Source of the DNA: Deltaproteobacteria bacterium
Lineage (GTDB): Bacteria > Myxococcota_A > Polyangia > Polyangiales > Houyiibacteriaceae
NCBI GenBank assembly: GCA_034670305.1
Contig: JAXMNT010000002.1
Span: 64,001-128,000, forward strand
Direction: 5' to 3'
DNA: 64,000 nucleotides
Within the stretch, counting starts at the first letter, position 1, and every line of letters starts with the position of its first letter. Shown piece after piece: positions 1-64,000 of the stretch. Below the pieces are notes generated by a model, which worked only from the letters and a program-made list of their open reading frames with translations, was not told where the DNA came from and did no database searches. The position numbers and the translations under genes were made by a program.

Positions 1-687
1 GTGGCGTGGCACGACGGAGTCCCGGGCGCGTGGCGGGTGTGGTGGGTGCAGGTCGACGTGGATGCGGAAGGACCGATCGACCCGGTGATGGTGAGCGCTC
101 CGCGGCACGCCGCCGGCGCGCCTTCCCTGCTCGCGATGGAAGACGACGAAGTGTTGGTCGTGTGGGCGGAGACATGGCTCGACGCCGGGTTCCCCCACGG
201 CCGCATTCAAAGTTGGCGCGGCCGCAGCACCGCCGAGACCATCCAGGAGATCGACGTCCAGTGGCCGACGCCGACGCTGGTGCGCCACGACGACGAGACG
301 GTGATGTTCTTTCGAGACCACCGCCGTCCCTGGCGGCGCACTTCGGTCTACGCGGTCCGACTCGACGCCCACGACCGCACGCACGGGGAACCGGTGCGGG
401 TCGGGCGCGCGAACACGGAGCACGGCCCCCGCCCGCTCGAGTGTGGAGACCACCTGTGGGTCGGCTCGCCCCGCACCTGGGACACCGAGGTGCTGGTCGG
501 CATCAACGTGCTCGGCGACGATTTGCAGAAGCGGGTGCCGGAGCAGCAGGTCTACCAGTGGGGCGCCCACTTCGCGGTGACCGATCTGAACTGCAGCGAG
601 GGCTCGGTCTTGTCGCTGGTCGGGGAACGCGGGGAGAGCACGCGCCCGGAAGTCGCGCTGAGGGTGCTGAAACTGCACTGCGACTGA
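1..687 (+). CDS. Hypothetical protein, 5'-truncated by the window edge (possibly beta-propeller-like)
   Basis: Open frame from position 1 to TGA at 685-687 with normal protein composition and GC3-rich codons; no recognisable motif. Confidence 0.6.
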   Translation: MAWHDGVPGAWRVWWVQVDVDAEGPIDPVMVSAPRHAAGAPSLLAMEDDEVLVVWAETWLDAGFPHGRIQSWRGRSTAETIQEIDVQWPTPTLVRHDDETVMFFRDHRRPWRRTSVYAVRLDAHDRTHGEPVRVGRANTEHGPRPLECGDHLWVGSPRTWDTEVLVGINVLGDDLQKRVPEQQVYQWGAHFAVTDLNCSEGSVLSLVGERGESTRPEVALRVLKLHCD

Positions 688-701
688 GGAGCGGACCGCG
701 G

Positions 702-895
702 CCCCGTGCCCGTGCCCGTGCCCGTGCCCGCGCCCTTCAGCGAAGCCGACGCCGAATCCGAAGCCGACGCCGAAGCCGACGCCGAAGCCGAAGCCGAAGC
801 CGAAGCCGACCCCGACGCCGATGCCGATGCCGATGCCGATGCCGATGCCGAAGCCGAAGCCGATGCCGAATCCGAATCCGAATCCGAAAGCCGAA
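702..895. repeat. Composite low-complexity tract: (GCCCGT)n followed by degenerate hexamers GCCGAA/GCCGAC/GCCGAT/TCCGAA
   Basis: Directly visible; lies between convergent stop codons at 687 and 909. Confidence 0.9.
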
Positions 896-908
896 GTCGA
901 CGCCGACT

Positions 909-2825
909 TCAGCGCGGAGTGAGCCGCGCGCCCTGCAGCCGGTACCGGACCGGCTGGTCGCGCCAGGGGAGGAGCAGGGGGGCGACGTCGCCCGGCGGGG
1001 AGTCGGACCAGGGCCAGTTGTCGGCGGTCCAGCCTTGCGTGCGGCCGGGGCGGATCTCGAGGGTGCCGCGCACGGTGCGGACCTCGTTGGCGATGCGTTC
1101 GTTGCCTCGGGTGCGACCGACCTCGACCGTCAGGACACGGGGGAAGGTTCCGCCGCGGGCGAAGCGATGGACCATGAGCAGTTCGCGGGTGACGTCGCCA
1201 AGCGTCTGTCGCACGCGGACCAGCACTTCCGCGCGTCCGTCGCCGGTCACGTCCTCGGTCTTCACGTCGAGCAAGTCTTCCGCGTTCTGCACGGCGAGCT
1301 CGTAGTGGAAGTAGCCCTGCCCTTCGCGGAAGTTCTCGCCGACGACCACGACGGCTTTGCCGAACACAACGAGGCGTTCGGTGGCCGGGCTGCCAGCGAG
1401 GTTCGCGTCCTGGACGAAGCGCGCCTGCACCGAGCGGGGAATGCGGCGTTCGGTGCGCACCGCGCGGATCAGATCCCGCACCGTCCGCGTCGGCGGGGGT
1501 GCTTCGGCCTGGGTTGTCGCTGGGGTGCGCGTCGTGGTCGTGGTCCTGGTCGCACCCCGCACATGAGGGTTCGGGTTGGCCCGTTCGTTCGAGGTCGCGA
1601 AACGTTGACCGTCCCAGCGGTAGGTGCGCGCGAGCACCGGTCCCCACGGCAGCAGGATGGCTTCCGCGTCGGTGGCCGGCGCTTCGTTCCAGTCCTCCGG
1701 CGCGATGCCGGTGGCGCTGCCCGCGGCGACTTCGATGCGCGGCGCGCCGCGGCCCCCGCGCACTCGGATGCGCGACTCCACGTGGCCACCAGCGAGCGCC
1801 TTGCGCTGTTCGATCGCGAAGAGCGGCCGGATCGCGGTGCACGTGAACGAGTAGAGCGACCAGAGATCACGCGTGCCGCGTTCGCCGTGCTGCCGCACCC
1901 GCAAGAACAGTTCTTTCTTCCCGTCCGCAGTGAAGTCGCGCAGCTCCGCCGCCATCACGTCCTGGGGCCCTTGAATCGGAAGCGCCAAGAAGTCGTAGCC
2001 GTCCCCGTCGCGGTAGCCATCGCCCATCACCAGGAGGAAGCGGCCGACGTGCACGATGCGCTCGGGGCGGTCGTCGCCGCAGACGTTGCCGCGCAGGTCG
2101 TGGCGCGGCTCCTGCCCGGGGATGCCCTGGCGCTGGAGGAAGTTCGCGAGCACCGCGTGGTCCCCGCCGCTGGGAATGATCGCGGGCAGCCGGTCCAGGT
2201 TCGCGGTGTCGACGGGAGCCGTGGCGGGCTCGGCGTGCACTTCCGGCCGCGCTTCGCTGTCGATGTCGCGCAGGCGCACCGACACGCGTCCTTGTTCCCA
2301 CCCCGCGCTCCGCGGAATGGCCGCCCACGGAATGTACGCCTCGATCTCGTAGCCACCGCTTCCCGCCGCTTCCACCACCCGCGCGCCACGCGCCGGTCGC
2401 AACCGACCTCGCGTGCCGCCCACCGCCGCACTGCCCGCGGTGCGTCCTTCCACGCCGGCGAAGATCCACACCTCGGTGGCCTGGTAGGTGCGGCGGCCGG
2501 GCCGCGTCGGCAGCGCGAGCGTGACCACGATCGCGTCTTCGTCGCGGGTCGGCCGGCGGCTCCGAATCATGCGCTGGTCCCGAACCGCGGCCGCGACGTA
2601 GAGTCCCCCGCGGTCGTACCCAAGCGCGAACTGCATCGACGCGTCGTCGCCCGCCCCCACGGAGATCTTCCGGATGCGGCGCCAGTCCCGCAGTGCGCCG
2701 TCCACCCGGATCCCATGGTCCGCGATCTCCTGGAACCGCATGCCTTGCGCCTCGGCACCAGAACTGGAGGTGGCACCCGCGAGTACGGCAAGCAGGAGGG
2801 CAACGGCCGAACGAGGAAGGGACAT
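909..2825 (-). CDS. Secreted protein with N-terminal CBM9/DOMON-like domain and two internally duplicated Ca-binding (DxTxDG) modules
   Basis: Signal peptide MSLPRSAVALLLAVLAG...AEAQ; IRVDGALRDW motif; duplicated blocks ending DFTADGKKELFLRVR and DVTGDGRAEVLVRVR. Confidence 0.7.
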   Translation of the reverse strand: MSLPRSAVALLLAVLAGATSSSGAEAQGMRFQEIADHGIRVDGALRDWRRIRKISVGAGDDASMQFALGYDRGGLYVAAAVRDQRMIRSRRPTRDEDAIVVTLALPTRPGRRTYQATEVWIFAGVEGRTAGSAAVGGTRGRLRPARGARVVEAAGSGGYEIEAYIPWAAIPRSAGWEQGRVSVRLRDIDSEARPEVHAEPATAPVDTANLDRLPAIIPSGGDHAVLANFLQRQGIPGQEPRHDLRGNVCGDDRPERIVHVGRFLLVMGDGYRDGDGYDFLALPIQGPQDVMAAELRDFTADGKKELFLRVRQHGERGTRDLWSLYSFTCTAIRPLFAIEQRKALAGGHVESRIRVRGGRGAPRIEVAAGSATGIAPEDWNEAPATDAEAILLPWGPVLARTYRWDGQRFATSNERANPNPHVRGATRTTTTTRTPATTQAEAPPPTRTVRDLIRAVRTERRIPRSVQARFVQDANLAGSPATERLVVFGKAVVVVGENFREGQGYFHYELAVQNAEDLLDVKTEDVTGDGRAEVLVRVRQTLGDVTRELLMVHRFARGGTFPRVLTVEVGRTRGNERIANEVRTVRGTLEIRPGRTQGWTADNWPWSDSPPGDVAPLLLPWRDQPVRYRLQGARLTPR

Positions 2826-2984
2826 GGCGGGCGCGACGTTACCACGCCGCCCCGAGGTCGAGCCGCGGAACGCGATGCTGTTTGGCCTCACTGGAGAGGT
2901 GGAAGGGCAACCGGTGGGCGGACGGATCTTCACCCTCTCTCGGACGTCGCGCGGCCTCAAAGCTTCAAAGACGACCACTCGCGG

Positions 2985-3190
2985 GCATCATCGGCATCGG
3001 CCTCGGCTTCGGCATCGACTTCGGCGTCGGCATCGGCGTCGGCATCGGCGTCGGCATCGGCATCGGCTTCGGCATCGGCATCGGCTTCGGCATCGGCATC
3101 GGCTTCGGCATCGGCATCGGCATCGGCATCGGCGTCGGCCTCGGCTTCGGCATCGGCTTCGGCTTCGGCGTCGGCTTCGGCATCGGCTTC
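2985..3190. repeat. Degenerate hexamer tract (GGCATC/GGCTTC/GGCGTC)n, reverse complement of the GCCGAN family
   Basis: Directly visible between two divergent genes. Confidence 0.9.
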
Positions 3191-3246
3191 AGGTTCAGCC
3201 AGCTAGCCGCGTGGCGGGCGCAGCCGCGGCGCGTATGCTGGGCGCC

Positions 3247-5259
3247 ATGGTTCGCAAGACCACGGCCGCGCTCGTGCGGCTCGCGTTCGTCGGCGTGTGG
3301 TGGCTGGGCTGCGGCGGCCCGCAGGTCACCCTCACCCACCCGATGCTGCGCACCCCCGATGCAGCGGCCGCGCTTGCAGCCCGGCTCCCACTCGGCGCGG
3401 ACGCCTGTGCGGTCGCACGCCGTGGCGCCGTCTCGGAGCGACGGCGCGCGTTGCTTGCGCCGATGAGCGCGGGCGGTCCGCTCATGTGGTCGAGCGGGCC
3501 CTTCTCCGCGTACGCGGAGGCGCGCCGCTCCAACCACACGGGGCAGCGCGCGCTCCGGGTGCTGCTTCGCGTGGACGACATGCACGACGCGCGGCTCTGG
3601 CTGACCGAGCGGGCGCCGGTCGCCGTCGAATGGTCGACCCGGGACGAGTGCGCCTCGGGTGAAGCCGAGTGCTGGCAACTGCATGCGCGCTCCCTCGACG
3701 AACGCACCATCCTCGTCTCCCAAGGGATCTGGGACGCGCGCGACACGGGCGAAGAGACGCGTTGCGCGCGCCTGGCACTCGAACATCCGGAGGCGTTCGA
3801 GGTCTCGGCCCGCCGCGAAGGGAGCGTGGTCGAGAGCATCGGGGGCGGCGGGTACGCGCGGACCCAGACCCACCTCGAACCGACGTCGGATGGCATCGAG
3901 CAACACGAGTCGATCTACGTGGACATCGACGCGGACATGGAGCTGCTGATGGACCTGCTCCAGCGCGCCAACGACTCCACCCAGAGCAGCGCCACCCGCA
4001 CCCGCCGAGAACCGACCGAGGACGGGTGGAACCTCCGCACGACCTTCGCGTGGGAGGATCTCGAGCTTAGCGCGGAAGACGAACGACGCGCGCGTGCCGC
4101 GATGATGCATGAGCAGCGCGAAGGCCAGCCGGTCCCCGTCGAGCGCGTCACGCTCACGAACCGGGATCTCGTTTGGCAGCAAGTGCAGCTGCGCCGGACC
4201 CGCCTCGCGCAGACCCGCAACCAAGACCTGCGCCGGGAACAAGCGCAGGAACTCGGGACGCTGCTGAGCAACGCCCTGCAGGCCCATCCCAACGACGAAC
4301 CGTTCGCGGAAGAACTGGTGTCGGTGCTGCTCGACCCGCTTGGCGATGGCCACGGAGCCGCGGAGGTCGCGGCGCGCATGGCGACGGCGCGCCCGGAGAA
4401 CGCCCGTCACTGGAAGGTCGTGCGCCGGCGCGCGCTCGCGGTGGTCGGCGTCGACGCGCTGCGAAACGCGCTCGTGGAGGACGGGGTATTGAACGCCCGC
4501 GAAGCGGCGGCCGCCGCCCCCATGCTTCGCAGTTTCGTGGCGGACTACGAGTGGGCGGAGGGCGCCTGGATCATCGCGCGCCGGGCCGAACGCATCGCCC
4601 GCCGGCCCCGCCGCGCCGAAGCGAACCTGGCGCTCTCGAGCACCCTCGAGACCTTGGTGACGTTGCTCCTGCAAGACGACGCGGCATCGGAAGCGCTCTT
4701 CGTGGTGTTGACCACGGAAGAAACATTGGCACCGGGTGCGCACGGCACCGGCGGTCGGGTCATCACCTGGTCCGATGGCGGACGCTCCACCCGCGTGGCC
4801 GCCAGCACCACTGGCCACGAGCCGCGGGAGATCTCACGGGAGCTGCTCGTCGGTCTGGACGGCATGACGGTCGATCTCGCCGTGTTCACCAGCCCCTACG
4901 ACGAAGACGCACCACCCAGCGCGTCGCTCCGCGTGCGTGGCCGCATCACCGGGGCCGAGTTCCAGATGACCGACGCCACCACCCTCCGCCTCGGACGGAG
5001 GACGGTTCAGTGGGGCCGCGTCCCAGGGCTCCTCGCCACCCCCTTCGAAGGCCTCTCCAGCCGCCTCTTCCCCCCGCCCGAACTCGAGGTCGAGTTCTCG
5101 AGCGAAGCCGCGGCCACCGCCGCCGCCGAAGCCGCCGCCACCGAACCCGTCCTCGAATGCACCCGCTTCGAAGCGACCCTCGAGTGCGGCGCCTCCCCCG
5201 AACTCGACGCCACCCGCCGCGCCTGGCGCCGCGTCGTCACGGCAGACCTCACCCGCTAG
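3247..5259 (+). CDS. Hypothetical lipoprotein
   Basis: [22 protein letters not shown] lipobox-like signal; long ORF with coding-like composition. Confidence 0.7.
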
Positions 5260-5472
5260 CAGGTCGCTGAAAGCGACCTGCTCCCTTGCCGTTGCCCTTG
5301 CCCGTGCCCTTGCCCGCGTCGTGGACGCCGTGTGTTTCGAGGCCCGATATCGAACGGGCTCTCGCCCACCTTGAGCAGTCGTCGCGATGCTCGTCGCGCT
5401 GATCAAGCGATCTGACCGCTGATCCGCGGGCAAGGGCAAAGGCAAGGGCAGGGGCAAGGGGCAGGCTGCGAG
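5257..5472. mobile_element. Miniature IS5-like element (MITE), short copy; inverted homologue of 32731-33143
   Basis: Begins at the upstream TAG with hairpin TAGCAGGTCGCTGAAAGCGACCTGCT; near-identical in reverse complement to both ends of the 32.7-33.1 kb element. Confidence 0.7.
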
Positions 5473-5528
5473 GCGAGGCGAGCGCGGGAGCGTCGCGGGA
5501 GCGGTCGCGGGGTTTGGGTCCGAACAAC

Positions 5529-5707
<179 letters not shown>

Positions 5708-5710
<3 letters not shown>

Positions 5711-6847
5711 CTTCGCGAGCGGGAGGCGTCTGGTGCGTTCGGCTTTTTCGCCGTCGGGGCCGTAGAGGGCGAGCTGGCCGCACGCGGCGTCGACGCTGCC
5801 GCCGCGCTCGTGGCGGATGGTGCAGGTCATGCCGAGGTCGCGCAGCCGGTCGCGGAACGCTTCGACACCGCGGCGGGTGGGCGCACCGAGTTCGCTCTGC
5901 TCGATCGGATTCATCGGGATGAGGTTGATCTTCACCGGCACGTTGCGGAGCAGACGCTTGAGTTTGTCCGCGTCGCGCACGTCGTCGTTCACGCCTTCGA
6001 TGAGGGTGTACTCGATCGTGATGCGGCGGCGTTTGGGCATCGGGTACCGCTCGAGGCATGCGACGAGCGCCTGCAGATCGTGCTTGCGGTTGATCGGCAT
6101 GATCGACGAGCGCCGCTCGTCGGTCACCGCGTGGAGCGAGATGGCGAGCATCACCCGGCCGTCGAAGTCGCGGCCGAGCCGGTCGATCTGCGGCACGAGC
6201 CCGCTGGTCGAGACCGTCACCCGCCGCGTCGACAGACCGATGCCGTCTTCGTGGGTGATGAGCACGAGCGCGCGCGCCACCGCGTCGTAGTTGTGGAGCG
6301 GCTCGCCCATGCCCATGAACACGAGGTTGCGTAGGTGTTCGTCGCCCTCGAGGTTCGCGCGGCCGAGGTGCACTTGCGCGAGAATCTCCGCGGCGGTCAG
6401 ATGCCGCGCCAGGCCCGCCACGCCGGATGCGCAGAACACGCAGCCCATCGCGCAGCCGATCTGGCTGCTCACGCACTGGGTCACGACCTTGCCCGGCACG
6501 AGCGGCCCGCCCTCTTCTTCACGGGTGAGCTGCGGGATGAGCACCGTCTCGACGTCGCGTCCGTCGTCCGCGCGCACGAGCAACTTGCGGGTCCGGTCGG
6601 CCGACCGCGTGCCACCGTGCACGTGCATCGGCGACTCCCCGATCTCTTCGGCCAGCCGCGCGCGGAGCGACTTGGGCAGGTTGGTCATCTTCGCCGGGTC
6701 GAACACCCCGCGCTTCTGAATCCACTGAAAGACCTGCGCGCTCCGGTACTTCGGCTCCCCCCACGCCCCGAGCTGCGCCTCCCACTCGTGCGGGAGCCGC
6801 TCGAGCCAGTGCGTCGCGGGCGCGAGTTCAACGTTCGGAAGAGTCAT
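5708..6847 (-). CDS. rlmN: Dual-specificity 23S rRNA (A2503)/tRNA C2-methyltransferase RlmN
   Basis: Radical SAM motif QIGCAMGCVFC, MGMGEP and C-terminal AACGQL. Confidence 0.95.
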
Positions 6848-6905
6848 CGGGGAGCCGAGCGCCCAGTGTGCGACCCCCACCCTCCCCGCGCCACCCCAAC
6901 GCGGG

Positions 6906-7070
<165 letters not shown>

Positions 7071-7082
7071 CCGCAGCGGTAG

Positions 7083-9233
7083 CTACGGCTCGGCTTCGGC
7101 TTCGGCTTCGGCCTCGGCCTCGGCTTCGGCCTCGGCTTCGGCTTCGGCTTCGGCTTCGGCATCGGCTTCGGCTTCGGCTTCGGCTTCGGCGTCGGCCTCG
7201 GCATCGGCCTCGGCTTCGGCATCGGCCTCGGCATCGGCATCGGCTTCGGCTTCGGCATCGGCTTCGGCATCGGCTTCGGCGTCGGCTTCGGCGTCGGCTT
7301 CCGCGTCCGCTTCCGCTTCCGCTTCCGCTTCCGCTTCCGCGTCCGCGTCCGCTTCCGCTTCCGCTTCCGCGTCCGCTTCCGCTTCGACCTCCGCCGCCGA
7401 CCTCCGACGGAACGCGGTCACGCCTTCGACCAGCTGCCCCACCCGCTCCCACCCACGCCCCCGCACGCCGTACCCGCCGCGCGACACGAACCACTTCGCG
7501 CCGAGGTCATCCAGCGTCTCCACCACGTTCTGGCCGCGTGGGATGTACACCACGCGGTTCGACACATCGCGGTTCCAGAGCAACGCCGGAAACCCGACGT
7601 GCGATGCGAACGCGACGACGTCGCCCGCGCCGATCTCCCGCTCCCGCGCTTCGAGCGCGACCGTGTCCGGGAAGATGCCGCCCTCCATCGACGCCGCGCG
7701 CTGTGGGGCGTCCATCGCCGCGAGTTCCCCCAGCGCCGCCGGCCCGTACATCAAACCCGGTTCGGCGTACACGAGCGTGGCCGCGTGGATGAGCAGGCCC
7801 AGACCAAGCAGCCGCCGCATCCACACCGCGTGAATCTCGTTCGAGAAGCGGCCGAGCAACACCGCGCACAAGATGGCGACCGGCACGATGCCGAAGCGCC
7901 CCCACCACATGACTTCCTTCATCACGAAGACGAGCCCGAAACACGCGACGAGCAGACGCACCACGTGGGCGTGTCCGCGCGCGCGCCACAGACCCGCGAG
8001 TGAGAGCAGCGCGAGCAGCGGCAGGACGAAGGGCAATACGTGCCCATACCCATGGGTCCGTACGTCCGGGTGGTAGAGGCCTTGGACCGGCCAGCCGAAG
8101 GTCTCCTTCAGCCAGATGTCGACGGGCGGCCACGCGACGACGACTTCGATCGGTCCTTCGAACGAGAGCCCAAGCGTCTTCGACTCGAGCGTGAGCGGCC
8201 AGAACGGGTTGCCCTCGTGCAGGTAGTTCCGAACGTAGAGCGGCGCCGCGAACCCGACGACCAGCAACGCGCCGACAAGGAAGGGCATCGCACGTCGCCA
8301 GCGCGACTCCGACCGAAGCGACGGGTCTCGGAGCGTGGTCAGTGCGAGCACGAAGAAGAGCGGCACGATCAACGCCGCGGTGCTCTTGGCGCCGGCGAGC
8401 ATCCCGGTCGCGAGCGCCGCCATCCAGAGATCCTGCAGACCGACGCGTGGGCGCGTGACCAGCGCCACCGCACCGATCATCAGGAACGAGGTGCAGACAT
8501 CGATGTAGGTGCTGCCGAGCTCGAACGCGATGCCGGGCACCGTCGCGATCAGGACCGCGAACCCGAGACGTCGGTCCTTCGCGACCCCCGCGTGGTCCGC
8601 CAGCACCACCAGCGACACGACCAGCATCGGCCACGCGACGAGGTTCGGGAGTTCGATCCACTGCACGCCGCCAAGGGCGACGAAGAACCCAGCGAGCCCC
8701 TCGACGAGCCGCGGGTACCCGTTGATGACTTGCAAGCCGTCCGCCGGAAGTTCGACCCAGTCGAAGCCGCCGTTCTGGACCGTGAAGCAGGTCATCGGAT
8801 CGTGGTACCAGAGGCCATCCCAGGACGTGCTCGGTGCGAGGTAGATGCGGACGAGCGAGAACAGCAGGAGCACCGCTCCGAGACCCAGGGCCGCCAGACT
8901 CAGCGCATCCCGGTTCCGAGCCGCATCCCGAACCACCCGAACCGGGCCAGAGACGAAGTCGCCGACGTCGGATGCGAGTGCACGCAGGGCCTCGCGCGAG
9001 CGAGCGGTCCACCCCACTGCGAGCGCCCCGAGCGTCCACTCCAAACCGAGGAGCCAGCCGGGTTCAAACGCGCCAAGCCAGCCGAGGACGTGGGGCGGCA
9101 CGACCAGCAGGCCGAACACCAAGAGGCAACGATCGAGGGCGCCGAGTGCCCCGGTCCGCCCGAGTCGACGCCCGATCGCACAGGCTCCGAACAGGGCCGG
9201 CAACAGGACGATGAACGGGGCGAGGATGCGCAT
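7083..9233 (-). CDS. Polytopic membrane protein, GT-C/ArnT-PMT-like glycosyltransferase, with a ~100-aa repeat-derived Glu/Asp-Ala tail
   Basis: Many TM segments; WDGLWYH and NGYP motifs after the first helices; no stop until 7083, so the hexamer tract is read in frame. Confidence 0.7.
7087..7390. repeat. Hexamer tract (GGCTTC/GGCATC/CGCTTC)n inside the 3' end of the membrane protein gene
   Basis: Directly visible. Confidence 0.9.
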
Positions 9234-9421
9234 GGCGGAGACGGACGCATTCGTCACCGAACGCGGTCTGGCCAGCCCGAAACGCAGCGGCCGGGTCCCG
9301 GAGTAGCGCAACGTGCGGTTGCGCGCGAGGGCGCCGGAGTATACACGCCTCCGCGAATCGTCCCGTGCAGCCTCGACGCGCCGGGACACCCCCACTTTCT
9401 TCCAAGATTCAGGACCTACCC

Positions 9422-9826
9422 ATGGCCACCCAGCGCACCCTCAGCATCATCAAACCCGACGCCACCGAACGGAACCACGTGGGCGGCATCCTCGCGAAGA
9501 TCGAAGCCGCGGGCTTGAGCATCGTCGAGATGAAGATGATGAAGCTCACCAAAGAGCAGGCCGAAGGGTTCTACGCCGTGCACTCCGAGCGCCCGTTCTT
9601 CGGCGAGCTCGTCGAGTTCATGACCCGCAGCCGCGTGGTCGTGAGCGTGCTCGAAGGCGAAGACGCCGTCGCCAAGTACCGCGAAGTCATGGGTGCCACG
9701 AACCCGAAGGACGCGGCCGAAGGCACGATCCGTCAGGCGTTCGCGAAGGACATCGGCGAGAACAGCGTGCACGGCTCGGACAGCGCCGAGAACGCCGCCA
9801 TCGAGATCAAGTTCTTCTTCGGCTGA
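9422..9826 (+). CDS. ndk: Nucleoside diphosphate kinase
   Basis: [15 protein letters not shown] and NSVHGSDS motifs. Confidence 0.97.
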
Positions 9827-9848
9827 ACCACTTCTTGGCTCGTAGAGG

Positions 9849-9881
9849 CGCCCGTCCCGCAGCGATGCGGCGCGGGCGTTT
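9849..9881 (+). terminator. Putative terminator hairpin after ndk
   Basis: CGCCCG..CCGCA GCGA TGCGG..CGGGCG followed by a short T run. Confidence 0.5.
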
Positions 9882-9887
9882 CCAATT

Positions 9888-10245
9888 CCAATCACCCCAG
9901 ATGCTTCTTCATTCCATCAAGTGGTGAGGCGGCGAGCACGTGCAGGCAGCGACGGGCGCGAATTAGGGCCGCCAGTCGAGCGAAGCGAGCCAGGCCCGTA
10001 GCGGCAAGAAATATTGTTGTCCACATGTGCACCTGCGCAGGCCGGAGGCCGAGCAACTGGTGCACTCCCCAATCGCGCCCCGAGAGCGCCGATAGGAGCG
10101 CCTGGACGCGCGCAGCCGCCAATCACCCCAGATGCTTCTTCATTCCATCAAGTGGTGAGGCGGCGAGCACGTGCAGGCAGCGACGGGCGCGAATTAGGGC
10201 CGCCAGTCGAGCGAAGCGAGCCAGGCCCGTAGCGGCAAGCAATAT
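9888..10245. repeat. Structured A-B-A intergenic repeat (REP/BIME-like)
   Basis: 9888-10008 is identical to 10119-10239 (121 bp); the middle unit B is homologous to the reverse complement of ~14265-14365. Confidence 0.85.
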
Positions 10246-11075
10246 CAGACGCTGACGCCGTGATCTCGAAGCGCTTCGTTGAGCGAGGTCTTGCGATCGG
10301 TGCTCTCTTTGCGGGTTCCGATGATCAGTGCGCAGGGCACGTGGAACTCGCCGGCGGGAAAGGTCTTCGCCCGCATGCCCGGAATCACGACCGACCGCGG
10401 CGGCACGACGCCGCGGTGTTCGACCGGCTCCGACCCGGTCACGTCGACGATGCGGGTGGATGCGGTGAGCACGACGTTCGCACCGATGACCGCTTCGCGG
10501 CAGACCCGCACGCCTTCCACGACGATGGCGCGGGAGCCGACGAACGCTCCGTCTTCGACAATGACCGGCGTCGCACTGGGCGGCTCCAGCACCCCGCCGA
10601 TGCCGACCCCACCCGAGAGGTGCACGCCCGCGCCGATCTGCGCACAGCTGCCGACCGTGGCCCAGGTGTCCACCATCGTTCCAGTCCCGACCCGCGCGCC
10701 GAGGTTCACGTAGCCCGGCATCAGGATCGCACCGGGCTCCAGGTGGCTGCCGTAGCGCGCGGTGCCCGGCGGCACGACGCGCACGCCCTGCTTGGCGAGG
10801 TCGCGCTTGAGCGGGATCTTGTCGTGGAACTCGAACGGCCCACACTCCATCGTCTCCATCTTGCGGACGCCGAAGTAGAGCAGGATCGCCTGCTTCACCC
10901 AGGCGTGCACCGTCCACTCGCCGCCCTCTTCGCCCGGCGGCGTGGCGACGCGCAACGTGCCCACATCGAGCCGCGCCAGGACCTCTTCCACCGCTTCGCG
11001 GTGCGAGGACTTCTCGAGCAACGTCCGGTCTTCGAACGCGGCGGTGATGAGGGACTGAAGTTCCGAATCGGTCAT
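10245..11075 (-). CDS. dapD: 2,3,4,5-tetrahydropyridine-2,6-dicarboxylate N-succinyltransferase
   Basis: DKIPLK, GVRVVPP, TMVDTWATVGSCAQIG and GIGGVLEP motifs. Confidence 0.96.
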   Translation of the reverse strand: MTDSELQSLITAAFEDRTLLEKSSHREAVEEVLARLDVGTLRVATPPGEEGGEWTVHAWVKQAILLYFGVRKMETMECGPFEFHDKIPLKRDLAKQGVRVVPPGTARYGSHLEPGAILMPGYVNLGARVGTGTMVDTWATVGSCAQIGAGVHLSGGVGIGGVLEPPSATPVIVEDGAFVGSRAIVVEGVRVCREAVIGANVVLTASTRIVDVTGSEPVEHRGVVPPRSVVIPGMRAKTFPAGEFHVPCALIIGTRKESTDRKTSLNEALRDHGVSV

Positions 11076-11130
11076 GCGCCGGACCCTACCACCAGCAGCG
11101 AATCGCTCCAGCAGCCCGCCCAACACCGGT

Positions 11131-11693
11131 TCAGCCGATGGCGCAGCCCGACAGCACGCAGACGAAGTGCGGCCATCGGAAGCTGCCATCCTCTTTGGTG
11201 CACCGCTCCGTCTCCTCGCAATCCGCGTCCACACGACACTCGTCTTCGGGTGTTCGGCACGACACCGCCGACGGTCCGCGCATCCCCGCCGGACCACTGC
11301 ACCCCATGTCGACTTGGCAGAAATCGTCCGAACACCCGACCTCGCCGTCCGCCGAAACCTGCGCGCACTCGTCCAGCAAGCAGCGGTTGCGTTCCAGGAT
11401 CCCGACACCGCAGGCGCACGTGAACCCAGAAGCGCAATCCAGATCCGACGTGCAGTCGTGGTACGTGCATTCCCCTTCATACGCAGAGACCTGAATGCAC
11501 CGACCTTGGTCGCCCTCCGTGCAATCCGCGCTTCTCTCGCATCCCATCCAGCCCCAGCAGTTCCGATGACCCTGTCCGACCGCTCCACCGAACACATGCC
11601 CGCGTGAATGCGGGGATCCGGATCCGGTTCAAGCGGAGCGACTCCGCAGGCCAACAAGAAGACACAGACCACGGCGCGACTCAGGTACCCCAT
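11131..11693 (-). pseudogene. Cys-rich lipoprotein split by an apparent frameshift near 11545-11560
   Basis: Lipobox N-terminus MGYLSRAVVCVFLLAC is in one frame; the Cys-rich body GCERSADC...CRVDADC is in another. Confidence 0.6.
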
Positions 11694-11739
11694 GAACAAA
11701 CGGTAGCATTGACTACGGGTGCGCGACTGAGTCGGACGC

Positions 11740-11771
11740 AAAAGAGCGGCCTCCCGCAAGAGACCGCTCTT
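11740..11771 (-). terminator. Intrinsic terminator of mdh
   Basis: Minus strand AAGAGCGGTCTC-TTGC-GGGAGGCCGCTC-TTTT. Confidence 0.7.
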
Positions 11772-11798
11772 CACTTTGCTTTGCGCGTCTGAGTCCGT

Positions 11799-12791
11799 TC
11801 AGCTCGGGAGCAGGTCTGCGACTGCTTCGGCTTCGTCGGACAGCTCCTTCGCCGTTGCGTCGATGCGCGCGCGGCTGAACTCGTCGATCTCGAGGCCCTG
11901 GACGATCTCGTACTTGCCGCCCGAACACTTGACCGGGAAGCCGCACATCAGGCCTTCGGGCACGCCGTAACTGCCGTCGCTGCAGACGGCCATGGCCGAC
12001 CAGTCGCCGTCCGGGCTGCCGAGCCACCAGTCGTGCACATGGTCGATCGCCGCGTTCGCCGCCGACGCCGCCGACGACTTGCCGCGCGCGTCGATGATCG
12101 CCTTGCCGCGCTGCTGCACGGTCGGGATGAAGGTCTCTTCGATCCAGGCTTGGTCGCCGACGATCTCCGCGACCGTCTTGCCGTTGAGCTCGGCGTGGAA
12201 GAGGTCCGGGTACTGGGTGGCCGAGTGGTTGCCCCAGATGGCGAGCTTCTTCACTTCCGCGGCGGTGCATCCGAGCTTCGCGGCGGCCTGCGAGAGCGCC
12301 CGGTTCTGGTCGAGACGCACGAGCGCGCTCCACGCGGTCTTCGGAATGCTCGGTGCGTTCTTGCGCGCGATGTAGCAGTTGGTGTTGGCCGGGTTGCCGA
12401 CGACGCACACCTTGATGTCGCGTGAGGCGACCGCGTCGATCGCCTTGCCTTGCGTCGTGAAGATCGGCCCGTTCTCACGGAGCAGATCCTTGCGCAGCAT
12501 GCCGGGTCCGCGCGGCTTGGCGCCGACGAGCACCGCGACGTCGGTGTCCTTGAACCCGAGCATCGGATCGGACTGCGCTTCCATGCCCGCAAGCAGCGGG
12601 AACGCGCAGTCGTCGAGCTCCATCATCACGCCTTCACACGCCTTCATGACTTCGGGCACGGGGATGTCCACCAGCTGAAGGTGAACCGGCTGGTCTTTGC
12701 CCAGCATGTCTCCAGCCGCGATGCGGAAGAGCAGGCTGTATCCAATTTGACCGGCCGCTCCAGTGACGGCGACGCGAACGGGCTTCTTCAT
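11799..12791 (-). CDS. mdh: Malate dehydrogenase (type 2)
   Basis: [22 protein letters not shown] and [12 protein letters not shown] motifs. Confidence 0.97.
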
Positions 12792-12898
12792 GCGACTCTC
12801 CTCCTCGAGGGAACTTCTGTGTTTCGAGGGGCCCTAGCGGCAGACGCCCGGCCTCCTCCCAACTTCGTTGGCGGCGGACCCTAGCACACGCGCTGGCA

Positions 12899-12942
12899 CC
12901 GCCAGTCTCGCGAAGCGAGCCAGGCCCGTAGCTGCAAGAATC
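12899..12942. repeat. Partial copy of repeat unit A
   Basis: CCGCCAGTCTCGCGAAGCGAGCCAGGCCCGTAGCTGCAAGAAT matches ~9969-10010. Confidence 0.75.
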
Positions 12943-12998
12943 GTGGCCGACCTCCGAGTCCGTTGATATGCTTGAGTGGTGGCGCCTCCGCCACGACG

Positions 12999-13157
12999 AT
13001 GCCCGTCTCGATCGACATCACCAGCCTCCTCGTGGTCGCCAGTGTGGCGGCGGGGGCGCTCGTGGCACTTCGTCTGAGCATCGCCGTTCACAGGCGTCGC
13101 TCGGCCGAGCGGACACGCGGCATCCTGAAAACGGCCGGCGCCCAGCAGACCCGCTGA
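12999..13157 (+). CDS. Possible small single-pass membrane protein
   Basis: One hydrophobic helix followed by basic residues; short and uncertain. Confidence 0.35.
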   Translation: MPVSIDITSLLVVASVAAGALVALRLSIAVHRRRSAERTRGILKTAGAQQTR

Positions 13158-13314
13158 ACGGCGACCGCCCTCCTTTGACAACCGCTGCGGCGATGCGACT
13201 TCCGGAATGCCGGTGGCCGCTCGGGTGTGTCGGCCTTAGGTCCCATGGGACCAAGCCGCGCACGACGCCGTGATGCGGACCCACACCCCAGCGAGACCAA
13301 GAACTGAGCACACA

Positions 13315-14151
13315 ATGGGACGCCTGATCGGCTACATGGCCAACCGCACCGATCGACTCGCGGCGGCGCTTCACCAAGAACGCGCCGTCGTCGCGCCACG
13401 CCCCAGCATTCCGCCAGCCGGAGCAGAGGGCGTACCCAAACCTGTCGGATGGGGACTCGGGTTCTATCAAAACGGAGAAGTGCTTCACAAGAAGCGGCCG
13501 CAGCTGACCGGCACGCTGGACTGGGAGGCGGTCGCGCGCGACGTGGTGTCGGACTGCGTGCTCTTGCACCTGCGGCAACCGACCGTCGGCGACTTTCGCA
13601 CCCAGAACACCCACCCCTTCCGGATGCGGAAGTGGCTCTTCGCCCACACCGGCACGATCGAACGCTTCAGCGCGATCGAGGAATCGCTCCGGGCGTCGCT
13701 CCCAGAGTTCATGCAGCGGAACGTGCGGGGCACGACCGACAGCGAGCTGCTGTTTCACCTCGTGCTCAGTTTTCTCCACGACGCGGGTCACCTCGACGCG
13801 CCCGCCCCTCGCGAGCAGATCGTCACCGCGGCGATCCGTTCTGCGGTCGCGCTCGTCGATCGCCTCTGCGCCGAGGTGAAGGCCCCGACCAGTCAAATCA
13901 ACATGGTCCTCACCGAGGGCCGAACCATGTATGCGCTCCGCCGTGGCGGTCCGATGGCCTACGTAGAACGACGTGGCATCCACGACGCCGACATCGACGA
14001 GCCCCCGAGCCGCACGAAACCGACCATGCTGCGGTACGTCATGGTGGTGGCCGAAGACGTGGGCGACCTCGGCGCCGACTGGCACAGCCTGGAATCCGGC
14101 GAGCTGGTCGTGGTCGACCGGCAGCTCGACGTCCACCGCCACGCTTGTTAA
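13315..14151 (+). CDS. Class II glutamine amidotransferase-like (YafJ/EgtC family) protein lacking the N-terminal Cys
   Basis: GWGLGFY, HLR, NTHPFR, WLFAHTG and GTTDSE motifs; starts MGRL rather than MCRL. Confidence 0.85.
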   Translation: MGRLIGYMANRTDRLAAALHQERAVVAPRPSIPPAGAEGVPKPVGWGLGFYQNGEVLHKKRPQLTGTLDWEAVARDVVSDCVLLHLRQPTVGDFRTQNTHPFRMRKWLFAHTGTIERFSAIEESLRASLPEFMQRNVRGTTDSELLFHLVLSFLHDAGHLDAPAPREQIVTAAIRSAVALVDRLCAEVKAPTSQINMVLTEGRTMYALRRGGPMAYVERRGIHDADIDEPPSRTKPTMLRYVMVVAEDVGDLGADWHSLESGELVVVDRQLDVHRHAC

Positions 14152-14157
14152 TTGGCA

Positions 14158-14422
14158 CTACGGGCCTGGCTCGCTTCGCGAGACTGGCGGCCCTAATTCG
14201 CGCCCGTCGCACCTGCACGTGCTCGCCGCCGAGCCATTGACGCAGCTGAGAAACCCATTGGAACATTTGGCGGCTGCGCGGCGTGCAGGCGCTCCTGAAG
14301 GCGCTCTGTGTTCACTTGGAAGTGCACCCGTTGCTCGCCCTGCGGGCTGCGCAGGTGCACTTGTCGGTGTGCTTCTTCAACAACGCCTCGGGCCTGGCTC
14401 GCTTCGCGAGACTGGCGGCCCG
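14158..14422. repeat. Inverted, diverged copy of the A-B-A repeat
   Basis: Reverse complements of unit A (14158-14230), unit B (~14265-14365) and partial A (14389-14422). Confidence 0.8.
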
Positions 14423-14444
14423 GGCGGTGTAGTAGGCTGCGCGC

Positions 14445-15083
14445 GTGAACGATCGGTGCGTCACGCGGAAGACGAAGGCCCTCCCTGCGGGTGGGTTGGC
14501 GATGGGGTTGGCGATGGTCGCGCTCGTGTCTTTCGGGTGTGCGACGACTTCGATCGAGTCGCTCGCGCCGGCTGCCCCGTCCAGCTCGCTCGATCCCGAA
14601 CCCTGGGCTCCGGAGCCGGGCGACAACGCGCGCACTGGGGAACCCACCGCTGTGGCGATCGCAGGGGGTGAGCAACAAGCGCAAGCGGTCGCGCTGCGGG
14701 TGCTCGAGGCGATCCGGGACGCGGACGACCGACTCCTCAACCGGATGCTGGAGGCGCGCATCTCCCGCTTGCAGCCACGGCCGAGCGCCGCCCAAGTCCC
14801 GCGCGAAGCACTGGTGGAGGCGTCCATTCGAAGTCCGCGGCGCGGATCGCTCGGTCCGCAGAGCCCTCTGTCCGAGTACTTCCAACTCGATCAGATGCGC
14901 ATGCAACCGCTGAGCGTGGTGATGCCGCAGGTACCGAACGGTCTCGAGGGTTCGGACATCCTCGTGTACATCCCGCTGACCCGGGCGGGACGGACGATCT
15001 TTCGGTTCCTCGTGCCCGGTTGGAGCCACCGAGGGAGCGTGCTGGTGCGGACGGGCGTCGACCCGAGGGTGGTGGGCTTGTGA
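14445..15083 (+). CDS. Hypothetical lipoprotein (start may be downstream, ~14502)
   Basis: MGLAMVALVSFGC lipobox. Confidence 0.6.
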   Translation: MNDRCVTRKTKALPAGGLAMGLAMVALVSFGCATTSIESLAPAAPSSSLDPEPWAPEPGDNARTGEPTAVAIAGGEQQAQAVALRVLEAIRDADDRLLNRMLEARISRLQPRPSAAQVPREALVEASIRSPRRGSLGPQSPLSEYFQLDQMRMQPLSVVMPQVPNGLEGSDILVYIPLTRAGRTIFRFLVPGWSHRGSVLVRTGVDPRVVGL

Positions 15084-15111
15084 GTCGACTCGTGGGGATG
15101 GGCGCGCACCG

Positions 15112-15468
15112 ATGACCGAACCGGCCGACTTGGTGGGCCAAGCCCGCGTCGTGCTGTGCACCGCGCCGACGCTCGAGGTGGCTGAGACGTTGGCCCGCGG
15201 CCTGGTCGAAGCTGGCCTCGCGGCGTGTGTGAACCTCTTGCCCGGCGTGCGGTCGGTGTATCGCTGGGAGGGCGCACTGCACGTCGACGACGAGGTTCAG
15301 ATGGTCATCAAGACGACGGCCGCGCAGTTCGCCGCGCTCGAGCGGCACCTGCAATCGCACCATCCGTACGACACGCCTGAGGTCCTCGCCCTCGAGGTCG
15401 CGGACGGATCGCACGCCTACCTCGCGTGGCTCGACCGTCAGTGCCAGGGACCGCGCGAACCGACGTGA
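15112..15468 (+). CDS. cutA: Divalent-cation tolerance protein CutA
   Basis: LAACVN, SVYRWEG and HPYDTPEVL motifs. Confidence 0.95.
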   Translation: MTEPADLVGQARVVLCTAPTLEVAETLARGLVEAGLAACVNLLPGVRSVYRWEGALHVDDEVQMVIKTTAAQFAALERHLQSHHPYDTPEVLALEVADGSHAYLAWLDRQCQGPREPT

Positions 15469-18188
15469 CGAGGTACTGCCCGTGCGGCGTGCGCGCGCTG
15501 GCGTTCGCGACGTGCCTCGTCGTGGTGCACTTCGTTCCCGAATCCGCGGAAGCCGCCGCGCCGACCAGCTACGCAGTCGAGGCACGCGTCGAGGGAGACC
15601 GAATCGTTGGGCGGGTGACCATCGAACTCGTCGTACCGGAGGGCGAGGACGAGGTTCGGTTGTGGGTGTACTCGGATCGGCTCGCGGTGGAGCCGAGCGT
15701 GCTGGACCAACACAACGCGCGCTGGATCTTTCCGCGCGAGATCGATCTGGCCGAGACAGACCTGGAAGCCGAACTCGATGGCCGGCCGGCGCCGCTGACG
15801 TGGACCCGGAGTGCGCCTGGCAGCGCCGAAGGACGCGACTACCGGGGCGGCGACGTGCGCTGCGCGGCGAACCCCGGACCCCACCGCCTGACCGTGGCGT
15901 TCTCCTACCGCGTGCCCGAACGGTTCGGCCGCCTCGGCCGGGTCGGCGACCGTTGGACACTGACCGGACCTTGGTACCCCCTGGTGATCGGTCAGGACGC
16001 GAACGGCGAGGAAGGCACGCGATTCTCCGTGCCGCATGCGGTGCATCTCGATCTCCCCGACGGACTCGAATCGTACAGCGAGGGGTCGACCGTTCGCGGT
16101 TCCTTGCGCCGCAGCCAGACTGGGTGGTTCGTGCCAGTGGTCGCCGCGCCGTCGTTGCACGTGCGCGAGGTCAGGCTCGAGTCCGGCCAGATGCTCCGCG
16201 TGGTCTCCCACCGCCCGCTCTACCAAGCGCCCTCTGCCACCGCGCAGGGCATGGCCGCGGTGCACGACATCGCGCGCGTCGACGTCGTCGGGCAGGTCGC
16301 GCGGGTGGCCGAACAGGCGACGTCCACCGTGCGGGCGGTGGGTCTGCCGCCACCGGTCCGTGCGGACGCCCCGATCGACGTCGTGCTCGTTCCCTCGCGC
16401 ACCGAACTCGCTGGCACCGCGCCGGGATGGGTCACCGCGAGCGACCGACTCTACGAGATCTTTCCCCAGCCCGACGTGCGCTCCTTTCACGACCGCGCCC
16501 TCTCCCGCGCCATCTTTCGCACCCTGCTCGAACCACTCGTCGATGCGGTGGACGACGTCGGGGACCGCACCTGGAGCGAAGACCTGCGCGCGGTGATCCT
16601 GGTCGACCTCGACGTGGTCCGGCAACAAGGCGAAGCCCAGAGCGCCGAGGATCTGATCGGCTGGGCCGGCTTTCACCCACTCGTCGACCAGCTGCTCTAC
16701 GCGCCGCAGGTGTCGTTCGTCGATGTGTGGTTCGGCATCGCGGAACCCGACCCGTACCGCGACGCACCGGAGCGGTCCCGCCGCCCGACCGCCCGCGGAC
16801 GTCGGCTGCTCGAGGCGGCCCGCGATGTGCTCTCGGAAGACGCGTTGCGCGCGTGGTCGAGGTCGCTCCTCACCGCACCCGTGAGCGCCCGCGCCAGCTT
16901 GGCGACCGCCTCCACCCTCGGTGCCAGCCGCCTCGAGGGATGGCTGCGCGCGCCCGCGACCTCGCTGAACTACCGCATCGCCAACCTCACGAGCGAGCGC
17001 ACCTCGGACGGCTACGCGCACGTGGTGCACCTCGAGCGGCAACTCGGCGAGGGATCCGCGGGGCGGGACGAACCGGTGGAAGTGCGCATCGAGACCGACG
17101 AAGACGAGGTGCGCACCGAACACTGGCAGGTTTCGGCGGGCCCGGATGGCGACACCGGAGAAGTGCGGTTCGAGACCCGCGGCGCGCTGCACGACGTGCA
17201 GGTCGATCCCCGAAGCCGAGTGGTTCAGGACGCCGCGGTGTCGCAAGGGCACCCTCGGCGGGACGACACCAACCGCCTCCCGTTCCGACCGCCGATCCTC
17301 CAGGGCATCAACCTCGCCTACTCGGCCACCGAAGGCGCAGTCGTCGGCCTGATCGATTTTGCGATCCGGCGGCGCTTCGACCTCGAGAACTCGTTCTCGC
17401 TGAGGCTCGACACCGGCCCCCGCTCGGTCGGTGGCCTCCTGCGCTACCGGCGCGGCATCGGTCGCAAACGAGACACCAACAACCGCATCGGCTTCCTCGT
17501 CGGCGGCCTCGAACTCGACCGGCTGCGCGCCGATTTCTCAGACGACGCCGAAGGCGGCTGGCGCGGCGCGGTGCTCGTCCAAGGGGGCTACAACACGCTG
17601 CGCTGGTTCCTGGATCCGCGCTCGGGGTCTTCGCTCGTCGGTTCGGTCCGCGCGGGCCTGGTGCGGCGGGACGATGGATCGCGGAGCTGGACCTTGAGCC
17701 CAAGCGTACGCGGCAACCTCACCGTGCCGATCGGGCTGCGGGCGTCGGTCGTCTTCGTCGGATCGGCGAGCTGGGTGTTCGGCGATCCACTCGCCGCGGA
17801 ACGTCCTGGGCTCGGCGGACGTTTCTTGATGCGTGGGTACCAAAACGCAGAGCTGGTCGGACGCGGCATCGCGTTCGGGGTGGTGGAGGCGCGTTTCACC
17901 CCGACGGCGTTCTCGGACATGGCGGCCAACGCCGTGCACATCGCCTGGATCCGGGAGATCCAACTCGCGCTCTTCGCTGGGGTCGGAGGCATCTTCGACC
18001 TCACCGACGGACGCGACGCAGCGCTGGGGCTCGAGGTGGGCGGTGGGGTGCGCATCCACTTCGAGTACGGCGGTGTGCAGCCGGGCGTCCTCGTGGTGGA
18101 CCTCGCGGTCCCGCTCCTCCGCACCGCCGAAGCGCGGGCGACGCGCAGTCCCGTCACCGCGTTGCTCGCATTCGAGCAGTACTTCTGA
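15465..18188 (+). CDS. Outer-membrane protein with M1-aminopeptidase-like N-terminal region (no HEXXH) and Omp85-like C-terminal barrel
   Basis: Signal peptide; RFGRLG..LTGPWYP and VQVDP motifs; LGGRFLMRGY barrel motif; C-terminal FEQYF; GTG overlaps the cutA stop. Confidence 0.6.
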   Translation: MTRYCPCGVRALAFATCLVVVHFVPESAEAAAPTSYAVEARVEGDRIVGRVTIELVVPEGEDEVRLWVYSDRLAVEPSVLDQHNARWIFPREIDLAETDLEAELDGRPAPLTWTRSAPGSAEGRDYRGGDVRCAANPGPHRLTVAFSYRVPERFGRLGRVGDRWTLTGPWYPLVIGQDANGEEGTRFSVPHAVHLDLPDGLESYSEGSTVRGSLRRSQTGWFVPVVAAPSLHVREVRLESGQMLRVVSHRPLYQAPSATAQGMAAVHDIARVDVVGQVARVAEQATSTVRAVGLPPPVRADAPIDVVLVPSRTELAGTAPGWVTASDRLYEIFPQPDVRSFHDRALSRAIFRTLLEPLVDAVDDVGDRTWSEDLRAVILVDLDVVRQQGEAQSAEDLIGWAGFHPLVDQLLYAPQVSFVDVWFGIAEPDPYRDAPERSRRPTARGRRLLEAARDVLSEDALRAWSRSLLTAPVSARASLATASTLGASRLEGWLRAPATSLNYRIANLTSERTSDGYAHVVHLERQLGEGSAGRDEPVEVRIETDEDEVRTEHWQVSAGPDGDTGEVRFETRGALHDVQVDPRSRVVQDAAVSQGHPRRDDTNRLPFRPPILQGINLAYSATEGAVVGLIDFAIRRRFDLENSFSLRLDTGPRSVGGLLRYRRGIGRKRDTNNRIGFLVGGLELDRLRADFSDDAEGGWRGAVLVQGGYNTLRWFLDPRSGSSLVGSVRAGLVRRDDGSRSWTLSPSVRGNLTVPIGLRASVVFVGSASWVFGDPLAAERPGLGGRFLMRGYQNAELVGRGIAFGVVEARFTPTAFSDMAANAVHIAWIREIQLALFAGVGGIFDLTDGRDAALGLEVGGGVRIHFEYGGVQPGVLVVDLAVPLLRTAEARATRSPVTALLAFEQYF

Positions 18189-18203
18189 GAGCGTGCGTTG
18201 GTG

Positions 18204-19601
18204 ATGCGCCTTTCCCTCCGTTCGTGGTTTCCGGGATCTGCACTTCGGTCTCTCGCAACCGCGCTGTGCTGCCTGGCGTGGGGGTGTCCCTCGCCGTCTC
18301 CGACGACCACCACGCCACGGCCTTCCGTGCCCGATGCGGGCGTGGACGCCGGCCCTCGGTATGCGCCACTCCCTGTGCTGCCCCTGCCCGCCGAACCGCC
18401 GCCTCCCGACGACCCAGCCCCGTCCCCGTCCGACCGGCTCGCGCTCGGCGCCGAGACGAGTTGTGTGATGACCCGCGACGGACGGCTGCGCTGTTGGGGG
18501 TCGAACCGGTTCGGGCAGCTCGGTGCGCCCGCCCTCCCCCGCGGCCGCTCCGCGCGTCGGGAGGCACCGGCACTGGTGGCCGGAATCGAAGACGCCCGCG
18601 ATGTATCCGCCGGGACGTGGCATGTGTGCGTGGTGCACGCTGACCGCACGGTCTCGTGTTGGGGGCACGGCGCCTGGGGACAGCTCGGGGACGGCGCCAC
18701 CGAAGATCGCAGCGCGCCAGTGCGCGCGGCGATCGATGGGGTCGTGCAAGTCGCGGCGGGCGAAGGTCACACGTGCGTGCGCCGAGCCGACCGGACCGCC
18801 TGGTGCTGGGGCCACAACCACTTCGGACAACTCGGCGACGGCACCCAAGAAGATCGAACGGCGCCGGTGCAGGTCCCGCTCGAGTCCGTGGTCGAGATCC
18901 GCACCGGCCGCTCGCACACCTGCGCGCGGACCGAAGTCGACGAGGTCTCCGAAGTCTATTGCTGGGGAGAGAACCTCGACGCGCAGCTCGGCGACGGAAC
19001 CCGCTCCGAACCCGCCGGCTTCCGAACGACGGCTGCGAAGGTGGCCGTCGAAGCCGCGCAGCAACTCTCGATCGGAGCGGGCAGTGGATGTGTGCTCGGT
19101 GGGGGCGGCGTCACCTGCTGGGGCCGCAACGACTCCTACCAACTCGGCGCACGCCCGGGCGGCCACGCCGAGAGCGCGATCCTCGAACCGACCCCTATGG
19201 AAGCCACCGCGGACGCGACGCAGGTCGCCGCCGGCGCCCGCCACAGCTGCGTGCTCTTGCGCTCCAGCGAAGAAGACGTGACCGCGATCCGGTGCAGCGG
19301 CCTGAACAACCGCGGCCAGATCGGCGACGGTTCCCGATCGCTCCGTCGCGATCCAACCGAAGTCTCCGGACTCGGCAACGCCACCCACATCGCAGTGGGG
19401 GGCGAACACTCGTGCGCGCTCCGCGCCGCTGGCCCGCTCGTGGTGTGCTGGGGCGACAACCGACGCGGCCAGCTCGGGGACGGCTCGCGGCGGTACCGGA
19501 CCGAACCGGTCCCGGTCGTCGGCAGCGAACGATGGCGACCGGCCGCCGCAACCACGACGCCCCCCGGAGTGGCCGAAGCGGTTCCGCAACCACTTCGATA
19601 A
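18204..19601 (+). CDS. RCC1-repeat lipoprotein
   Basis: Repeated HTC/HSC...CWG.N..GQLGDG motifs; lipobox LAWGC. Confidence 0.9.
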   Translation: MRLSLRSWFPGSALRSLATALCCLAWGCPSPSPTTTTPRPSVPDAGVDAGPRYAPLPVLPLPAEPPPPDDPAPSPSDRLALGAETSCVMTRDGRLRCWGSNRFGQLGAPALPRGRSARREAPALVAGIEDARDVSAGTWHVCVVHADRTVSCWGHGAWGQLGDGATEDRSAPVRAAIDGVVQVAAGEGHTCVRRADRTAWCWGHNHFGQLGDGTQEDRTAPVQVPLESVVEIRTGRSHTCARTEVDEVSEVYCWGENLDAQLGDGTRSEPAGFRTTAAKVAVEAAQQLSIGAGSGCVLGGGGVTCWGRNDSYQLGARPGGHAESAILEPTPMEATADATQVAAGARHSCVLLRSSEEDVTAIRCSGLNNRGQIGDGSRSLRRDPTEVSGLGNATHIAVGGEHSCALRAAGPLVVCWGDNRRGQLGDGSRRYRTEPVPVVGSERWRPAAATTTPPGVAEAVPQPLR

Positions 19602-19607
19602 GTCGGC

Positions 19608-20387
19608 CTACCGACCGCGGAGCCTGCGACGCCGCGCGCGCAGGACCGCGCGGTACTCACGACCGATGCGGGCGAGTTCCCAGCCGGCTTTGAGTCCGTC
19701 GGCCGGTCCGATCTTCGACCCGGCGACATGCCGCCACTCGCGCAACGGCAGTTCGACGATGCGCTCCGCGACGTCGCGATGCGGTTCGGACTGCACGATG
19801 AGCCTAGCCAGGATTTCGACGTCGAAGATCCAGCGCGAGAGAAACGGGCGCCCGAAGATGACCCGCAGGTCGTCGCTGGCCCGAAAGAGTTTGGCGCCGC
19901 ACTGGGTGTCGTAGACGTTCAGCGCGAGCACGTTGCTGACCGCCGTGGCGAACCCGCGTCCGTAGAGGTGCCGGTAGGTCTTTCGTTCGATGACCCGGCC
20001 GAGCAGGCGCACCCGCGCGCCGAACACCATGTCGACCTCGGCGGACCGTTCGAGCACCGCCGCGAACCGGTGAAGTTCCTCCAGTGGCGTGGCCAGGTCC
20101 GCGTCCCAGAACCCAACGAAGTCCGCCCCGTGTTCCGCACGCAGCGCCTCCGCGACGCCTTGCCGGACCGCTTCGGCTTTGCCGCCGTTCCGCTCCAACT
20201 TCAGCATCGCGAGGTTTGGCTCGTCGGCGCAGAGGGAGGTCAGTACCGCCGCGGTCGCGTCGGTGCTCCCGTCGTCTACGAAGAGGACGTGCAGGTCGTG
20301 CCCCGGCAGCCGAAAGCGGGCGAACGCCGGCCCATCGAGCCGCTCGGCTTCGTTGTAACAGGGGACCACGAGCCACACGCAAGACAT
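19608..20387 (-). CDS. GT2 glycosyltransferase (polyprenyl-phosphate glycosyltransferase-like)
   Basis: VVPCYNE, VDDGSTD, GKAEAV, DADLATP, DTQCGAK and FDVE motifs. Confidence 0.92.
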   Translation of the reverse strand: MSCVWLVVPCYNEAERLDGPAFARFRLPGHDLHVLFVDDGSTDATAAVLTSLCADEPNLAMLKLERNGGKAEAVRQGVAEALRAEHGADFVGFWDADLATPLEELHRFAAVLERSAEVDMVFGARVRLLGRVIERKTYRHLYGRGFATAVSNVLALNVYDTQCGAKLFRASDDLRVIFGRPFLSRWIFDVEILARLIVQSEPHRDVAERIVELPLREWRHVAGSKIGPADGLKAGWELARIGREYRAVLRARRRRLRGR

Positions 20388-20408
20388 GAGCGACGGGACG
20401 ATGCGCGG

Positions 20409-20906
20409 TCAGAGGGACCGGCGCAAGTGCGTCCTCAAGCCCGAGATGCCGTAGCGGTCCGAGTGCCCCACGACCTCGAAGCCCAGATGCTGCCACCACC
20501 CGCGGTTGTCGGGGCCGCGGCTGCGCGCAGCGGCCCGCAGGGCGGTGCATCCGAACGCTCGGGCCTGCGCCGCGAGGTATTCGACCAACGCCGCGCCGTG
20601 TCCGCCACCACGCACGTCGGCGAGCACGCCCAGCCGGGCGATCTCGAGTGCGTCGTCCGCGCAGCGCCATCGCGTCCCGCCGATCCAACGAGACTGGCTC
20701 CGCACCAACACCGCCCCACCGAGCGCCATCGAGGAAGCCACATCCGCCACCGACTCGAGCAGCGCACTGGACGGTGGCACCCCGTCGAGTTGCGCCGGGG
20801 TCGCATGAAAACAGGCCCGCATCACCGCGTGCACCAGCGTGGCCTGGCCGGCCTCGGCGGCTTGGAATGTGCGGTCTCCGAACAGGGCGCGTGCCGTGCG
20901 ACTCAC
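20409..20906 (-). CDS. GNAT family acetyltransferase
   Basis: RLGVLADVRGGGHG acetyl-CoA motif and WWQHLGF; start uncertain. Confidence 0.75.
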   Translation of the reverse strand: MSRTARALFGDRTFQAAEAGQATLVHAVMRACFHATPAQLDGVPPSSALLESVADVASSMALGGAVLVRSQSRWIGGTRWRCADDALEIARLGVLADVRGGGHGAALVEYLAAQARAFGCTALRAAARSRGPDNRGWWQHLGFEVVGHSDRYGISGLRTHLRRSL

Positions 20907-20992
20907 GAACGCATGGTACCCTCCCGCGCTCCACGTCGGTCGGCGACGGTGAATTGCCCCGCGAGTCGGGAAAGACGTTCTGGGGAGGACCA

Positions 20993-21556
20993 ATGGCGCA
21001 GAAAAAGGGCGGCGGACGCACCACCAAACGCGGGTTCGGCGCGATGGACGCCCTGGCGCCGGATGCCGAACTCCCGCCCGCTCCTGCGGTGGTCGTTCCG
21101 ATGTCTGCGCCGCTCCCGTCCCTTTCGACCAGCATCGAGCTCGAGGACGTCCGAGAGGTCGGCACGCCCGCGCTGCTGGCCGGACCCTGGCGCGCGGTGG
21201 AGATCTGGACCCAGAACCGCATCTACGGGTTGGATGCGTCCATGGTGTGCACCGAAGTGACCGACCGCACGACCGGCCAGGCGGCCCCCGACCACCCCGC
21301 CCTGACGGCCCGTCTGGTGGGCGGACAACGCCGAGAAGAAGATGGCCGGATCCGCGAAGTCAGCCACCCGCTCCCAGGCATCGGCGCCGCAGCCGTCTTC
21401 GCGCGCGACCTCGGCAAGCGCATGCATGTGAGCGAGACCTCTGCGGTGACCCGCGTCGTGTTCCGACAGCGGGTGGTCGAACTCGCCGACGGCGCACTCT
21501 CGTGGGAAGAGCTGGCCAAGACGGTTGCACCCGGCGCACAAGGCCGAAAGAAGTGA
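20993..21556 (+). CDS. Hypothetical protein
   Basis: GGAGG RBS before ATG; EIWTQNRIY motif; stop overlaps the next GTG. Confidence 0.7.
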   Translation: MAQKKGGGRTTKRGFGAMDALAPDAELPPAPAVVVPMSAPLPSLSTSIELEDVREVGTPALLAGPWRAVEIWTQNRIYGLDASMVCTEVTDRTTGQAAPDHPALTARLVGGQRREEDGRIREVSHPLPGIGAAAVFARDLGKRMHVSETSAVTRVVFRQRVVELADGALSWEELAKTVAPGAQGRKK

Positions 21557-22923
21557 CGACGGAAGGCGCGCCCGCCGCCGCCGAAGAAACGCCCCAGACG
21601 CCACCGACCCTGTGGGGTGCGCTCGGCCCTGGGTTGCTGTTCGCCGGTGCCGCCGTGGGGGTCTCGCACCTCGTGCAGTCCACGCGGGCAGGCGCGAACT
21701 ACGGCCTGGCGCTCCTCGGCTGCGTGTTGTTCGCCAACGTCTTGAAGTACCCGGCGTTCCGGTTCGGTCCGATGTACGCGGCGGCCACCGGCACCTCGAT
21801 GCTCGAGGGCTATCGACGGCGCGGGCGCTGGGCGCTGGTGCTCTATGCCCTGCTCACCCTCGCCACGATGTTCACCGTGCAGGCGGCGGTCACGTTCGTG
21901 ACGGCCGGGTTGCTGCTCCACATCACCGGCCTCGCGTGGAGTCCGATCTCCGCGTCGGCGGCGATCACCGCGGTGTGTGTGGGCGTGTTGACCCTCGGCC
22001 GGTTCACCTGGCTCGACCGGGTGACGAAGTTCGCAGTGCTGCTCTTCACGATCGCCACCTTCGCCGCGACCGCGATCGCGCTGCCTCAGGTGAACTGGAG
22101 TGGACCGCTGTGGCCGACCCAAGTCGGGCTGGTGGATCTCGCCTTCATGGCCGCGCTCATCGGATGGATGCCGAGCGCGATCGACGTGTCGGTCTGGCAG
22201 TCGCTCTGGACGCTGGCCCGCGCTCGGCGCACCGGACGTCCTTCGATGCGGACCTCCACGATGGACTTCCACATCGGCTACGTCGGGACCGCGCTCTTGG
22301 CGGTGTGTTTTCTCCTGCTCGGTGCCGCCGTCATGCACGGCCGCGAGGACTCGTTCGCCCATGGCGCGAGCCAGTTCGCCGGCCAGCTGGTCGATCTCTA
22401 CACCGCCAACCTCGGCGCCTGGAGCCGCCCGGTCATCGGGGTCGCCGCTTTGCTCGTGATGTTCTCGACCACGATCACCGTGGTCGACGGATTCCCGCGC
22501 GCGATCACCGTCCTCGTGCAGCGTTTTCGCAGCGCGGAGCGCCCGCTCGGCGCGCCCATGGAGGCCGCGGCTCTTGCGGCAGACAGCGACCCGTCCCCCG
22601 AAACACCAACGCCACCCCGCGACGAAGACGACGTGGACGGTACGTGGCTCTACTGGGCTGCGATCTCCGTGCTCGCCGCAGGCGCACTCGGTCTGCTGGG
22701 GTTCGTTCTGACATCGCTCGGGACCTTCGTGGACATCGCCACCACGGCGAGCTTTCTGACCGCGCCCCTTCTGAGTTTCCTGAACCACCGCGCCATGACC
22801 GGTCCCGAGGTCCCCGAAGCAGCTCGACCGCGGCCGTGGCTCCGCTATGCGAGTGTGCTCAGCATCCTCGTGCAGAGCGCGTTTGCGCTTTGCTACGTCT
22901 GGATCAAACTCGCCCTCAGCTAG
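21553..22923 (+). CDS. NRAMP-superfamily divalent metal transporter-like permease
   Basis: GPGLLFAGAAVGVSHLVQSTRAGA and GWMPS motifs; ~11 TM segments. Confidence 0.85.
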   Translation: MTTEGAPAAAEETPQTPPTLWGALGPGLLFAGAAVGVSHLVQSTRAGANYGLALLGCVLFANVLKYPAFRFGPMYAAATGTSMLEGYRRRGRWALVLYALLTLATMFTVQAAVTFVTAGLLLHITGLAWSPISASAAITAVCVGVLTLGRFTWLDRVTKFAVLLFTIATFAATAIALPQVNWSGPLWPTQVGLVDLAFMAALIGWMPSAIDVSVWQSLWTLARARRTGRPSMRTSTMDFHIGYVGTALLAVCFLLLGAAVMHGREDSFAHGASQFAGQLVDLYTANLGAWSRPVIGVAALLVMFSTTITVVDGFPRAITVLVQRFRSAERPLGAPMEAAALAADSDPSPETPTPPRDEDDVDGTWLYWAAISVLAAGALGLLGFVLTSLGTFVDIATTASFLTAPLLSFLNHRAMTGPEVPEAARPRPWLRYASVLSILVQSAFALCYVWIKLALS

Positions 22924-22944
22924 CCACCCGCTGGCCGCCTCACC

Positions 22945-23916
22945 TTGGACCTCCTACTCCCCGCACTCGCCGTCCTCGGAGGGTTTGTCGCCCTCGTCTG
23001 GGGCGCGGACCGCTTCGTCATGGGCTCGGCCGCCACCGCCCAGAACCTGGGGGTCTCGCCGCTGATCGTCGGCTTGACGATCGTGGGATTCGGCACCTCG
23101 GCGCCCGAGATGTTGGTGTCGAGCATCGCGGCCTACCGGGGCGCACCGGGGCTCAGCATTGGCAACGCGGTCGGCTCGAACATCGCGAACATCGCGCTCG
23201 TGCTTGGGCTCGCGGTGCTGGTGAACCCGCTCAAGGTGAACAAACACCTGATCCACAAGGAGCTCCCACTCCTGATCGTGCTGATGGTCGCCGCGGGCGG
23301 TTTGATGTGGGACCACGAGCTCGGTCGGATCGACGGCATCGTCCTGCTCGGTGGACTCTTCGGATTGATCGGGTGGATCGTTTGGGACGGGCTGCGCAGC
23401 CGCGAGATCCCGGAGGGGCTCGAAGACGAACTTCCAGGAGAGATGAAGACCACCACCGCCCTGCTCTGGGTGCTCGTCGGTCTGGCCGTCCTGCTGGGAA
23501 GCTCCGAGCTGCTCGTGTGGGGCGCCAAATCGATCGCCCGTTCGTTTGGCGTGACCGAGCGGGTCATCGGTCTGACGGTCGTCGCGTTCGGAACGAGTTT
23601 GCCCGAGCTCGCGGCGACGGTGGTCGCGGCGAAACGGAACGAACACGACATCGCGGTCGGGAACATCGTCGGCTCCAACATGTTCAACACGCTGGGGGTG
23701 CTCGGTCTGCCCGGCGTGATCCGCCCGGGCGTGGTCGAAGACTCGGTGCTGCACTTGGACTTCCCGTTCATGATCGGCGTGGCCGTTCTCTTCTGGCTGC
23801 TCGCCCGCGTGGTGCCGCCGACGTTCCGACTCAACCGTTGGCAAGGTGGCGTGCTCTTCGCCGCGTACTTCGTCTACTTGGGTCTGCTCTACTTCCTCGG
23901 GGTCGCGGGTCCGTGA
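22945..23916 (+). CDS. Ca2+/Na+ antiporter (YrbG/CaCA family)
   Basis: Two alpha repeats GTSAPE and GTSLPE, each with GNxxGSN. Confidence 0.93.
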   Translation: MDLLLPALAVLGGFVALVWGADRFVMGSAATAQNLGVSPLIVGLTIVGFGTSAPEMLVSSIAAYRGAPGLSIGNAVGSNIANIALVLGLAVLVNPLKVNKHLIHKELPLLIVLMVAAGGLMWDHELGRIDGIVLLGGLFGLIGWIVWDGLRSREIPEGLEDELPGEMKTTTALLWVLVGLAVLLGSSELLVWGAKSIARSFGVTERVIGLTVVAFGTSLPELAATVVAAKRNEHDIAVGNIVGSNMFNTLGVLGLPGVIRPGVVEDSVLHLDFPFMIGVAVLFWLLARVVPPTFRLNRWQGGVLFAAYFVYLGLLYFLGVAGP

Positions 23917-24533
23917 CCGACGCCCGACACGCGCCCGCGACCATGCGCAACCGCGCGCCGCTTGCCGAGGTGTTCCGACGCGTCCTTCCGCCGGGAGCCC
24001 GGGTGCTCGAGGTGGCCAGCGGCACCGGCGAGCACGCGGTGTACTTTGCGTCGGAGCTCGACGTGGTCTGGCAGCCGAGCGACGCAGACCCAGACGCACT
24101 CCGGAGCATCGAAGCCCACCGCCGGGCCTCGACCGATCCCGACGTCGCCGGTGGTGCGCGCTGTCATCCGCCGATCGCGATCGACGCGTCGTCGGTGCCT
24201 TGGTCGATCGAGGCGGATGCTGTGGATGCGATCGTGTGCATCAACATGATCCACATCTCGCCGTGGGACGCGTCGGTCGGCCTGTTCCAGAACGCCGGCG
24301 CCCTTCTCTCGTCCGGCGCACCGCTCCTCACCTACGGACCGTACCGCGTGAACGGCGAGCAGACCTCGGCGAGCAACGTGAAGTTCGAACAGTGGCTGCA
24401 CTCCCTCGACCCGAGCTTCGGCGTGCGCGACATCGACGATCTCCGGACGGTGGCGGCCGCCGCGGGGATCGAGCTCGACGCACGGGTGCCGATGCCGGCG
24501 AACAACTTCACGCTGGTGTGGCGCAAAGAGTGA
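23913..24533 (+). CDS. DUF938 family SAM-dependent methyltransferase
   Basis: APATMRN, LEVASGTGEH, WQPSD, INMIHISPW, YGPY and MPANN motifs. Confidence 0.9.
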   Translation: MTDARHAPATMRNRAPLAEVFRRVLPPGARVLEVASGTGEHAVYFASELDVVWQPSDADPDALRSIEAHRRASTDPDVAGGARCHPPIAIDASSVPWSIEADAVDAIVCINMIHISPWDASVGLFQNAGALLSSGAPLLTYGPYRVNGEQTSASNVKFEQWLHSLDPSFGVRDIDDLRTVAAAAGIELDARVPMPANNFTLVWRKE

Positions 24534-24597
24534 TCCCCGTGGCGGACGCTGCGAAGCACCGGACCGCTGCGCGCGCCTCGCCACCCTCTCGCCAGAC

Positions 24598-25485
24598 ATG
24601 ATCCGCATTCGCCGAGGCCCGCTCTTGATGTTGGGCGCGACGCTCGCGTTCACCATCATGGTGGCCTGCGTGAAAGAAGCCCGGGCGGAGATGGACGCCC
24701 TGGAGGTCATCGTCTGGCGCACGCTCGTCAGCGTGCCGCTGGCGCTCGCGCTCGTCTGGCGCATCGGGCTGCGCGTGAAGGCCAAGAAGTGGCTCTTGGC
24801 GCGGGTCACCCTCGGGTCGATCGCGATGGTGTGCTTCTTCACCGCTGCCAAAGGCCTCTCCGTCGGCGACCTCTCGATCGTCTCCCGCTTGCAGCCGATC
24901 GTGGTCGCGCTCGTCGCCCCGCTGGTGCTCGGCGTCGCGGAACGCGCCGGTGGTCGGGTCTGGGTCCTGCTGCTCACGGGACTGCTCGGTTGCGCGCTCA
25001 TCGTCGGTCCCGGCCTGCAAGTCGGCAACCTCTTCGGGCTCTACGCACTCGCCGCCACGGTGGCCTCGGCGGGGGCCCATGTGTGCGTGCGGCGGCTGGG
25101 TCGTTCGGACGATCCCCGCGTGGTCGTGGTCTGGTTTCAGCTCGCCGCATTCGCGTTCGCGCTGTTCGCGCAGTGGCTGTTGCACGGTTCGGAGGGCGTG
25201 TGGCTTCCGCTGCCTCCCCGACACCTGTGGTGGCCGATCGCCGGCATCGGCGTGTGCGCCACGCTCGGCCAGGTGCTGATGACCTTCGCCTACCGAGCGG
25301 AGCGGGCGCCGACCGTCGCTGCCGCAACCTATGCCGCGCCGGCGTTCGGCATCGCGATCGATCTCATCGTCTTCGCCGTGTACCCGACACCGCTCGCATT
25401 GCTGGGCGGGGTGATCGTGGTCGGCGCGGGGCTGGTGTTGGTGTTTCGGCGCGTGGAGGGCTCGAGCGACGCGCGGGATGTGTGA
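24598..25485 (+). CDS. DMT/EamA family transporter
   Basis: ~10 TM segments in two repeats; GQVLMTFAY. Confidence 0.88.
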   Translation: MIRIRRGPLLMLGATLAFTIMVACVKEARAEMDALEVIVWRTLVSVPLALALVWRIGLRVKAKKWLLARVTLGSIAMVCFFTAAKGLSVGDLSIVSRLQPIVVALVAPLVLGVAERAGGRVWVLLLTGLLGCALIVGPGLQVGNLFGLYALAATVASAGAHVCVRRLGRSDDPRVVVVWFQLAAFAFALFAQWLLHGSEGVWLPLPPRHLWWPIAGIGVCATLGQVLMTFAYRAERAPTVAAATYAAPAFGIAIDLIVFAVYPTPLALLGGVIVVGAGLVLVFRRVEGSSDARDV

Positions 25486-25492
25486 CGCGGAT

Positions 25493-25870
25493 GCCCGTGC
25501 CCGTGCCCGCGTGCCCGTGCCCGTGCCCGTGCCCGTGCCTGCTGGGCGCGACTTTGAACCCCGAAGCAGACGCCGAAGCCGATCCCGAAGCCGATCCCGA
25601 ATCCGAAGCCGAATCCGAAGCCGAATCCGAAGCCGATCCCGAAGCCGATCCCGAAGCCGATCCCGAAGCCGATCCCGAAGCCGATCCCGAAGCCGATCCC
25701 GAAGCCGATCCCGACCCCGTTCCCGAAGCCGATCCCGATCCCGATCCCGAAGCCGAAGCCGAAGTCGAAGCCGAAGCCGAAGCCGATCCTGAAGCCGAAT
25801 CCGAAGCCGAGCCCGAAGCCGAAGCCGAAGCCGAAGCCGAAATCCGATCCCGAAGCCGAAGCCGAATCCG
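25493..25870. repeat. Composite tract (GCCCGT)n plus hexamers and (GCCGATCCCGAA)n dodecamers
   Basis: Directly visible between convergent genes; same two-part architecture as 702-895. Confidence 0.9.
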
Positions 25871-25899
25871 ACCCCCGACCCTGAGTTTTGAAAGGCGAC

Positions 25900-28251
25900 T
25901 CAGTCCGGTGAGGGGGGCGAGGCTGGGAGGGCGCGGGCGGTGACGCGGTAGGCGCCGGTCGTGCCGGGAGCGTAGCTGTTGGCGAAGATGCGGTAGGTGC
26001 CGGTGGTGGGGGCGCGCCAAACGAGGCGGCTGTCGGTGCCGAGCGCGTCGTCGTTGCGCGCGATGCGTTCGTCCTCTGCGTCCACCAAGAGCAGGTAGGT
26101 GTCGAAGTCCTCGCTCGACATCGAGATCACGTAGGTGCGTCCCGCTTCGACCTCGATCGGGTACGGGTCGTAGAAGCTCTCGTCCCGCGCGCGCGCGTCG
26201 CCTTCGGCCAACAGCCCGGTCTCATCCAAGAGGAGCGCGCCGGCGAGCACGTTCTGCAACGTCAGTGTGTACGCACCGAGCCCCTCGTCCTGGGTCGAGA
26301 GGTTGGCCGCGACGAACACGACGCCGGTCGAGGTCGCGGTGTAGACGACACGGCTGGCCGCCTCGTTCAGTGGCGCCCCGGCCTGCAGGACCGTGCCTTC
26401 ATCGGACATCACGAAGGTCGCCGGTTGGAAGGACTCGGCGCCCATCTCGATCAGGTACGTCTCCCCCAGCGTGACCGGCAGCCAGTAGCGGTCCATCGGT
26501 GTGTCGTCTTCCCAGAATCGTGAAGACTCCGCATCGAGCACGCCTTCGACGGCCACTTCCGCCCGCAGCTCCGGATCGGTCAGCGCGGTGACGCTCAAGA
26601 CGTAGGCGCCCGTGCGCGCCTCCTGCTCGGAGGTCGCCACGAGCTCGACCTCGCCGGACGCCTCCGCACGCCATACGATCTGCGCCGTCGATCCGAGGCC
26701 TGGCGCGTCGTCGCTCGCCGCCATCTCCCAACCCCGCGCGCTCCGCAAGACCAGCGCCGGATCGACCGCGCGGCTCCGCATCGTCGCGACGTAGGTGGTG
26801 CCCGCTTCGACCTCCAGCGGGTACGCGTCCAAGTAGCTGCCGGTCTTCGGCAGCCGCTCGTCGGTCGCTTCCAGCAGCCCTTCGATCGGCGCACCGAACC
26901 CGAGCGTGGCCACAACCGGCGCCACCGGTCGCGGTTCCGGCTCCGGCCGCAGAACCACCACGAGCAGCGCGGTCAGGGTCGCGGCGAAGAGCAGCGCGAA
27001 GCCCCACGCCAGGAGCCGCGCACCGTCGCGCGCTCCACCCGGCGCACCGTTGCGCGGCGGCTCCCCCGCCTCTTCGAGCCGCTCGTTGTCGCTCTCCGAG
27101 TCCTCGAGCGCGCGTTTGGGAGACTGCACGCCCCACTCAGAATCGAGGGCATCCAGCGCCTTCACCAACTCGGTGGCGGTCTGAAAACGATCGACCGGCC
27201 TCTTCGCGAGCAACGTGTCGAGGATGCGCTGCAGACCCTCGTGCAGGTCGGGCACGGGCGCGGGCGCCTGAGTGGCGTGGGCCATGAGCTTCTTCAGCGT
27301 CAGTCGTTCCGCGAACGGCGGTGCACCGGTGAGCAAGAAGTAGAACGTGCAGCCGAGCGCGTAGAGATCGCTTCGGGCATCCGCGGCGTTCGGATCGTCG
27401 GCCTGTTCGGGCGCCATGTAGTCGAGGGAACCGACCAGCTCGTCCGCCCAGCGCGGACTGCGCTCGCCGCCCATCACGAGCCGCGCGAGACCGAGGTCGA
27501 CGACCTTCACCGTGCCCTCCCCGCGTCCGTCCTTGCTCGGCGGCTCGGGTGCCAAGAGCAGGTTCGAGGGTTTCACGTCGCGGTGCACGAGGCCGGCCGC
27601 GTGCGCGTGCTGCAGCCCCGCCGCAGCCTGGCGCAGATACGCCGCCGCGCGGGGTGCATCGAGCGGACCTTCGGCCGCCACGAGTTGCTGCAGATCGCCG
27701 CCCGGCACGTACTCCATCACGAGGTAGAGGCGGCCCTCGTGTTCGCTCGCGTGCATCGCCGCGACGACGTTGGGATGGGCGCCGAGCTTCGCGACCGCCT
27801 TGACCTCTTCCCGGAACCGCTCGAGGGCGCGCGGGTCCTCGGCGAGCACGGGGCGCATGACCTTGATGGCCACCTCGCGGTCGAGCACCGCGTGACGGGC
27901 GCAGTAGACCTCCCCCATGCCGCCGTAGCCGAGGAGCCGCTCGACCTCGCATTCGCCGAGTTTGGTGCCCGGGGAGAGGAAGCGCCGCTCGCTCGGCTTG
28001 GCGCCTTTGCGCGCACCTGCCGTCTCGTCCATCGACGCGTCCAGCTGGATGGACTGGGCGGCACCGAAGAGCGACCCGAGCACCTCCAGCTGACCCCGCA
28101 ACTCGTCGTCGAGCGCCATCCCATGTTGCTCGGCCCAGGCTTCCGGGGCCGGTGCGTCGCCGTGTTCGAGCGCCTCGACGTACCCATCCAGAAGCGCCAC
28201 GCGGGCCTCGACACTCGGCTCTTCGCTTTCGGGGCTCACGGAGGCGGCCAC
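25900..28251 (-). CDS. Membrane Hanks-type Ser/Thr kinase with three C-terminal PPC-like extracytoplasmic domains
   Basis: LGYGGMGEVY, VAIK, HRDVKPSN, DLG and MAPE motifs; TM helix LLAWGFALLFAATLTALLVVVL; repeats such as FDTYLLL..NDD..DSRL...G.Y. Confidence 0.93.
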   Translation of the reverse strand: MAASVSPESEEPSVEARVALLDGYVEALEHGDAPAPEAWAEQHGMALDDELRGQLEVLGSLFGAAQSIQLDASMDETAGARKGAKPSERRFLSPGTKLGECEVERLLGYGGMGEVYCARHAVLDREVAIKVMRPVLAEDPRALERFREEVKAVAKLGAHPNVVAAMHASEHEGRLYLVMEYVPGGDLQQLVAAEGPLDAPRAAAYLRQAAAGLQHAHAAGLVHRDVKPSNLLLAPEPPSKDGRGEGTVKVVDLGLARLVMGGERSPRWADELVGSLDYMAPEQADDPNAADARSDLYALGCTFYFLLTGAPPFAERLTLKKLMAHATQAPAPVPDLHEGLQRILDTLLAKRPVDRFQTATELVKALDALDSEWGVQSPKRALEDSESDNERLEEAGEPPRNGAPGGARDGARLLAWGFALLFAATLTALLVVVLRPEPEPRPVAPVVATLGFGAPIEGLLEATDERLPKTGSYLDAYPLEVEAGTTYVATMRSRAVDPALVLRSARGWEMAASDDAPGLGSTAQIVWRAEASGEVELVATSEQEARTGAYVLSVTALTDPELRAEVAVEGVLDAESSRFWEDDTPMDRYWLPVTLGETYLIEMGAESFQPATFVMSDEGTVLQAGAPLNEAASRVVYTATSTGVVFVAANLSTQDEGLGAYTLTLQNVLAGALLLDETGLLAEGDARARDESFYDPYPIEVEAGRTYVISMSSEDFDTYLLLVDAEDERIARNDDALGTDSRLVWRAPTTGTYRIFANSYAPGTTGAYRVTARALPASPPSPD

Positions 28252-28297
28252 GGTATCGCAAACCGGTGTGGTCCGGTCGAAACGTGCAGTCCATCCA

Positions 28298-28912
28298 TCA
28301 GGTCATCGCCGAACGAAGTTGTTTGAGCGCGCGGACCCAGAGTTGCCGGATGGCCGCCTCCGTCTTGTCGAGGCGCGCCGCGATGTCGCGGTGGGAAAGC
28401 CCCTCGAAGTGCCGAAGCTGCAAAACCTCTCGGTACTCGAGCGGAAGGCGGTCGATGGCCTCGAGCAGCTGCATCGCCTCCTGGCGGGTGGCGGCCTGTC
28501 GGCTTGGGGTCGGCTCGTGCGCCGGAAGGCGGGGCTTGTCGCCCCCCGGCCGACCGGTCTCCACCACGCTTCCCGCCACCGCCTTCTCCGCCGCGACGTT
28601 GCGGCGGTCCTGGTGCCAGAAGCGCAGGAGGTTGCGCGCCTCGTTGCGCACGATCGTCACCAGCCACTGCTGCCACTCGCCGGGCGAATCTCCGCGGAAC
28701 TGATCGAAGCGTTCGATCGCGGCGAGCAGACTCTGCTGAACCACATCGGTCACGTCGACCTTGCCCTCGAGCCGACCGGCGAGCACGCTCCGCGCGACCG
28801 CCCTCAGGTACGGCCGCAGCCCGTCCGCCGCCTCCCAGAGCGCATCCCGGTCGCCTTCGCGTGCGCGCACCAGCGCGTCGCGAATCGCCTCGTCTCGCTC
28901 CTCCCGGGTCAT
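28298..28912 (-). CDS. ECF sigma factor of the kinase-associated (planctomycete-like) type
   Basis: KVDVTDVVQQS, FRG..GEWQQWL, TPSRQA and LPLEYREVLQLRHFEGLSHRDIA motifs. Confidence 0.92.
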   Translation of the reverse strand: MTREERDEAIRDALVRAREGDRDALWEAADGLRPYLRAVARSVLAGRLEGKVDVTDVVQQSLLAAIERFDQFRGDSPGEWQQWLVTIVRNEARNLLRFWHQDRRNVAAEKAVAGSVVETGRPGGDKPRLPAHEPTPSRQAATRQEAMQLLEAIDRLPLEYREVLQLRHFEGLSHRDIAARLDKTEAAIRQLWVRALKQLRSAMT

Positions 28913-28949
28913 GCCACGCGAGCATACCGCGCCCCGGCCCCGCGCCCCG

Positions 28950-29082
28950 TCGGCGTCGGCATCGGCGTCGGAGTCGGCTTCGGCTTTCGGCTTCGGCTTC
29001 GGGTGTCGGCTTCGGCATCGGCATCGGATTCGGCTTCGGATTCGGCATCGGCATCGGCATCGGCATCGGCGTCGGCATCGGC
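28950..29082. repeat. Degenerate hexamer tract (GGCATC/GGCTTC)n immediately upstream of the sigma gene
   Basis: Directly visible. Confidence 0.88.
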
Positions 29083-29087
29083 CCCCC

Positions 29088-29123
29088 AAAAGGAACCGCC
29101 CGGACCGCTCACGCGGCCCGGGC
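29088..29123 (-). terminator. Intrinsic terminator after the metacaspase gene
   Basis: Minus strand GCCCGGGCCGC-GTGA-GCGGTCCGGGC-GGTTCCTTTT. Confidence 0.6.
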
Positions 29124-29154
29124 TCGTTTCCCGTTCGTTCGACCTTCGTCGACC

Positions 29155-30993
29155 TCAGCGCGCCGTCACCGTCAGGTCGTAGTTGCCGGTCGTCGCCGGT
29201 GCGTAGGGCTGGATGGCGATGACGTAGGTGCCGCTCGTCGGCGCGGTGAACTCGATGCGGCTCGAGAGGTCGTCCGGCGCGGCGTCGTCGTTCTGCGCCA
29301 CCACCCGGTCGCCCTGACGGAGCGTCATGACCGTGTCGGTGTGGCCGGAGACGCGGGTCTCGAGGAGGTAGCGGCGACCCGCTTCGACCTGGACTTCGTG
29401 TTCGGCGCCGCCGGTGCCGAGCGCGAGGCCGGTCAACGCAAGCACGTGGGTGCCGCCGGTGCTGGGCTGCGCGTTGGTCAGCGGCTGTCGGCGTGCGGCC
29501 AGCGTGTAGGTGCCAAGCGTCTCGGCTGCGTAGGGACGGACCTCGATGGCGTAGGTGCCTGCGGTCGGCACGTCGAACTCGACCCGGCTCGCGAGGTCGT
29601 CGGGCGAGACATCGTCGTTCTCACCGACCACGACGCTGTCGCGAAGCACGCGGACGACCGTGTCGGCCTGGCCCGTGAGCGCCCTCGTCTCGAGGATGTA
29701 GTGACCGGGCGCGAGTTCCAGCGACTGGGTGTCGCCCGCGGCGGTGAGCTGCAATCCCTGGCGTTCGAAGACGAGCTCGGTCGCGGTGGCCGGGGTGTCC
29801 GTCTGGGTCGGCGCGGCATCGAGCTGCGCGACGCGCAGACCGTAGCTGCCCAAGGTGCTCTCCGCGTAGGGACGCACCCGCACTTCGTAGCGGCCGGTGG
29901 TCGGCGCGGTGAACTCGACGCGGCTCGACAGGTCGCCCCGCGAGACGTCGTCGTTCTCGGCGACGACCTGTCCGTTGTGCACGAGTGCGAGCACGGTGTC
30001 GGCGGCGCCACCGAGCGCGTTCGTCTCGATGCGGTACCGCATGCCGGCAGTGAGTTCGATGGGGTGCGTGTTGCCGCTTGGGCTGAGCTGCTGTCCGAGG
30101 AAGCTCGCCACCTCGGTGCCGACCACGGTGGCTTGAGGAGCGACGAACTCGCCGGTGCCTTCGCCGACCTGCATCACGACCATGTCGGGACGTACGCCGG
30201 TGCGCTTGATGTCGATGAACTGGAAGCCGACGTTGCGGCCGGCCGGGTCCGACGCTTCGATGCTCGGAAGCCGGGCGGCCTCGCGGCGGATGAAGACCTC
30301 GATCTCGAGCGCGGTCAGCATGCCATCGCTGCTCTGCCCAAAGACGCCGTTGGCGGCCCCGTCCGCGCGGCCTTCGAGGGCCTGGGCGAGCAACAGACTG
30401 AGGTGGCCGCCCGCCTCCTGTGCGGGCACGGCGCTGGTCAGATCCTCATCGCTCGAGAGGAGGGTCATGCGACCGGCGCGGGCCCCGACGTCGAAGAGGA
30501 ACCCTCCGCTGAAGCAGGCGTCGATGCCGACCAGCGTGAGCCGGCTCTTGGTCCCGTCGAGGGCCGTGGCGAGCTCGTCGTCCGAGAGATCGCCGTCGTA
30601 GAGCGACAACACTTCGTCGAGCTGGTCGCCTTCGTCGCTGCTCTGATCTGCCACCGGCGAACCATGGCCGCTGAAGAAGAAGACCACGTTGTCTCCCTCG
30701 GTCGCTTCACGCTGCACCGTGGCAAGCGCCTGAATCACATTGGCGCGGGTGGCGTCGGCGTTCAGGAGCAAGTGCATCCGCAGCTTCTCGGCGGGCACGT
30801 TGCGAACGAGCGCCCGACCGATGCGTTCCGCGTCCACGTCCGTGCGTGCCAGCGGCGAACTCGGGTAGTCCGCGATGCCGACCAGCACCGCGTGGGTGCG
30901 GCCGGCCATCGGCGCCTCCGCATGCCCAAGGCTCGGGAGAAGAAGGGACGCTGCGATCGTGAGCGCGGCGAGAAGTCGTTGAATCTTGAACAT
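29155..30993 (-). CDS. Secreted caspase-family (peptidase C14) protease with three PPC domains
   Basis: GGAGG RBS; signal peptide MFKIQRLLAALTIAASLLLPSLGHA; catalytic FFFSGHG and IDACFSGG; three repeats DTV..L...VVAENDD..DLSSRVEF. Confidence 0.92.
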   Translation of the reverse strand: MFKIQRLLAALTIAASLLLPSLGHAEAPMAGRTHAVLVGIADYPSSPLARTDVDAERIGRALVRNVPAEKLRMHLLLNADATRANVIQALATVQREATEGDNVVFFFSGHGSPVADQSSDEGDQLDEVLSLYDGDLSDDELATALDGTKSRLTLVGIDACFSGGFLFDVGARAGRMTLLSSDEDLTSAVPAQEAGGHLSLLLAQALEGRADGAANGVFGQSSDGMLTALEIEVFIRREAARLPSIEASDPAGRNVGFQFIDIKRTGVRPDMVVMQVGEGTGEFVAPQATVVGTEVASFLGQQLSPSGNTHPIELTAGMRYRIETNALGGAADTVLALVHNGQVVAENDDVSRGDLSSRVEFTAPTTGRYEVRVRPYAESTLGSYGLRVAQLDAAPTQTDTPATATELVFERQGLQLTAAGDTQSLELAPGHYILETRALTGQADTVVRVLRDSVVVGENDDVSPDDLASRVEFDVPTAGTYAIEVRPYAAETLGTYTLAARRQPLTNAQPSTGGTHVLALTGLALGTGGAEHEVQVEAGRRYLLETRVSGHTDTVMTLRQGDRVVAQNDDAAPDDLSSRIEFTAPTSGTYVIAIQPYAPATTGNYDLTVTAR

Positions 30994-31109
30994 GGTGCAC
31001 CTCCGCGGTTCAGGCGCATGCGCCCGACCGGAAACCCCGCGGTGAAGCGCGCCCTCATCGGCCTTCGCTCCTTCCCGCTCACCACAACGGAAACCGTGGG
31101 GCCGGAGAT

Positions 31110-31137
31110 GTGACGAAAAAACTTCAGTCGGTTCCAC
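31110..31137 (-). promoter_or_regulatory. Candidate ECF-type promoter upstream of the metacaspase
   Basis: Minus strand GGAAC-N15-CGTCA in an AT-richer patch ~120 nt upstream of the ATG. Confidence 0.45.
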
Positions 31138-31157
31138 AACGTGAAAAACCCGAACGG

Positions 31158-31368
31158 TATTGCTGGGGGCACGGCCCCCAAACCCCGTCCCGGTGACACG
31201 GCTTGCTCGCTTCGCTCGGCTTCGCCGCGTCGATATTGTCTGGTCTCTCGCGGGGTTTCTGCGGGCTCGGACGCCCTCGGCTTTCCGAACCCTCGAAAGC
31301 GGCTCCGGACCTGCTCGTCGCTTCGCTCCTGCGCGGGCCCAGAGCCTCCCGCGCGAGAGACTATTGCC
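31158..31368. repeat. REP-like hairpin-rich intergenic element
   Basis: TATTGCTGGGGGCACGGCCCCCA hairpin (similar to 32883-32906) and two TCGCTTCGCTC motifs shared with repeat unit A. Confidence 0.55.
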
Positions 31369-31399
31369 CGGGTTCTTCGCACTGGTGCGTAGGTGCTGG

Positions 31400-31795
31400 C
31401 TACGCGAGGGCGCTCGGCATCTCCGGCGGCGCGAGCGGGCCGCCCGGCAGCCAGCACGCCTCGTCGTCCCACATCAGCGTCTCGCAGCAGGCGTTGAACG
31501 CATCCCAGTCGCACATCCCGTCGCCATCCCCACCGAATCCGTTGCAGTCGGGATCGGGGGTACACGGCCGCGCATCCGCCGCGCCCGCATCGGCAAAGAA
31601 CGCATCCGGGAACACCTCTGGGGCGTCCTGGCCCGCATCGCGCAGCACGAGGGCATCGTCGGTCGGCCCACTGTCCGATCCGGTGGTGGTGATCTCGTGA
31701 CCGCCGTAGCAGGCGCTGCCGCCGACCATCGCCAAGGCAATGGTCACGGTTCGGGCAGCACGGAGGGCACGACGGCGGATTTCATCGGTGGTCAT
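31400..31795 (-). CDS. Small Cys/Trp-rich lipoprotein with C-terminal GGPLAPPEMP motif
   Basis: Basic N-terminus, hydrophobic stretch and GSAC lipobox; DAG linker; six Cys in the C-terminal ~55 aa. Confidence 0.7.
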   Translation of the reverse strand: MTTDEIRRRALRAARTVTIALAMVGGSACYGGHEITTTGSDSGPTDDALVLRDAGQDAPEVFPDAFFADAGAADARPCTPDPDCNGFGGDGDGMCDWDAFNACCETLMWDDEACWLPGGPLAPPEMPSALA

Positions 31796-31906
31796 GGAGC
31801 TGGCTTTCGGGATGGCACACCCTGGCGCGGAACGCGGAAGGCGACTCCCACATTGCGAGCACCATGCCAGCTTGGGCTTCGGGCTGTGATCCTGGACACT
31901 CCGCCC

Positions 31907-32728
31907 ATGACCCTCGTGAGAACCGACCTCAGCCAGTCTCCGCTGCGCCTCGAGTGGGAGCGCACCCTGCAGGCTTTGGAGCGCGGTGTCCCACCAGTGG
32001 CCAGGATCGATCTCAGTCTGTACTCCGATGCGAGCGTGGCGGCGGCTCGGGCCGCGTGGCTCCGGCGCATGGTCGACGAACACCGATCCGCCACCGTCTT
32101 CTCGGCGCTGCTCCCGCAAGCGATCGAAGCGGAGGTTCCGCTCGACCTGCAGGGCATCCTCCTGAAGATGGCGCTCGACGAACTGCATCATGGCGTGCTG
32201 TGCGGCCGCGTCGTCGAAGCGCTCGGCGGTCAGGCCGCTGCCCGCGTCGCGCAGGCGACCGAGTCCATCGCACTGCATGCCGGTCAGACACCGCTCGTTC
32301 GGTTCACCCGGAACTGCCTCTACGCGAGCTGCATCTCGGAGACGGTCAGCGTCTCGCTCACCACCGCGGAGCGGGACGAGACCACGGACCCCTTCGTACG
32401 CTCGGTCCTCGATCAGCTGCTCGGGGACGAGGTCACCCACGCACGCTTCGGATGGGTGCAGCTCGGCCTCGCCCGCCCCGCCCTCTCGCCGGACGACTGG
32501 GCCGCCGTGGAGGCGTACGTGCCGTTCGCACTGGACCACTACTGGAAGCAGTTGCTCGCCAAACGGTCGACGGAACCCAGCACCCAGGGGGACGAGATCG
32601 CACAGCGCAAAGCGCTCGGTCTCGGGTCCAGCGCGTTCTACAACGAGCTCACGCGGGCCACGCTCGAAGAGGTGGTGTTGCCTCAGCTGCAAGCGGCCGG
32701 GTTGGACGCGCGCTGGACGCCCGCGTAG
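31907..32728 (+). CDS. Ferritin-like (diiron) domain protein
   Basis: RMVDEHRS, DELHHG, CISETVS and DEVTHARFGW give the E/ExxH/E/ExxH ligand pattern. Confidence 0.85.
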   Translation: MTLVRTDLSQSPLRLEWERTLQALERGVPPVARIDLSLYSDASVAAARAAWLRRMVDEHRSATVFSALLPQAIEAEVPLDLQGILLKMALDELHHGVLCGRVVEALGGQAAARVAQATESIALHAGQTPLVRFTRNCLYASCISETVSVSLTTAERDETTDPFVRSVLDQLLGDEVTHARFGWVQLGLARPALSPDDWAAVEAYVPFALDHYWKQLLAKRSTEPSTQGDEIAQRKALGLGSSAFYNELTRATLEEVVLPQLQAAGLDARWTPA

Positions 32729-32730
32729 CG

Positions 32731-33143
32731 TAGCAGGCTGCTGAAGACGCCCGCAGGGCGTTCTCGCAGCCTGCCCCTTGCCCCTGCCCTTTGCCCTTGC
32801 CCGCGGATCAGCGGTCAGATCGCTTGATCAGCGCGACGAGCATCACCGACGACCTGCTCAAGGTGGGCGAGAGCCCGTTCGATATTTCTTGGGGGCACAG
32901 CCCCCAAGCAATATCGAGGCAGACGCAAGACACAGCTCGCCGCCTACCTGGCCGGCGCCGCATACAACCTCCTACCCGTCGCGCGGCTGCGGAGCTGCGC
33001 CGCGTAGCACCGACCGATTCGAGGCCTCGCCGTCGCGAAACACACGGCGTCCACGACGCGGGCAAGGGCACGGGCAAGGGCACGGGCAAGGGCAACGGCA
33101 AGGGCAACGGCAAGGGAGCAGGTCGTTTTTCAGCGACCTGCTC
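32731..33143. mobile_element. IS5-family-derived miniature element, long copy, with transposase C-terminal relic
   Basis: Imperfect terminal IRs TAGCAGGCTGCTGAAGA and TTTTTCAGCGACCTGCTC; 32912-33007 encodes YRGRRKTQLAAYLAGAAYNLLPVARL...*. Confidence 0.75.
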
Positions 33144-33151
33144 CCGAGCGC

Positions 33152-33895
33152 TCAGCGGCCGCGGGTCTTCTTGCCGAGGTACTTCTTGCCGATCTGCTCG
33201 AGCTCTTTCTCGTTCAGCGGCCGGTACTGACCCGGACGAAGTCCTTCGACGGTGATGCCCGCGAAGCTCTGTCGGACGAGCCGCATGACGCGGTGTCCAA
33301 GCGCATCGCCCATGCGGTGGATCTGACGGTTCTTGCCCTCTTTGAGCGTGATGCTCAGCCAGGTCGTCTTGGCCTCCGAACGGTGCACGAACACCTCGGC
33401 CGGCTTCGTCACGTAGCCATCGTCGAGCGTCACGCCCTGCCGAAGTTTGCCGAGCGCATCGAGCGCCACGTTGCCCTGGACCTTCGCGAGGTACGTCTTC
33501 GGCACCCCGCGCTTCGGACGCAACAGCCCGTCGGTGAACGCGCCGTCGTTGGTCAGCAGCAGCACGCCGCTCGTGTGGTAATCGAGCCGGCCGACCGGGT
33601 GCACCGATTCTTCGAGCCGCTTGACGATGCCCGAGAGCGACGCGCGCTCCTCCGGATCGTCCAGGGTGCAGACCATCTCGCGGGGCTTGTGAAGCACGTA
33701 GTACGCCCGCTTCTCACGCACGACCCGGCGGCCGTCGAGCTCGATCTTGTCGGACCGGCCGTCGACCTTGACGCCCATCTCCGTAACGACCTTGCCGTTG
33801 ACGCGCACGCGGCCAGCGAGGATCAGCTCCTCGCATTTGCGGCGCGACGCCACGCCGGCGTTCGCGAGTACTTTCTGGAGTCGTTCGAGGCGCAT
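33152..33895 (-). CDS. rluB: rRNA pseudouridine synthase (RluB/RsuA family)
   Basis: S4 domain RLQKVLANAGVASRR; PVGRLD and EGKNRQI motifs. Confidence 0.9.
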   Translation of the reverse strand: MRLERLQKVLANAGVASRRKCEELILAGRVRVNGKVVTEMGVKVDGRSDKIELDGRRVVREKRAYYVLHKPREMVCTLDDPEERASLSGIVKRLEESVHPVGRLDYHTSGVLLLTNDGAFTDGLLRPKRGVPKTYLAKVQGNVALDALGKLRQGVTLDDGYVTKPAEVFVHRSEAKTTWLSITLKEGKNRQIHRMGDALGHRVMRLVRQSFAGITVEGLRPGQYRPLNEKELEQIGKKYLGKKTRGR

Positions 33896-33957
33896 CGCCC
33901 GTGCCTAGCACGCGCCGCCGGAGCCTGTCAGGCGCCCGCGTCGGGGCCGTACAACGC

Positions 33958-34686
33958 TCAGCCTTCGGCGGCTTCGCCTTCGGCAGCCTCGGCTGCGTCC
34001 TCGGCGACCTGTTCCGCCTGCTCGCGGGCGGCATCCGCCTCGCGGGCGCGCAGCCATTCGGCATCTCGGTCCCAGCGGTCGACCCGTCCGTCGCCGTCGA
34101 TGTCCGTCCCCATGCGGACCATGCGACCCTCTTCGTAGTACTCCCAACGATCCGGGTGCCAGTTGTTCGCGTCGCTCCGACCCGCCATGTCCCGCTCCGC
34201 CCGGACCGGTCGGCCACCTTCGAAGAAGATCTTCTGATCGACCCGGCCGTCGTGGTTCATGTCGAGCTCTTGGCGAACGATGCGGCCATGTTCGAAGAAC
34301 GTGATCTCGTCCATGCCGCCGTCGAAGTCGCGGTCGGCTTCTTCGCGCATCGGCCGGCCTTCGTCGTTGTAGAACCGCACCACGTCTTTGGTGCCGTCGC
34401 CGTTCAGGTCCGCTTCGCGGCACACCAGGACGAGTCGGGCCAACCGACCGGTGCCGATGGTGAGGAACACCTTCCGGACATCCGGGTACTCGTCGCCCGA
34501 CGTGTCGTACTCGCTCACCTCGCGGTTCGGAGCGTCGGCGTCGCAGCGGCTGTTCTCTTCGCCGCGCTCCCCGCCGGAGGTCTCGGCACTTCGCGCATGG
34601 GTCGGCCGGTTGTTCCGCTCGTCTTCTTCACTCGAACAACCGAATCCCACCGCGAGGCAGAGCATCACCATCAGTGCGCGCGTCAT
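33958..34686 (-). CDS. Lipoprotein with tandem Dx[ND]xDG repeats (paralogue 2)
   Basis: Lipobox VGFGC; repeats DLNGDG, DRDFDG, DMNHDG and DIDGDG; ATG overlaps the upstream TGA. Confidence 0.8.
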   Translation of the reverse strand: MTRALMVMLCLAVGFGCSSEEDERNNRPTHARSAETSGGERGEENSRCDADAPNREVSEYDTSGDEYPDVRKVFLTIGTGRLARLVLVCREADLNGDGTKDVVRFYNDEGRPMREEADRDFDGGMDEITFFEHGRIVRQELDMNHDGRVDQKIFFEGGRPVRAERDMAGRSDANNWHPDRWEYYEEGRMVRMGTDIDGDGRVDRWDRDAEWLRAREADAAREQAEQVAEDAAEAAEGEAAEG

Positions 34687-35549
34687 TCCGAACCCTCTTC
34701 TTCCTCGGTCACATCGCTCGCGCCGGCCCACGGGGCGTCGTCGCCTTCGGTCGTGCCTTCGCCCTCGGTCCCCTCGGCGGGCACCGTCCCGTTCTGGGGT
34801 TCGCCCGCAGGCGGGGCCGGCGGCGCAGCTTCTTCCGGTTCTTCGTCCGGCAGGACGGAGCACCCGAGTCGGTCCTCCGCCTGACCGGCCTGGTCGGCGG
34901 GGATCTCTTCGGCCCGATCCGGCTGGCCGTCGCGGTCGGTGTCGTATCGAACTTCCGTCAGACGGCCGTTCTGGAAGACTTCCCACTTCTCGGGCTGGCC
35001 ATCGTTGTTGTCGTCGTAGCGTGCTTCGGTGAGGTAGCCGCGCTCGTAGACTTCCCACGTGTCGACGTCGCCGTCGTTCGTGCGGTCGCGTTCGGCCCGC
35101 GAAACCCTGCCTTCTTCACACCACATCCACGTGTCGATGCGGCTGTTGAAGTTGGTGTCGAGCTCTTTGCGGCTCAGGTCGCCCGCTTCGAAGTACGCGA
35201 TCTGGTCCATGCGACCGTCGAAGTCGAAGTCGTGTTCTTCGCGAATCGGCGTCTGTCCATCCGCGTCGTAGAACCGCGTGACGTCGGTGCGGCCATCGAA
35301 GTTCATGTCGATCTCGGTGCAGATCCGGGTCCCGTTGGACATCACGTGGCGGATGTCCGGGGTGCCGTCGTTGTTGACGTCGGTGGCCAGCTCTTCGCCC
35401 CGCCCCACGCACGCCTCACGCACCGAGATGTCGCCCCGCGACCCCTGCAGCACTTCGTTCTGTTCACCGATGCCGGAGCCCTCGTTCGACCCGCCACAGG
35501 CGATCAGCCCCATCAGACACAGAAAAACCGAATAATTACGCATACTCAT
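34683..35549 (-). CDS. Lipoprotein with tandem Dx[ND]xDG repeats (paralogue 1)
   Basis: Lipobox LIAC; repeats DVNNDG, DMNFDG, DFDFDG, DRTNDG, DDNNDG and DTDRDG. Confidence 0.8.
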   Translation of the reverse strand: MSMRNYSVFLCLMGLIACGGSNEGSGIGEQNEVLQGSRGDISVREACVGRGEELATDVNNDGTPDIRHVMSNGTRICTEIDMNFDGRTDVTRFYDADGQTPIREEHDFDFDGRMDQIAYFEAGDLSRKELDTNFNSRIDTWMWCEEGRVSRAERDRTNDGDVDTWEVYERGYLTEARYDDNNDGQPEKWEVFQNGRLTEVRYDTDRDGQPDRAEEIPADQAGQAEDRLGCSVLPDEEPEEAAPPAPPAGEPQNGTVPAEGTEGEGTTEGDDAPWAGASDVTEEEEGSE

Positions 35550-35745
35550 TCCAGCTGTCTCGAGTGCGCCGAAGGACTCGGCACCGGGGTGTTTTGGACG
35601 GACCCATCCGGACGCGCCCCCCGTTCGCCGGAGCTTAACCGCGCCTTGTCCCTTGGGGCAACCGCCCACTGCAAGGACCCTCCTTCGGTGTTTCCATCGG
35701 CGCCAAATGGGTCGGCCTTTTTGTCACCGCGGCCGGTCCCGTTGT

Positions 35746-35774
35746 TTGACCACATACATGGTGCCATGTAGCTT
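35746..35774 (+). promoter_or_regulatory. Sigma70-type promoter overlapped by a palindromic operator
   Basis: TTGACC-N17-TAGCTT; inverted repeat TACATGG-TG-CCATGTA at 35755-35770. Confidence 0.7.
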
Positions 35775-35811
35775 CACCCGGCGGAGGGTCGCCCTCCCGG
35801 AAACAAGCACG

Positions 35812-35988
35812 ATGGCACGCAAGAAGATCTCGACGACGGTCTACATCACTCCTGAGCAGAACGAGAAGTTGAAGCTGCTCCATGAACGCACGAAGGTGCC
35901 GGTCGCGGTCTACATCCGCGAAGGCATCGATCTGGTGCTGGCGAAACACGAAGACCAGTTGCCCGGCCAACTCTCGCTCGAGACCTGA
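35812..35988 (+). CDS. cdbA: Ribbon-helix-helix protein, CdbA-like c-di-GMP-binding nucleoid-associated protein
   Basis: MARKKISTTVYITPEQ...TKVPVAVYIREGIDLVL...LPGQ closely resembles the myxobacterial CdbA/CdbB family (recognised from memory). Confidence 0.8.
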   Translation: MARKKISTTVYITPEQNEKLKLLHERTKVPVAVYIREGIDLVLAKHEDQLPGQLSLET

Positions 35989-36035
35989 CGCGCGCGCTCG
36001 CATTCGTTCAGGGGAGGTGCTAGCTCAGCGCCCCC

Positions 36036-37844
36036 ATGTCGTCGTTTCCCCGTCAGCGCATCCGCAACTTCGCGATCATCGCGCACATCGATCACGGCAA
36101 GTCCACCCTGGCCGACCGAATCCTCGATGTCACCGGCGCCATCACGAAACGAGAGCAGAAGGAACAACTGCTCGATCGGATGGAACTCGAGCAGGAGCGC
36201 GGCATCACGATCAAGGCGCAGAGCGTCCGGCTCCCCTTCAAGGCGGCCGACGGGGAGCTCTACCAGCTCAACCTGATCGACACCCCCGGACACGTGGACT
36301 TCTCGTACGAGGTCTCCCGCTCACTCGCCGCCTGCGACGGAGCGCTGCTCGTCGTGGACGCGACCCAGGGGGTGGAAGCGCAGACCCTCGCGAACGTGTA
36401 CCTGGCGCTCGAGAACGACCTCGAAATCATCCCCGTGTTCAACAAGATCGACCTGCCGAGCGCAGACGTCGATCGGGTGAAGCGGGAAGTCGAAGAAGTG
36501 ATCGGCCTCGACGTCGACGAGCTGCTCGCGTGCAGCGGCAAGACCGGCGCCGGCGTACACGAGATCCTCGAAGCCATCGTACGGCGGGTGCCGCCCCCGA
36601 AGACGGACTATGAGGAGGGCCCGCTTCGCGCCCTGCTCTTCGACAGCTGGTACGACGCGTACCGCGGCGCGATGGGCATGATCCGCGTGGTCGACGGCAC
36701 CATCCGCAAGGGCGACAAGATCAAGATGATGGCGACGCGCGCCGAGTACGAAGTCACCGAGCTCGGCGTCTATTCTCCGTGGCCCGTGGCCGTGGACCAC
36801 CTCGCACCGGGCGAGGTCGGGTTCTTCGCCGCCTCGATCAAGTCGATCACCGACACCAAAGTCGGCGACACCATCACCAAACTCCACGACCAAGCCCCTG
36901 AAGCGCTCAAGGGGTTCCAAGACGTCAAACCGATGGTCTTCTGCGGCGTGTTCCCCACCGACAGCGACCAATACCCGGAGCTCCGGGACGCGCTCGACAA
37001 ACTGCGCTTGAACGACGCGGCGCTCTTCTTCGAGCCCGAGAGCTCGGACGCGCTGGGCTTCGGCTTTCGCTGTGGCTTCCTCGGTCTGCTGCACATGGAG
37101 ATCGTCCAGGAGCGGCTCGAGCGCGAGTACAACCTCGATCTCATCACGACGGCGCCGAGCGTCGTCTACCACGTGCACTTGATCTCGGGCGAAGTCATCA
37201 ACGTGGAGAACCCCTCGCGTCTGCCCGATGCCGGGGAGATCGCGAAGATCGAAGAGCCGTACTTCAAGGTGCAGATCCATGTGCCGAGCAGCTTCGTCGG
37301 CCCGGTCCTCAAGCTCTGCCAGGAGCGCCGCGGCGAGCAGACCGGCTTGCAGTACTCGAGCACCGACCGAGTCGTGATCACCTACGAGCTACCGCTCGCC
37401 GAAGTGCTCTACGACTTCTACGACAAGCTCAAGAGCGCGACCAAGGGCTACGCGTCCATGGACTACGAGCTCAGCAGCTACCGCGAGAACAAACTCGTGC
37501 GCCTCGACATGCTCATCAACGGCGACCGACTCGATGCGCTCAGCGCCATCGTGCACAAGTCGAACGCGTTCTTCATCGGCCGCGAGCTCGCCAAACGGCT
37601 CAAGGGCATCGTGCCGCGGCAACAGTTCGAGGTCGCGATCCAGGCCGCGATCGGAAGCAAGATCGTGGCGCGCGAATCGGTGCGGGCGCTCCGAAAGGAC
37701 GTCACGGCCAAGTGCTACGGCGGCGACATCAGCCGCAAGCGCAAGCTCTTGCAGAAGCAGAAAGAAGGCAAGAAGCGGATGAAGTCGGTCGGCAAGGTCG
37801 ACATCCCGCAGGCCGCCTTCCACGCCATCCTCACCGTCGACTGA
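36036..37844 (+). CDS. lepA: Elongation factor 4 LepA
   Basis: [29 protein letters not shown] and [14 protein letters not shown] motifs. Confidence 0.98.
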
Positions 37845-37853
37845 CGCATCCGC

Positions 37854-38882
37854 TCAGCGGATGATGGGGACGACCACCTCGCTCGGATCGGATTCGATCC
37901 GCAGTCGGACTTCGCGCTCGGCGACGACCCGCCCGCAGGAACGAAGGCGCACCATCAGCGTTTGATCGCGGTTCGCGGGCACCTGAAAGAAGCCCACCTC
38001 GGCTCCCCCGATCAGGTCCCCAGCCGGCGGCGCAGTCTCGAGCAGGTAGACTCCGTCGAGCCGGAGTTCGACCGCATCGAACTCGTCGCGGGTGTACTCC
38101 GTTCGGAGGGTCACCTGGAGCGGCGCCGCGTCGTCTACGCACTCGAGCGAGCGGGGGTCGCAGGCGCCATCGCAGAACCCGAGCCCCGCCTCGCACGCAC
38201 ACTCGCCCCGAACCCGCACCACCGCCGCACAGCCGAACGGCGGTGGGCCCATGCAAGGCTCTGGAGCGAGACAATCGCACTCGCTTTCGTCCGGCCGACA
38301 GACGCCATCGGCGCACACTTCGCCACTGGGGCAGTCCGCGTCGTCGGGAACCGGCACGCATGCGCACGAGTGGCACTCGATCGCGCCGCACTCGGCCGAG
38401 GGGCAATCGCTGTCGCTGAAACACGCGCACTCGCCGCAGCGGGTCGGATCGATCTCACACTCGTCGCGGCACGCCCCGCCCACGCACACCTCGCCCATGG
38501 GACAACCGCCGAGGCAGCCGCCCCGGAAACTGAACCGAAGCGTCGCGTTGGCGGTGTAGGTGCCGTTGGTCGCGTCCGTCGCGAGCTCGGTGCCGCGGCT
38601 GTCGTGCAAACTCACGACCACCAGATGCGTGCCCGACTCGACGGTCAGTGGCGGCACCGCGGCGCCCATCAGATAGAAGCCCTCGGGCACCCCGTCGAAC
38701 ACGACCACCCCGTCGATCGAGACTCGGACGCGCGCGGTCACATCCGCGAGCGCCCGGTCCGTCTCGACCACCACGGTCAACGCGATGTCCCCCTCGATGA
38801 TGGGGGTCTGCGTACGTGCGCAGCTGGACGCGAGGACGAGGAGAGACGAGAGAACGAGAGGGGGCGAAAGGCAGCGGCGCAT
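37854..38882 (-). CDS. Cys-rich lipoprotein with two Ig/beta-sandwich-like segments flanking Cys repeats
   Basis: Lipobox LASSC; CFSDSDC and DDADCPSGEVC repeats. Confidence 0.7.
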   Translation of the reverse strand: MRRCLSPPLVLSSLLVLASSCARTQTPIIEGDIALTVVVETDRALADVTARVRVSIDGVVVFDGVPEGFYLMGAAVPPLTVESGTHLVVVSLHDSRGTELATDATNGTYTANATLRFSFRGGCLGGCPMGEVCVGGACRDECEIDPTRCGECACFSDSDCPSAECGAIECHSCACVPVPDDADCPSGEVCADGVCRPDESECDCLAPEPCMGPPPFGCAAVVRVRGECACEAGLGFCDGACDPRSLECVDDAAPLQVTLRTEYTRDEFDAVELRLDGVYLLETAPPAGDLIGGAEVGFFQVPANRDQTLMVRLRSCGRVVAEREVRLRIESDPSEVVVPIIR

Positions 38883-38961
38883 TGGATCAGAGGATACCAG
38901 CTGTCCGAAGCGGTGGCCGAAGCCGAAGCCGATGGCGAAGAGCGGCCGACACGACCCGCGT

Positions 38962-39483
38962 TCAGTCGGTCAGCAGTCGGTAGTCGGCGGCTTTCTTCAC
39001 GTAGTGCGCGGCGCCGTCGCCCATGCGCTCGAGTTCTTCCGGAGTGAGCGGGCGTTTCACTTTCGCGGGGCGGCCGACGGCGAGCATGCCGCTCGGGATG
39101 ACGGTGCGGGCGGTCACGAGGGAGCCGGCGCCGATCAACACGTCATCGCCGATGTCGGCGGCATCGAGCACGATCGTGCCCATGCCGATGAGGACGCGGT
39201 TGCCGAGTTTGCAGCCGTGGAGGATCACCCCGTGCCCGACCACGCAGTCTTCGCCGACGGTCGTCGCGTGCCACCCGTCGGTGGCGTGCACGACCGAGTT
39301 GTCTTGGATGGAGGTGCGCGCGCCGATCCGGATCGGCATCACGTCGCCACGCAGGGTCGATCCGAACCAGATCGAGGCTTGCGCGCCGACGACCACGTCC
39401 CCGATGAGGCTGGTGTTGGGAGCGACGAACGCGTCGTCGGCGATCACGGGGGCGTGGTCGCCATAGGGAAGCAGGACCTTCAT
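38962..39483 (-). CDS. Gamma carbonic anhydrase family protein
   Basis: LRGDV, IQDNSVVH and VGHGVILHGC hexapeptide repeats. Confidence 0.93.
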   Translation of the reverse strand: MKVLLPYGDHAPVIADDAFVAPNTSLIGDVVVGAQASIWFGSTLRGDVMPIRIGARTSIQDNSVVHATDGWHATTVGEDCVVGHGVILHGCKLGNRVLIGMGTIVLDAADIGDDVLIGAGSLVTARTVIPSGMLAVGRPAKVKRPLTPEELERMGDGAAHYVKKAADYRLLTD

Positions 39484-39941
39484 GTCATCTCCTTGGTCTC
39501 CGGTAGCGCGGAGCTGGGTGTCTCTTCGGCGATCTCCGCAGCGCGTGCGCGACGCGCCGCGAACCACCGGAGGAGCCCGCGTGCAGAAGCACCGGTGGTC
39601 GCGCCGATGGCGTCCGCGAGCAGGTCGAGGTGGTCGGCGGAGCGACCGGGCACGAACGCTTGGTGGAACTCGTCCGAGAGGCCCCACGCGGTCGCGAGGA
39701 ACGCGCCGAGCGCCAACGTCCGGAACGGATGGCGCTGCGGCCAAGTGTTCAGAGTCGCGTGCGCGCAGAGGAAGCCGAGCGCGGCGTACTCCACGAAGTG
39801 CACGCCTTTGTCCTGGAACGGGAACGCCCGGATCGAAGGCGCGTCGATGGCGAAGGACGAGAGCGCGAAGATGAGCCCCATGTACAGGAACGCGGGCATC
39901 CAGTGCAGCCACCACCGTGGCGGCAGACCTGCGCCCTTCAC
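39480..39941 (-). CDS. VanZ family membrane protein
   Basis: DKGVHFVEYAALG, SDEFHQAFVPGR and DLLAD motifs. Confidence 0.88.
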   Translation of the reverse strand: MKGAGLPPRWWLHWMPAFLYMGLIFALSSFAIDAPSIRAFPFQDKGVHFVEYAALGFLCAHATLNTWPQRHPFRTLALGAFLATAWGLSDEFHQAFVPGRSADHLDLLADAIGATTGASARGLLRWFAARRARAAEIAEETPSSALPETKEMT

Positions 39942-41383
39942 GAAGGATCCGCGGCTGGCCCCTCCGAGAGGAGCGGCAGTTTGCGGCGCTTGCGGGGCTG
40001 CGCGCGTTCCGGCAACGACGCGCCGGCCATCACCCCAAGCAAACTGTGCTGGAACGCTTTCTCGATGGTGACCTCGACGATGGTGCCGGTGGGGTCCACG
40101 CCCTTGGGCGCTTCGACGTGCACGATCTCGTGCCGGGCGCTGCGGCCGCTGAAGCGGTGAACGCTCGCGTCGTTCGGACCTTCGATCAGCACCTGCTGCG
40201 TGGTGCCGACGAGCGCGTTCAGATGCGCGGTCTGCTGCTCGGCGACCACCTCGAAGAGCGCCTGGATGCGCGCGGACTTCGTCTCTTCCGGCACGTCGTC
40301 GCCCATCTTCTGCGCGGGCGTGAACGGGCGCTCCGAGTACTTGAAGCAGAACGCGGCCACGAAGCCTGCGTCCCGCACCAGCTGCAGCGTCTCTTCGAAG
40401 TCGGCATCCGTCTCGCCCGGAAACCCGACGATGAGATCCGTCGAGAGCGTCAGCCCGGGCGCCGCCGCTTGCAGCGCACGCACCCGCTCGAGGTACTCCG
40501 CGCTCGTGTAGCGCCGCGACATGCGCCGGAGCACCGCATCGGATCCGGACTGCACCGGGAGATGCACGTGGCGCGGCAAGATCGCGAGGTCGCCATGCGC
40601 AGCGATGAGCTCGGGCGTCAGGTGCCGCGGGTGAGGCGAGGTGTACCGAAGGCGCGCGAGCTCCGGCACCTCCTCGGCGATGCGCCGCAGGAGCAGCGCG
40701 AACCGGCTGCCGCTCGGCGCGGTGCGGCTGGTCGGTTTGTGATCGGCTTCGCTCGGGTCGAACCAGCTGTTCACGGTCTGACCGAGCAAGGTGACCTCGC
40801 GCACCCCACCTGCCGCCAGACCGGAGATCTCTTCGAGGATCTCATCCGCGGGCCGGTAGCGCTCCGCGCCTCGGGTGGTCGGCACGATGCAGAACGTACA
40901 CCGCTCGTCGCAGCCCTTCATCACAGTGACGAACGCGGTCACCTCGCGGCCGATGCCGCGGGGCCGCGCGACGAGGAACTGGGGATCCTGCAGATCGAAC
41001 TCGGTCCGCACGCTCGGCGGCGCGCCACCGTCTTGGAGGCGCAGCAGCTCCGGCAGCTCTGGGATGTTGTCCGGTCCGAGCACGAGGTCCACCAGGTCCG
41101 AACGGCTCAGGAGCCGTTCTCCTTCCTGCTGGGCCACACAACCGGCCACCGCGATGGTCAGGTGCGGTTTGGCTTCCTTGAGCGGCCGCAGCCGGCCGAG
41201 CAGGCTCATGAGCTTGTGTTCGGCCTTCTCGCGCACGCTGCAAGTGTTCACCACGACCACATCGGCGTCGTAGGCGTCCTCGGTCGAGGCGTACCCCTCC
41301 CGCTCGAGCACCTCCTCGATCCTTCGAGAGTCGTGCACGTTCATCTGACACCCGAAGGTCTGAACGATGTACTTGCCAGCCAC
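39938..41383 (-). CDS. miaB: tRNA 2-methylthio-N6-dimethylallyladenosine synthase MiaB
   Basis: TFGCQMNVHDS, NTCSVREKAE, GCDERCTFC and HLPVQSGS motifs; TRAM domain. Confidence 0.96.
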   Translation of the reverse strand: MAGKYIVQTFGCQMNVHDSRRIEEVLEREGYASTEDAYDADVVVVNTCSVREKAEHKLMSLLGRLRPLKEAKPHLTIAVAGCVAQQEGERLLSRSDLVDLVLGPDNIPELPELLRLQDGGAPPSVRTEFDLQDPQFLVARPRGIGREVTAFVTVMKGCDERCTFCIVPTTRGAERYRPADEILEEISGLAAGGVREVTLLGQTVNSWFDPSEADHKPTSRTAPSGSRFALLLRRIAEEVPELARLRYTSPHPRHLTPELIAAHGDLAILPRHVHLPVQSGSDAVLRRMSRRYTSAEYLERVRALQAAAPGLTLSTDLIVGFPGETDADFEETLQLVRDAGFVAAFCFKYSERPFTPAQKMGDDVPEETKSARIQALFEVVAEQQTAHLNALVGTTQQVLIEGPNDASVHRFSGRSARHEIVHVEAPKGVDPTGTIVEVTIEKAFQHSLLGVMAGASLPERAQPRKRRKLPLLSEGPAADPS

Positions 41384-41477
41384 GGCCGCTTCTTAGCCGT
41401 TCTCCCATGCAGGCGCACCCCCAGCCGCGGCACACGGTTTCATCAACGAAGTACTGGAAAGCTGCTATGAAGTAGGC

Positions 41478-43931
41478 GTGCGGCTCCTTGGACTGCTCGG
41501 CCTGTGCCTGCTCTGTACCGGCTTCGAGTGGGAAGGCCGGCTCGGTCGACTCGAACGCGAGTTCGCCTCGGGCGATGCACGCCAGCGGCGGGACGTGGTG
41601 CGCCTCATGGCGGGCTACGGCGCGAGCGAGGTCCGCGAGCCGCTGCTGCGGGCCCTCGAGGACCCCGATCTCGAAGTGCGGCGGGAAGCCGCCGTGAGCG
41701 CGGGGCGGGTGCAACTCCGCGACGCGGTGCCGTTGCTCCAAGAGTGGCTCGACGACCCGGAACCCGACGTACGGAGTGTCGCGGCCACCGCGCTCGGTGA
41801 GATAGGCGACCCGCGGCCCATTCCAGACCTGGTGCGGGCGCTCGGAGATCAGAACACCGCCGTTCGACGGGCCGCCGTGGGCGCGCTCCTGCGCACCGGC
41901 GACGAGAGTGTGACGACCCCCATCCTCGGCCGGCTGGACGACGAGGACCCGGAGGTCCGAATCGATGCCGCGCAAGCGCTGGGACAACTCGGCGACCCGC
42001 GGGCCGTCGTGTCGCTCGTCGGTCGCGCACGCGACGAATCGGCGGATGTGCGACAGGCGGTGTACGCCGCGCTCGGATCGCTGGGCGACGCGCGCGCGGT
42101 CTCGGCCTTGGTGCAAGCGCTTCGCGACGACGCGCAGCCTGCCCAGCTGACCGCGATCGGCGCCCTCGGGCGGCTGGGCGCGGCCCGTGCGGTGGCCCCG
42201 CTGCGGTCGCTCGCCACCGGCGCCGACGCCCGGGTGTCGCGCGCCGTGATCGCTGCGCTCGGGGCCATCGGCACCGACGACGCGCTCGAGGCCGTGGCGG
42301 AGGCGATGGGGCGAAGCGAACTCCGGGAGACCGCCGCCGACGTGCTCGCGGGACACGAGTCAGACACCCTCACGGCGCAGCTCGGCACCCAGTTGGCTCG
42401 GACGCGCGAACCCGGTCAAGTCACCGCACTCGCGACGGCCATCGCGCGGCGCCTCGCCCGGGCGCCGGAGGCCTCGGTGGCCGAACCCCTGCTCCAGGCA
42501 CTGGTCGCGGAGCGCGGCGACGCCAGCCCGCTGCTCGAAGGGTTGGCGCGATCCGGAGACGCCGAAGTCGTCGTTCCGATCCTCGAACATCTCGTCGCAG
42601 CGGCATCGACCGGACAACCCACCGACGCGGCGTTGAACGCGCTGGGTCTTTACCTCGACCTCCACCCGGCCGACGGCCGCGCGGCGGATCCGCTCTTGGC
42701 CATTCTCGGCGAGGTGCCCCCGAACCAGCGGGTTCATGTGGTGACCTTGCTCGGCCGAGTGCAGGCCGCCCGGGCGCTTCCGAACATTCGCCCCCTGCTC
42801 GAACATCCAGAGGCCGATCTGCGGCGCGCGGCCGCCCAAGCGATTGGCGCGATTGGCGACCCGGAAGGTTCGGACGCTCTGTTTCCGCTGCTCCGTGACG
42901 ACGACCCGCAGCTGAGGATGATCGCGGCGCGTGCCCTCGGTGCGTCGATGGATGCGCGGCGCTTGGCCGAGGTCTTCGCCCTGGCCGAGGACCCGGCACC
43001 GGTGGACCGGCACGCGTTGCTCGTCGCCATCGGTGGCGCACTGCACCGAGGCACCGGCGAGATGGAGCGCTACGAACGGGGCCTTCAGCGGTTTGCGTCG
43101 GGACCGGACCAGCCACTCGCCGCGCGCGCCATCGACGCGCTCGCGACATCAGCGGGTCCCTACGCCGCCACTGCGTTGCGGGCGCTGAGCACCAGCGGAC
43201 CGGTGGAGCGACGCCGCATGGCGACCCTCGCGCTCGCCTGGCATGCGGCCGACGGGGACACGCAAACACTTCTGCGCGAGCTCTCCGCCACGGGCCCCGC
43301 GCAGGTCCGGCTTGCAGCCGTCGCCGCGCTTGGCTTCGCGGGACCCGACGTCGTTCCGGAACTCTTGACCCACGCGTCGGAGGGGGCATGGCCGATGCCC
43401 GCAGTCGCAACCTTCGCGCTCGTCCAGCAGGTTCGCCGACAAGAAGCGGTGTCCCCCGAAACGCTCGCAGGGTTGTGTGGACTGATCGAACGGCGCGACG
43501 CCTACGTGCGCGCCAACGCGATGGTGGCGCTGACCCTCGCGGGTGCCCGATGTGAGGGCAAACGTCCCCAGGACTTCTGGGGACCGGCCCACGCGCCCAT
43601 GGTTCGGGCCGCGGCGGCCCGCTGGCTCGCCGCAACCTCGGAGAACGAATCGCGGGGCGTGCTGGAGCGGTGCGCCGCCGAAGACCTCACGCCGGAAGTT
43701 GCCGAGGCCTGTTCGGACCCACGGCTGCCCGCGGCCGATCAGACCGCCGAGCTGCACGCCTACGGCGCCGATGGCCGTGGACTGCTCCGCAACCGTCTGG
43801 TCGCGCTGCGCTTCGCCGACGGCGCCGCGTTGGTGGTGCACTCGGACGCGGGGGGGCGCGTGATCTGGCCCCACGCACCCCGCGGCCGATTGCGCTTGGA
43901 CGACCCCCTGCGCACCCCGCTCCAGCCCTGA
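41478..43931 (+). CDS. Exported HEAT-repeat protein
   Basis: N-terminal signal-like segment; many L.D.D..VR..AA.ALG repeats. Confidence 0.88.
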   Translation: MRLLGLLGLCLLCTGFEWEGRLGRLEREFASGDARQRRDVVRLMAGYGASEVREPLLRALEDPDLEVRREAAVSAGRVQLRDAVPLLQEWLDDPEPDVRSVAATALGEIGDPRPIPDLVRALGDQNTAVRRAAVGALLRTGDESVTTPILGRLDDEDPEVRIDAAQALGQLGDPRAVVSLVGRARDESADVRQAVYAALGSLGDARAVSALVQALRDDAQPAQLTAIGALGRLGAARAVAPLRSLATGADARVSRAVIAALGAIGTDDALEAVAEAMGRSELRETAADVLAGHESDTLTAQLGTQLARTREPGQVTALATAIARRLARAPEASVAEPLLQALVAERGDASPLLEGLARSGDAEVVVPILEHLVAAASTGQPTDAALNALGLYLDLHPADGRAADPLLAILGEVPPNQRVHVVTLLGRVQAARALPNIRPLLEHPEADLRRAAAQAIGAIGDPEGSDALFPLLRDDDPQLRMIAARALGASMDARRLAEVFALAEDPAPVDRHALLVAIGGALHRGTGEMERYERGLQRFASGPDQPLAARAIDALATSAGPYAATALRALSTSGPVERRRMATLALAWHAADGDTQTLLRELSATGPAQVRLAAVAALGFAGPDVVPELLTHASEGAWPMPAVATFALVQQVRRQEAVSPETLAGLCGLIERRDAYVRANAMVALTLAGARCEGKRPQDFWGPAHAPMVRAAAARWLAATSENESRGVLERCAAEDLTPEVAEACSDPRLPAADQTAELHAYGADGRGLLRNRLVALRFADGAALVVHSDAGGRVIWPHAPRGRLRLDDPLRTPLQP

Positions 43932-44017
43932 GCCCGAAGACTCCGGTGCCCTCCCCCTCCCGAGCTCTGGCCCAAGCCGTTCCGGCGGAGGCGACGCGCG
44001 TCTGCCGCTTCGGCACC

Positions 44018-46138
44018 GTGGCCAGGCTGGCAACCGGCGCGCTGCTCTTCGCCCTCGGCTGCGCACACATCGCCCCCGACCGATACGGCGTGCACTCGAT
44101 CGACATCGACGGCATGGAGGATCTGAACGAAGAGGCGCTTCGTTCGTGCCTGGCCACCGCCGAGCGGGAACGCTTCACCATTCACTTGGGCGGCGGTTCG
44201 CACGAAGAGTGCGGCCGGCCGCCCTTCGATGGCGGCGCCGACATCGAGATGTGGCGGTGGCCTTGGACGGACTGGCCGCTCTACGACCGCAACGTGTTCG
44301 AGCGCGATCTGCAGCGCATCGAACGCTGGTACCGAGCGCGTGGGTACTACGACGCGCAGGTCATGAGCGTGAACACCGACCCTCCTCAAGCCGCGAACGA
44401 GGACCGGGTCACCGCCGAGTCGACCTGCGAACGAGACGACGACGACGAGGGGTGCCGGGTGCGGCTGCAGGTTCGGGTGCAGGAGGGCGAGCCGGTCCTC
44501 GTGCGCAGCCTCTCGATCGCGCCGGAGCGCGCGGAACATCTCGCCCGCGGCACGCTTGGCGCAGACCTCCTAGAAGCGCTCGCCGAGCTCTGGCAGCTGG
44601 AGGTGGGCGAGGCCTTCGACGAAGCGCTCTACGACCGATCCAAGAACCGCATGCTTCGGTACCTGCACGACGAAGCCCTGGGATGTGCGCGGGTGAGCGG
44701 ACGAGTGGAGATCGATCGAGAAGCCCGCGCCGCAGACGTCGTCGTGCGCATCTGGCAGGGCGCCGAGAGCCGCCTCGGCAACATCACCGTCACGGGGAAC
44801 GAAGACTTGCGCGAGTCCGTCATCCGGGCGGTCGCCGCACTCGAGCCGGGACAGCGCTACACGGAAGCCGCGCTCGCAGAAGCACAGCACTACGTCTACG
44901 CGCTCGGTGCGTTCGGTTCGGTGGATGTGCTCGGTCGCCCGCGCCGGAACGAAGCCGGCGCCTGCACGGGCGAAGTCGACGTCGAGATCCGGGTCAAACC
45001 GGGACGGCGGCTGCGGTACGGGCTTGGCGGCGGCGTCCAGGCCGGCACCTACCAGAGCGAGCTCCAGGCCACCGACGTGCGGCAGTGGGACATCCATCTG
45101 CTCGGGTTCGTCGAACACCGCAACTTCCTCGGCGGCCTGCGCCGCATCCGACTCGAAGGCCGGCCCAAACTCGTATTCCAACCGGTGAACCATCCCTTTC
45201 CGGTGCCTCGATTCGGGATGGATGTGCGGCTGCAGTTCCAGCAGCCGAGCTTCATCGAACGCCGAACCACGCTCGTCTTCGACACCCGATACGACTACGG
45301 CCCCGATCCGAACGATCGTTTCTTCCGGCACGTGCTCGACTCGTCGATCTCGCTGCGGCGCAGCTTCTTCGACGGCCTGCTGACTGGCTCGGTGGGACTT
45401 CGGGGCAATGTCTTCCGCGTGCGGGACGATGTGACCGCGACCACAAGCGACTTCCAGGTCGCGTTCGTGCAGACCGCGTTCCAGCTCGATCTGCGCGACG
45501 ACTCGCGCTCGCCCACACGCGGCTTCTATGCCTCGGTGGAGTTGCACGTCGCGCGGCTGCTGTCGTGGGACTACATCCGCACCGTCCCGGATGTTCGGCT
45601 CTACGCACCGCTCGGCCGGCTGGTCGTGGCGGGGCGGTTCCGGCTCGGCGTCATGCACATCACCCGGGCGAGCGACAAGCTCGATCCGGTCAGCCAGACC
45701 CTCGGTCCGCAGCTCTACCGTCTGCGTTCGGGCGGCGCGAGCAGCAACCGCGGGTTCGTCGCGGGGTACCTCGGCGACGCACCCTCGTTCAGTGGCGATC
45801 CGGACCGCCCCTTCCGGAGGAACAGCGGCGGCCTGCGCCGCTGGGACGCGTCGATCGAGTTGCGTCTTCCGGTCACGGAGGACTTCGGACTCGTGACCTT
45901 CGCGGACTTCGCCGACGTCAACCGAGAGCCGTCGTTCCGTTTCGACCACCTGCATCTCTCGGTCGGCGGCGGCCTCCGCTACGACACGATCATCGGACCG
46001 ATCCGGTTCGACATCGGCTGGCGGGTTCGTCGGGCGCAGGTCCTTGGGGAGGACGACGTCGACGCGGGGACGAACGTGAAGTTCCTGGGGCTCCCGATCA
46101 ACGGCGCCTTCCACTTCACCATCGGCGAGGCGTTTTGA
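44018..46138 (+). CDS. tamA: BamA/TamA (Omp85) family outer-membrane protein
   Basis: Lipobox ALGC; POTRA motif DLQRIERWYRARGYY; GGASSNRG, GPIRFD and C-terminal IGEAF; followed by TamB. Confidence 0.85.
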   Translation: MARLATGALLFALGCAHIAPDRYGVHSIDIDGMEDLNEEALRSCLATAERERFTIHLGGGSHEECGRPPFDGGADIEMWRWPWTDWPLYDRNVFERDLQRIERWYRARGYYDAQVMSVNTDPPQAANEDRVTAESTCERDDDDEGCRVRLQVRVQEGEPVLVRSLSIAPERAEHLARGTLGADLLEALAELWQLEVGEAFDEALYDRSKNRMLRYLHDEALGCARVSGRVEIDREARAADVVVRIWQGAESRLGNITVTGNEDLRESVIRAVAALEPGQRYTEAALAEAQHYVYALGAFGSVDVLGRPRRNEAGACTGEVDVEIRVKPGRRLRYGLGGGVQAGTYQSELQATDVRQWDIHLLGFVEHRNFLGGLRRIRLEGRPKLVFQPVNHPFPVPRFGMDVRLQFQQPSFIERRTTLVFDTRYDYGPDPNDRFFRHVLDSSISLRRSFFDGLLTGSVGLRGNVFRVRDDVTATTSDFQVAFVQTAFQLDLRDDSRSPTRGFYASVELHVARLLSWDYIRTVPDVRLYAPLGRLVVAGRFRLGVMHITRASDKLDPVSQTLGPQLYRLRSGGASSNRGFVAGYLGDAPSFSGDPDRPFRRNSGGLRRWDASIELRLPVTEDFGLVTFADFADVNREPSFRFDHLHLSVGGGLRYDTIIGPIRFDIGWRVRRAQVLGEDDVDAGTNVKFLGLPINGAFHFTIGEAF

Positions 46139-49100
46139 CCGAAGACGCCTCATCGCTGGAGCCTGCCCCGGAGCCGTCGGAGCCGCCCTCGGACCCGCCG
46201 CCCGAGCCGCGGCGTGGGCGACTCAAGCGCACCGCGTTCTTCCTCGGACGAGTGGTCGGGTGGATCGCCGCAGTGGTGGTCTGCGTGCTCGCGAGCGTCG
46301 CGTTTCACGTCCAGACACCGACCGCCCGGCGCGACATCGCCCGGGTCATCTCCCGCGAGACCACCGCCGCCCTGGCGGGTGAACTCGACATCCCCGACTT
46401 CGACTCGCTCGACCTCTTCGGGGGCACGACGCGGAACGTGGTGATTCGAGACGCCCAAGGACGCGAGGTCATCCGCGGCGACCGCGTGCGCGCTGGCATC
46501 GATGTCTCTGCCTTCCTGCACGGCGAACTGCGGCTCACCTCCATCGAGATCGATGGCGGTTTCATTCGGCTGTACACCGACCCGGACGGATCCCCCTCGC
46601 TCGCGAACGCGTTCGGGCCGCCGGCCGACGCCCCGCCCGACGACGACGAGGGAGGCGGACTGCGCATCGCCCTCGAACAGATCTTGGTTCGGGACGTCGA
46701 CGTGCGCGGTGACATCGTCGACTTCCGCGACCTGCACATCGAAGACTTCGACGGACACCTCGTCATCCTGGTGGACCCGGAGGACGGACTCGATCTCCGG
46801 GTCCACCGCGGCACCGGCAACGTGACCGGCCCCTTCCCCTACCCGGTCCGGCTCGAAGGCGCGTACGCCCTCCTGGACGACCGGCACACCCACGTGGCTT
46901 TGCGCGCCAGCCGGAGCCGCGAAGGCGCACCGGACGAACACGCGTTCGGGCACCTGGTCGTGCGCGGGCTCGACCGCGACGGACCAGCAGAATTCGACCT
47001 GCGCGTCCGCGTCGATCCGATCTCCACCGACACCCTCGCCGGCGCGGACCTCGACTTCGTGCCCGTGGTCGGTCCGATCCGGGGACGCCTCTCGCTGCGT
47101 GGCCCACCGGACGCTCTGTTGATCCGCGGAAGCCTCGACACCGACGCGGGCCACGCGAACCTGGAAGGCAGCCTCGGGCCCGGTCCCATCCGGGTCGCGG
47201 TGCGAACCGGCAGCCTGCAGCTCGACACGTTGATCGAGGGTGCGCCGAGCCTGAACGTCTCTGGCCGCGCGGAGATCGTGTTGACGGAACCCGAGCCCAC
47301 CGTGGTCGTCGACCTCGATCCGATGCACCTCGGGGACGTGGAAATCCCCGCACTGCACGCGGAAGGCAGGCTGCGCGAAGACGGGGTCACCATCGACGAC
47401 GCGTCCCTGCCGCTGATGGACGGAGACTTGAATGTGCAGGGGGACATCGGCTTCGACGGCGCGATGAACTTGAGAGTGAACGCCAGGTCGAACCAGGTCG
47501 CCTCCGATCCGCTGCTCTCCAGCCTGCTGCCCGGCGTGCGGGCCGGCGCGCACATGGCGACGCGGCTCGAGCGGCAGCTCGATGGGGGCACCCGCTTGGT
47601 CGGCCGATGGACCTTCACCAACGTTCGCTACGGAGGGGCCAGCGCGCGGGTCGTGGCGGCCACCGGCTCGGTGAGCGCCGATCTGGCCAGCGTGGCCGAT
47701 CTGGAAGACCTGTCTTCACTCCGCCTCAACCTCGACGTCGAGGCGTCCTCGGTCGCCGCGGGGAGTTTCCCGCTCGGCGAAGCGCGCGGCACCCTGCGTG
47801 GTGGGCCGGCCCGGTTCACCTCCACGATGACCCTGCGCGAAGGGGGACGGCTCGCGGAAGCCGACCTGCAGCTCGACCTTCGCAACGGGCTGCGGGTGGA
47901 CGCACCGCGGCTCGTGGTCAGCTCGGGCGACCAGCGCTTCTCGGGCTCCGTGTCGGGGCTGTACGCATCCGGGTTGGTCTTCGAGGTGGGGGCGCTCCGC
48001 CTCGCCTCCGACGACGGCAGCCAGCTCGTCGCTGCCTCGGGTCGATGGCATCGCGGCCGTGGACACGACGACGCCCTCCACGCCGAGGCGGCCGGTTTGG
48101 ACCTGACCGCGGTTCGGCTCCTCGCCGGTGACTACGGGCACTACCTCGAGGGCATCGTCGGCCAGGTCGCGGGCACCGCCGACATCACGGGCGACCTCGA
48201 AGCCCAGCCCGAAGTCCACGTCGACGGCACCTTCGAAGGGGGCCGCTTCCGCGGACTCGAACTCGAAGGCTCCCTGGACATGGCGTACCGGTTGGGCCGG
48301 CTCGTAGGCGATGTGGGCGTCACCTTGCCCAACGACGGAAGCCTCGACCTGCGCCTCCGCGGCACTGTGGATCAGGACCGCCCCCTGCGCGACGCCCTAC
48401 CGGACGCGTCGCTGGAGGGCGATGTGACCTTCCGCAACGTCGACCTCGCGCTCCTCGACCTTCTCGAGATCGAAGCCCTCGAGTCCGCCCCCGAGCTCGG
48501 AGGATCGGTCGACGGCGAGGTCGCGTTCACCGGCGCGCTCGACATCTTCGACTTCGAGGGCCGCATCGAGGTCCCGAGACTCGCGCTCGGGTCCGGCGAC
48601 GACATGATCCATCTCGGCGTCGTCAGCCGCATCGGCTACCAGAGCGGTGCGCTCGTCGCGCGGGTCATCGCGTCCGACCACGCCGGGGATCTGATCGAAG
48701 GCGAAGTCTCGGTGCTGCTCGATCTGCTCGGGGTGCTGCAAGAGCCCGCCCTCTTGCCCCTCGTCTTGGATGCGGCCCCCTGGCGGATGGCGGCGCGGAT
48801 GTCGCCCCGCAACCTCGGTAGTCTCGAGGAGCCGCTTCGACGACGGATTCCGTTCGCCGACAAACTCCGCGCTTCCGCGTCGCTGACCGTTCGCGGTGGT
48901 GCGTACCGACCACTCGGCGACCTGGTCGTCGGGCTCGACTACGTGGGCGACTTGCAGGGGGAACTCTGCGGACAGCGGAGCGCGCCGCGAGGCGAGATCA
49001 TCGTGGAGCTGCGCGATCAACGCACCGAGATGCGGGCGAGCGGGTTCGTCGGCAACCGCCGCTTTGCGCACGCAACCGGTGGTGCCGACACCCCCATCGC

Positions 49101-50991
49101 CGAGTGGCTTCGGGACGTCGACTCGTTCGAGGCCCCCGAGACCGACGTCGAGGTGTTCGTCGTCCGCGCACCGGTCGAAGATCTCCCGTACGTGTGTGAA
49201 CACGTCGCCGGACCGATCACCGCCACCGCTTCGCTGGGAGATGTGTTCTCCACCCACCCCACCGCTGAGATCAGCGTCTACAGCGCGGGCCTTCGCCCTC
49301 GGCAGCTGGAGGCTCGGGGACGACGCGACGGCCGCCGTCGGGTGGTCGAGCGGCGCCACGCCCCCGCCTCCATCGTCGATGTTCGCGCGACCATGAACGC
49401 AGGTGAGAGCTTGCTCGCCGAAGGCATCGTCTCGTGGTGGAACGGCGGCTCCACCCACGTCTCCGCCGAACTGCCCCTGCGATGGAACGGCGTCTGGGAT
49501 CCCGCGCTCGACGACGGTTCGGAACCGGACGACGGGGAAGACGAACCCGAGGTCGCCGGAGCGGACGAGCGAGGCGAAACCGAACGCGACGAGGACGCCG
49601 AAGCCGGTGACGAAGGCGAGACCACGAGCGGATTCCCGAGGGCGGACCGCGCCCGCCGGCAACTCTTCGTCGTGGCCGATCTCGACGACATGCCCATCGA
49701 GGCGCCGCTCGTGTACGTCCCATACGTCGGCCACTCGTTCGGAACGCTTCAGGGTGAAATCCGCATGCGGGGCCCGCTCCTCACCCCGGAGTTCGGAGGA
49801 GAACTCGCGCTCGTAGACGCTGGAGTCGAGATCCCGTCCGTCGGCCAGCGGCTCGAGGGGGTGCAGGGCACGTTCCTCTTCGAAGGGGATCGCATCACGC
49901 TGCAGCGTTTGAGCGTGCAGGACGGGGACGGAGTCGCGAACGTGGCCGGCGACCTCGAACTCCAGGGGCTCTGGCCGAGCCGCCTCACCGCGCGGCTCGA
50001 CGCGTTTGGGTTCCCGGTGCGACGCGAGGGCAGCGTGCTGGCCACCCTCACCGGCCACACGGCCGTCAACGCGCAGTTCGAAGAGAACGGCATGGAGGGC
50101 ACCTTGGAGATCGAGGACTTGTCGATCCGGCTGTCCAACGACCTGGACCAGGAGCCTCAGAGCCTTTCGCTCCACCCCGACGTGGTGGTGCTCGGCGAGG
50201 AAGTCGAGCAGGAGGTCGACACGGATCCGTTCGAGGTGCGGCTCGCCATCCGATCGCTGGATACGATTCAACTCAAGAGCGACGACTTCGCGGCCAGCTT
50301 CGAAGCCGACCTGCAGATGGGCTACGCCTCGGCGCTCTCGGTCGAGGGCACCGTGGAGATCGGGGTCGGCCACTTCGACGTGTTCGGCAAACGGTTCGAG
50401 GTGGAGCGGGGCGCGCTCACGTTCGACGCCGAACACGCACTCGATCCCGGCGTAAACCTGGTGGCCCTCCACAATCTGCGCAGTCGACCCGGAGAGACGG
50501 TCACGGTGAGCGCCAGCGGCCGCCTCAGCGATCCGCAAATCCGTTTCAGCTCGAGCCTCACGAGCGACTACGGCGAGATCATCGCGCTGCTCGTGAGCGG
50601 CGACGTGCGTTCCGAGACCAACTTGGAAGCGGAGCGCGCACCGACGGACTTCTTGGCCGGCATCGCGGCGGGCGTGTTGACGCTGGGGCTCCGCGAAGAG
50701 CTCGGCGCGGTGGTGCCGAACGTCATCGTCGAAGGCAACAACTACGGCGGCAACCGCATCCGCGGCGGCTGGCGGCTCGAAGAGATCCTGCCCGAGACCC
50801 TTCGCCGCGTCATCCAGGGCGTCTACATCGAGGGCTTCTTCAATACGAGCGGGGAGGACGCCGCCCGCTCCCTCGGTCAGCTGCGCGACTATGGCTTCTT
50901 GCTCGAACTGGCGTTCCCGCGCGGCGTCGTGAACACCAACACCGTCACCCCACCCAACAACTTCTCCCTCGACGTCACCTGGCAGCCCTGA
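46135..50991 (+). CDS. tamB: Translocation/assembly module TamB (DUF490) protein
   Basis: N-terminal TM anchor, long beta-taco-like sequence and C-terminal FGKRFEVERG...G.LSDPQI; TTG overlaps the tamA stop. Confidence 0.85.
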   Translation: MTEDASSLEPAPEPSEPPSDPPPEPRRGRLKRTAFFLGRVVGWIAAVVVCVLASVAFHVQTPTARRDIARVISRETTAALAGELDIPDFDSLDLFGGTTRNVVIRDAQGREVIRGDRVRAGIDVSAFLHGELRLTSIEIDGGFIRLYTDPDGSPSLANAFGPPADAPPDDDEGGGLRIALEQILVRDVDVRGDIVDFRDLHIEDFDGHLVILVDPEDGLDLRVHRGTGNVTGPFPYPVRLEGAYALLDDRHTHVALRASRSREGAPDEHAFGHLVVRGLDRDGPAEFDLRVRVDPISTDTLAGADLDFVPVVGPIRGRLSLRGPPDALLIRGSLDTDAGHANLEGSLGPGPIRVAVRTGSLQLDTLIEGAPSLNVSGRAEIVLTEPEPTVVVDLDPMHLGDVEIPALHAEGRLREDGVTIDDASLPLMDGDLNVQGDIGFDGAMNLRVNARSNQVASDPLLSSLLPGVRAGAHMATRLERQLDGGTRLVGRWTFTNVRYGGASARVVAATGSVSADLASVADLEDLSSLRLNLDVEASSVAAGSFPLGEARGTLRGGPARFTSTMTLREGGRLAEADLQLDLRNGLRVDAPRLVVSSGDQRFSGSVSGLYASGLVFEVGALRLASDDGSQLVAASGRWHRGRGHDDALHAEAAGLDLTAVRLLAGDYGHYLEGIVGQVAGTADITGDLEAQPEVHVDGTFEGGRFRGLELEGSLDMAYRLGRLVGDVGVTLPNDGSLDLRLRGTVDQDRPLRDALPDASLEGDVTFRNVDLALLDLLEIEALESAPELGGSVDGEVAFTGALDIFDFEGRIEVPRLALGSGDDMIHLGVVSRIGYQSGALVARVIASDHAGDLIEGEVSVLLDLLGVLQEPALLPLVLDAAPWRMAARMSPRNLGSLEEPLRRRIPFADKLRASASLTVRGGAYRPLGDLVVGLDYVGDLQGELCGQRSAPRGEIIVELRDQRTEMRASGFVGNRRFAHATGGADTPIAEWLRDVDSFEAPETDVEVFVVRAPVEDLPYVCEHVAGPITATASLGDVFSTHPTAEISVYSAGLRPRQLEARGRRDGRRRVVERRHAPASIVDVRATMNAGESLLAEGIVSWWNGGSTHVSAELPLRWNGVWDPALDDGSEPDDGEDEPEVAGADERGETERDEDAEAGDEGETTSGFPRADRARRQLFVVADLDDMPIEAPLVYVPYVGHSFGTLQGEIRMRGPLLTPEFGGELALVDAGVEIPSVGQRLEGVQGTFLFEGDRITLQRLSVQDGDGVANVAGDLELQGLWPSRLTARLDAFGFPVRREGSVLATLTGHTAVNAQFEENGMEGTLEIEDLSIRLSNDLDQEPQSLSLHPDVVVLGEEVEQEVDTDPFEVRLAIRSLDTIQLKSDDFAASFEADLQMGYASALSVEGTVEIGVGHFDVFGKRFEVERGALTFDAEHALDPGVNLVALHNLRSRPGETVTVSASGRLSDPQIRFSSSLTSDYGEIIALLVSGDVRSETNLEAERAPTDFLAGIAAGVLTLGLREELGAVVPNVIVEGNNYGGNRIRGGWRLEEILPETLRRVIQGVYIEGFFNTSGEDAARSLGQLRDYGFLLELAFPRGVVNTNTVTPPNNFSLDVTWQP

Positions 50992-51076
50992 TTGTTCCCA
51001 CGGGGCGGGCGCACTTCGCTGGACCGGGAGATGCCGCAAGCGTGGTGCGGATCCCAAGCCGTGGTAGAAACCCCGC

Positions 51077-52432
51077 GTGAAGAAGTACTTCGGAACGGAC
51101 GGGGTTCGCGGACTCGCCAACGCAGGGGTGATCACCCCCGAGATGGCGTTTCGGATCGGCCTCGCGGTCACCTACCAAGCGCGCCAGAAGGTCAGCCACT
51201 CGCCCCGCGTGGTGATCGGCAAAGACACCCGGCTCAGCGGCTACATGCTCGAGACCGCGCTCTCGGCCGGGGTGTGCGCCATGGGTGGTCGAGTGCTGCT
51301 CAGTGGTCCGCTCCCCACGCCCGCGATCGCCCACCTGACCACGAGCATGCGCGCCGACGTCGGCGTGGTGATCAGCGCGTCCCACAACGCCTACCAGGAC
51401 AACGGCATCAAGCTCTTCGGCGGCGACGGGTACAAGCTCGACGACGCGCTCGAAGAACGCCTCGAGGCGCTCATCGACGGCGACGAACTCGACTCCAACC
51501 GGCCGACGGGCATGAGGGTCGGCCGCGCGGGTCGACTCGACGACGCGCCCGGCCGCTACGTGGCGTTCGTGAAAGCCACCTTCCCGAAGGACCGGACCCT
51601 CGACGGAGTGCGCATCGTGGTCGATGCGGCCCACGGTGCGGCCTACCGCGTGGCGCCCTTGGTTTTCGCGGAGCTCGGCGCCGAGGTCCACAGCATCGGC
51701 GTCAAACCCGATGGCAAGAACATCAACAAGAAGTGCGGGGCGATGCACCCGGAGGCCGTGGCGCGCGAAGTGCGCAAGCGGAAGGCGCTTCTCGGGCTCG
51801 CGCTCGACGGGGACGCAGACCGAGTGATCATGGTCGATGAGAAAGGCCAGGTGGTCGATGGCGACGCGTTGATGGCGCTGTGCGCGACCCGCATGTTGGC
51901 CAAGCGGCAACTGCGCAAGAAGACCTTGGTGGCCACGGTGATGAGCAACCTGGGACTCGAACGCGCCATCCAAGATGCCGGTGGCAAGCTGGTCCGGTGT
52001 TCGGTCGGGGACCGCTACGTCGTCGAGACGCTTCGGAACAGGAAGCTCTCGTTCGGCGGTGAACAGAGTGGCCACCTGGTCTTCCTCGACCACGCGACCA
52101 CGGGCGATGGACTCGTGGCTGCGCTGCAGGCGCTCGCGATCGTTCAAGCCGAAGGCCGGCCACTCAGCGAACTCGCCTCCACCGTGATGAGCCGCGTCCC
52201 GCAGCTGCTGCTCAACGAGACGTTCGGCGCCCGCAAGCCGCTCCGGAAGATGCCCTACACCCAAGAAGCGATCTCCAAGGAGTCCGATGCGCTCGGCCAA
52301 GACGGCCGCGTGCTCGTGCGATGGAGCGGCACCGAACCGAAGCTCCGGGTGATGGTCGAAGGTCCCACCGCGGGCCGAATCGACAAAGCCGCGCGGCGGA
52401 TCCTCGCCGCGGCGCGGAAAGACCTCGCCTAG
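51077..52432 (+). CDS. glmM: Phosphoglucosamine mutase
   Basis: [28 protein letters not shown] and RWSGTEP motifs. Confidence 0.97.
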
Positions 52433-52482
52433 AGCGCAAGGCGCAACACCGCCTCGGCGTCCTGCTATCCGCCGCCCCCGGC

Positions 52483-53862
52483 TCAGCGTCGTCGGCGCAT
52501 CCCGACCCAGGCGAGGAGCGCGAACGCGACCGCAGGCACGCCGCCGTTGCCGCCGGTCCGACAGGAGCAGCCACCGCTGCTCACCGAGCCGCGGCCGCCA
52601 TCGCGTCCCGACCCGCCGCCGTCGACGCCGCCGCCATCCACGCCGGGTCCCGCATCGACGCCCTCCCCGAGGCAGTCGCCTTCGTCGAATGTGCCGTCGC
52701 AATCGTCGTCGAGTCCGTTGGCGCAGATCTCGCGGTGGTCCGGGTGGACTTCGGGGTTGGTGTCGTCGCAATCGGCGAGTTCACTGAATCCGTCTCCGTC
52801 CACATCCGGTCCCCGCGCGTGCCGGTTCTGCAGGCACCGACCCCGCACGCATCCGTGTTCGCAGGAGACCGCGTCGCACGGGTTGGTGTCGGTGCAGACG
52901 CCGTCCATGCAGAACGCTTCGCAGCTTGCTGCATCGCACGGGTCGGGCAGACAGGCACCGCTTGCGCAGCCCCAAGAACAAGCGTGCAGCGTGGAGTCGT
53001 CGCGGCAAGCGATGGCGGTCGCGTCGATCCGGAAGTGCACCGAGTTGACGCCTCGACAGCCGTCCACGACGAACCCGAAGTCTCGGCCCGCCTCGATCTC
53101 CGCCCGCCAGTCGGGGCACCAGTGGTTGAGACAGATGCGGTTCGCCTCGCCGGCCACCAAAAGGAAGGTGCCCATGAAGACCGGCTCGCTCGGCACGCAG
53201 CATCGTCCATGGCTGTTGCCCGGTCGGCACACGCGGCCCGCTTCGCAGTCACCATCGCCGGTGCAGTCCGGGGTGTTGTCCGAGTCGAAGACCAGGAAGC
53301 GGTCGCCCGCGTTGCGCTCCACCGCGTCGCCGGGTGCGTTGCACGAGTTCTGAATCGTGAGGTAACCGGTTTCGTCGAGCTGGTCGTCGCACGACTCGCT
53401 CAGCTCGGTGTCGAAGATCGAGTAGTAGCCCGTCTCGTCCACGAGCAACGTGCCGCACCCTTCCTCCGGCGCCCGGTCCCCCAGTGCAAAGATCTGTCCG
53501 TTGTCGTCTCCGTCGATGTCGTCGATGAACTCGAAGGGCAGATCGCCGCCCGTCGCCGAACAAGGCGGCGGCGGGTCCGAGCACAGGTCGCGGCCGAACT
53601 CGTCCCAGCAGGGGTTGCCGCATTCGGGATCGCAGCTGAGATCGCCGGGGGCGCAGCTCGGGTCGCAGGCTGGGTAATCCGGCGCGTCGCAGTGACAATC
53701 CGCGTTGCAGTCGGGGTTGTCCGGCTCGCGGTAACACGGGGGCGGCGGGATGCAGAACTCGTCGCCGGGTGCACACCCGTGCTGCGCCGAAGCGGTCTCA
53801 GGGATCCATCCGACCGCGGTTACCGCAGTCGCCACTGCTGCCCAAACCAAACACCCGCGCAT
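52483..53862 (-). CDS. Cys-rich surface protein with putative metal-binding motif and MYXO-CTERM sorting signal
   Basis: Signal peptide; DVDGDGF...DCDD...E.C.NGLDDDCDG; C-terminal GGCSC...hydrophobic...RRRR. Confidence 0.85.
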   Translation of the reverse strand: MRGCLVWAAVATAVTAVGWIPETASAQHGCAPGDEFCIPPPPCYREPDNPDCNADCHCDAPDYPACDPSCAPGDLSCDPECGNPCWDEFGRDLCSDPPPPCSATGGDLPFEFIDDIDGDDNGQIFALGDRAPEEGCGTLLVDETGYYSIFDTELSESCDDQLDETGYLTIQNSCNAPGDAVERNAGDRFLVFDSDNTPDCTGDGDCEAGRVCRPGNSHGRCCVPSEPVFMGTFLLVAGEANRICLNHWCPDWRAEIEAGRDFGFVVDGCRGVNSVHFRIDATAIACRDDSTLHACSWGCASGACLPDPCDAASCEAFCMDGVCTDTNPCDAVSCEHGCVRGRCLQNRHARGPDVDGDGFSELADCDDTNPEVHPDHREICANGLDDDCDGTFDEGDCLGEGVDAGPGVDGGGVDGGGSGRDGGRGSVSSGGCSCRTGGNGGVPAVAFALLAWVGMRRRR

Positions 53863-54011
53863 CTTCGACCCCATTCCGAGACTCGGTCTCTCGCAACAGT
53901 GTGCACGCTCCGTACCAGCGAAGAAACCCCCGCACCGGCGTCTGTCGCGACGCGAACGCGGTCGACCGACCCCAACCATGTGGGACCGTCGTCCCCAGCC
54001 GGACAGCGAAT

Positions 54012-54977
54012 CTAGGGCGTGACCGGCTCTGCGGGTTCGGATTCGCGCACCACCAGCTCGATGCTGGCCGGCTCGACCCGAACGATCTCGATGCCCGCCG
54101 GGACGCCGCGGAGCGCGACTGGCAACACCACTGGACCCGCGCCCGCATCGCCGATGTCGACGTAGGGAATCACGGAAGCGGGGTCGACCAGGTCGACTTC
54201 GTTCGGCACGCCGCGAAGGATCACGCTGATGGCCTCGGGTCGCATCGATGCCGCTTCCCCGCCTTCCACCTGAACCCGAAGTCCCGGAAGCGAACGTTCC
54301 GCCAGATCGGGCACCACCTCGATGCGAACGCGGCTCGGACCGTCCTGCCCGTAGCGGGAGTACGGCGGAGGTGGCTCGAGGCGGGTGCGCACCTGATGAA
54401 TGCCGGCCTCGAGCCCACCGAGCTCGATGGGTTCCGTCCGGACCGAACGCATGTCGCGCAGCTCCTCGGCTGGACCGACCACGGTGACCTCCGCGGGATC
54501 CACGCGGGCCGGCTCGCCAAGCGCGAGCCCGTCGCTGGGTGTGCCGGTCAAGGTCGGCTGCACCGGCAGCGTGCGCTCGAGTCGGTCTGCCCAGCGCAGC
54601 GAGATGGACGCCGGTGCCACTTGAGAAATGGCGATGCCCGCGGGCACCTCGAACTCGTCGTCCGCAAAGTAGTAGTAGTGCAGGTCCGTGTCCGTCAGAT
54701 CGATCTGAACCGGTGGAATCGCACCCGGCCGGATCGAGTTCAGCTGCGACCGGCTGCCCCGCAATGTCAGCCGCACCTGGTCGGGCAACTCGCTGACCAA
54801 CATCTGCTCCGTCGATGGCAGCGGCAGCAACGCGACGACATCGACGAACACCGATCGCTGCGCGTCCTCGGCGCCCCGCACCAGACTGAACAGCACGATG
54901 GCCGCAGCGAGCGAAAGAAGCTTGAGGCCGAGGTTGTTGGTCAGCAGGTCCCGCGCCGTGCGCTCGCGCATCTTCAC
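54012..54977 (-). CDS. cdaR: YbbR-repeat regulator CdaR
   Basis: NNLGLKLLSLAAAIVLF TM helix; P..V.V.G repeats; translationally coupled to cdaA. Confidence 0.85.
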   Translation of the reverse strand: MKMRERTARDLLTNNLGLKLLSLAAAIVLFSLVRGAEDAQRSVFVDVVALLPLPSTEQMLVSELPDQVRLTLRGSRSQLNSIRPGAIPPVQIDLTDTDLHYYYFADDEFEVPAGIAISQVAPASISLRWADRLERTLPVQPTLTGTPSDGLALGEPARVDPAEVTVVGPAEELRDMRSVRTEPIELGGLEAGIHQVRTRLEPPPPYSRYGQDGPSRVRIEVVPDLAERSLPGLRVQVEGGEAASMRPEAISVILRGVPNEVDLVDPASVIPYVDIGDAGAGPVVLPVALRGVPAGIEIVRVEPASIELVVRESEPAEPVTP

Positions 54978-55936
54978 GAGGACTCCTCGGCGCTCGACGC
55001 GGCGGCGGTCGGCACGGCGGCGATCGCATCGTCTTCATCTGGAACCAGACTGATGCGCTCGGCGGACTTCTGGGTCGCTGCGCGCTTCTTCTTCTTCTTT
55101 TTCGGAATCACGGCGTCCGCAGCTTTGGTGGGCCGGTAAAAGAGTCCGAACAACGCTTCGCGAAGGGAATCCGCGTCGAGGTTCCGCACGATGTTGCCGT
55201 TGAAGCACAACGAGACGGCACCGCGTTCTTCGCTCACCACGACCACGACCGCGTCGGTCTCTTCGGAGATTCCGAGCGCCGCGCGGTGACGGGTGCCCAA
55301 GGTCCGGTCGTGGCTGCCGCCGCTCAGCGGCAACACGGCGCCGGCTTGCCAGACGCGCCCTTCCCTCACGATCACCGCGCCATCGTGCATCGGGTTCTCG
55401 AAGCTGGGAATGAAGATGCTGTAGAGCAACTCCTTGCTGACGGCTGCGTCGAGCGTGGTGCCGTTTTCGATGAACTCACCGAGCTCCGCTTCACGCTCGA
55501 AGACGACCAGGCCACCAATGCGTTTCTGGGCGAGTGCGATGGCGGCTTTGACCACTTCTTCGATGACCGCCGTCTCGCGTGCGGTGCGCTGTCCGCGGAA
55601 GAGCGGACCGCGCCCGACCCGCATCAACGCGCGCCGGATGTCCGCTTGGAAGATGACGACCACGACGAGCACGAAGTACGTGACGATCGAGTCGAGAATC
55701 GTCCACACGGTGATGAGCCCGAGCTTGCGCGCACCGAGGTACGCGATGGACACGAGCAAGAGTCCGAGCGCCATCTGCATCGCGCGGGTACCGCGAATGA
55801 TCAGCAGACCCCAGTAGATGGCGACGGCCACGATGCCCACGTCGAGCGCGTCTTTGAGCACCTCGGTGATCGGCCGCTCGAAGAACCCGAAGAGGCCGTT
55901 CGCCATCTCCCCGAGCCATGTCCAGAACGCCTCCAT
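54974..55936 (-). CDS. cdaA: Membrane diadenylate cyclase CdaA
   Basis: Three TM helices; IFQADIRRAL, HDGA, GTRHRAALG and VSEE motifs. Confidence 0.95.
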   Translation of the reverse strand: MEAFWTWLGEMANGLFGFFERPITEVLKDALDVGIVAVAIYWGLLIIRGTRAMQMALGLLLVSIAYLGARKLGLITVWTILDSIVTYFVLVVVVIFQADIRRALMRVGRGPLFRGQRTARETAVIEEVVKAAIALAQKRIGGLVVFEREAELGEFIENGTTLDAAVSKELLYSIFIPSFENPMHDGAVIVREGRVWQAGAVLPLSGGSHDRTLGTRHRAALGISEETDAVVVVVSEERGAVSLCFNGNIVRNLDADSLREALFGLFYRPTKAADAVIPKKKKKKRAATQKSAERISLVPDEDDAIAAVPTAAASSAEESS

Positions 55937-56916
55937 CAGCGCACGCCCAAACGGGCAGGCGCACCGGTCGATTGCGCAACGGCGTGGACCAGCTGCGTCG
56001 CTTGAAACGCAGCCGCGACGTCGTGGACCCGGACCGCACGCGCGCCAGCCAGCGCCGCCCACGTCGTGGTCGCCGTGGTCCCGTGTTCGCGCCCCAGCGG
56101 GCCGGGGCGTGCGCCGTCCGCGCCCGGTGCCAACGCACCGATGAACGACTTGCGGGAAGCGCCGAGCAACACGGGGTGACCCAGCGTGGTCAGTTCCGCC
56201 AGGTGTGCGAGCAGCCGCGCGGACTGCGCCGGCGTCTTGGCGAACCCGAGCCCCGGATCGATCCAGATGTCCTGCGGATCGATGCCCCGACCCACCGCGC
56301 GCCCGATGGCAACCTGGAGCTCGGAGATCACCTCGGACACCACGTCGTCGTAGTCCGTGTTCGGCGGTGCGACCTCACCCCGTCCGCGGGTGTGCATCAA
56401 GACGCAACCGGCCCCGAAAAGCGCGACCTCGTCGAGCAGCGCCTCGCTGCGCCCCATCGAGACGTCGTTGATGATGTGGGCGCCCGCTTGCAGGCAGATG
56501 CACGCCACCGACGGTTTCACGGTGTCGATCGAGAGCGTGGTCTGCGGCGCATGCTTCCGGAGCCCACGGATCACCTCGAGCACCCGGGCGGTCTCCTCGG
56601 CGGCGTCCACCTCGTCTGCACCCGCACCGTACGCGCTGCCTTTCGGGCGGGAGCTCTCCCCCCCGATGTCGATGACGTCCGCTCCGAGGCGGATCATCTC
56701 GAGCCCGTGGGCGATGGCGGCGTCGGTATCGAGGTACGCGCCGCCGTCGCTGAAGGAGTCCGGGGTGACGTTCAGGACACCCCAGACCTCGCAGCGTGGG
56801 GTGTCGGCAAGAGAGTCCAACAAACGCGACGCGAGCGGAGCCTCATGGACCCCACCCGCACTCATTGCGTCTGTTTCAGACTCTTGCCCTGTGGTGCGCA
56901 ACGGGCGCCCACTCAT
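55936..56916 (-). CDS. folP: Dihydropteroate synthase (start may be 56865)
   Basis: GVLNVTPDSFSDGG, IDPGLGFAK, GASRKSF and RVHDV motifs. Confidence 0.95.
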   Translation of the reverse strand: MSGRPLRTTGQESETDAMSAGGVHEAPLASRLLDSLADTPRCEVWGVLNVTPDSFSDGGAYLDTDAAIAHGLEMIRLGADVIDIGGESSRPKGSAYGAGADEVDAAEETARVLEVIRGLRKHAPQTTLSIDTVKPSVACICLQAGAHIINDVSMGRSEALLDEVALFGAGCVLMHTRGRGEVAPPNTDYDDVVSEVISELQVAIGRAVGRGIDPQDIWIDPGLGFAKTPAQSARLLAHLAELTTLGHPVLLGASRKSFIGALAPGADGARPGPLGREHGTTATTTWAALAGARAVRVHDVAAAFQATQLVHAVAQSTGAPARLGVR

Positions 56917-56927
56917 GCCATCCCCCG

Positions 56928-58847
56928 TCAGCCTGCGCTGGGTACCTCTCGCGGACGCGGCTGAAAGATCGAGCCCTTCCGCTTGTCCTTCTCGTCCTTC
57001 TTCTTCTCATCGTAGCTCAGGATGATGATCCGCTCCGCTGGCGGCATCTCCCGACCGTCTCGGATCGCGTCGAGTTCTTCGCGACCAATGGTCTCGCGCT
57101 CGAGCAGCGCTTCGGCGATCTTGTCGAGGCGTTCCCGGTTCTCCTCGATCAGCGCGCGGGCTCGGGCGTACTGGGCATCGATGATGCTTCGCACTTCCGC
57201 GTCGATCTGGTTCGCCGTCGAGTCGGAGTATTCTTTGTGGTAGCTCGCGCCGAGGAAGCCGGACTCTTCGCGCTCGACGTAGGCGAGCGGCCCGAGCGCT
57301 TTGGTCATGCCCCACTCGGTCACCATGGACCGGGCCCGCTGGGTGGCTTTCTTGAAGTCGTCCGCGGCGCCCGTCGTGAGCTGACCGAACACCACTTCTT
57401 CGGCGATGCGGCCCGAGAGCATCATCGCGATCTGGTCGAGGAGCCATTCGCTCGACACGCTGAGCCGATCCTCTTCGGGCAACGTCATCGTCACACCAAG
57501 GGCCGGGCCGCGGGGAATGATGGTGACCTTGTGAATCGGGTCGTGGTTGGGGAGCAGCATGCCGACGAGGGCGTGACCGGCCTCGTGGTAGGCGGTCGTG
57601 CGCTTCTCTTTGTCGCTGATGACCATCGAGCGGCGTTCGGATCCCATGAGGACCTTGTCCTTCGCCATCTCGATGTCGCTCATCGACACGAAGTCCTTGT
57701 CCTGTCGCGCAGCGAGCAGGGCTGCCTCGTTCACGAGGTTCTCGAGGTCGGCGCCGCTGAACCCAGGGGTGCCTCGGCCGATCACTTCGAGTTCGACGTC
57801 GGGCGCGAGCGGGACCTTCCGGGTGTGCACCTGAAGGATGCCGCAGCGTCCCTTGAGGTCGGGCCGGGGCACGATGATGCGTCGGTCGAATCGGCCGGGG
57901 CGCAGAATCGCCGGGTCGAGGACGTCGGGCCGGTTGGTCGCGGCGATGATGATCACACCATCGGTCGACTCGAACCCGTCCATCTCGACCAGGAGCTGGT
58001 TCAGGGTCTGCTCGCGCTCGTCGTGCCCGCCGCCGAGGCCGGAGCCACGGTGCCGACCGACCGCGTCGATCTCATCGATGAAGATGATGCAGGGCGCGTG
58101 CTTCTTGCCTTGCTCGAACAGGTCGCGCACGCGGCTCGCGCCGACGCCCACGAACATCTCGACGAAGTCCGAACCAGAGATGCTGAAGAACGGGACGCCC
58201 GCCTCGCCCGCGATGGCGCGCGCCAAGAGGGTCTTGCCGGTGCCGGGCGCGCCCATGAGCAGTACGCCCTTCGGGATGCGGCCGCCGAGCCGTTGGAACT
58301 TCTTCGGGTCCTTGAGGAACTCGATGATTTCTTGGCAGTCGTCCTTCGCCTCGTCGATGCCTGCGACGTCGGCGAACGTGACCTTGTTCTGCGACTCGTT
58401 CAGCAACCGCGCCTTGGACTTGCCAAAGCTCATCGCCTTGCCCCCGGATGCTTGGAGCTGTCGCATGAAGAAGAAAAAGATCACCAGCAAGAAGATCATC
58501 GGCAGCCACGTGACGAGCAGACTCGTCCACAGGCTGTTCTGATCCTCGGGCAGCCACTTCACCGCGACCGAGTGGTCTTCGAGGAGCTGATCGATGCGGT
58601 CGCTGATGCGGCCTTCGGTGAGCTTCTTCTCCGGCCGCTCGCCCACTCGGACCCAGTACGTGTACTGGCCGCTGTGCTCGCGCGGTTGGATCTCCACCTT
58701 CTCGACGTTGCCGGCGCGCACGTCTTCGATGAACTGCGTGAAGTTCACAGCGCGCGGACTGTCGTCGCCGTCGACCAGTTTCCAGATCGCGACGAACATC
58801 AGGATCAGGAGGACCCAGAGCAGGAGTGTCTTGTGGCTTTGCTTCAC
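56928..58847 (-). CDS. ftsH: ATP-dependent zinc metalloprotease FtsH
   Basis: Two TM helices; [15 protein letters not shown] and HEAGH motifs; GAGG RBS before GTG. Confidence 0.98.
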
Positions 58848-59119
58848 GGACACCTCGTGCCCACGTCACGACCCGAAACGGACGGGAGGTGCGGGAGCGG
58901 AACACTCGAACGGAGACGGTGAGAATGGATGATCACAGGGTACCCACCTCACGTGGGCCCAAACAAGTTCGTAGACCCCACGAGGAGCATCCGCAAGCGT
59001 CGGAAATGATTTTGAATCCGGGAGTTGGCTCGGGGGCGCGGACGAACTCCTCCATGAACGGTGTTCTCATGTCACGTCGGTCGCGTCCCGAGGCGAAACG
59101 TGACGCTCCGAGGTCGCGT

Positions 59120-60124
59120 TCAGACCGGCGGGGGCTTGGGTGGGCCGACCGCTTGCACACACACCCGCCCCTCCACGACACACACCGCGGCGGCGTCCGA
59201 GGTGCGGACCTCCCCCGCCCCCGTGCAGACCAGGTGATCCACCGCAATAAGCCGGTCGTCGGAGGGTTCCTGGCCGATCTGGCGACGCAGCCACTGACGA
59301 AGCACCTCCCGCCGCGTACCGCCGCTCAGCCGCTTCAGCCGGACCCTCGAGAGCCCCGACCCCGTCTCGACCCGCACCAGCCAGCGACGACCTCGCGCCC
59401 GCCGGGCGCGCGTGGCGTCCGCTGCGTCCGCCGCCAAGGCCGCGAGGTGGTCCTTCGCGCGCGGGTCGATCTGTTCGAGGGTCGACCACAGATCTCGAAT
59501 GCGTGCCCGCTCGAATCGGAGGTCTTCGTTGGAGGGATCTTCGATCCACGCGACGCCACGAGACCGCAGCCAACCCCGCAGTTCCTCGCGCCGGATTTCG
59601 AGCAACGGGCGCACGACCCCATCGCGCCGCCGAAAAGCGACCCCCCGGAGCGCACTGACCCTGCCACCACGCAGCGCTCGGGACAGCACGGTCTCCGCCT
59701 GGTCGTCCAGCGTGTGGCCGGTCGCGACAAAGGTCGCCCCCACCCGCTGCGCGCACTCCTGAAGCGCCCGGTAGCGCAGACGCCGAGCTCGGTCGTGCAG
59801 GTTGCCCCCAGCGCCGAGATCCACCCGCAAGGGCTCGAACCCGAGCCCGAGACTGGCGGCAAACGTGCCCACGAACGCGACCTCGTCGCGCGCTTCGGCA
59901 CGCAGGCCATGGTCGACCGAAGCAACCGTCAGCTGCATCGGACATCGGTGCCGCGCTTCGTGAAGCGCGAGCACGAGGCCGATGCTGTCTCCGCCCCCCG
60001 AACACGCGACCAGGACGTGCGGCGCACCCGCGGTGGCGGGCGTGCCGGCCAAGGGACGCAGGAGCCGGTGGCATTCGATCGTGTGGAGGACCTGCTCCTT
60101 CACGCCCCGGCGCGATCGGCTCAT
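59120..60124 (-). CDS. tilS: tRNA(Ile)-lysidine synthetase
   Basis: ACSGGGDS, DHGLR, GHTLDDQAET, RPLL and EDPSN motifs. Confidence 0.93.
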   Translation of the reverse strand: MSRSRRGVKEQVLHTIECHRLLRPLAGTPATAGAPHVLVACSGGGDSIGLVLALHEARHRCPMQLTVASVDHGLRAEARDEVAFVGTFAASLGLGFEPLRVDLGAGGNLHDRARRLRYRALQECAQRVGATFVATGHTLDDQAETVLSRALRGGRVSALRGVAFRRRDGVVRPLLEIRREELRGWLRSRGVAWIEDPSNEDLRFERARIRDLWSTLEQIDPRAKDHLAALAADAADATRARRARGRRWLVRVETGSGLSRVRLKRLSGGTRREVLRQWLRRQIGQEPSDDRLIAVDHLVCTGAGEVRTSDAAAVCVVEGRVCVQAVGPPKPPPV

Positions 60125-61404
60125 TCGCAGTCGACGAACATCCGGTAGCGGCCCCCGGAGGAGCGCGCGCCGTACAGCACGGTGAAGCTCGGCCGCGCGA
60201 CGATGGAGACGCTGCCGTCGCCGCCGCCGAGCGCGATGGTCGAGCGCACGTACGCGCGGAGCGTGTTGTCGAGCACCCAGCCGCGGGCACCAGGGTCATC
60301 CAGAATCGCGATGTTCGGCCCTTCGCGATCGATGCGCACGTCCTGCACGAGGGCGGCCGGACCGGGTTCGGGTTCCGAGGTGGCACCGTCGGCGTCGAAG
60401 CGCTGCAGCGTCATGCCGATGCCGTCGTCGTACGCGACCACGACCTGGTCCGTATCGCTCGCGAGCGCACCGCGGCCGAGTCCTTCGACGCCCATGGGAC
60501 CCGGCGCCGCCAACGTCGTGGCGCGCCCGACAAAACGGATCCCGTCGCGAATCACCACGGCCAGATCGGAACCGGTGCTGGCGATGTCGAGCCCGGGGTG
60601 CTCCGCGTCGATCGGGAGCACATCCAGCACGATCGGCTCGGCTTCGAGATCCGTCCAGACGATGCGTTCGGGCAACCCAGGACCGGTCATGACGTCCGCC
60701 GCCATCGCCCAACCCGCACCGTGCGGCACGAGCGCGAGGTCGAGCACCTGCCCACCCGCGTCGAACTCGGTGGGCCCTTCCAACGTCTCGAGCGACGACC
60801 CGAGCACCACGTACCGCAACGCGCCGATGTCGGTCTGGGCGACGACGAGCGTGGTGTCCTCTCGCGCCGACGCGGCGAACTTCAGGAACGCGCCACCGCG
60901 CGCGAGACGCATCAGTTCGAACGGGATGTCGGGGACGCCCGACCGGTCGAGTTCGCGGGCGAAGAGCGCGGAGTCGCTGCCGTCGACGAGCAAGATGTGC
61001 TCGCCGGCGCGGGTCACGATCGCCCGGGTGTCGGTGACGCCCGGGGCGGTTGCATCGAAGCTTCGGGGGGGCGCCCCTTCGTCGATGCGGGTGTCGCAGT
61101 CTTGATCGATCCCATCGCACCGTTCGAATGCGCTGGGGTTCACCGACGGGTCGGTGTCGTCGCAGTCGAGGCCACAACCGAGTGGGGGTTCCCCGTCCCC
61201 GTCCCGGTCGATGAAGGGGCTGATCTCGGCGCACAGACCAGCGAGGCACCGAAAGTCCGCGCACATGTCGACTCGGCAGTCTTCGTCGAAGACACACGTG
61301 GGTTCGTCGCTGCGATCGATGTCCCGGTCGTCGGGCGGGCTGCTGCCGCAGCTGTCGAAGGGCACGCCCCAGACGAGGCTCAGCGCAAGCGCGATACGAA
61401 GCAT
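60121..61404 (-). CDS. Secreted protein with putative metal-binding motif
   Basis: DRDGDG..DCDDTDPSVNP...ERCDGIDQDCD; stop overlaps the tilS start. Confidence 0.75.
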   Translation of the reverse strand: MLRIALALSLVWGVPFDSCGSSPPDDRDIDRSDEPTCVFDEDCRVDMCADFRCLAGLCAEISPFIDRDGDGEPPLGCGLDCDDTDPSVNPSAFERCDGIDQDCDTRIDEGAPPRSFDATAPGVTDTRAIVTRAGEHILLVDGSDSALFARELDRSGVPDIPFELMRLARGGAFLKFAASAREDTTLVVAQTDIGALRYVVLGSSLETLEGPTEFDAGGQVLDLALVPHGAGWAMAADVMTGPGLPERIVWTDLEAEPIVLDVLPIDAEHPGLDIASTGSDLAVVIRDGIRFVGRATTLAAPGPMGVEGLGRGALASDTDQVVVAYDDGIGMTLQRFDADGATSEPEPGPAALVQDVRIDREGPNIAILDDPGARGWVLDNTLRAYVRSTIALGGGDGSVSIVARPSFTVLYGARSSGGRYRMFVDCE

Positions 61405-61544
61405 GGGCACGAGGATAGCCGACAATCCGCGGGTGCGTTCGACCGCTTCGTCGGTTGTTCGATCGCGCCCGCGCGCCCACCAATTGCCAACGGCCCCGAC
61501 TCCGAAGAGGCGAGGCCGTTCGCAGTACGGATCGGCTCAGAGAA

Positions 61545-62213
61545 TCAGAAGCTGCCGCTGAAGAGGGAGAGGTGGAACTCGGTCCGCTGCTCTCCGCCGT
61601 ACTGGGCGAGCTCTTGGTTCGTGAACGTCTGCTGAACACCGAAGCCCGGCACGCCGAGCTGAAGTCGCTGGTTGCCGTAGCGAAGCAGGCCCGCACCGAC
61701 AGCGGCCTGGCGCTGCGCGTTGCGCGCGCGCTCCATCGCGGCGGTCTCTTCGGCTGCAGCCGCATCGTCCGCGGGGAGATCCGCCGGGTCTTCGACTTCA
61801 CCCTCTGGTGTGTCGGCCTGCTCGGGTGCGTCGTCGTCTGGGTCGTACGCGGTCACCGCGAGCGTCAGCACGAGCGAGGGCACGATGAGCGCGAGGCCCA
61901 GCGTCAACATCGCGACCGCTGCGCGCGGCTTGTCCTTGTTGTCGATCAAGAAGTGGCCGGCGACCGCGCCACCTGCCGCTCCGATGACCGGAAACAAGAT
62001 GAGCGCCCACGTGTCGTCGAGCCCAGCCGCAGCCGGGATCACCAGACCGAGCTCCGCTCCAATGAAGCCGAGACCGATCAGGCCCTTCGGCGACGCGTCG
62101 ACCTGCACCGGCACAGGGTCCTGTGCATGTGCCGTCTGGGGCGCGGAGAACGTCATCATCAGGGCGGCTGCGAGGGCTGCCACCCAACTCATTTGGCCAA
62201 TCTTCGAACGCAA
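61545..62213 (-). CDS. Hypothetical membrane protein
   Basis: Signal peptide ...AHAQ, three Gly-rich hydrophobic helices and C-terminal LFSGSF. Confidence 0.7.
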   Translation of the reverse strand: MRSKIGQMSWVAALAAALMMTFSAPQTAHAQDPVPVQVDASPKGLIGLGFIGAELGLVIPAAAGLDDTWALILFPVIGAAGGAVAGHFLIDNKDKPRAAVAMLTLGLALIVPSLVLTLAVTAYDPDDDAPEQADTPEGEVEDPADLPADDAAAAEETAAMERARNAQRQAAVGAGLLRYGNQRLQLGVPGFGVQQTFTNQELAQYGGEQRTEFHLSLFSGSF

Positions 62214-62401
62214 GGATTTCCCCTCCAGAGGTCGGCCGGCACCTTACATGCCCGGCTCGGGCTTGTCGATCGGTGGTTTCTTCGCTGCGTTTTCCAGAAG
62301 ACAGCACTCGGAACCCCGGTCGTGACAGAGGTTGCCTCAAACCGGCCACAAGTTCACGCGGCCGCGTAGAAGTGGGAAGCGCTTCCTGTTATAGCTGCCC
62401 G

Positions 62402-64000
62402 ATGAAGTGGCGTGACCCTACATATACGGCGACCCAGGAGCCGACCACGCCCACGGCGCCCGAACGGCCGACCCCGGAGGACGCGCCCGCCTACCTCGTG
62501 CGGGACTCGGACGCGGCCCTGGCCCAATCGCTGGTGGACTCCTGCGGCATCGGGCCCGTCACGGCCGAGGTGCTGGCCTTGCGCGGATTGACCCCCGAAG
62601 ACGCCCCATCCTTCCTGGACCCGAAACTCAGCGCCTTGCGGGACCCGAGCCAGATGGTCGATCGCGACGCCGCCGCCGAGCGGCTTGCGAAGGCCATTCG
62701 GGCGCGGGAGACGATCGCGATCTTCGGCGACTACGACGTCGACGGTACGACCAGCGCGGCGATCCTCGCGGATGTCGTCGAGCGGCTCGGGGGGGTCGTG
62801 CAGGCATTCGTCGCCAACCGGTTCGAAGGCGGATACGGATTCTCGGACGCTGCCCTCGACCGGGTGCTCGGCTGTCGCCCCTCGCTCATCGTGACCTGCG
62901 ACTGCGGATCGTCAGACCACGACCGCATGGTGCGCGCGAAAGAGCTCGGCATCGACGTCGTGGTGGTCGACCACCACCTCGTCCCGGACAAACCCCTCCC
63001 GGTCGTCGCGTTCCTCAACCCGCATCGGCCGGACTGCGGTTTCGGGTTCACCGGCATGTGCAGCGCCGGCCTCGTGTTCTCTCTGGCGGCCGCGCTTCGC
63101 GCGAAGCTCGGCGCCAAACTCGACATCCGGCCCTGGTTGGATCTCGTCGCACTGGGCACCGTCGCCGACGTCGCACCGCTCGAGGACGACAACCGCGTGC
63201 TCACCCGCGCCGGGCTGAAGTTGCTCGGAGCACCCAAAGCGCGGCCTGGCATCGTGGCGCTGCGGGAAGTGGTCCGCCTCAAGCCCACCGGTCCTCTGGG
63301 TGCCTGGGAGATCGCGTTTCGTTTGGCGCCCAGACTCAACGCCGCGGGCCGGCTCGGGGATCCCACCATCACCCTGGAGCTGTTGCGCGCCACCGATCTG
63401 ACCGTCGCGCGCAAACTCGCGCGGCAGATCGAAGAGATCAACGAAGAGCGCAAGGCGGTGGAGCGGCGCTGCACCGAAGAAGCGATCGCGATGGTGGAAG
63501 CCCGCTACGGCCAACCGAAGAGCGGCATCGTCGTCGCCTCCGAGGGGTGGCATCGCGGCGTCGTGGGCATCACCGCGGCCCGCCTGGTCGACCGCTTCGA
63601 CGTGCCGGCGATCGTCATCGCCGTCGACGAGGGCGTCGGTCACGGCAGCGCACGGACCCCAGAAGGTGTCCACGTGCACGCCGCGATCAGTGCCTGCGCG
63701 ACCGAGGACCCCGATCTGATCGACCGGTTCGGCGGCCACGCGGCAGCCGCTGGCGTCACGTTGCGACATGAGAACGTGGAGCGCTTCGCAATGCTCTTCG
63801 CGAAACACGCGCCGCGTCCCGAAGCGGGGGTCGCACCGCCCATGGTCGACATCGAGATCCTCCCGAGCATGCCCCTTCCGCATCCGAGCGAACTCATGCG
63901 GCTCGAGCCGCTCGGCGAAGGCAACCGCGCCCCCCTCTTCGCGATCCGAGACCTCGCGGTCGAAGACGCTCGGGTGGTCGGCGAAGAACATCTCAAACTC
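62402..64000 (+). CDS. recJ: ssDNA exonuclease RecJ, 3'-truncated by the window edge (absent from the ORF track)
   Basis: Manual translation gives IFGDYDVDG, TCDCG, VVDHH, ALGTVADV, PRLNAAGRL and FGGHAAAAG. Confidence 0.95.
   Translation, partial: MKWRDPTYTATQEPTTPTAPERPTPEDAPAYLVRDSDAALAQSLVDSCGIGPVTAEVLALRGLTPEDAPSFLDPKLSALRDPSQMVDRDAAAERLAKAIRARETIAIFGDYDVDGTTSAAILADVVERLGGVVQAFVANRFEGGYGFSDAALDRVLGCRPSLIVTCDCGSSDHDRMVRAKELGIDVVVVDHHLVPDKPLPVVAFLNPHRPDCGFGFTGMCSAGLVFSLAAALRAKLGAKLDIRPWLDLVALGTVADVAPLEDDNRVLTRAGLKLLGAPKARPGIVALREVVRLKPTGPLGAWEIAFRLAPRLNAAGRLGDPTITLELLRATDLTVARKLARQIEEINEERKAVERRCTEEAIAMVEARYGQPKSGIVVASEGWHRGVVGITAARLVDRFDVPAIVIAVDEGVGHGSARTPEGVHVHAAISACATEDPDLIDRFGGHAAAAGVTLRHENVERFAMLFAKHAPRPEAGVAPPMVDIEILPSMPLPHPSELMRLEPLGEGNRAPLFAIRDLAVEDARVVGEEHLKL

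What the first reader, a model, noticed from the sequence alone, without database searches (positions are those of the whole stretch)
25900..31137. PPC-linked module: secreted metacaspase, ECF sigma and PPC-domain receptor kinase
Seen: three co-oriented genes. The first is a signal-peptide C14 protease with intact His-Gly and Asp-Ala-Cys dyad motifs and three PPC-like repeats. The second is an ECF sigma with no adjacent anti-sigma. The third is a transmembrane Ser/Thr kinase whose extracytoplasmic part is also three PPC-like repeats with similar NDD..DSR motifs. Known: some ECF sigmas are switched on by a partner kinase (EcfP/PknT in Vibrio, EcfK/PknS in Xanthomonas). Inference: protease and kinase share a ligand or interact homotypically, making a sensor-sigma-secreted caspase feedback circuit for predation, envelope sensing or defence. 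I know of no characterised example with this architecture.
Basis: partly seen in the sequence, partly recalled or inferred. Interest (0 to 1): 0.82.

Follow-up and report, generated by a model that had tools for sequence, protein, structure and literature searches.

The report
Receptor kinase, sigma factor, secreted caspase
A myxobacterial chromosome carries a conserved three-gene unit, a membrane sensor kinase, a dedicated sigma factor and an exported caspase-like protease, that probably lets the cell switch on this protease in response to an outside signal; the parts are known kinds, their combination has not been described.

Summary
On the minus strand lie a Sec-exported C14 protease with three PPC repeats (29155-30993), an ECF sigma with no anti-sigma (28298-28912), and a one-pass Hanks kinase with a triple PPC-like ectodomain (25900-28251).

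The trio is a real module. In species-representative genomes, 6 of the 8 closest caspase loci also carry the sigma and kinase, and 0 of 71 distant loci do. No other neighbour is shared, and adjacency survives an inversion.

The caspase is its own transcription unit. An ECF-type bipartite motif, CGTCACA-N11-13-CGGTTTCC, precedes it in 8 of 8 loci and is unique in the window. A terminator hairpin follows it. The sigma and kinase have a separate housekeeping-like -10 box.

The most likely circuit is kinase to sigma to caspase promoter. This is inferred, not shown.

- The sigma keeps the acidic DxxD motif, so it lacks the ECF43 (EcfP) switch.
- The two PPC arrays are homologous but are not each other's closest relatives.

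Nothing supports a homotypic contact.

Caspase-sigma operons in myxobacteria and PPC-caspase fusions were already catalogued in 2012. I rate this a new variant of a known kind, of moderate interest.

The parts
31089..31115 (-). Bipartite ECF-type promoter-like motif CGTCACA-N12-CGGTTTCC, 95 nt upstream of the caspase ATG, with a T-rich tract 5' of it
   Evidence: It matches once in the window, and 0 of 100 shuffles give any match. The same motif, in the same orientation towards the caspase, is in L001-L007 and in none of the other 72 loci. TGTCACA as a -35 element and GTTTCC(AC) as a -10 element are recorded for other ECF groups (PMC7826278 supplement).
29155..30993 (-). Exported caspase-family (C14) protease with three C-terminal PPC repeats, 612 aa
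   Evidence: Pfam C14 and PPC. The dyad H110/C160 is invariant. The model has mean pLDDT 84.4. The best PDB fold matches are GSU0716 (3bij), the C. glabrata and yeast metacaspases, MALT1, and Arabidopsis MC4 and MC9.
30919..30993 (-). Signal-peptide-like N-terminus (residues 1-25, ...SLGHA/EA)
   Evidence: Read by eye. All 26 aligned homologues begin with a hydrophobic segment that ends in A-x-A or A-D-Y. No signal-peptide predictor was available.
30169..30906 (-). Caspase/hemoglobinase-fold catalytic domain (residues about 30-275)
29161..30117 (-). Three PPC beta-sandwich repeats of the caspase (residues 293-391, 406-503, 515-611), each with NDD..L(S/A)SR
   Evidence: The repeat number varies from 1 to 4 among homologues.
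29088..29123 (-). Intrinsic-terminator-like hairpin (11 pairs, 10 of them G-C) plus a U-rich tail, 32 nt after the caspase stop
   Evidence: The fold has z -4.2. Equivalent hairpins followed by GUUUU sit in L001-L003, with z from -3.3 to -4.4.
28950..29082 (.). Hexanucleotide tandem repeat (22 copies) in the caspase-sigma spacer; seen only in the window
28921..28926 (-). TATGCT, a housekeeping-type -10-like box 8 nt before the sigma ATG (possible leaderless start)
   Evidence: TATCCT or TATCTT lies 8-10 nt before the start codon in L001-L004 and L007, so 6 of 7 loci counting the window. L005 is unclear.
28298..28912 (-). ECF sigma factor, 204 aa; sigma-2.2 motif KVDVTDVVQQ; invariant linker T135 and S137
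25900..28251 (-). Receptor Hanks-type Ser/Thr kinase, 783 aa, starting 46 nt after the sigma stop
28036..28218 (-). Conserved N-terminal three-helix domain of the kinase (residues 12-72); no Pfam family
   Evidence: A profile of it finds 34 representative clusters. All 16 hits of 414 aa or more that I scanned carry it directly before a Pkinase domain.
27163..27948 (-). Kinase catalytic domain (residues 102-363)
26953..27024 (-). Single transmembrane helix (residues 410-433)
   Evidence: and the hydrophobic stretch seen.
25903..26916 (-). Extracytoplasmic triple PPC-like array (residues 446-783); repeat 3 is the most conserved (N733-D734-D735 invariant)

Best explanation
This is a self-contained signalling-plus-effector module of a Polyangia (Sandaracinaceae-like) myxobacterium.

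The sigma and kinase genes form one unit. They are probably expressed from a housekeeping-type promoter placed just before the sigma start codon.

The kinase is a one-pass receptor. Its outside part is three PPC-type beta-sandwiches, a domain type that in secreted proteases binds protein substrates such as collagen.

Proposed sequence of events (all steps inferred):
1. A ligand binds the PPC array and activates the kinase.
2. The kinase acts on the anti-sigma-less ECF sigma.
3. The active sigma directs RNA polymerase to the motif CGTCACA-N11-13-CGGTTTCC in front of the separately transcribed caspase gene.
4. The caspase product is exported by Sec and works outside the cytoplasm on substrates held by its own PPC repeats.

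The kinase probably does not use the EcfP-type sigma-2.2 site. It more likely phosphorylates the invariant Ser/Thr of the sigma-2/sigma-4 linker (T135, S137), perhaps docking the sigma through its conserved N-terminal helical domain.

Shown here: the domain make-up, intact catalytic residues, conservation of the trio, the conserved motif and the terminator.

Inferred: who phosphorylates whom, which promoter the sigma reads, and what the ligand and substrates are.
For: Synteny:
- The caspase-anchored scan of GTDB species genomes found 397 relatives, of which 79 loci were kept.
- Sigma plus kinase orthologues lie beside the caspase in L001-L005 and L007. That is 6 of the 8 close-clade loci and 0 of the 71 distant loci (tblastn; HMMs).
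- Only these three genes are shared among the neighbourhoods.
- Two gene orders occur: caspase>sigma>kinase in the window and L001-L003, and divergent in L004, L005 and L007. All lie within one caspase clade (SH-aLRT 100, quick tree).
- Eight further contig lengths occur in all three protein-hit lists. Four of them are not among the loci. This is a proxy only.

Promoter:
- The motif lies upstream of the caspase in 8 of 8 loci that hold the 5' region. It is unique in the window and absent from the other 72 loci.
- Its half-sites match -35 and -10 elements recorded for other ECF groups, and ECF43 has GTC in its -35.
- An A/T-rich tract lies 5' of the motif.
- Terminator hairpins follow the caspase in all 4 co-directional loci.

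Sigma-kinase coupling:
- There is no anti-sigma, and a one-TM Hanks kinase sits at +1.
- This matches the kinase-associated ECF groups (PMC7826278 text and supplement).
- EcfK is also phosphorylated in the linker (PMC13147305 passages).
- Linker T135 is Ser/Thr in 46 of 46 orthologues and S137 is Ser in 46 of 46.
- The kinase catalytic residues are invariant.

Export: signal-like N-termini are present in 26 of 26 homologues.

PPC domains bind protein or collagen substrates (PMC3327674 abstract; PMC8799719 passages).
Against: - No experiment or computation here links the sigma to the motif.
- The reverse complement of the motif reads GGAAAC-N17-GACG, which also looks like an ECF promoter pointing away from the caspase. 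The orientation rests on its constant position relative to the caspase and on the upstream A/T tract.
- The sigma keeps DxxD (first position Asp or Glu, fourth Asp) in 46 of 46 orthologues, so it may bind core polymerase without phosphorylation. The window's Thr55 is Ala in 13 of 46.
- The motif is not found before the sigma in the co-directional loci, so the usual ECF autoregulation is missing.
- L006 has the caspase and the motif but no sigma or kinase within 9 kb. L008 also has none, but it is a 5.1-kb contig that starts inside the caspase.
- The kinase ectodomain is less like its neighbour's PPC array (56 bits; median 38 over 27 close caspases) than like the PPC arrays of 36 distant PPC-caspases (median 79) and 20 PPC-only or other proteins (median 87). 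A shared ligand is therefore not implied by sequence.
Confidence: 0.5

Rival explanations
1. The caspase acts upstream of the kinase. As an exported protease in the same compartment as the kinase's ectodomain, it would cut that ectodomain, or cut or release its ligand. It would then start or shut off signalling, as site-1 proteases do for anti-sigma factors.
For: Both proteins face the same side of the membrane. Adjacency is conserved. The two proteins carry homologous PPC arrays.
Against: The caspase has its own conserved specialised promoter-like motif and terminator. That fits a regulated output better than a constitutive input. L006 keeps the caspase and the motif without the pair nearby. 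This reading could coexist with the main model as a feedback arm.
Confidence: 0.15
2. The sigma-kinase pair controls other genes. The caspase is merely a linked gene whose motif is read by a different sigma or regulator.
For: There is no motif before the sigma. L006 shows the caspase can stand alone. The sigma keeps an acidic sigma-2.2 motif. One contig length, 1130680, appears in the kinase and sigma lists but not in the caspase list; this is a proxy only.
Against: The trio is kept through an inversion and in unrelated genomic contexts, with no other shared gene. The motif occurs only once in the 64-kb window.
Confidence: 0.2
3. It is an intracellular caspase-based cell-death or anti-phage system, like the EACC-caspase systems with an ECF sigma, or the kinase-based defences.
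For: PADLOC gives generic hits to its caspase model (52.6 bits) and to its PD-T4-6 and mad6 kinase models. NCBIfam's EACC1-type caspase model gives a weak hit of 42 bits. Caspase-ECF neighbourhoods are described for conflict systems (PMC8195603 passages).
Against: All 26 homologues have signal-like N-termini, and PPC repeats are typical of secreted proteases. The EACC1 score is far below its cut-off of 140. The PADLOC hits cover only the generic catalytic domains. The surroundings are housekeeping genes: LepA, FtsH, FolP, GlmM, BamA, RecJ, Mdh.
Confidence: 0.04
4. The adjacency has no functional meaning and was inherited by descent among close relatives.
For: All trio loci belong to one Myxococcota clade, and there are only 7 of them.
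Against: The caspases differ by up to about 50% in sequence. The flanks are not conserved at all, and the order was rearranged while adjacency was kept.
Confidence: 0.04

Closest known systems
ECF43 sigma/Hanks-kinase pairs: EcfP/PknT (Vibrio parahaemolyticus) and EcfK/PknS (Xanthomonas citri)
   Same: An anti-sigma-less ECF sigma with a one-TM Hanks kinase encoded at +1. The kinase ectodomain is needed for signalling. EcfK is also phosphorylated in the sigma-2/sigma-4 linker. The predicted ECF43 -35 element contains GTC (PMC13147305 passages; PMC8999054 passages; PMC7826278 supplement).
   Different: ECF43 replaces the acidic DAED motif by uncharged S/T residues (consensus QTTA or STTA). Here DxxD is kept in 46 of 46 orthologues. 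ECF43 kinases have TPR ectodomains, whereas this one has PPC repeats. The known outputs are polymyxin resistance and a T6SS, whereas here the candidate output is an exported caspase. The original EcfP paper (Iyer et al. 2020) was not read; it is known here only through these papers.
Other kinase-associated ECF groups (ECF59-62, ECF217, ECF267, ECF283; planctomycete type)
   Same: A kinase lies in the conserved neighbourhood and there is no anti-sigma. The review notes that these groups keep a DAED-like motif with Ser/Thr in or near it. The best NCBIfam model for this sigma is the planctomycete subfamily TIGR02984.
   Different: Those groups are described as 100% Planctomycetes or Actinobacteria. 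The TIGR02984 score of 158.6 is below its cut-off of 183.75. None of them has been characterised experimentally. No caspase or PPC is mentioned in the held part of the supplement (the file was cut when stored).
Metacaspase-sigma-70 operons of myxobacteria (Asplund-Samuelsson et al. 2012, PMC3501461)
   Same: The paper notes operons that join a metacaspase and a sigma-70 factor. They occur in Myxococcus xanthus (four operons holding four of its five metacaspases), Anaeromyxobacter, Haliangium and Sorangium (section 13 read).
   Different: That section mentions no kinase, no PPC and no promoter, and tests no function. Whether those operons are homologous to this trio was not checked.
PPC-caspase fusion proteins of Caulobacterales, Gammaproteobacteria and Planctomycetota (for example Brevundimonas)
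   Same: They have the same caspase-domain signature ([LI]D[SA]CFSGGF) and PPC repeats. The architecture is listed in the 2012 dataset. The kinase ectodomain resembles these PPC arrays more than it resembles its own neighbour's.
   Different: The PPC repeats lie N-terminal to the caspase domain. None of the 71 loci has the sigma plus kinase, and a long branch separates them from the trio clade.
SigI/RsgI biomass sensing in Clostridium thermocellum
   Same: The logic is the same. A membrane sensor whose outer part is a substrate-binding module controls an alternative sigma factor. That sigma factor switches on secreted enzymes (abstracts only: PMC6852018, PMC4711584).
   Different: In that system the sensor is an anti-sigma factor released by proteolysis, not a kinase. 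The substrates are polysaccharides. There is no homology between the systems.
EACC1/EACC2 caspase conflict systems with an ECF sigma (Kaur et al. 2021, PMC8195603)
   Same: A caspase domain and an ECF sigma occur in one neighbourhood (passages).
   Different: Those are cytoplasmic multidomain proteins with effector-associated modules. Here the caspase is exported, and the EACC1-type model scores 42 against a cut-off of 140.

Membership tests
Peptidase family C14 (caspase/metacaspase, clan CD) | Match to the family profile above the curated cut-off | tested here: met
   PF00656 scores 42.7 bits against 21.4, covering profile positions 2-139 of 233.
Peptidase family C14 (caspase/metacaspase, clan CD) | Catalytic His-Cys dyad | tested here: met
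   H110 (SGHG) and C160 (DACFSGG) are invariant in 61 of 61 and 26 of 26 homologues.
Peptidase family C14 (caspase/metacaspase, clan CD) | Caspase/hemoglobinase fold | tested here: met
   Foldseek finds 3bij (GSU0716) at E 5e-10 and the metacaspases 7qp0 and 4f6o with target-normalised TM 0.58-0.65. The model has pLDDT 84.4.
Metacaspase in the strict sense (types I-III, p20 plus p10) versus orthocaspase | Presence and order of a p10 region; Arg/Lys specificity | tested here: inconclusive
   About 270 columns align to whole fungal metacaspases, but Pfam covers only the p20 part. The Asp before the catalytic Cys (DxC) is metacaspase-like by recall only. Specificity was not tested.
PPC domain (PF04151), caspase C-terminus | Profile match above cut-off | tested here: met
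   66.3 bits against 25.9, in 3 stretches.
PPC domain (PF04151), kinase ectodomain | Profile match above cut-off | tested here: not met
   21.8 bits against 25.9, and only repeat 3 is matched. Seven of 14 orthologues give any hit at E up to 0.01.
PPC domain (PF04151), kinase ectodomain | Homology to a bona fide PPC array and a beta-sandwich fold | tested here: met
   hhalign gives 99.2%, E 8.9e-20, over 289 columns against the caspase PPC array. The model shows three beta-sandwiches at pLDDT 80-90.
ECF (group 4) sigma-70 factors | [quoted passage not shown] | tested here: met
   Sigma70_r2, r4 and r4_2 match. TIGR02937 scores 90.8 against 42.9. The protein is 204 aa long.
ECF43 (EcfP/EcfK group) | Hanks kinase with one TM helix encoded at +1, and no anti-sigma | tested here: met
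   The definition comes from the PMC7826278 supplement.
ECF43 (EcfP/EcfK group) | Acidic DAED/DxxD of sigma-2.2 replaced by uncharged S/T residues, with a conserved phospho-Thr | tested here: not met
   The motif is K-V-[D42/E4]-x-[S32/A13/T1]-D46-V-V-Q-Q in 46 orthologues and in 7 of 7 loci.
ECF43 (EcfP/EcfK group) | Assignment by the ECF classification's own group models | not testable with these tools
   The ECF Hub group HMMs are not available here.
TIGR02984 (planctomycete sigma subfamily 1) | Score above the curated cut-off | tested here: not met
   158.6 against 183.75.
Hanks-type Ser/Thr protein kinases | Pkinase profile and the catalytic residues Lys, HRD, Asn, DxG and APE | tested here: met
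   167.5 bits. K130, H223-R-D225, N230, D252-L-G254 and P281-E282 are invariant in 14 of 14 orthologues.
EACC1-associated caspase systems | Score above the NF047832 cut-off, and an associated EACC module | tested here: not met
   42.1 against 140. No such module is in the protein or its neighbours.
Known anti-phage defence systems (PADLOC) | Specific system models beyond generic catalytic domains | tested here: inconclusive
   Only kinase-domain models (PD-T4-6, mad6) and a generic caspase model match, each over the catalytic domain alone. The sigma gives no hit.

The most novel reading that the evidence does not exclude
The module is a substrate-sensing circuit of a new type. A receptor Ser/Thr kinase uses a protease-style PPC array to detect an extracellular protein or polymer, for example from prey or matrix. 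It switches on its private ECF sigma by a route other than the EcfP sigma-2.2 switch. That route would be linker phosphorylation, or release from the kinase's N-terminal helical domain acting as a built-in sigma-docking or anti-sigma element. The sigma then deploys a secreted caspase-family protease that carries related PPC modules. This would be the first case of a caspase homologue used as a regulated extracellular enzyme under a kinase-sigma relay.
Probability: 0.25. Interest if true: 0.7.

Novelty: new variant of a known kind. Interest (0 to 1): 0.55.

Why it matters
Bacterial caspase homologues are mostly discussed as intracellular death or defence proteases. Here one is exported and tied to a dedicated sensor and sigma factor. 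That points to an extracellular, regulated job, such as feeding, predation or matrix turnover.

Kinase-coupled ECF sigma factors are known in mechanism from only two proteobacterial cases. This clade keeps the acidic sigma-2.2 motif, so it offers a test of how a kinase controls a sigma that should already bind core polymerase.

The module is small and has a clear candidate promoter and clear candidate phosphosites. The hypothesis is therefore directly testable.

Tried and rejected
- Complex prediction, kinase ectodomain (446-783, 14-row alignment) with the mature caspase (27-612, 26 rows): no verdict, score 0.00 against a mark of 0.32, and the controls were not run. This counts neither for nor against binding.
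- Sequence search of both PPC arrays against PDB chains: nothing meaningful, only one chance-level hit at E 0.03.
- Rfam on 28200-31300: no match at E up to 1.
- The conserved caspase leader (78% identity among 5 loci) folds into a hairpin. It has no covariation support: the covariation term is +4.64 and 1 of 41 pairs is compensatory.
- Pfam on the kinase N-terminal 95 aa at E up to 10: nothing.
- Protein Atlas on the same part: small unnamed clusters, commonest in Planctomycetota. This is a lead only.
- PADLOC: generic domain hits only.
- The careful tree search did not finish within 300 s, so the quick IQ-TREE tree was used. L008 was dropped because its caspase match covered 180 query residues or fewer.
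- The sigma-70 promoter scan of 25700-31300 found 0 sites. The terminator scan found 2 against 2.3 expected, so the hairpin rests on its conservation and not on the scan.
- Equal contig lengths between the hit lists were used only as a proxy for co-location.
- Literature searches for this architecture found no description.
- Not checked: the metagenome and viral contig collections (closed), bioRxiv supplements (closed), and the cut part of the PMC7826278 supplement.

Full report
WHAT IS THERE

The window has about 70% G+C. Around the finding it carries housekeeping genes: LepA, a pseudouridine synthase, MiaB-like, FtsH, FolP, GlmM, BamA, RecJ, Mdh and RlmN. Three genes lie head to tail on the minus strand.

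Gene 1, the caspase (29155-30993, 612 aa)
- It starts at an ATG preceded by GGAGG.
- Its start agrees with the identical database protein P0005.
- It begins with a signal-like segment (…SLGHA/EA).
- It then has a Peptidase_C14 domain (42.7 bits against a cut-off of 21.4) and three PPC repeats (66.3 bits).
- H110-G111 and D158-A-C160 are invariant in 61 of 61 and in 26 of 26 aligned homologues.
- A model with mean pLDDT 84.4 matches the Geobacter protein GSU0716 (3bij) best. Next come fungal metacaspases, MALT1 and plant metacaspases.
- 'Caspase-family, metacaspase/orthocaspase-like' is therefore justified. The finer type is open.

Gene 2, the sigma (28298-28912, 204 aa)
- It is an ECF sigma.

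Gene 3, the kinase (25900-28251, 783 aa)
- It is a Hanks kinase with all catalytic residues invariant in 14 orthologues.
- It has a conserved three-helix N-terminal domain, one TM helix and three extracytoplasmic beta-sandwiches.
- The ectodomain aligns collinearly with the caspase's PPC array: BLASTP E 1e-13 and hhalign 99.2%.
- Pfam's PPC model stays under its cut-off on the ectodomain.
- The NDD..DSR signature survives fully only in repeat 3.

No anti-sigma gene is present.

IS IT A MODULE?

A scan of one genome per species, using the caspase alignment, found 397 relatives, and the best 79 loci were kept.

Co-occurrence
- Eight loci belong to the close clade, with 40-67% identity over the whole protein.
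- Six of them (L001-L005, L007) have the sigma orthologue (324 bits or more) and the kinase orthologue (468 bits or more) next to the caspase.
- L006 has full flanks and neither gene.
- L008 is a 5.1-kb contig that begins inside the caspase.
- Among the 71 distant loci the PPC repeats precede the caspase domain. These are mostly Caulobacterales, Gammaproteobacteria and Planctomycetota. None has both genes. Three have a weak generic ECF hit and one a generic kinase hit.

Context
- None of the window's other neighbours recurs in these loci.
- An all-against-all comparison of the nine neighbourhoods finds only the three genes shared.

Gene order and phylogeny
- The order is caspase>sigma>kinase in the window and L001-L003.
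- It is divergent (kinase<sigma | caspase>) in L004, L005 and L007.
- On a quick caspase-domain tree the eight rows form one clade on a long branch (SH-aLRT 100).
- The co-directional loci form a subclade, and L006 is sister to trio-bearing L005. The trio therefore predates an inversion, and L006 is a secondary separation.

Proxy evidence
- Eight further contig lengths recur in all three protein hit lists. Four of them are not among the loci.

TRANSCRIPTION UNITS

The caspase unit
- Upstream of the caspase, every locus that holds this region has [C/T]GTCACA-N11-13-C[G/C]GT[T/G]TCC. That is the window plus L001-L007, 8 of 8.
- The motif always points to the caspase. It ends 44-109 nt before the start codon in the seven loci where I placed a start.
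- The exact form occurs once in the 64-kb window, and 0 of 100 shuffles give a match.
- The degenerate form is absent from the other 72 loci.
- TGTCACA is the recorded -35 of ECF41 and ECF103. GTTTCCAC is a recorded -10 in ECF231. ECF43 has GTC in its -35 (PMC7826278 supplement).
- An A/T-rich tract lies 5' of the motif.
- After the caspase stop, all four co-directional loci have a strong G+C hairpin followed by U residues.

The sigma-kinase unit
- The sigma then has a TATCCT/TATGCT/TATCTT box 8-10 nt before its start codon in 6 of 7 loci. This suggests a housekeeping promoter and a leaderless or near-leaderless message.
- The kinase starts 46 nt after the sigma stop.
- The caspase motif is not found before the sigma in the co-directional loci.

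The caspase is thus a separately controlled output, and the sigma-kinase pair looks constitutively expressed.

HOW THE SIGMA MAY BE CONTROLLED

- In ECF43 (EcfP, EcfK) the acidic DAED/DxxD motif of sigma-2.2 is replaced by uncharged residues. A Thr there is phosphorylated. EcfK is also phosphorylated in the linker (PMC13147305 and PMC8999054 passages; supplement).
- Here 46 orthologous clusters read K-V-[D/E]-x-[S/A/T]-D-V-V-Q-Q. The acidic positions are kept in 46 of 46. The third position is Ser or Thr in 33 and Ala in 13, including L001-L003.
- The ECF43 switch is therefore not met.
- The linker residues T135 (Ser/Thr in 46 of 46) and S137 (Ser in 46 of 46) are the best candidate phosphosites. 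This is an inference.
- The kinase's N-terminal helical domain has no Pfam family.
- A profile of it finds 34 representative clusters.
- Of the 20 I scanned, the 16 of 414 aa or more all carry it directly before a Pkinase domain. Their C-terminal parts are TPR, WD40, DUF4384 or no recognised domain. The other four scanned hits were shorter and had no Pkinase match.
- TPR and WD40 are the sensor types listed for ECF43 and ECF62 partner kinases.
- It may be the sigma-coupling element. This is untested.

THE PPC LINK

- The two arrays are homologous, but the kinase ectodomain is not closest to its neighbour.
- BLASTP gives 56 bits to its own caspase, with a median of 38 over 27 close caspases.
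- It gives a median of 79 over 36 distant PPC-caspases and 87 over 20 PPC-only or other proteins.
- The kinase-type array is fused to this caspase family in other phyla. That is a weak, Rosetta-stone-like hint of a functional tie.
- PPC domains of secreted proteases bind protein or collagen substrates (PMC3327674 abstract; PMC8799719 passages). A substrate-sensing role for the ectodomain is therefore reasonable, but it is inferred.

COMPARISON AND NOVELTY

- Kinase-coupled ECF sigmas are established.
- Metacaspase-sigma-70 operons in myxobacteria were noted in 2012 (PMC3501461, section 13). PPC-caspase proteins are listed in that paper's dataset.
- Caspase-ECF neighbourhoods are also described in cytoplasmic conflict systems (PMC8195603).
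- I found no description of a receptor kinase with a PPC ectodomain, its ECF sigma and an exported PPC-caspase as one unit, nor of this promoter motif (searches; supplement search, on a cut file).
- The closest analogy in logic is SigI/RsgI of Clostridium thermocellum (abstracts only).
- I rate it a new variant of a known kind.

LIMITS

- No step of the relay was tested.
- The motif's orientation is inferred.
- The trio is known from only seven loci of one clade.
- The only genome scan was anchored on the caspase, so it is unknown how often the sigma-kinase pair occurs without the caspase.

Noticed in passing
window 28950-29082: There are 22 tandem copies of a hexanucleotide (TCGGCA on the plus strand) in the spacer between the caspase terminator and the sigma promoter. 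The repeat is absent from the related loci. It creates the spurious proline- and arginine-rich ORFs seen there.
   Followed up: partly
window 28921-28926; L001-L004 and L007 upstream of the sigma: A TATCCT-like -10 box lies 8-10 nt before the sigma start codon, with no Shine-Dalgarno sequence, in 6 of 7 loci. The sigma-kinase message may be leaderless.
   Followed up: partly
window 28036-28218 (kinase residues 12-72): This conserved three-helix domain has no Pfam family. In the 16 scanned hits of 414 aa or more it sits directly N-terminal to a Pkinase domain, in kinases with TPR, WD40 or DUF4384 sensor parts. It may be a sigma-docking element.
   Followed up: partly
window 30994-31088 and the equivalent leaders of L001-L004: The caspase 5' leader is 78% conserved among five loci and has a GCGGG...CCCGC hairpin. 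There is no Rfam match and no covariation support.
   Followed up: yes
L002 11862-12380: A 172-aa lipoprotein-like ORF (signal ending ...AACGG) is inserted between the sigma and the kinase in this one locus only.
   Followed up: no
L006 8892-10953: A Sandaracinaceae locus holds the caspase and its upstream motif but no sigma or kinase within 9 kb. The regulators may be elsewhere in that genome, or lost.
   Followed up: partly
L062 5813-9931; L036, L046, L078: In L062 a distant caspase is followed directly by a large ORF with a kinase domain (88 bits). L036, L046 and L078 each hold two PPC-caspase copies.
   Followed up: no
window 31160-32728 (+): A gene transcribed divergently from the caspase promoter region gives a weak AurF-like di-iron oxygenase hit (22.9 bits, below the cut-off of 29.6). 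It is not conserved next to the trio elsewhere.
   Followed up: partly
window 18189-19601 (+) and 60124-61536 (-): An RCC1-repeat beta-propeller protein (WD40_RLD, 261 bits) and a protein with a MopE-type metal-binding motif. Neither is related to the module.
   Followed up: no
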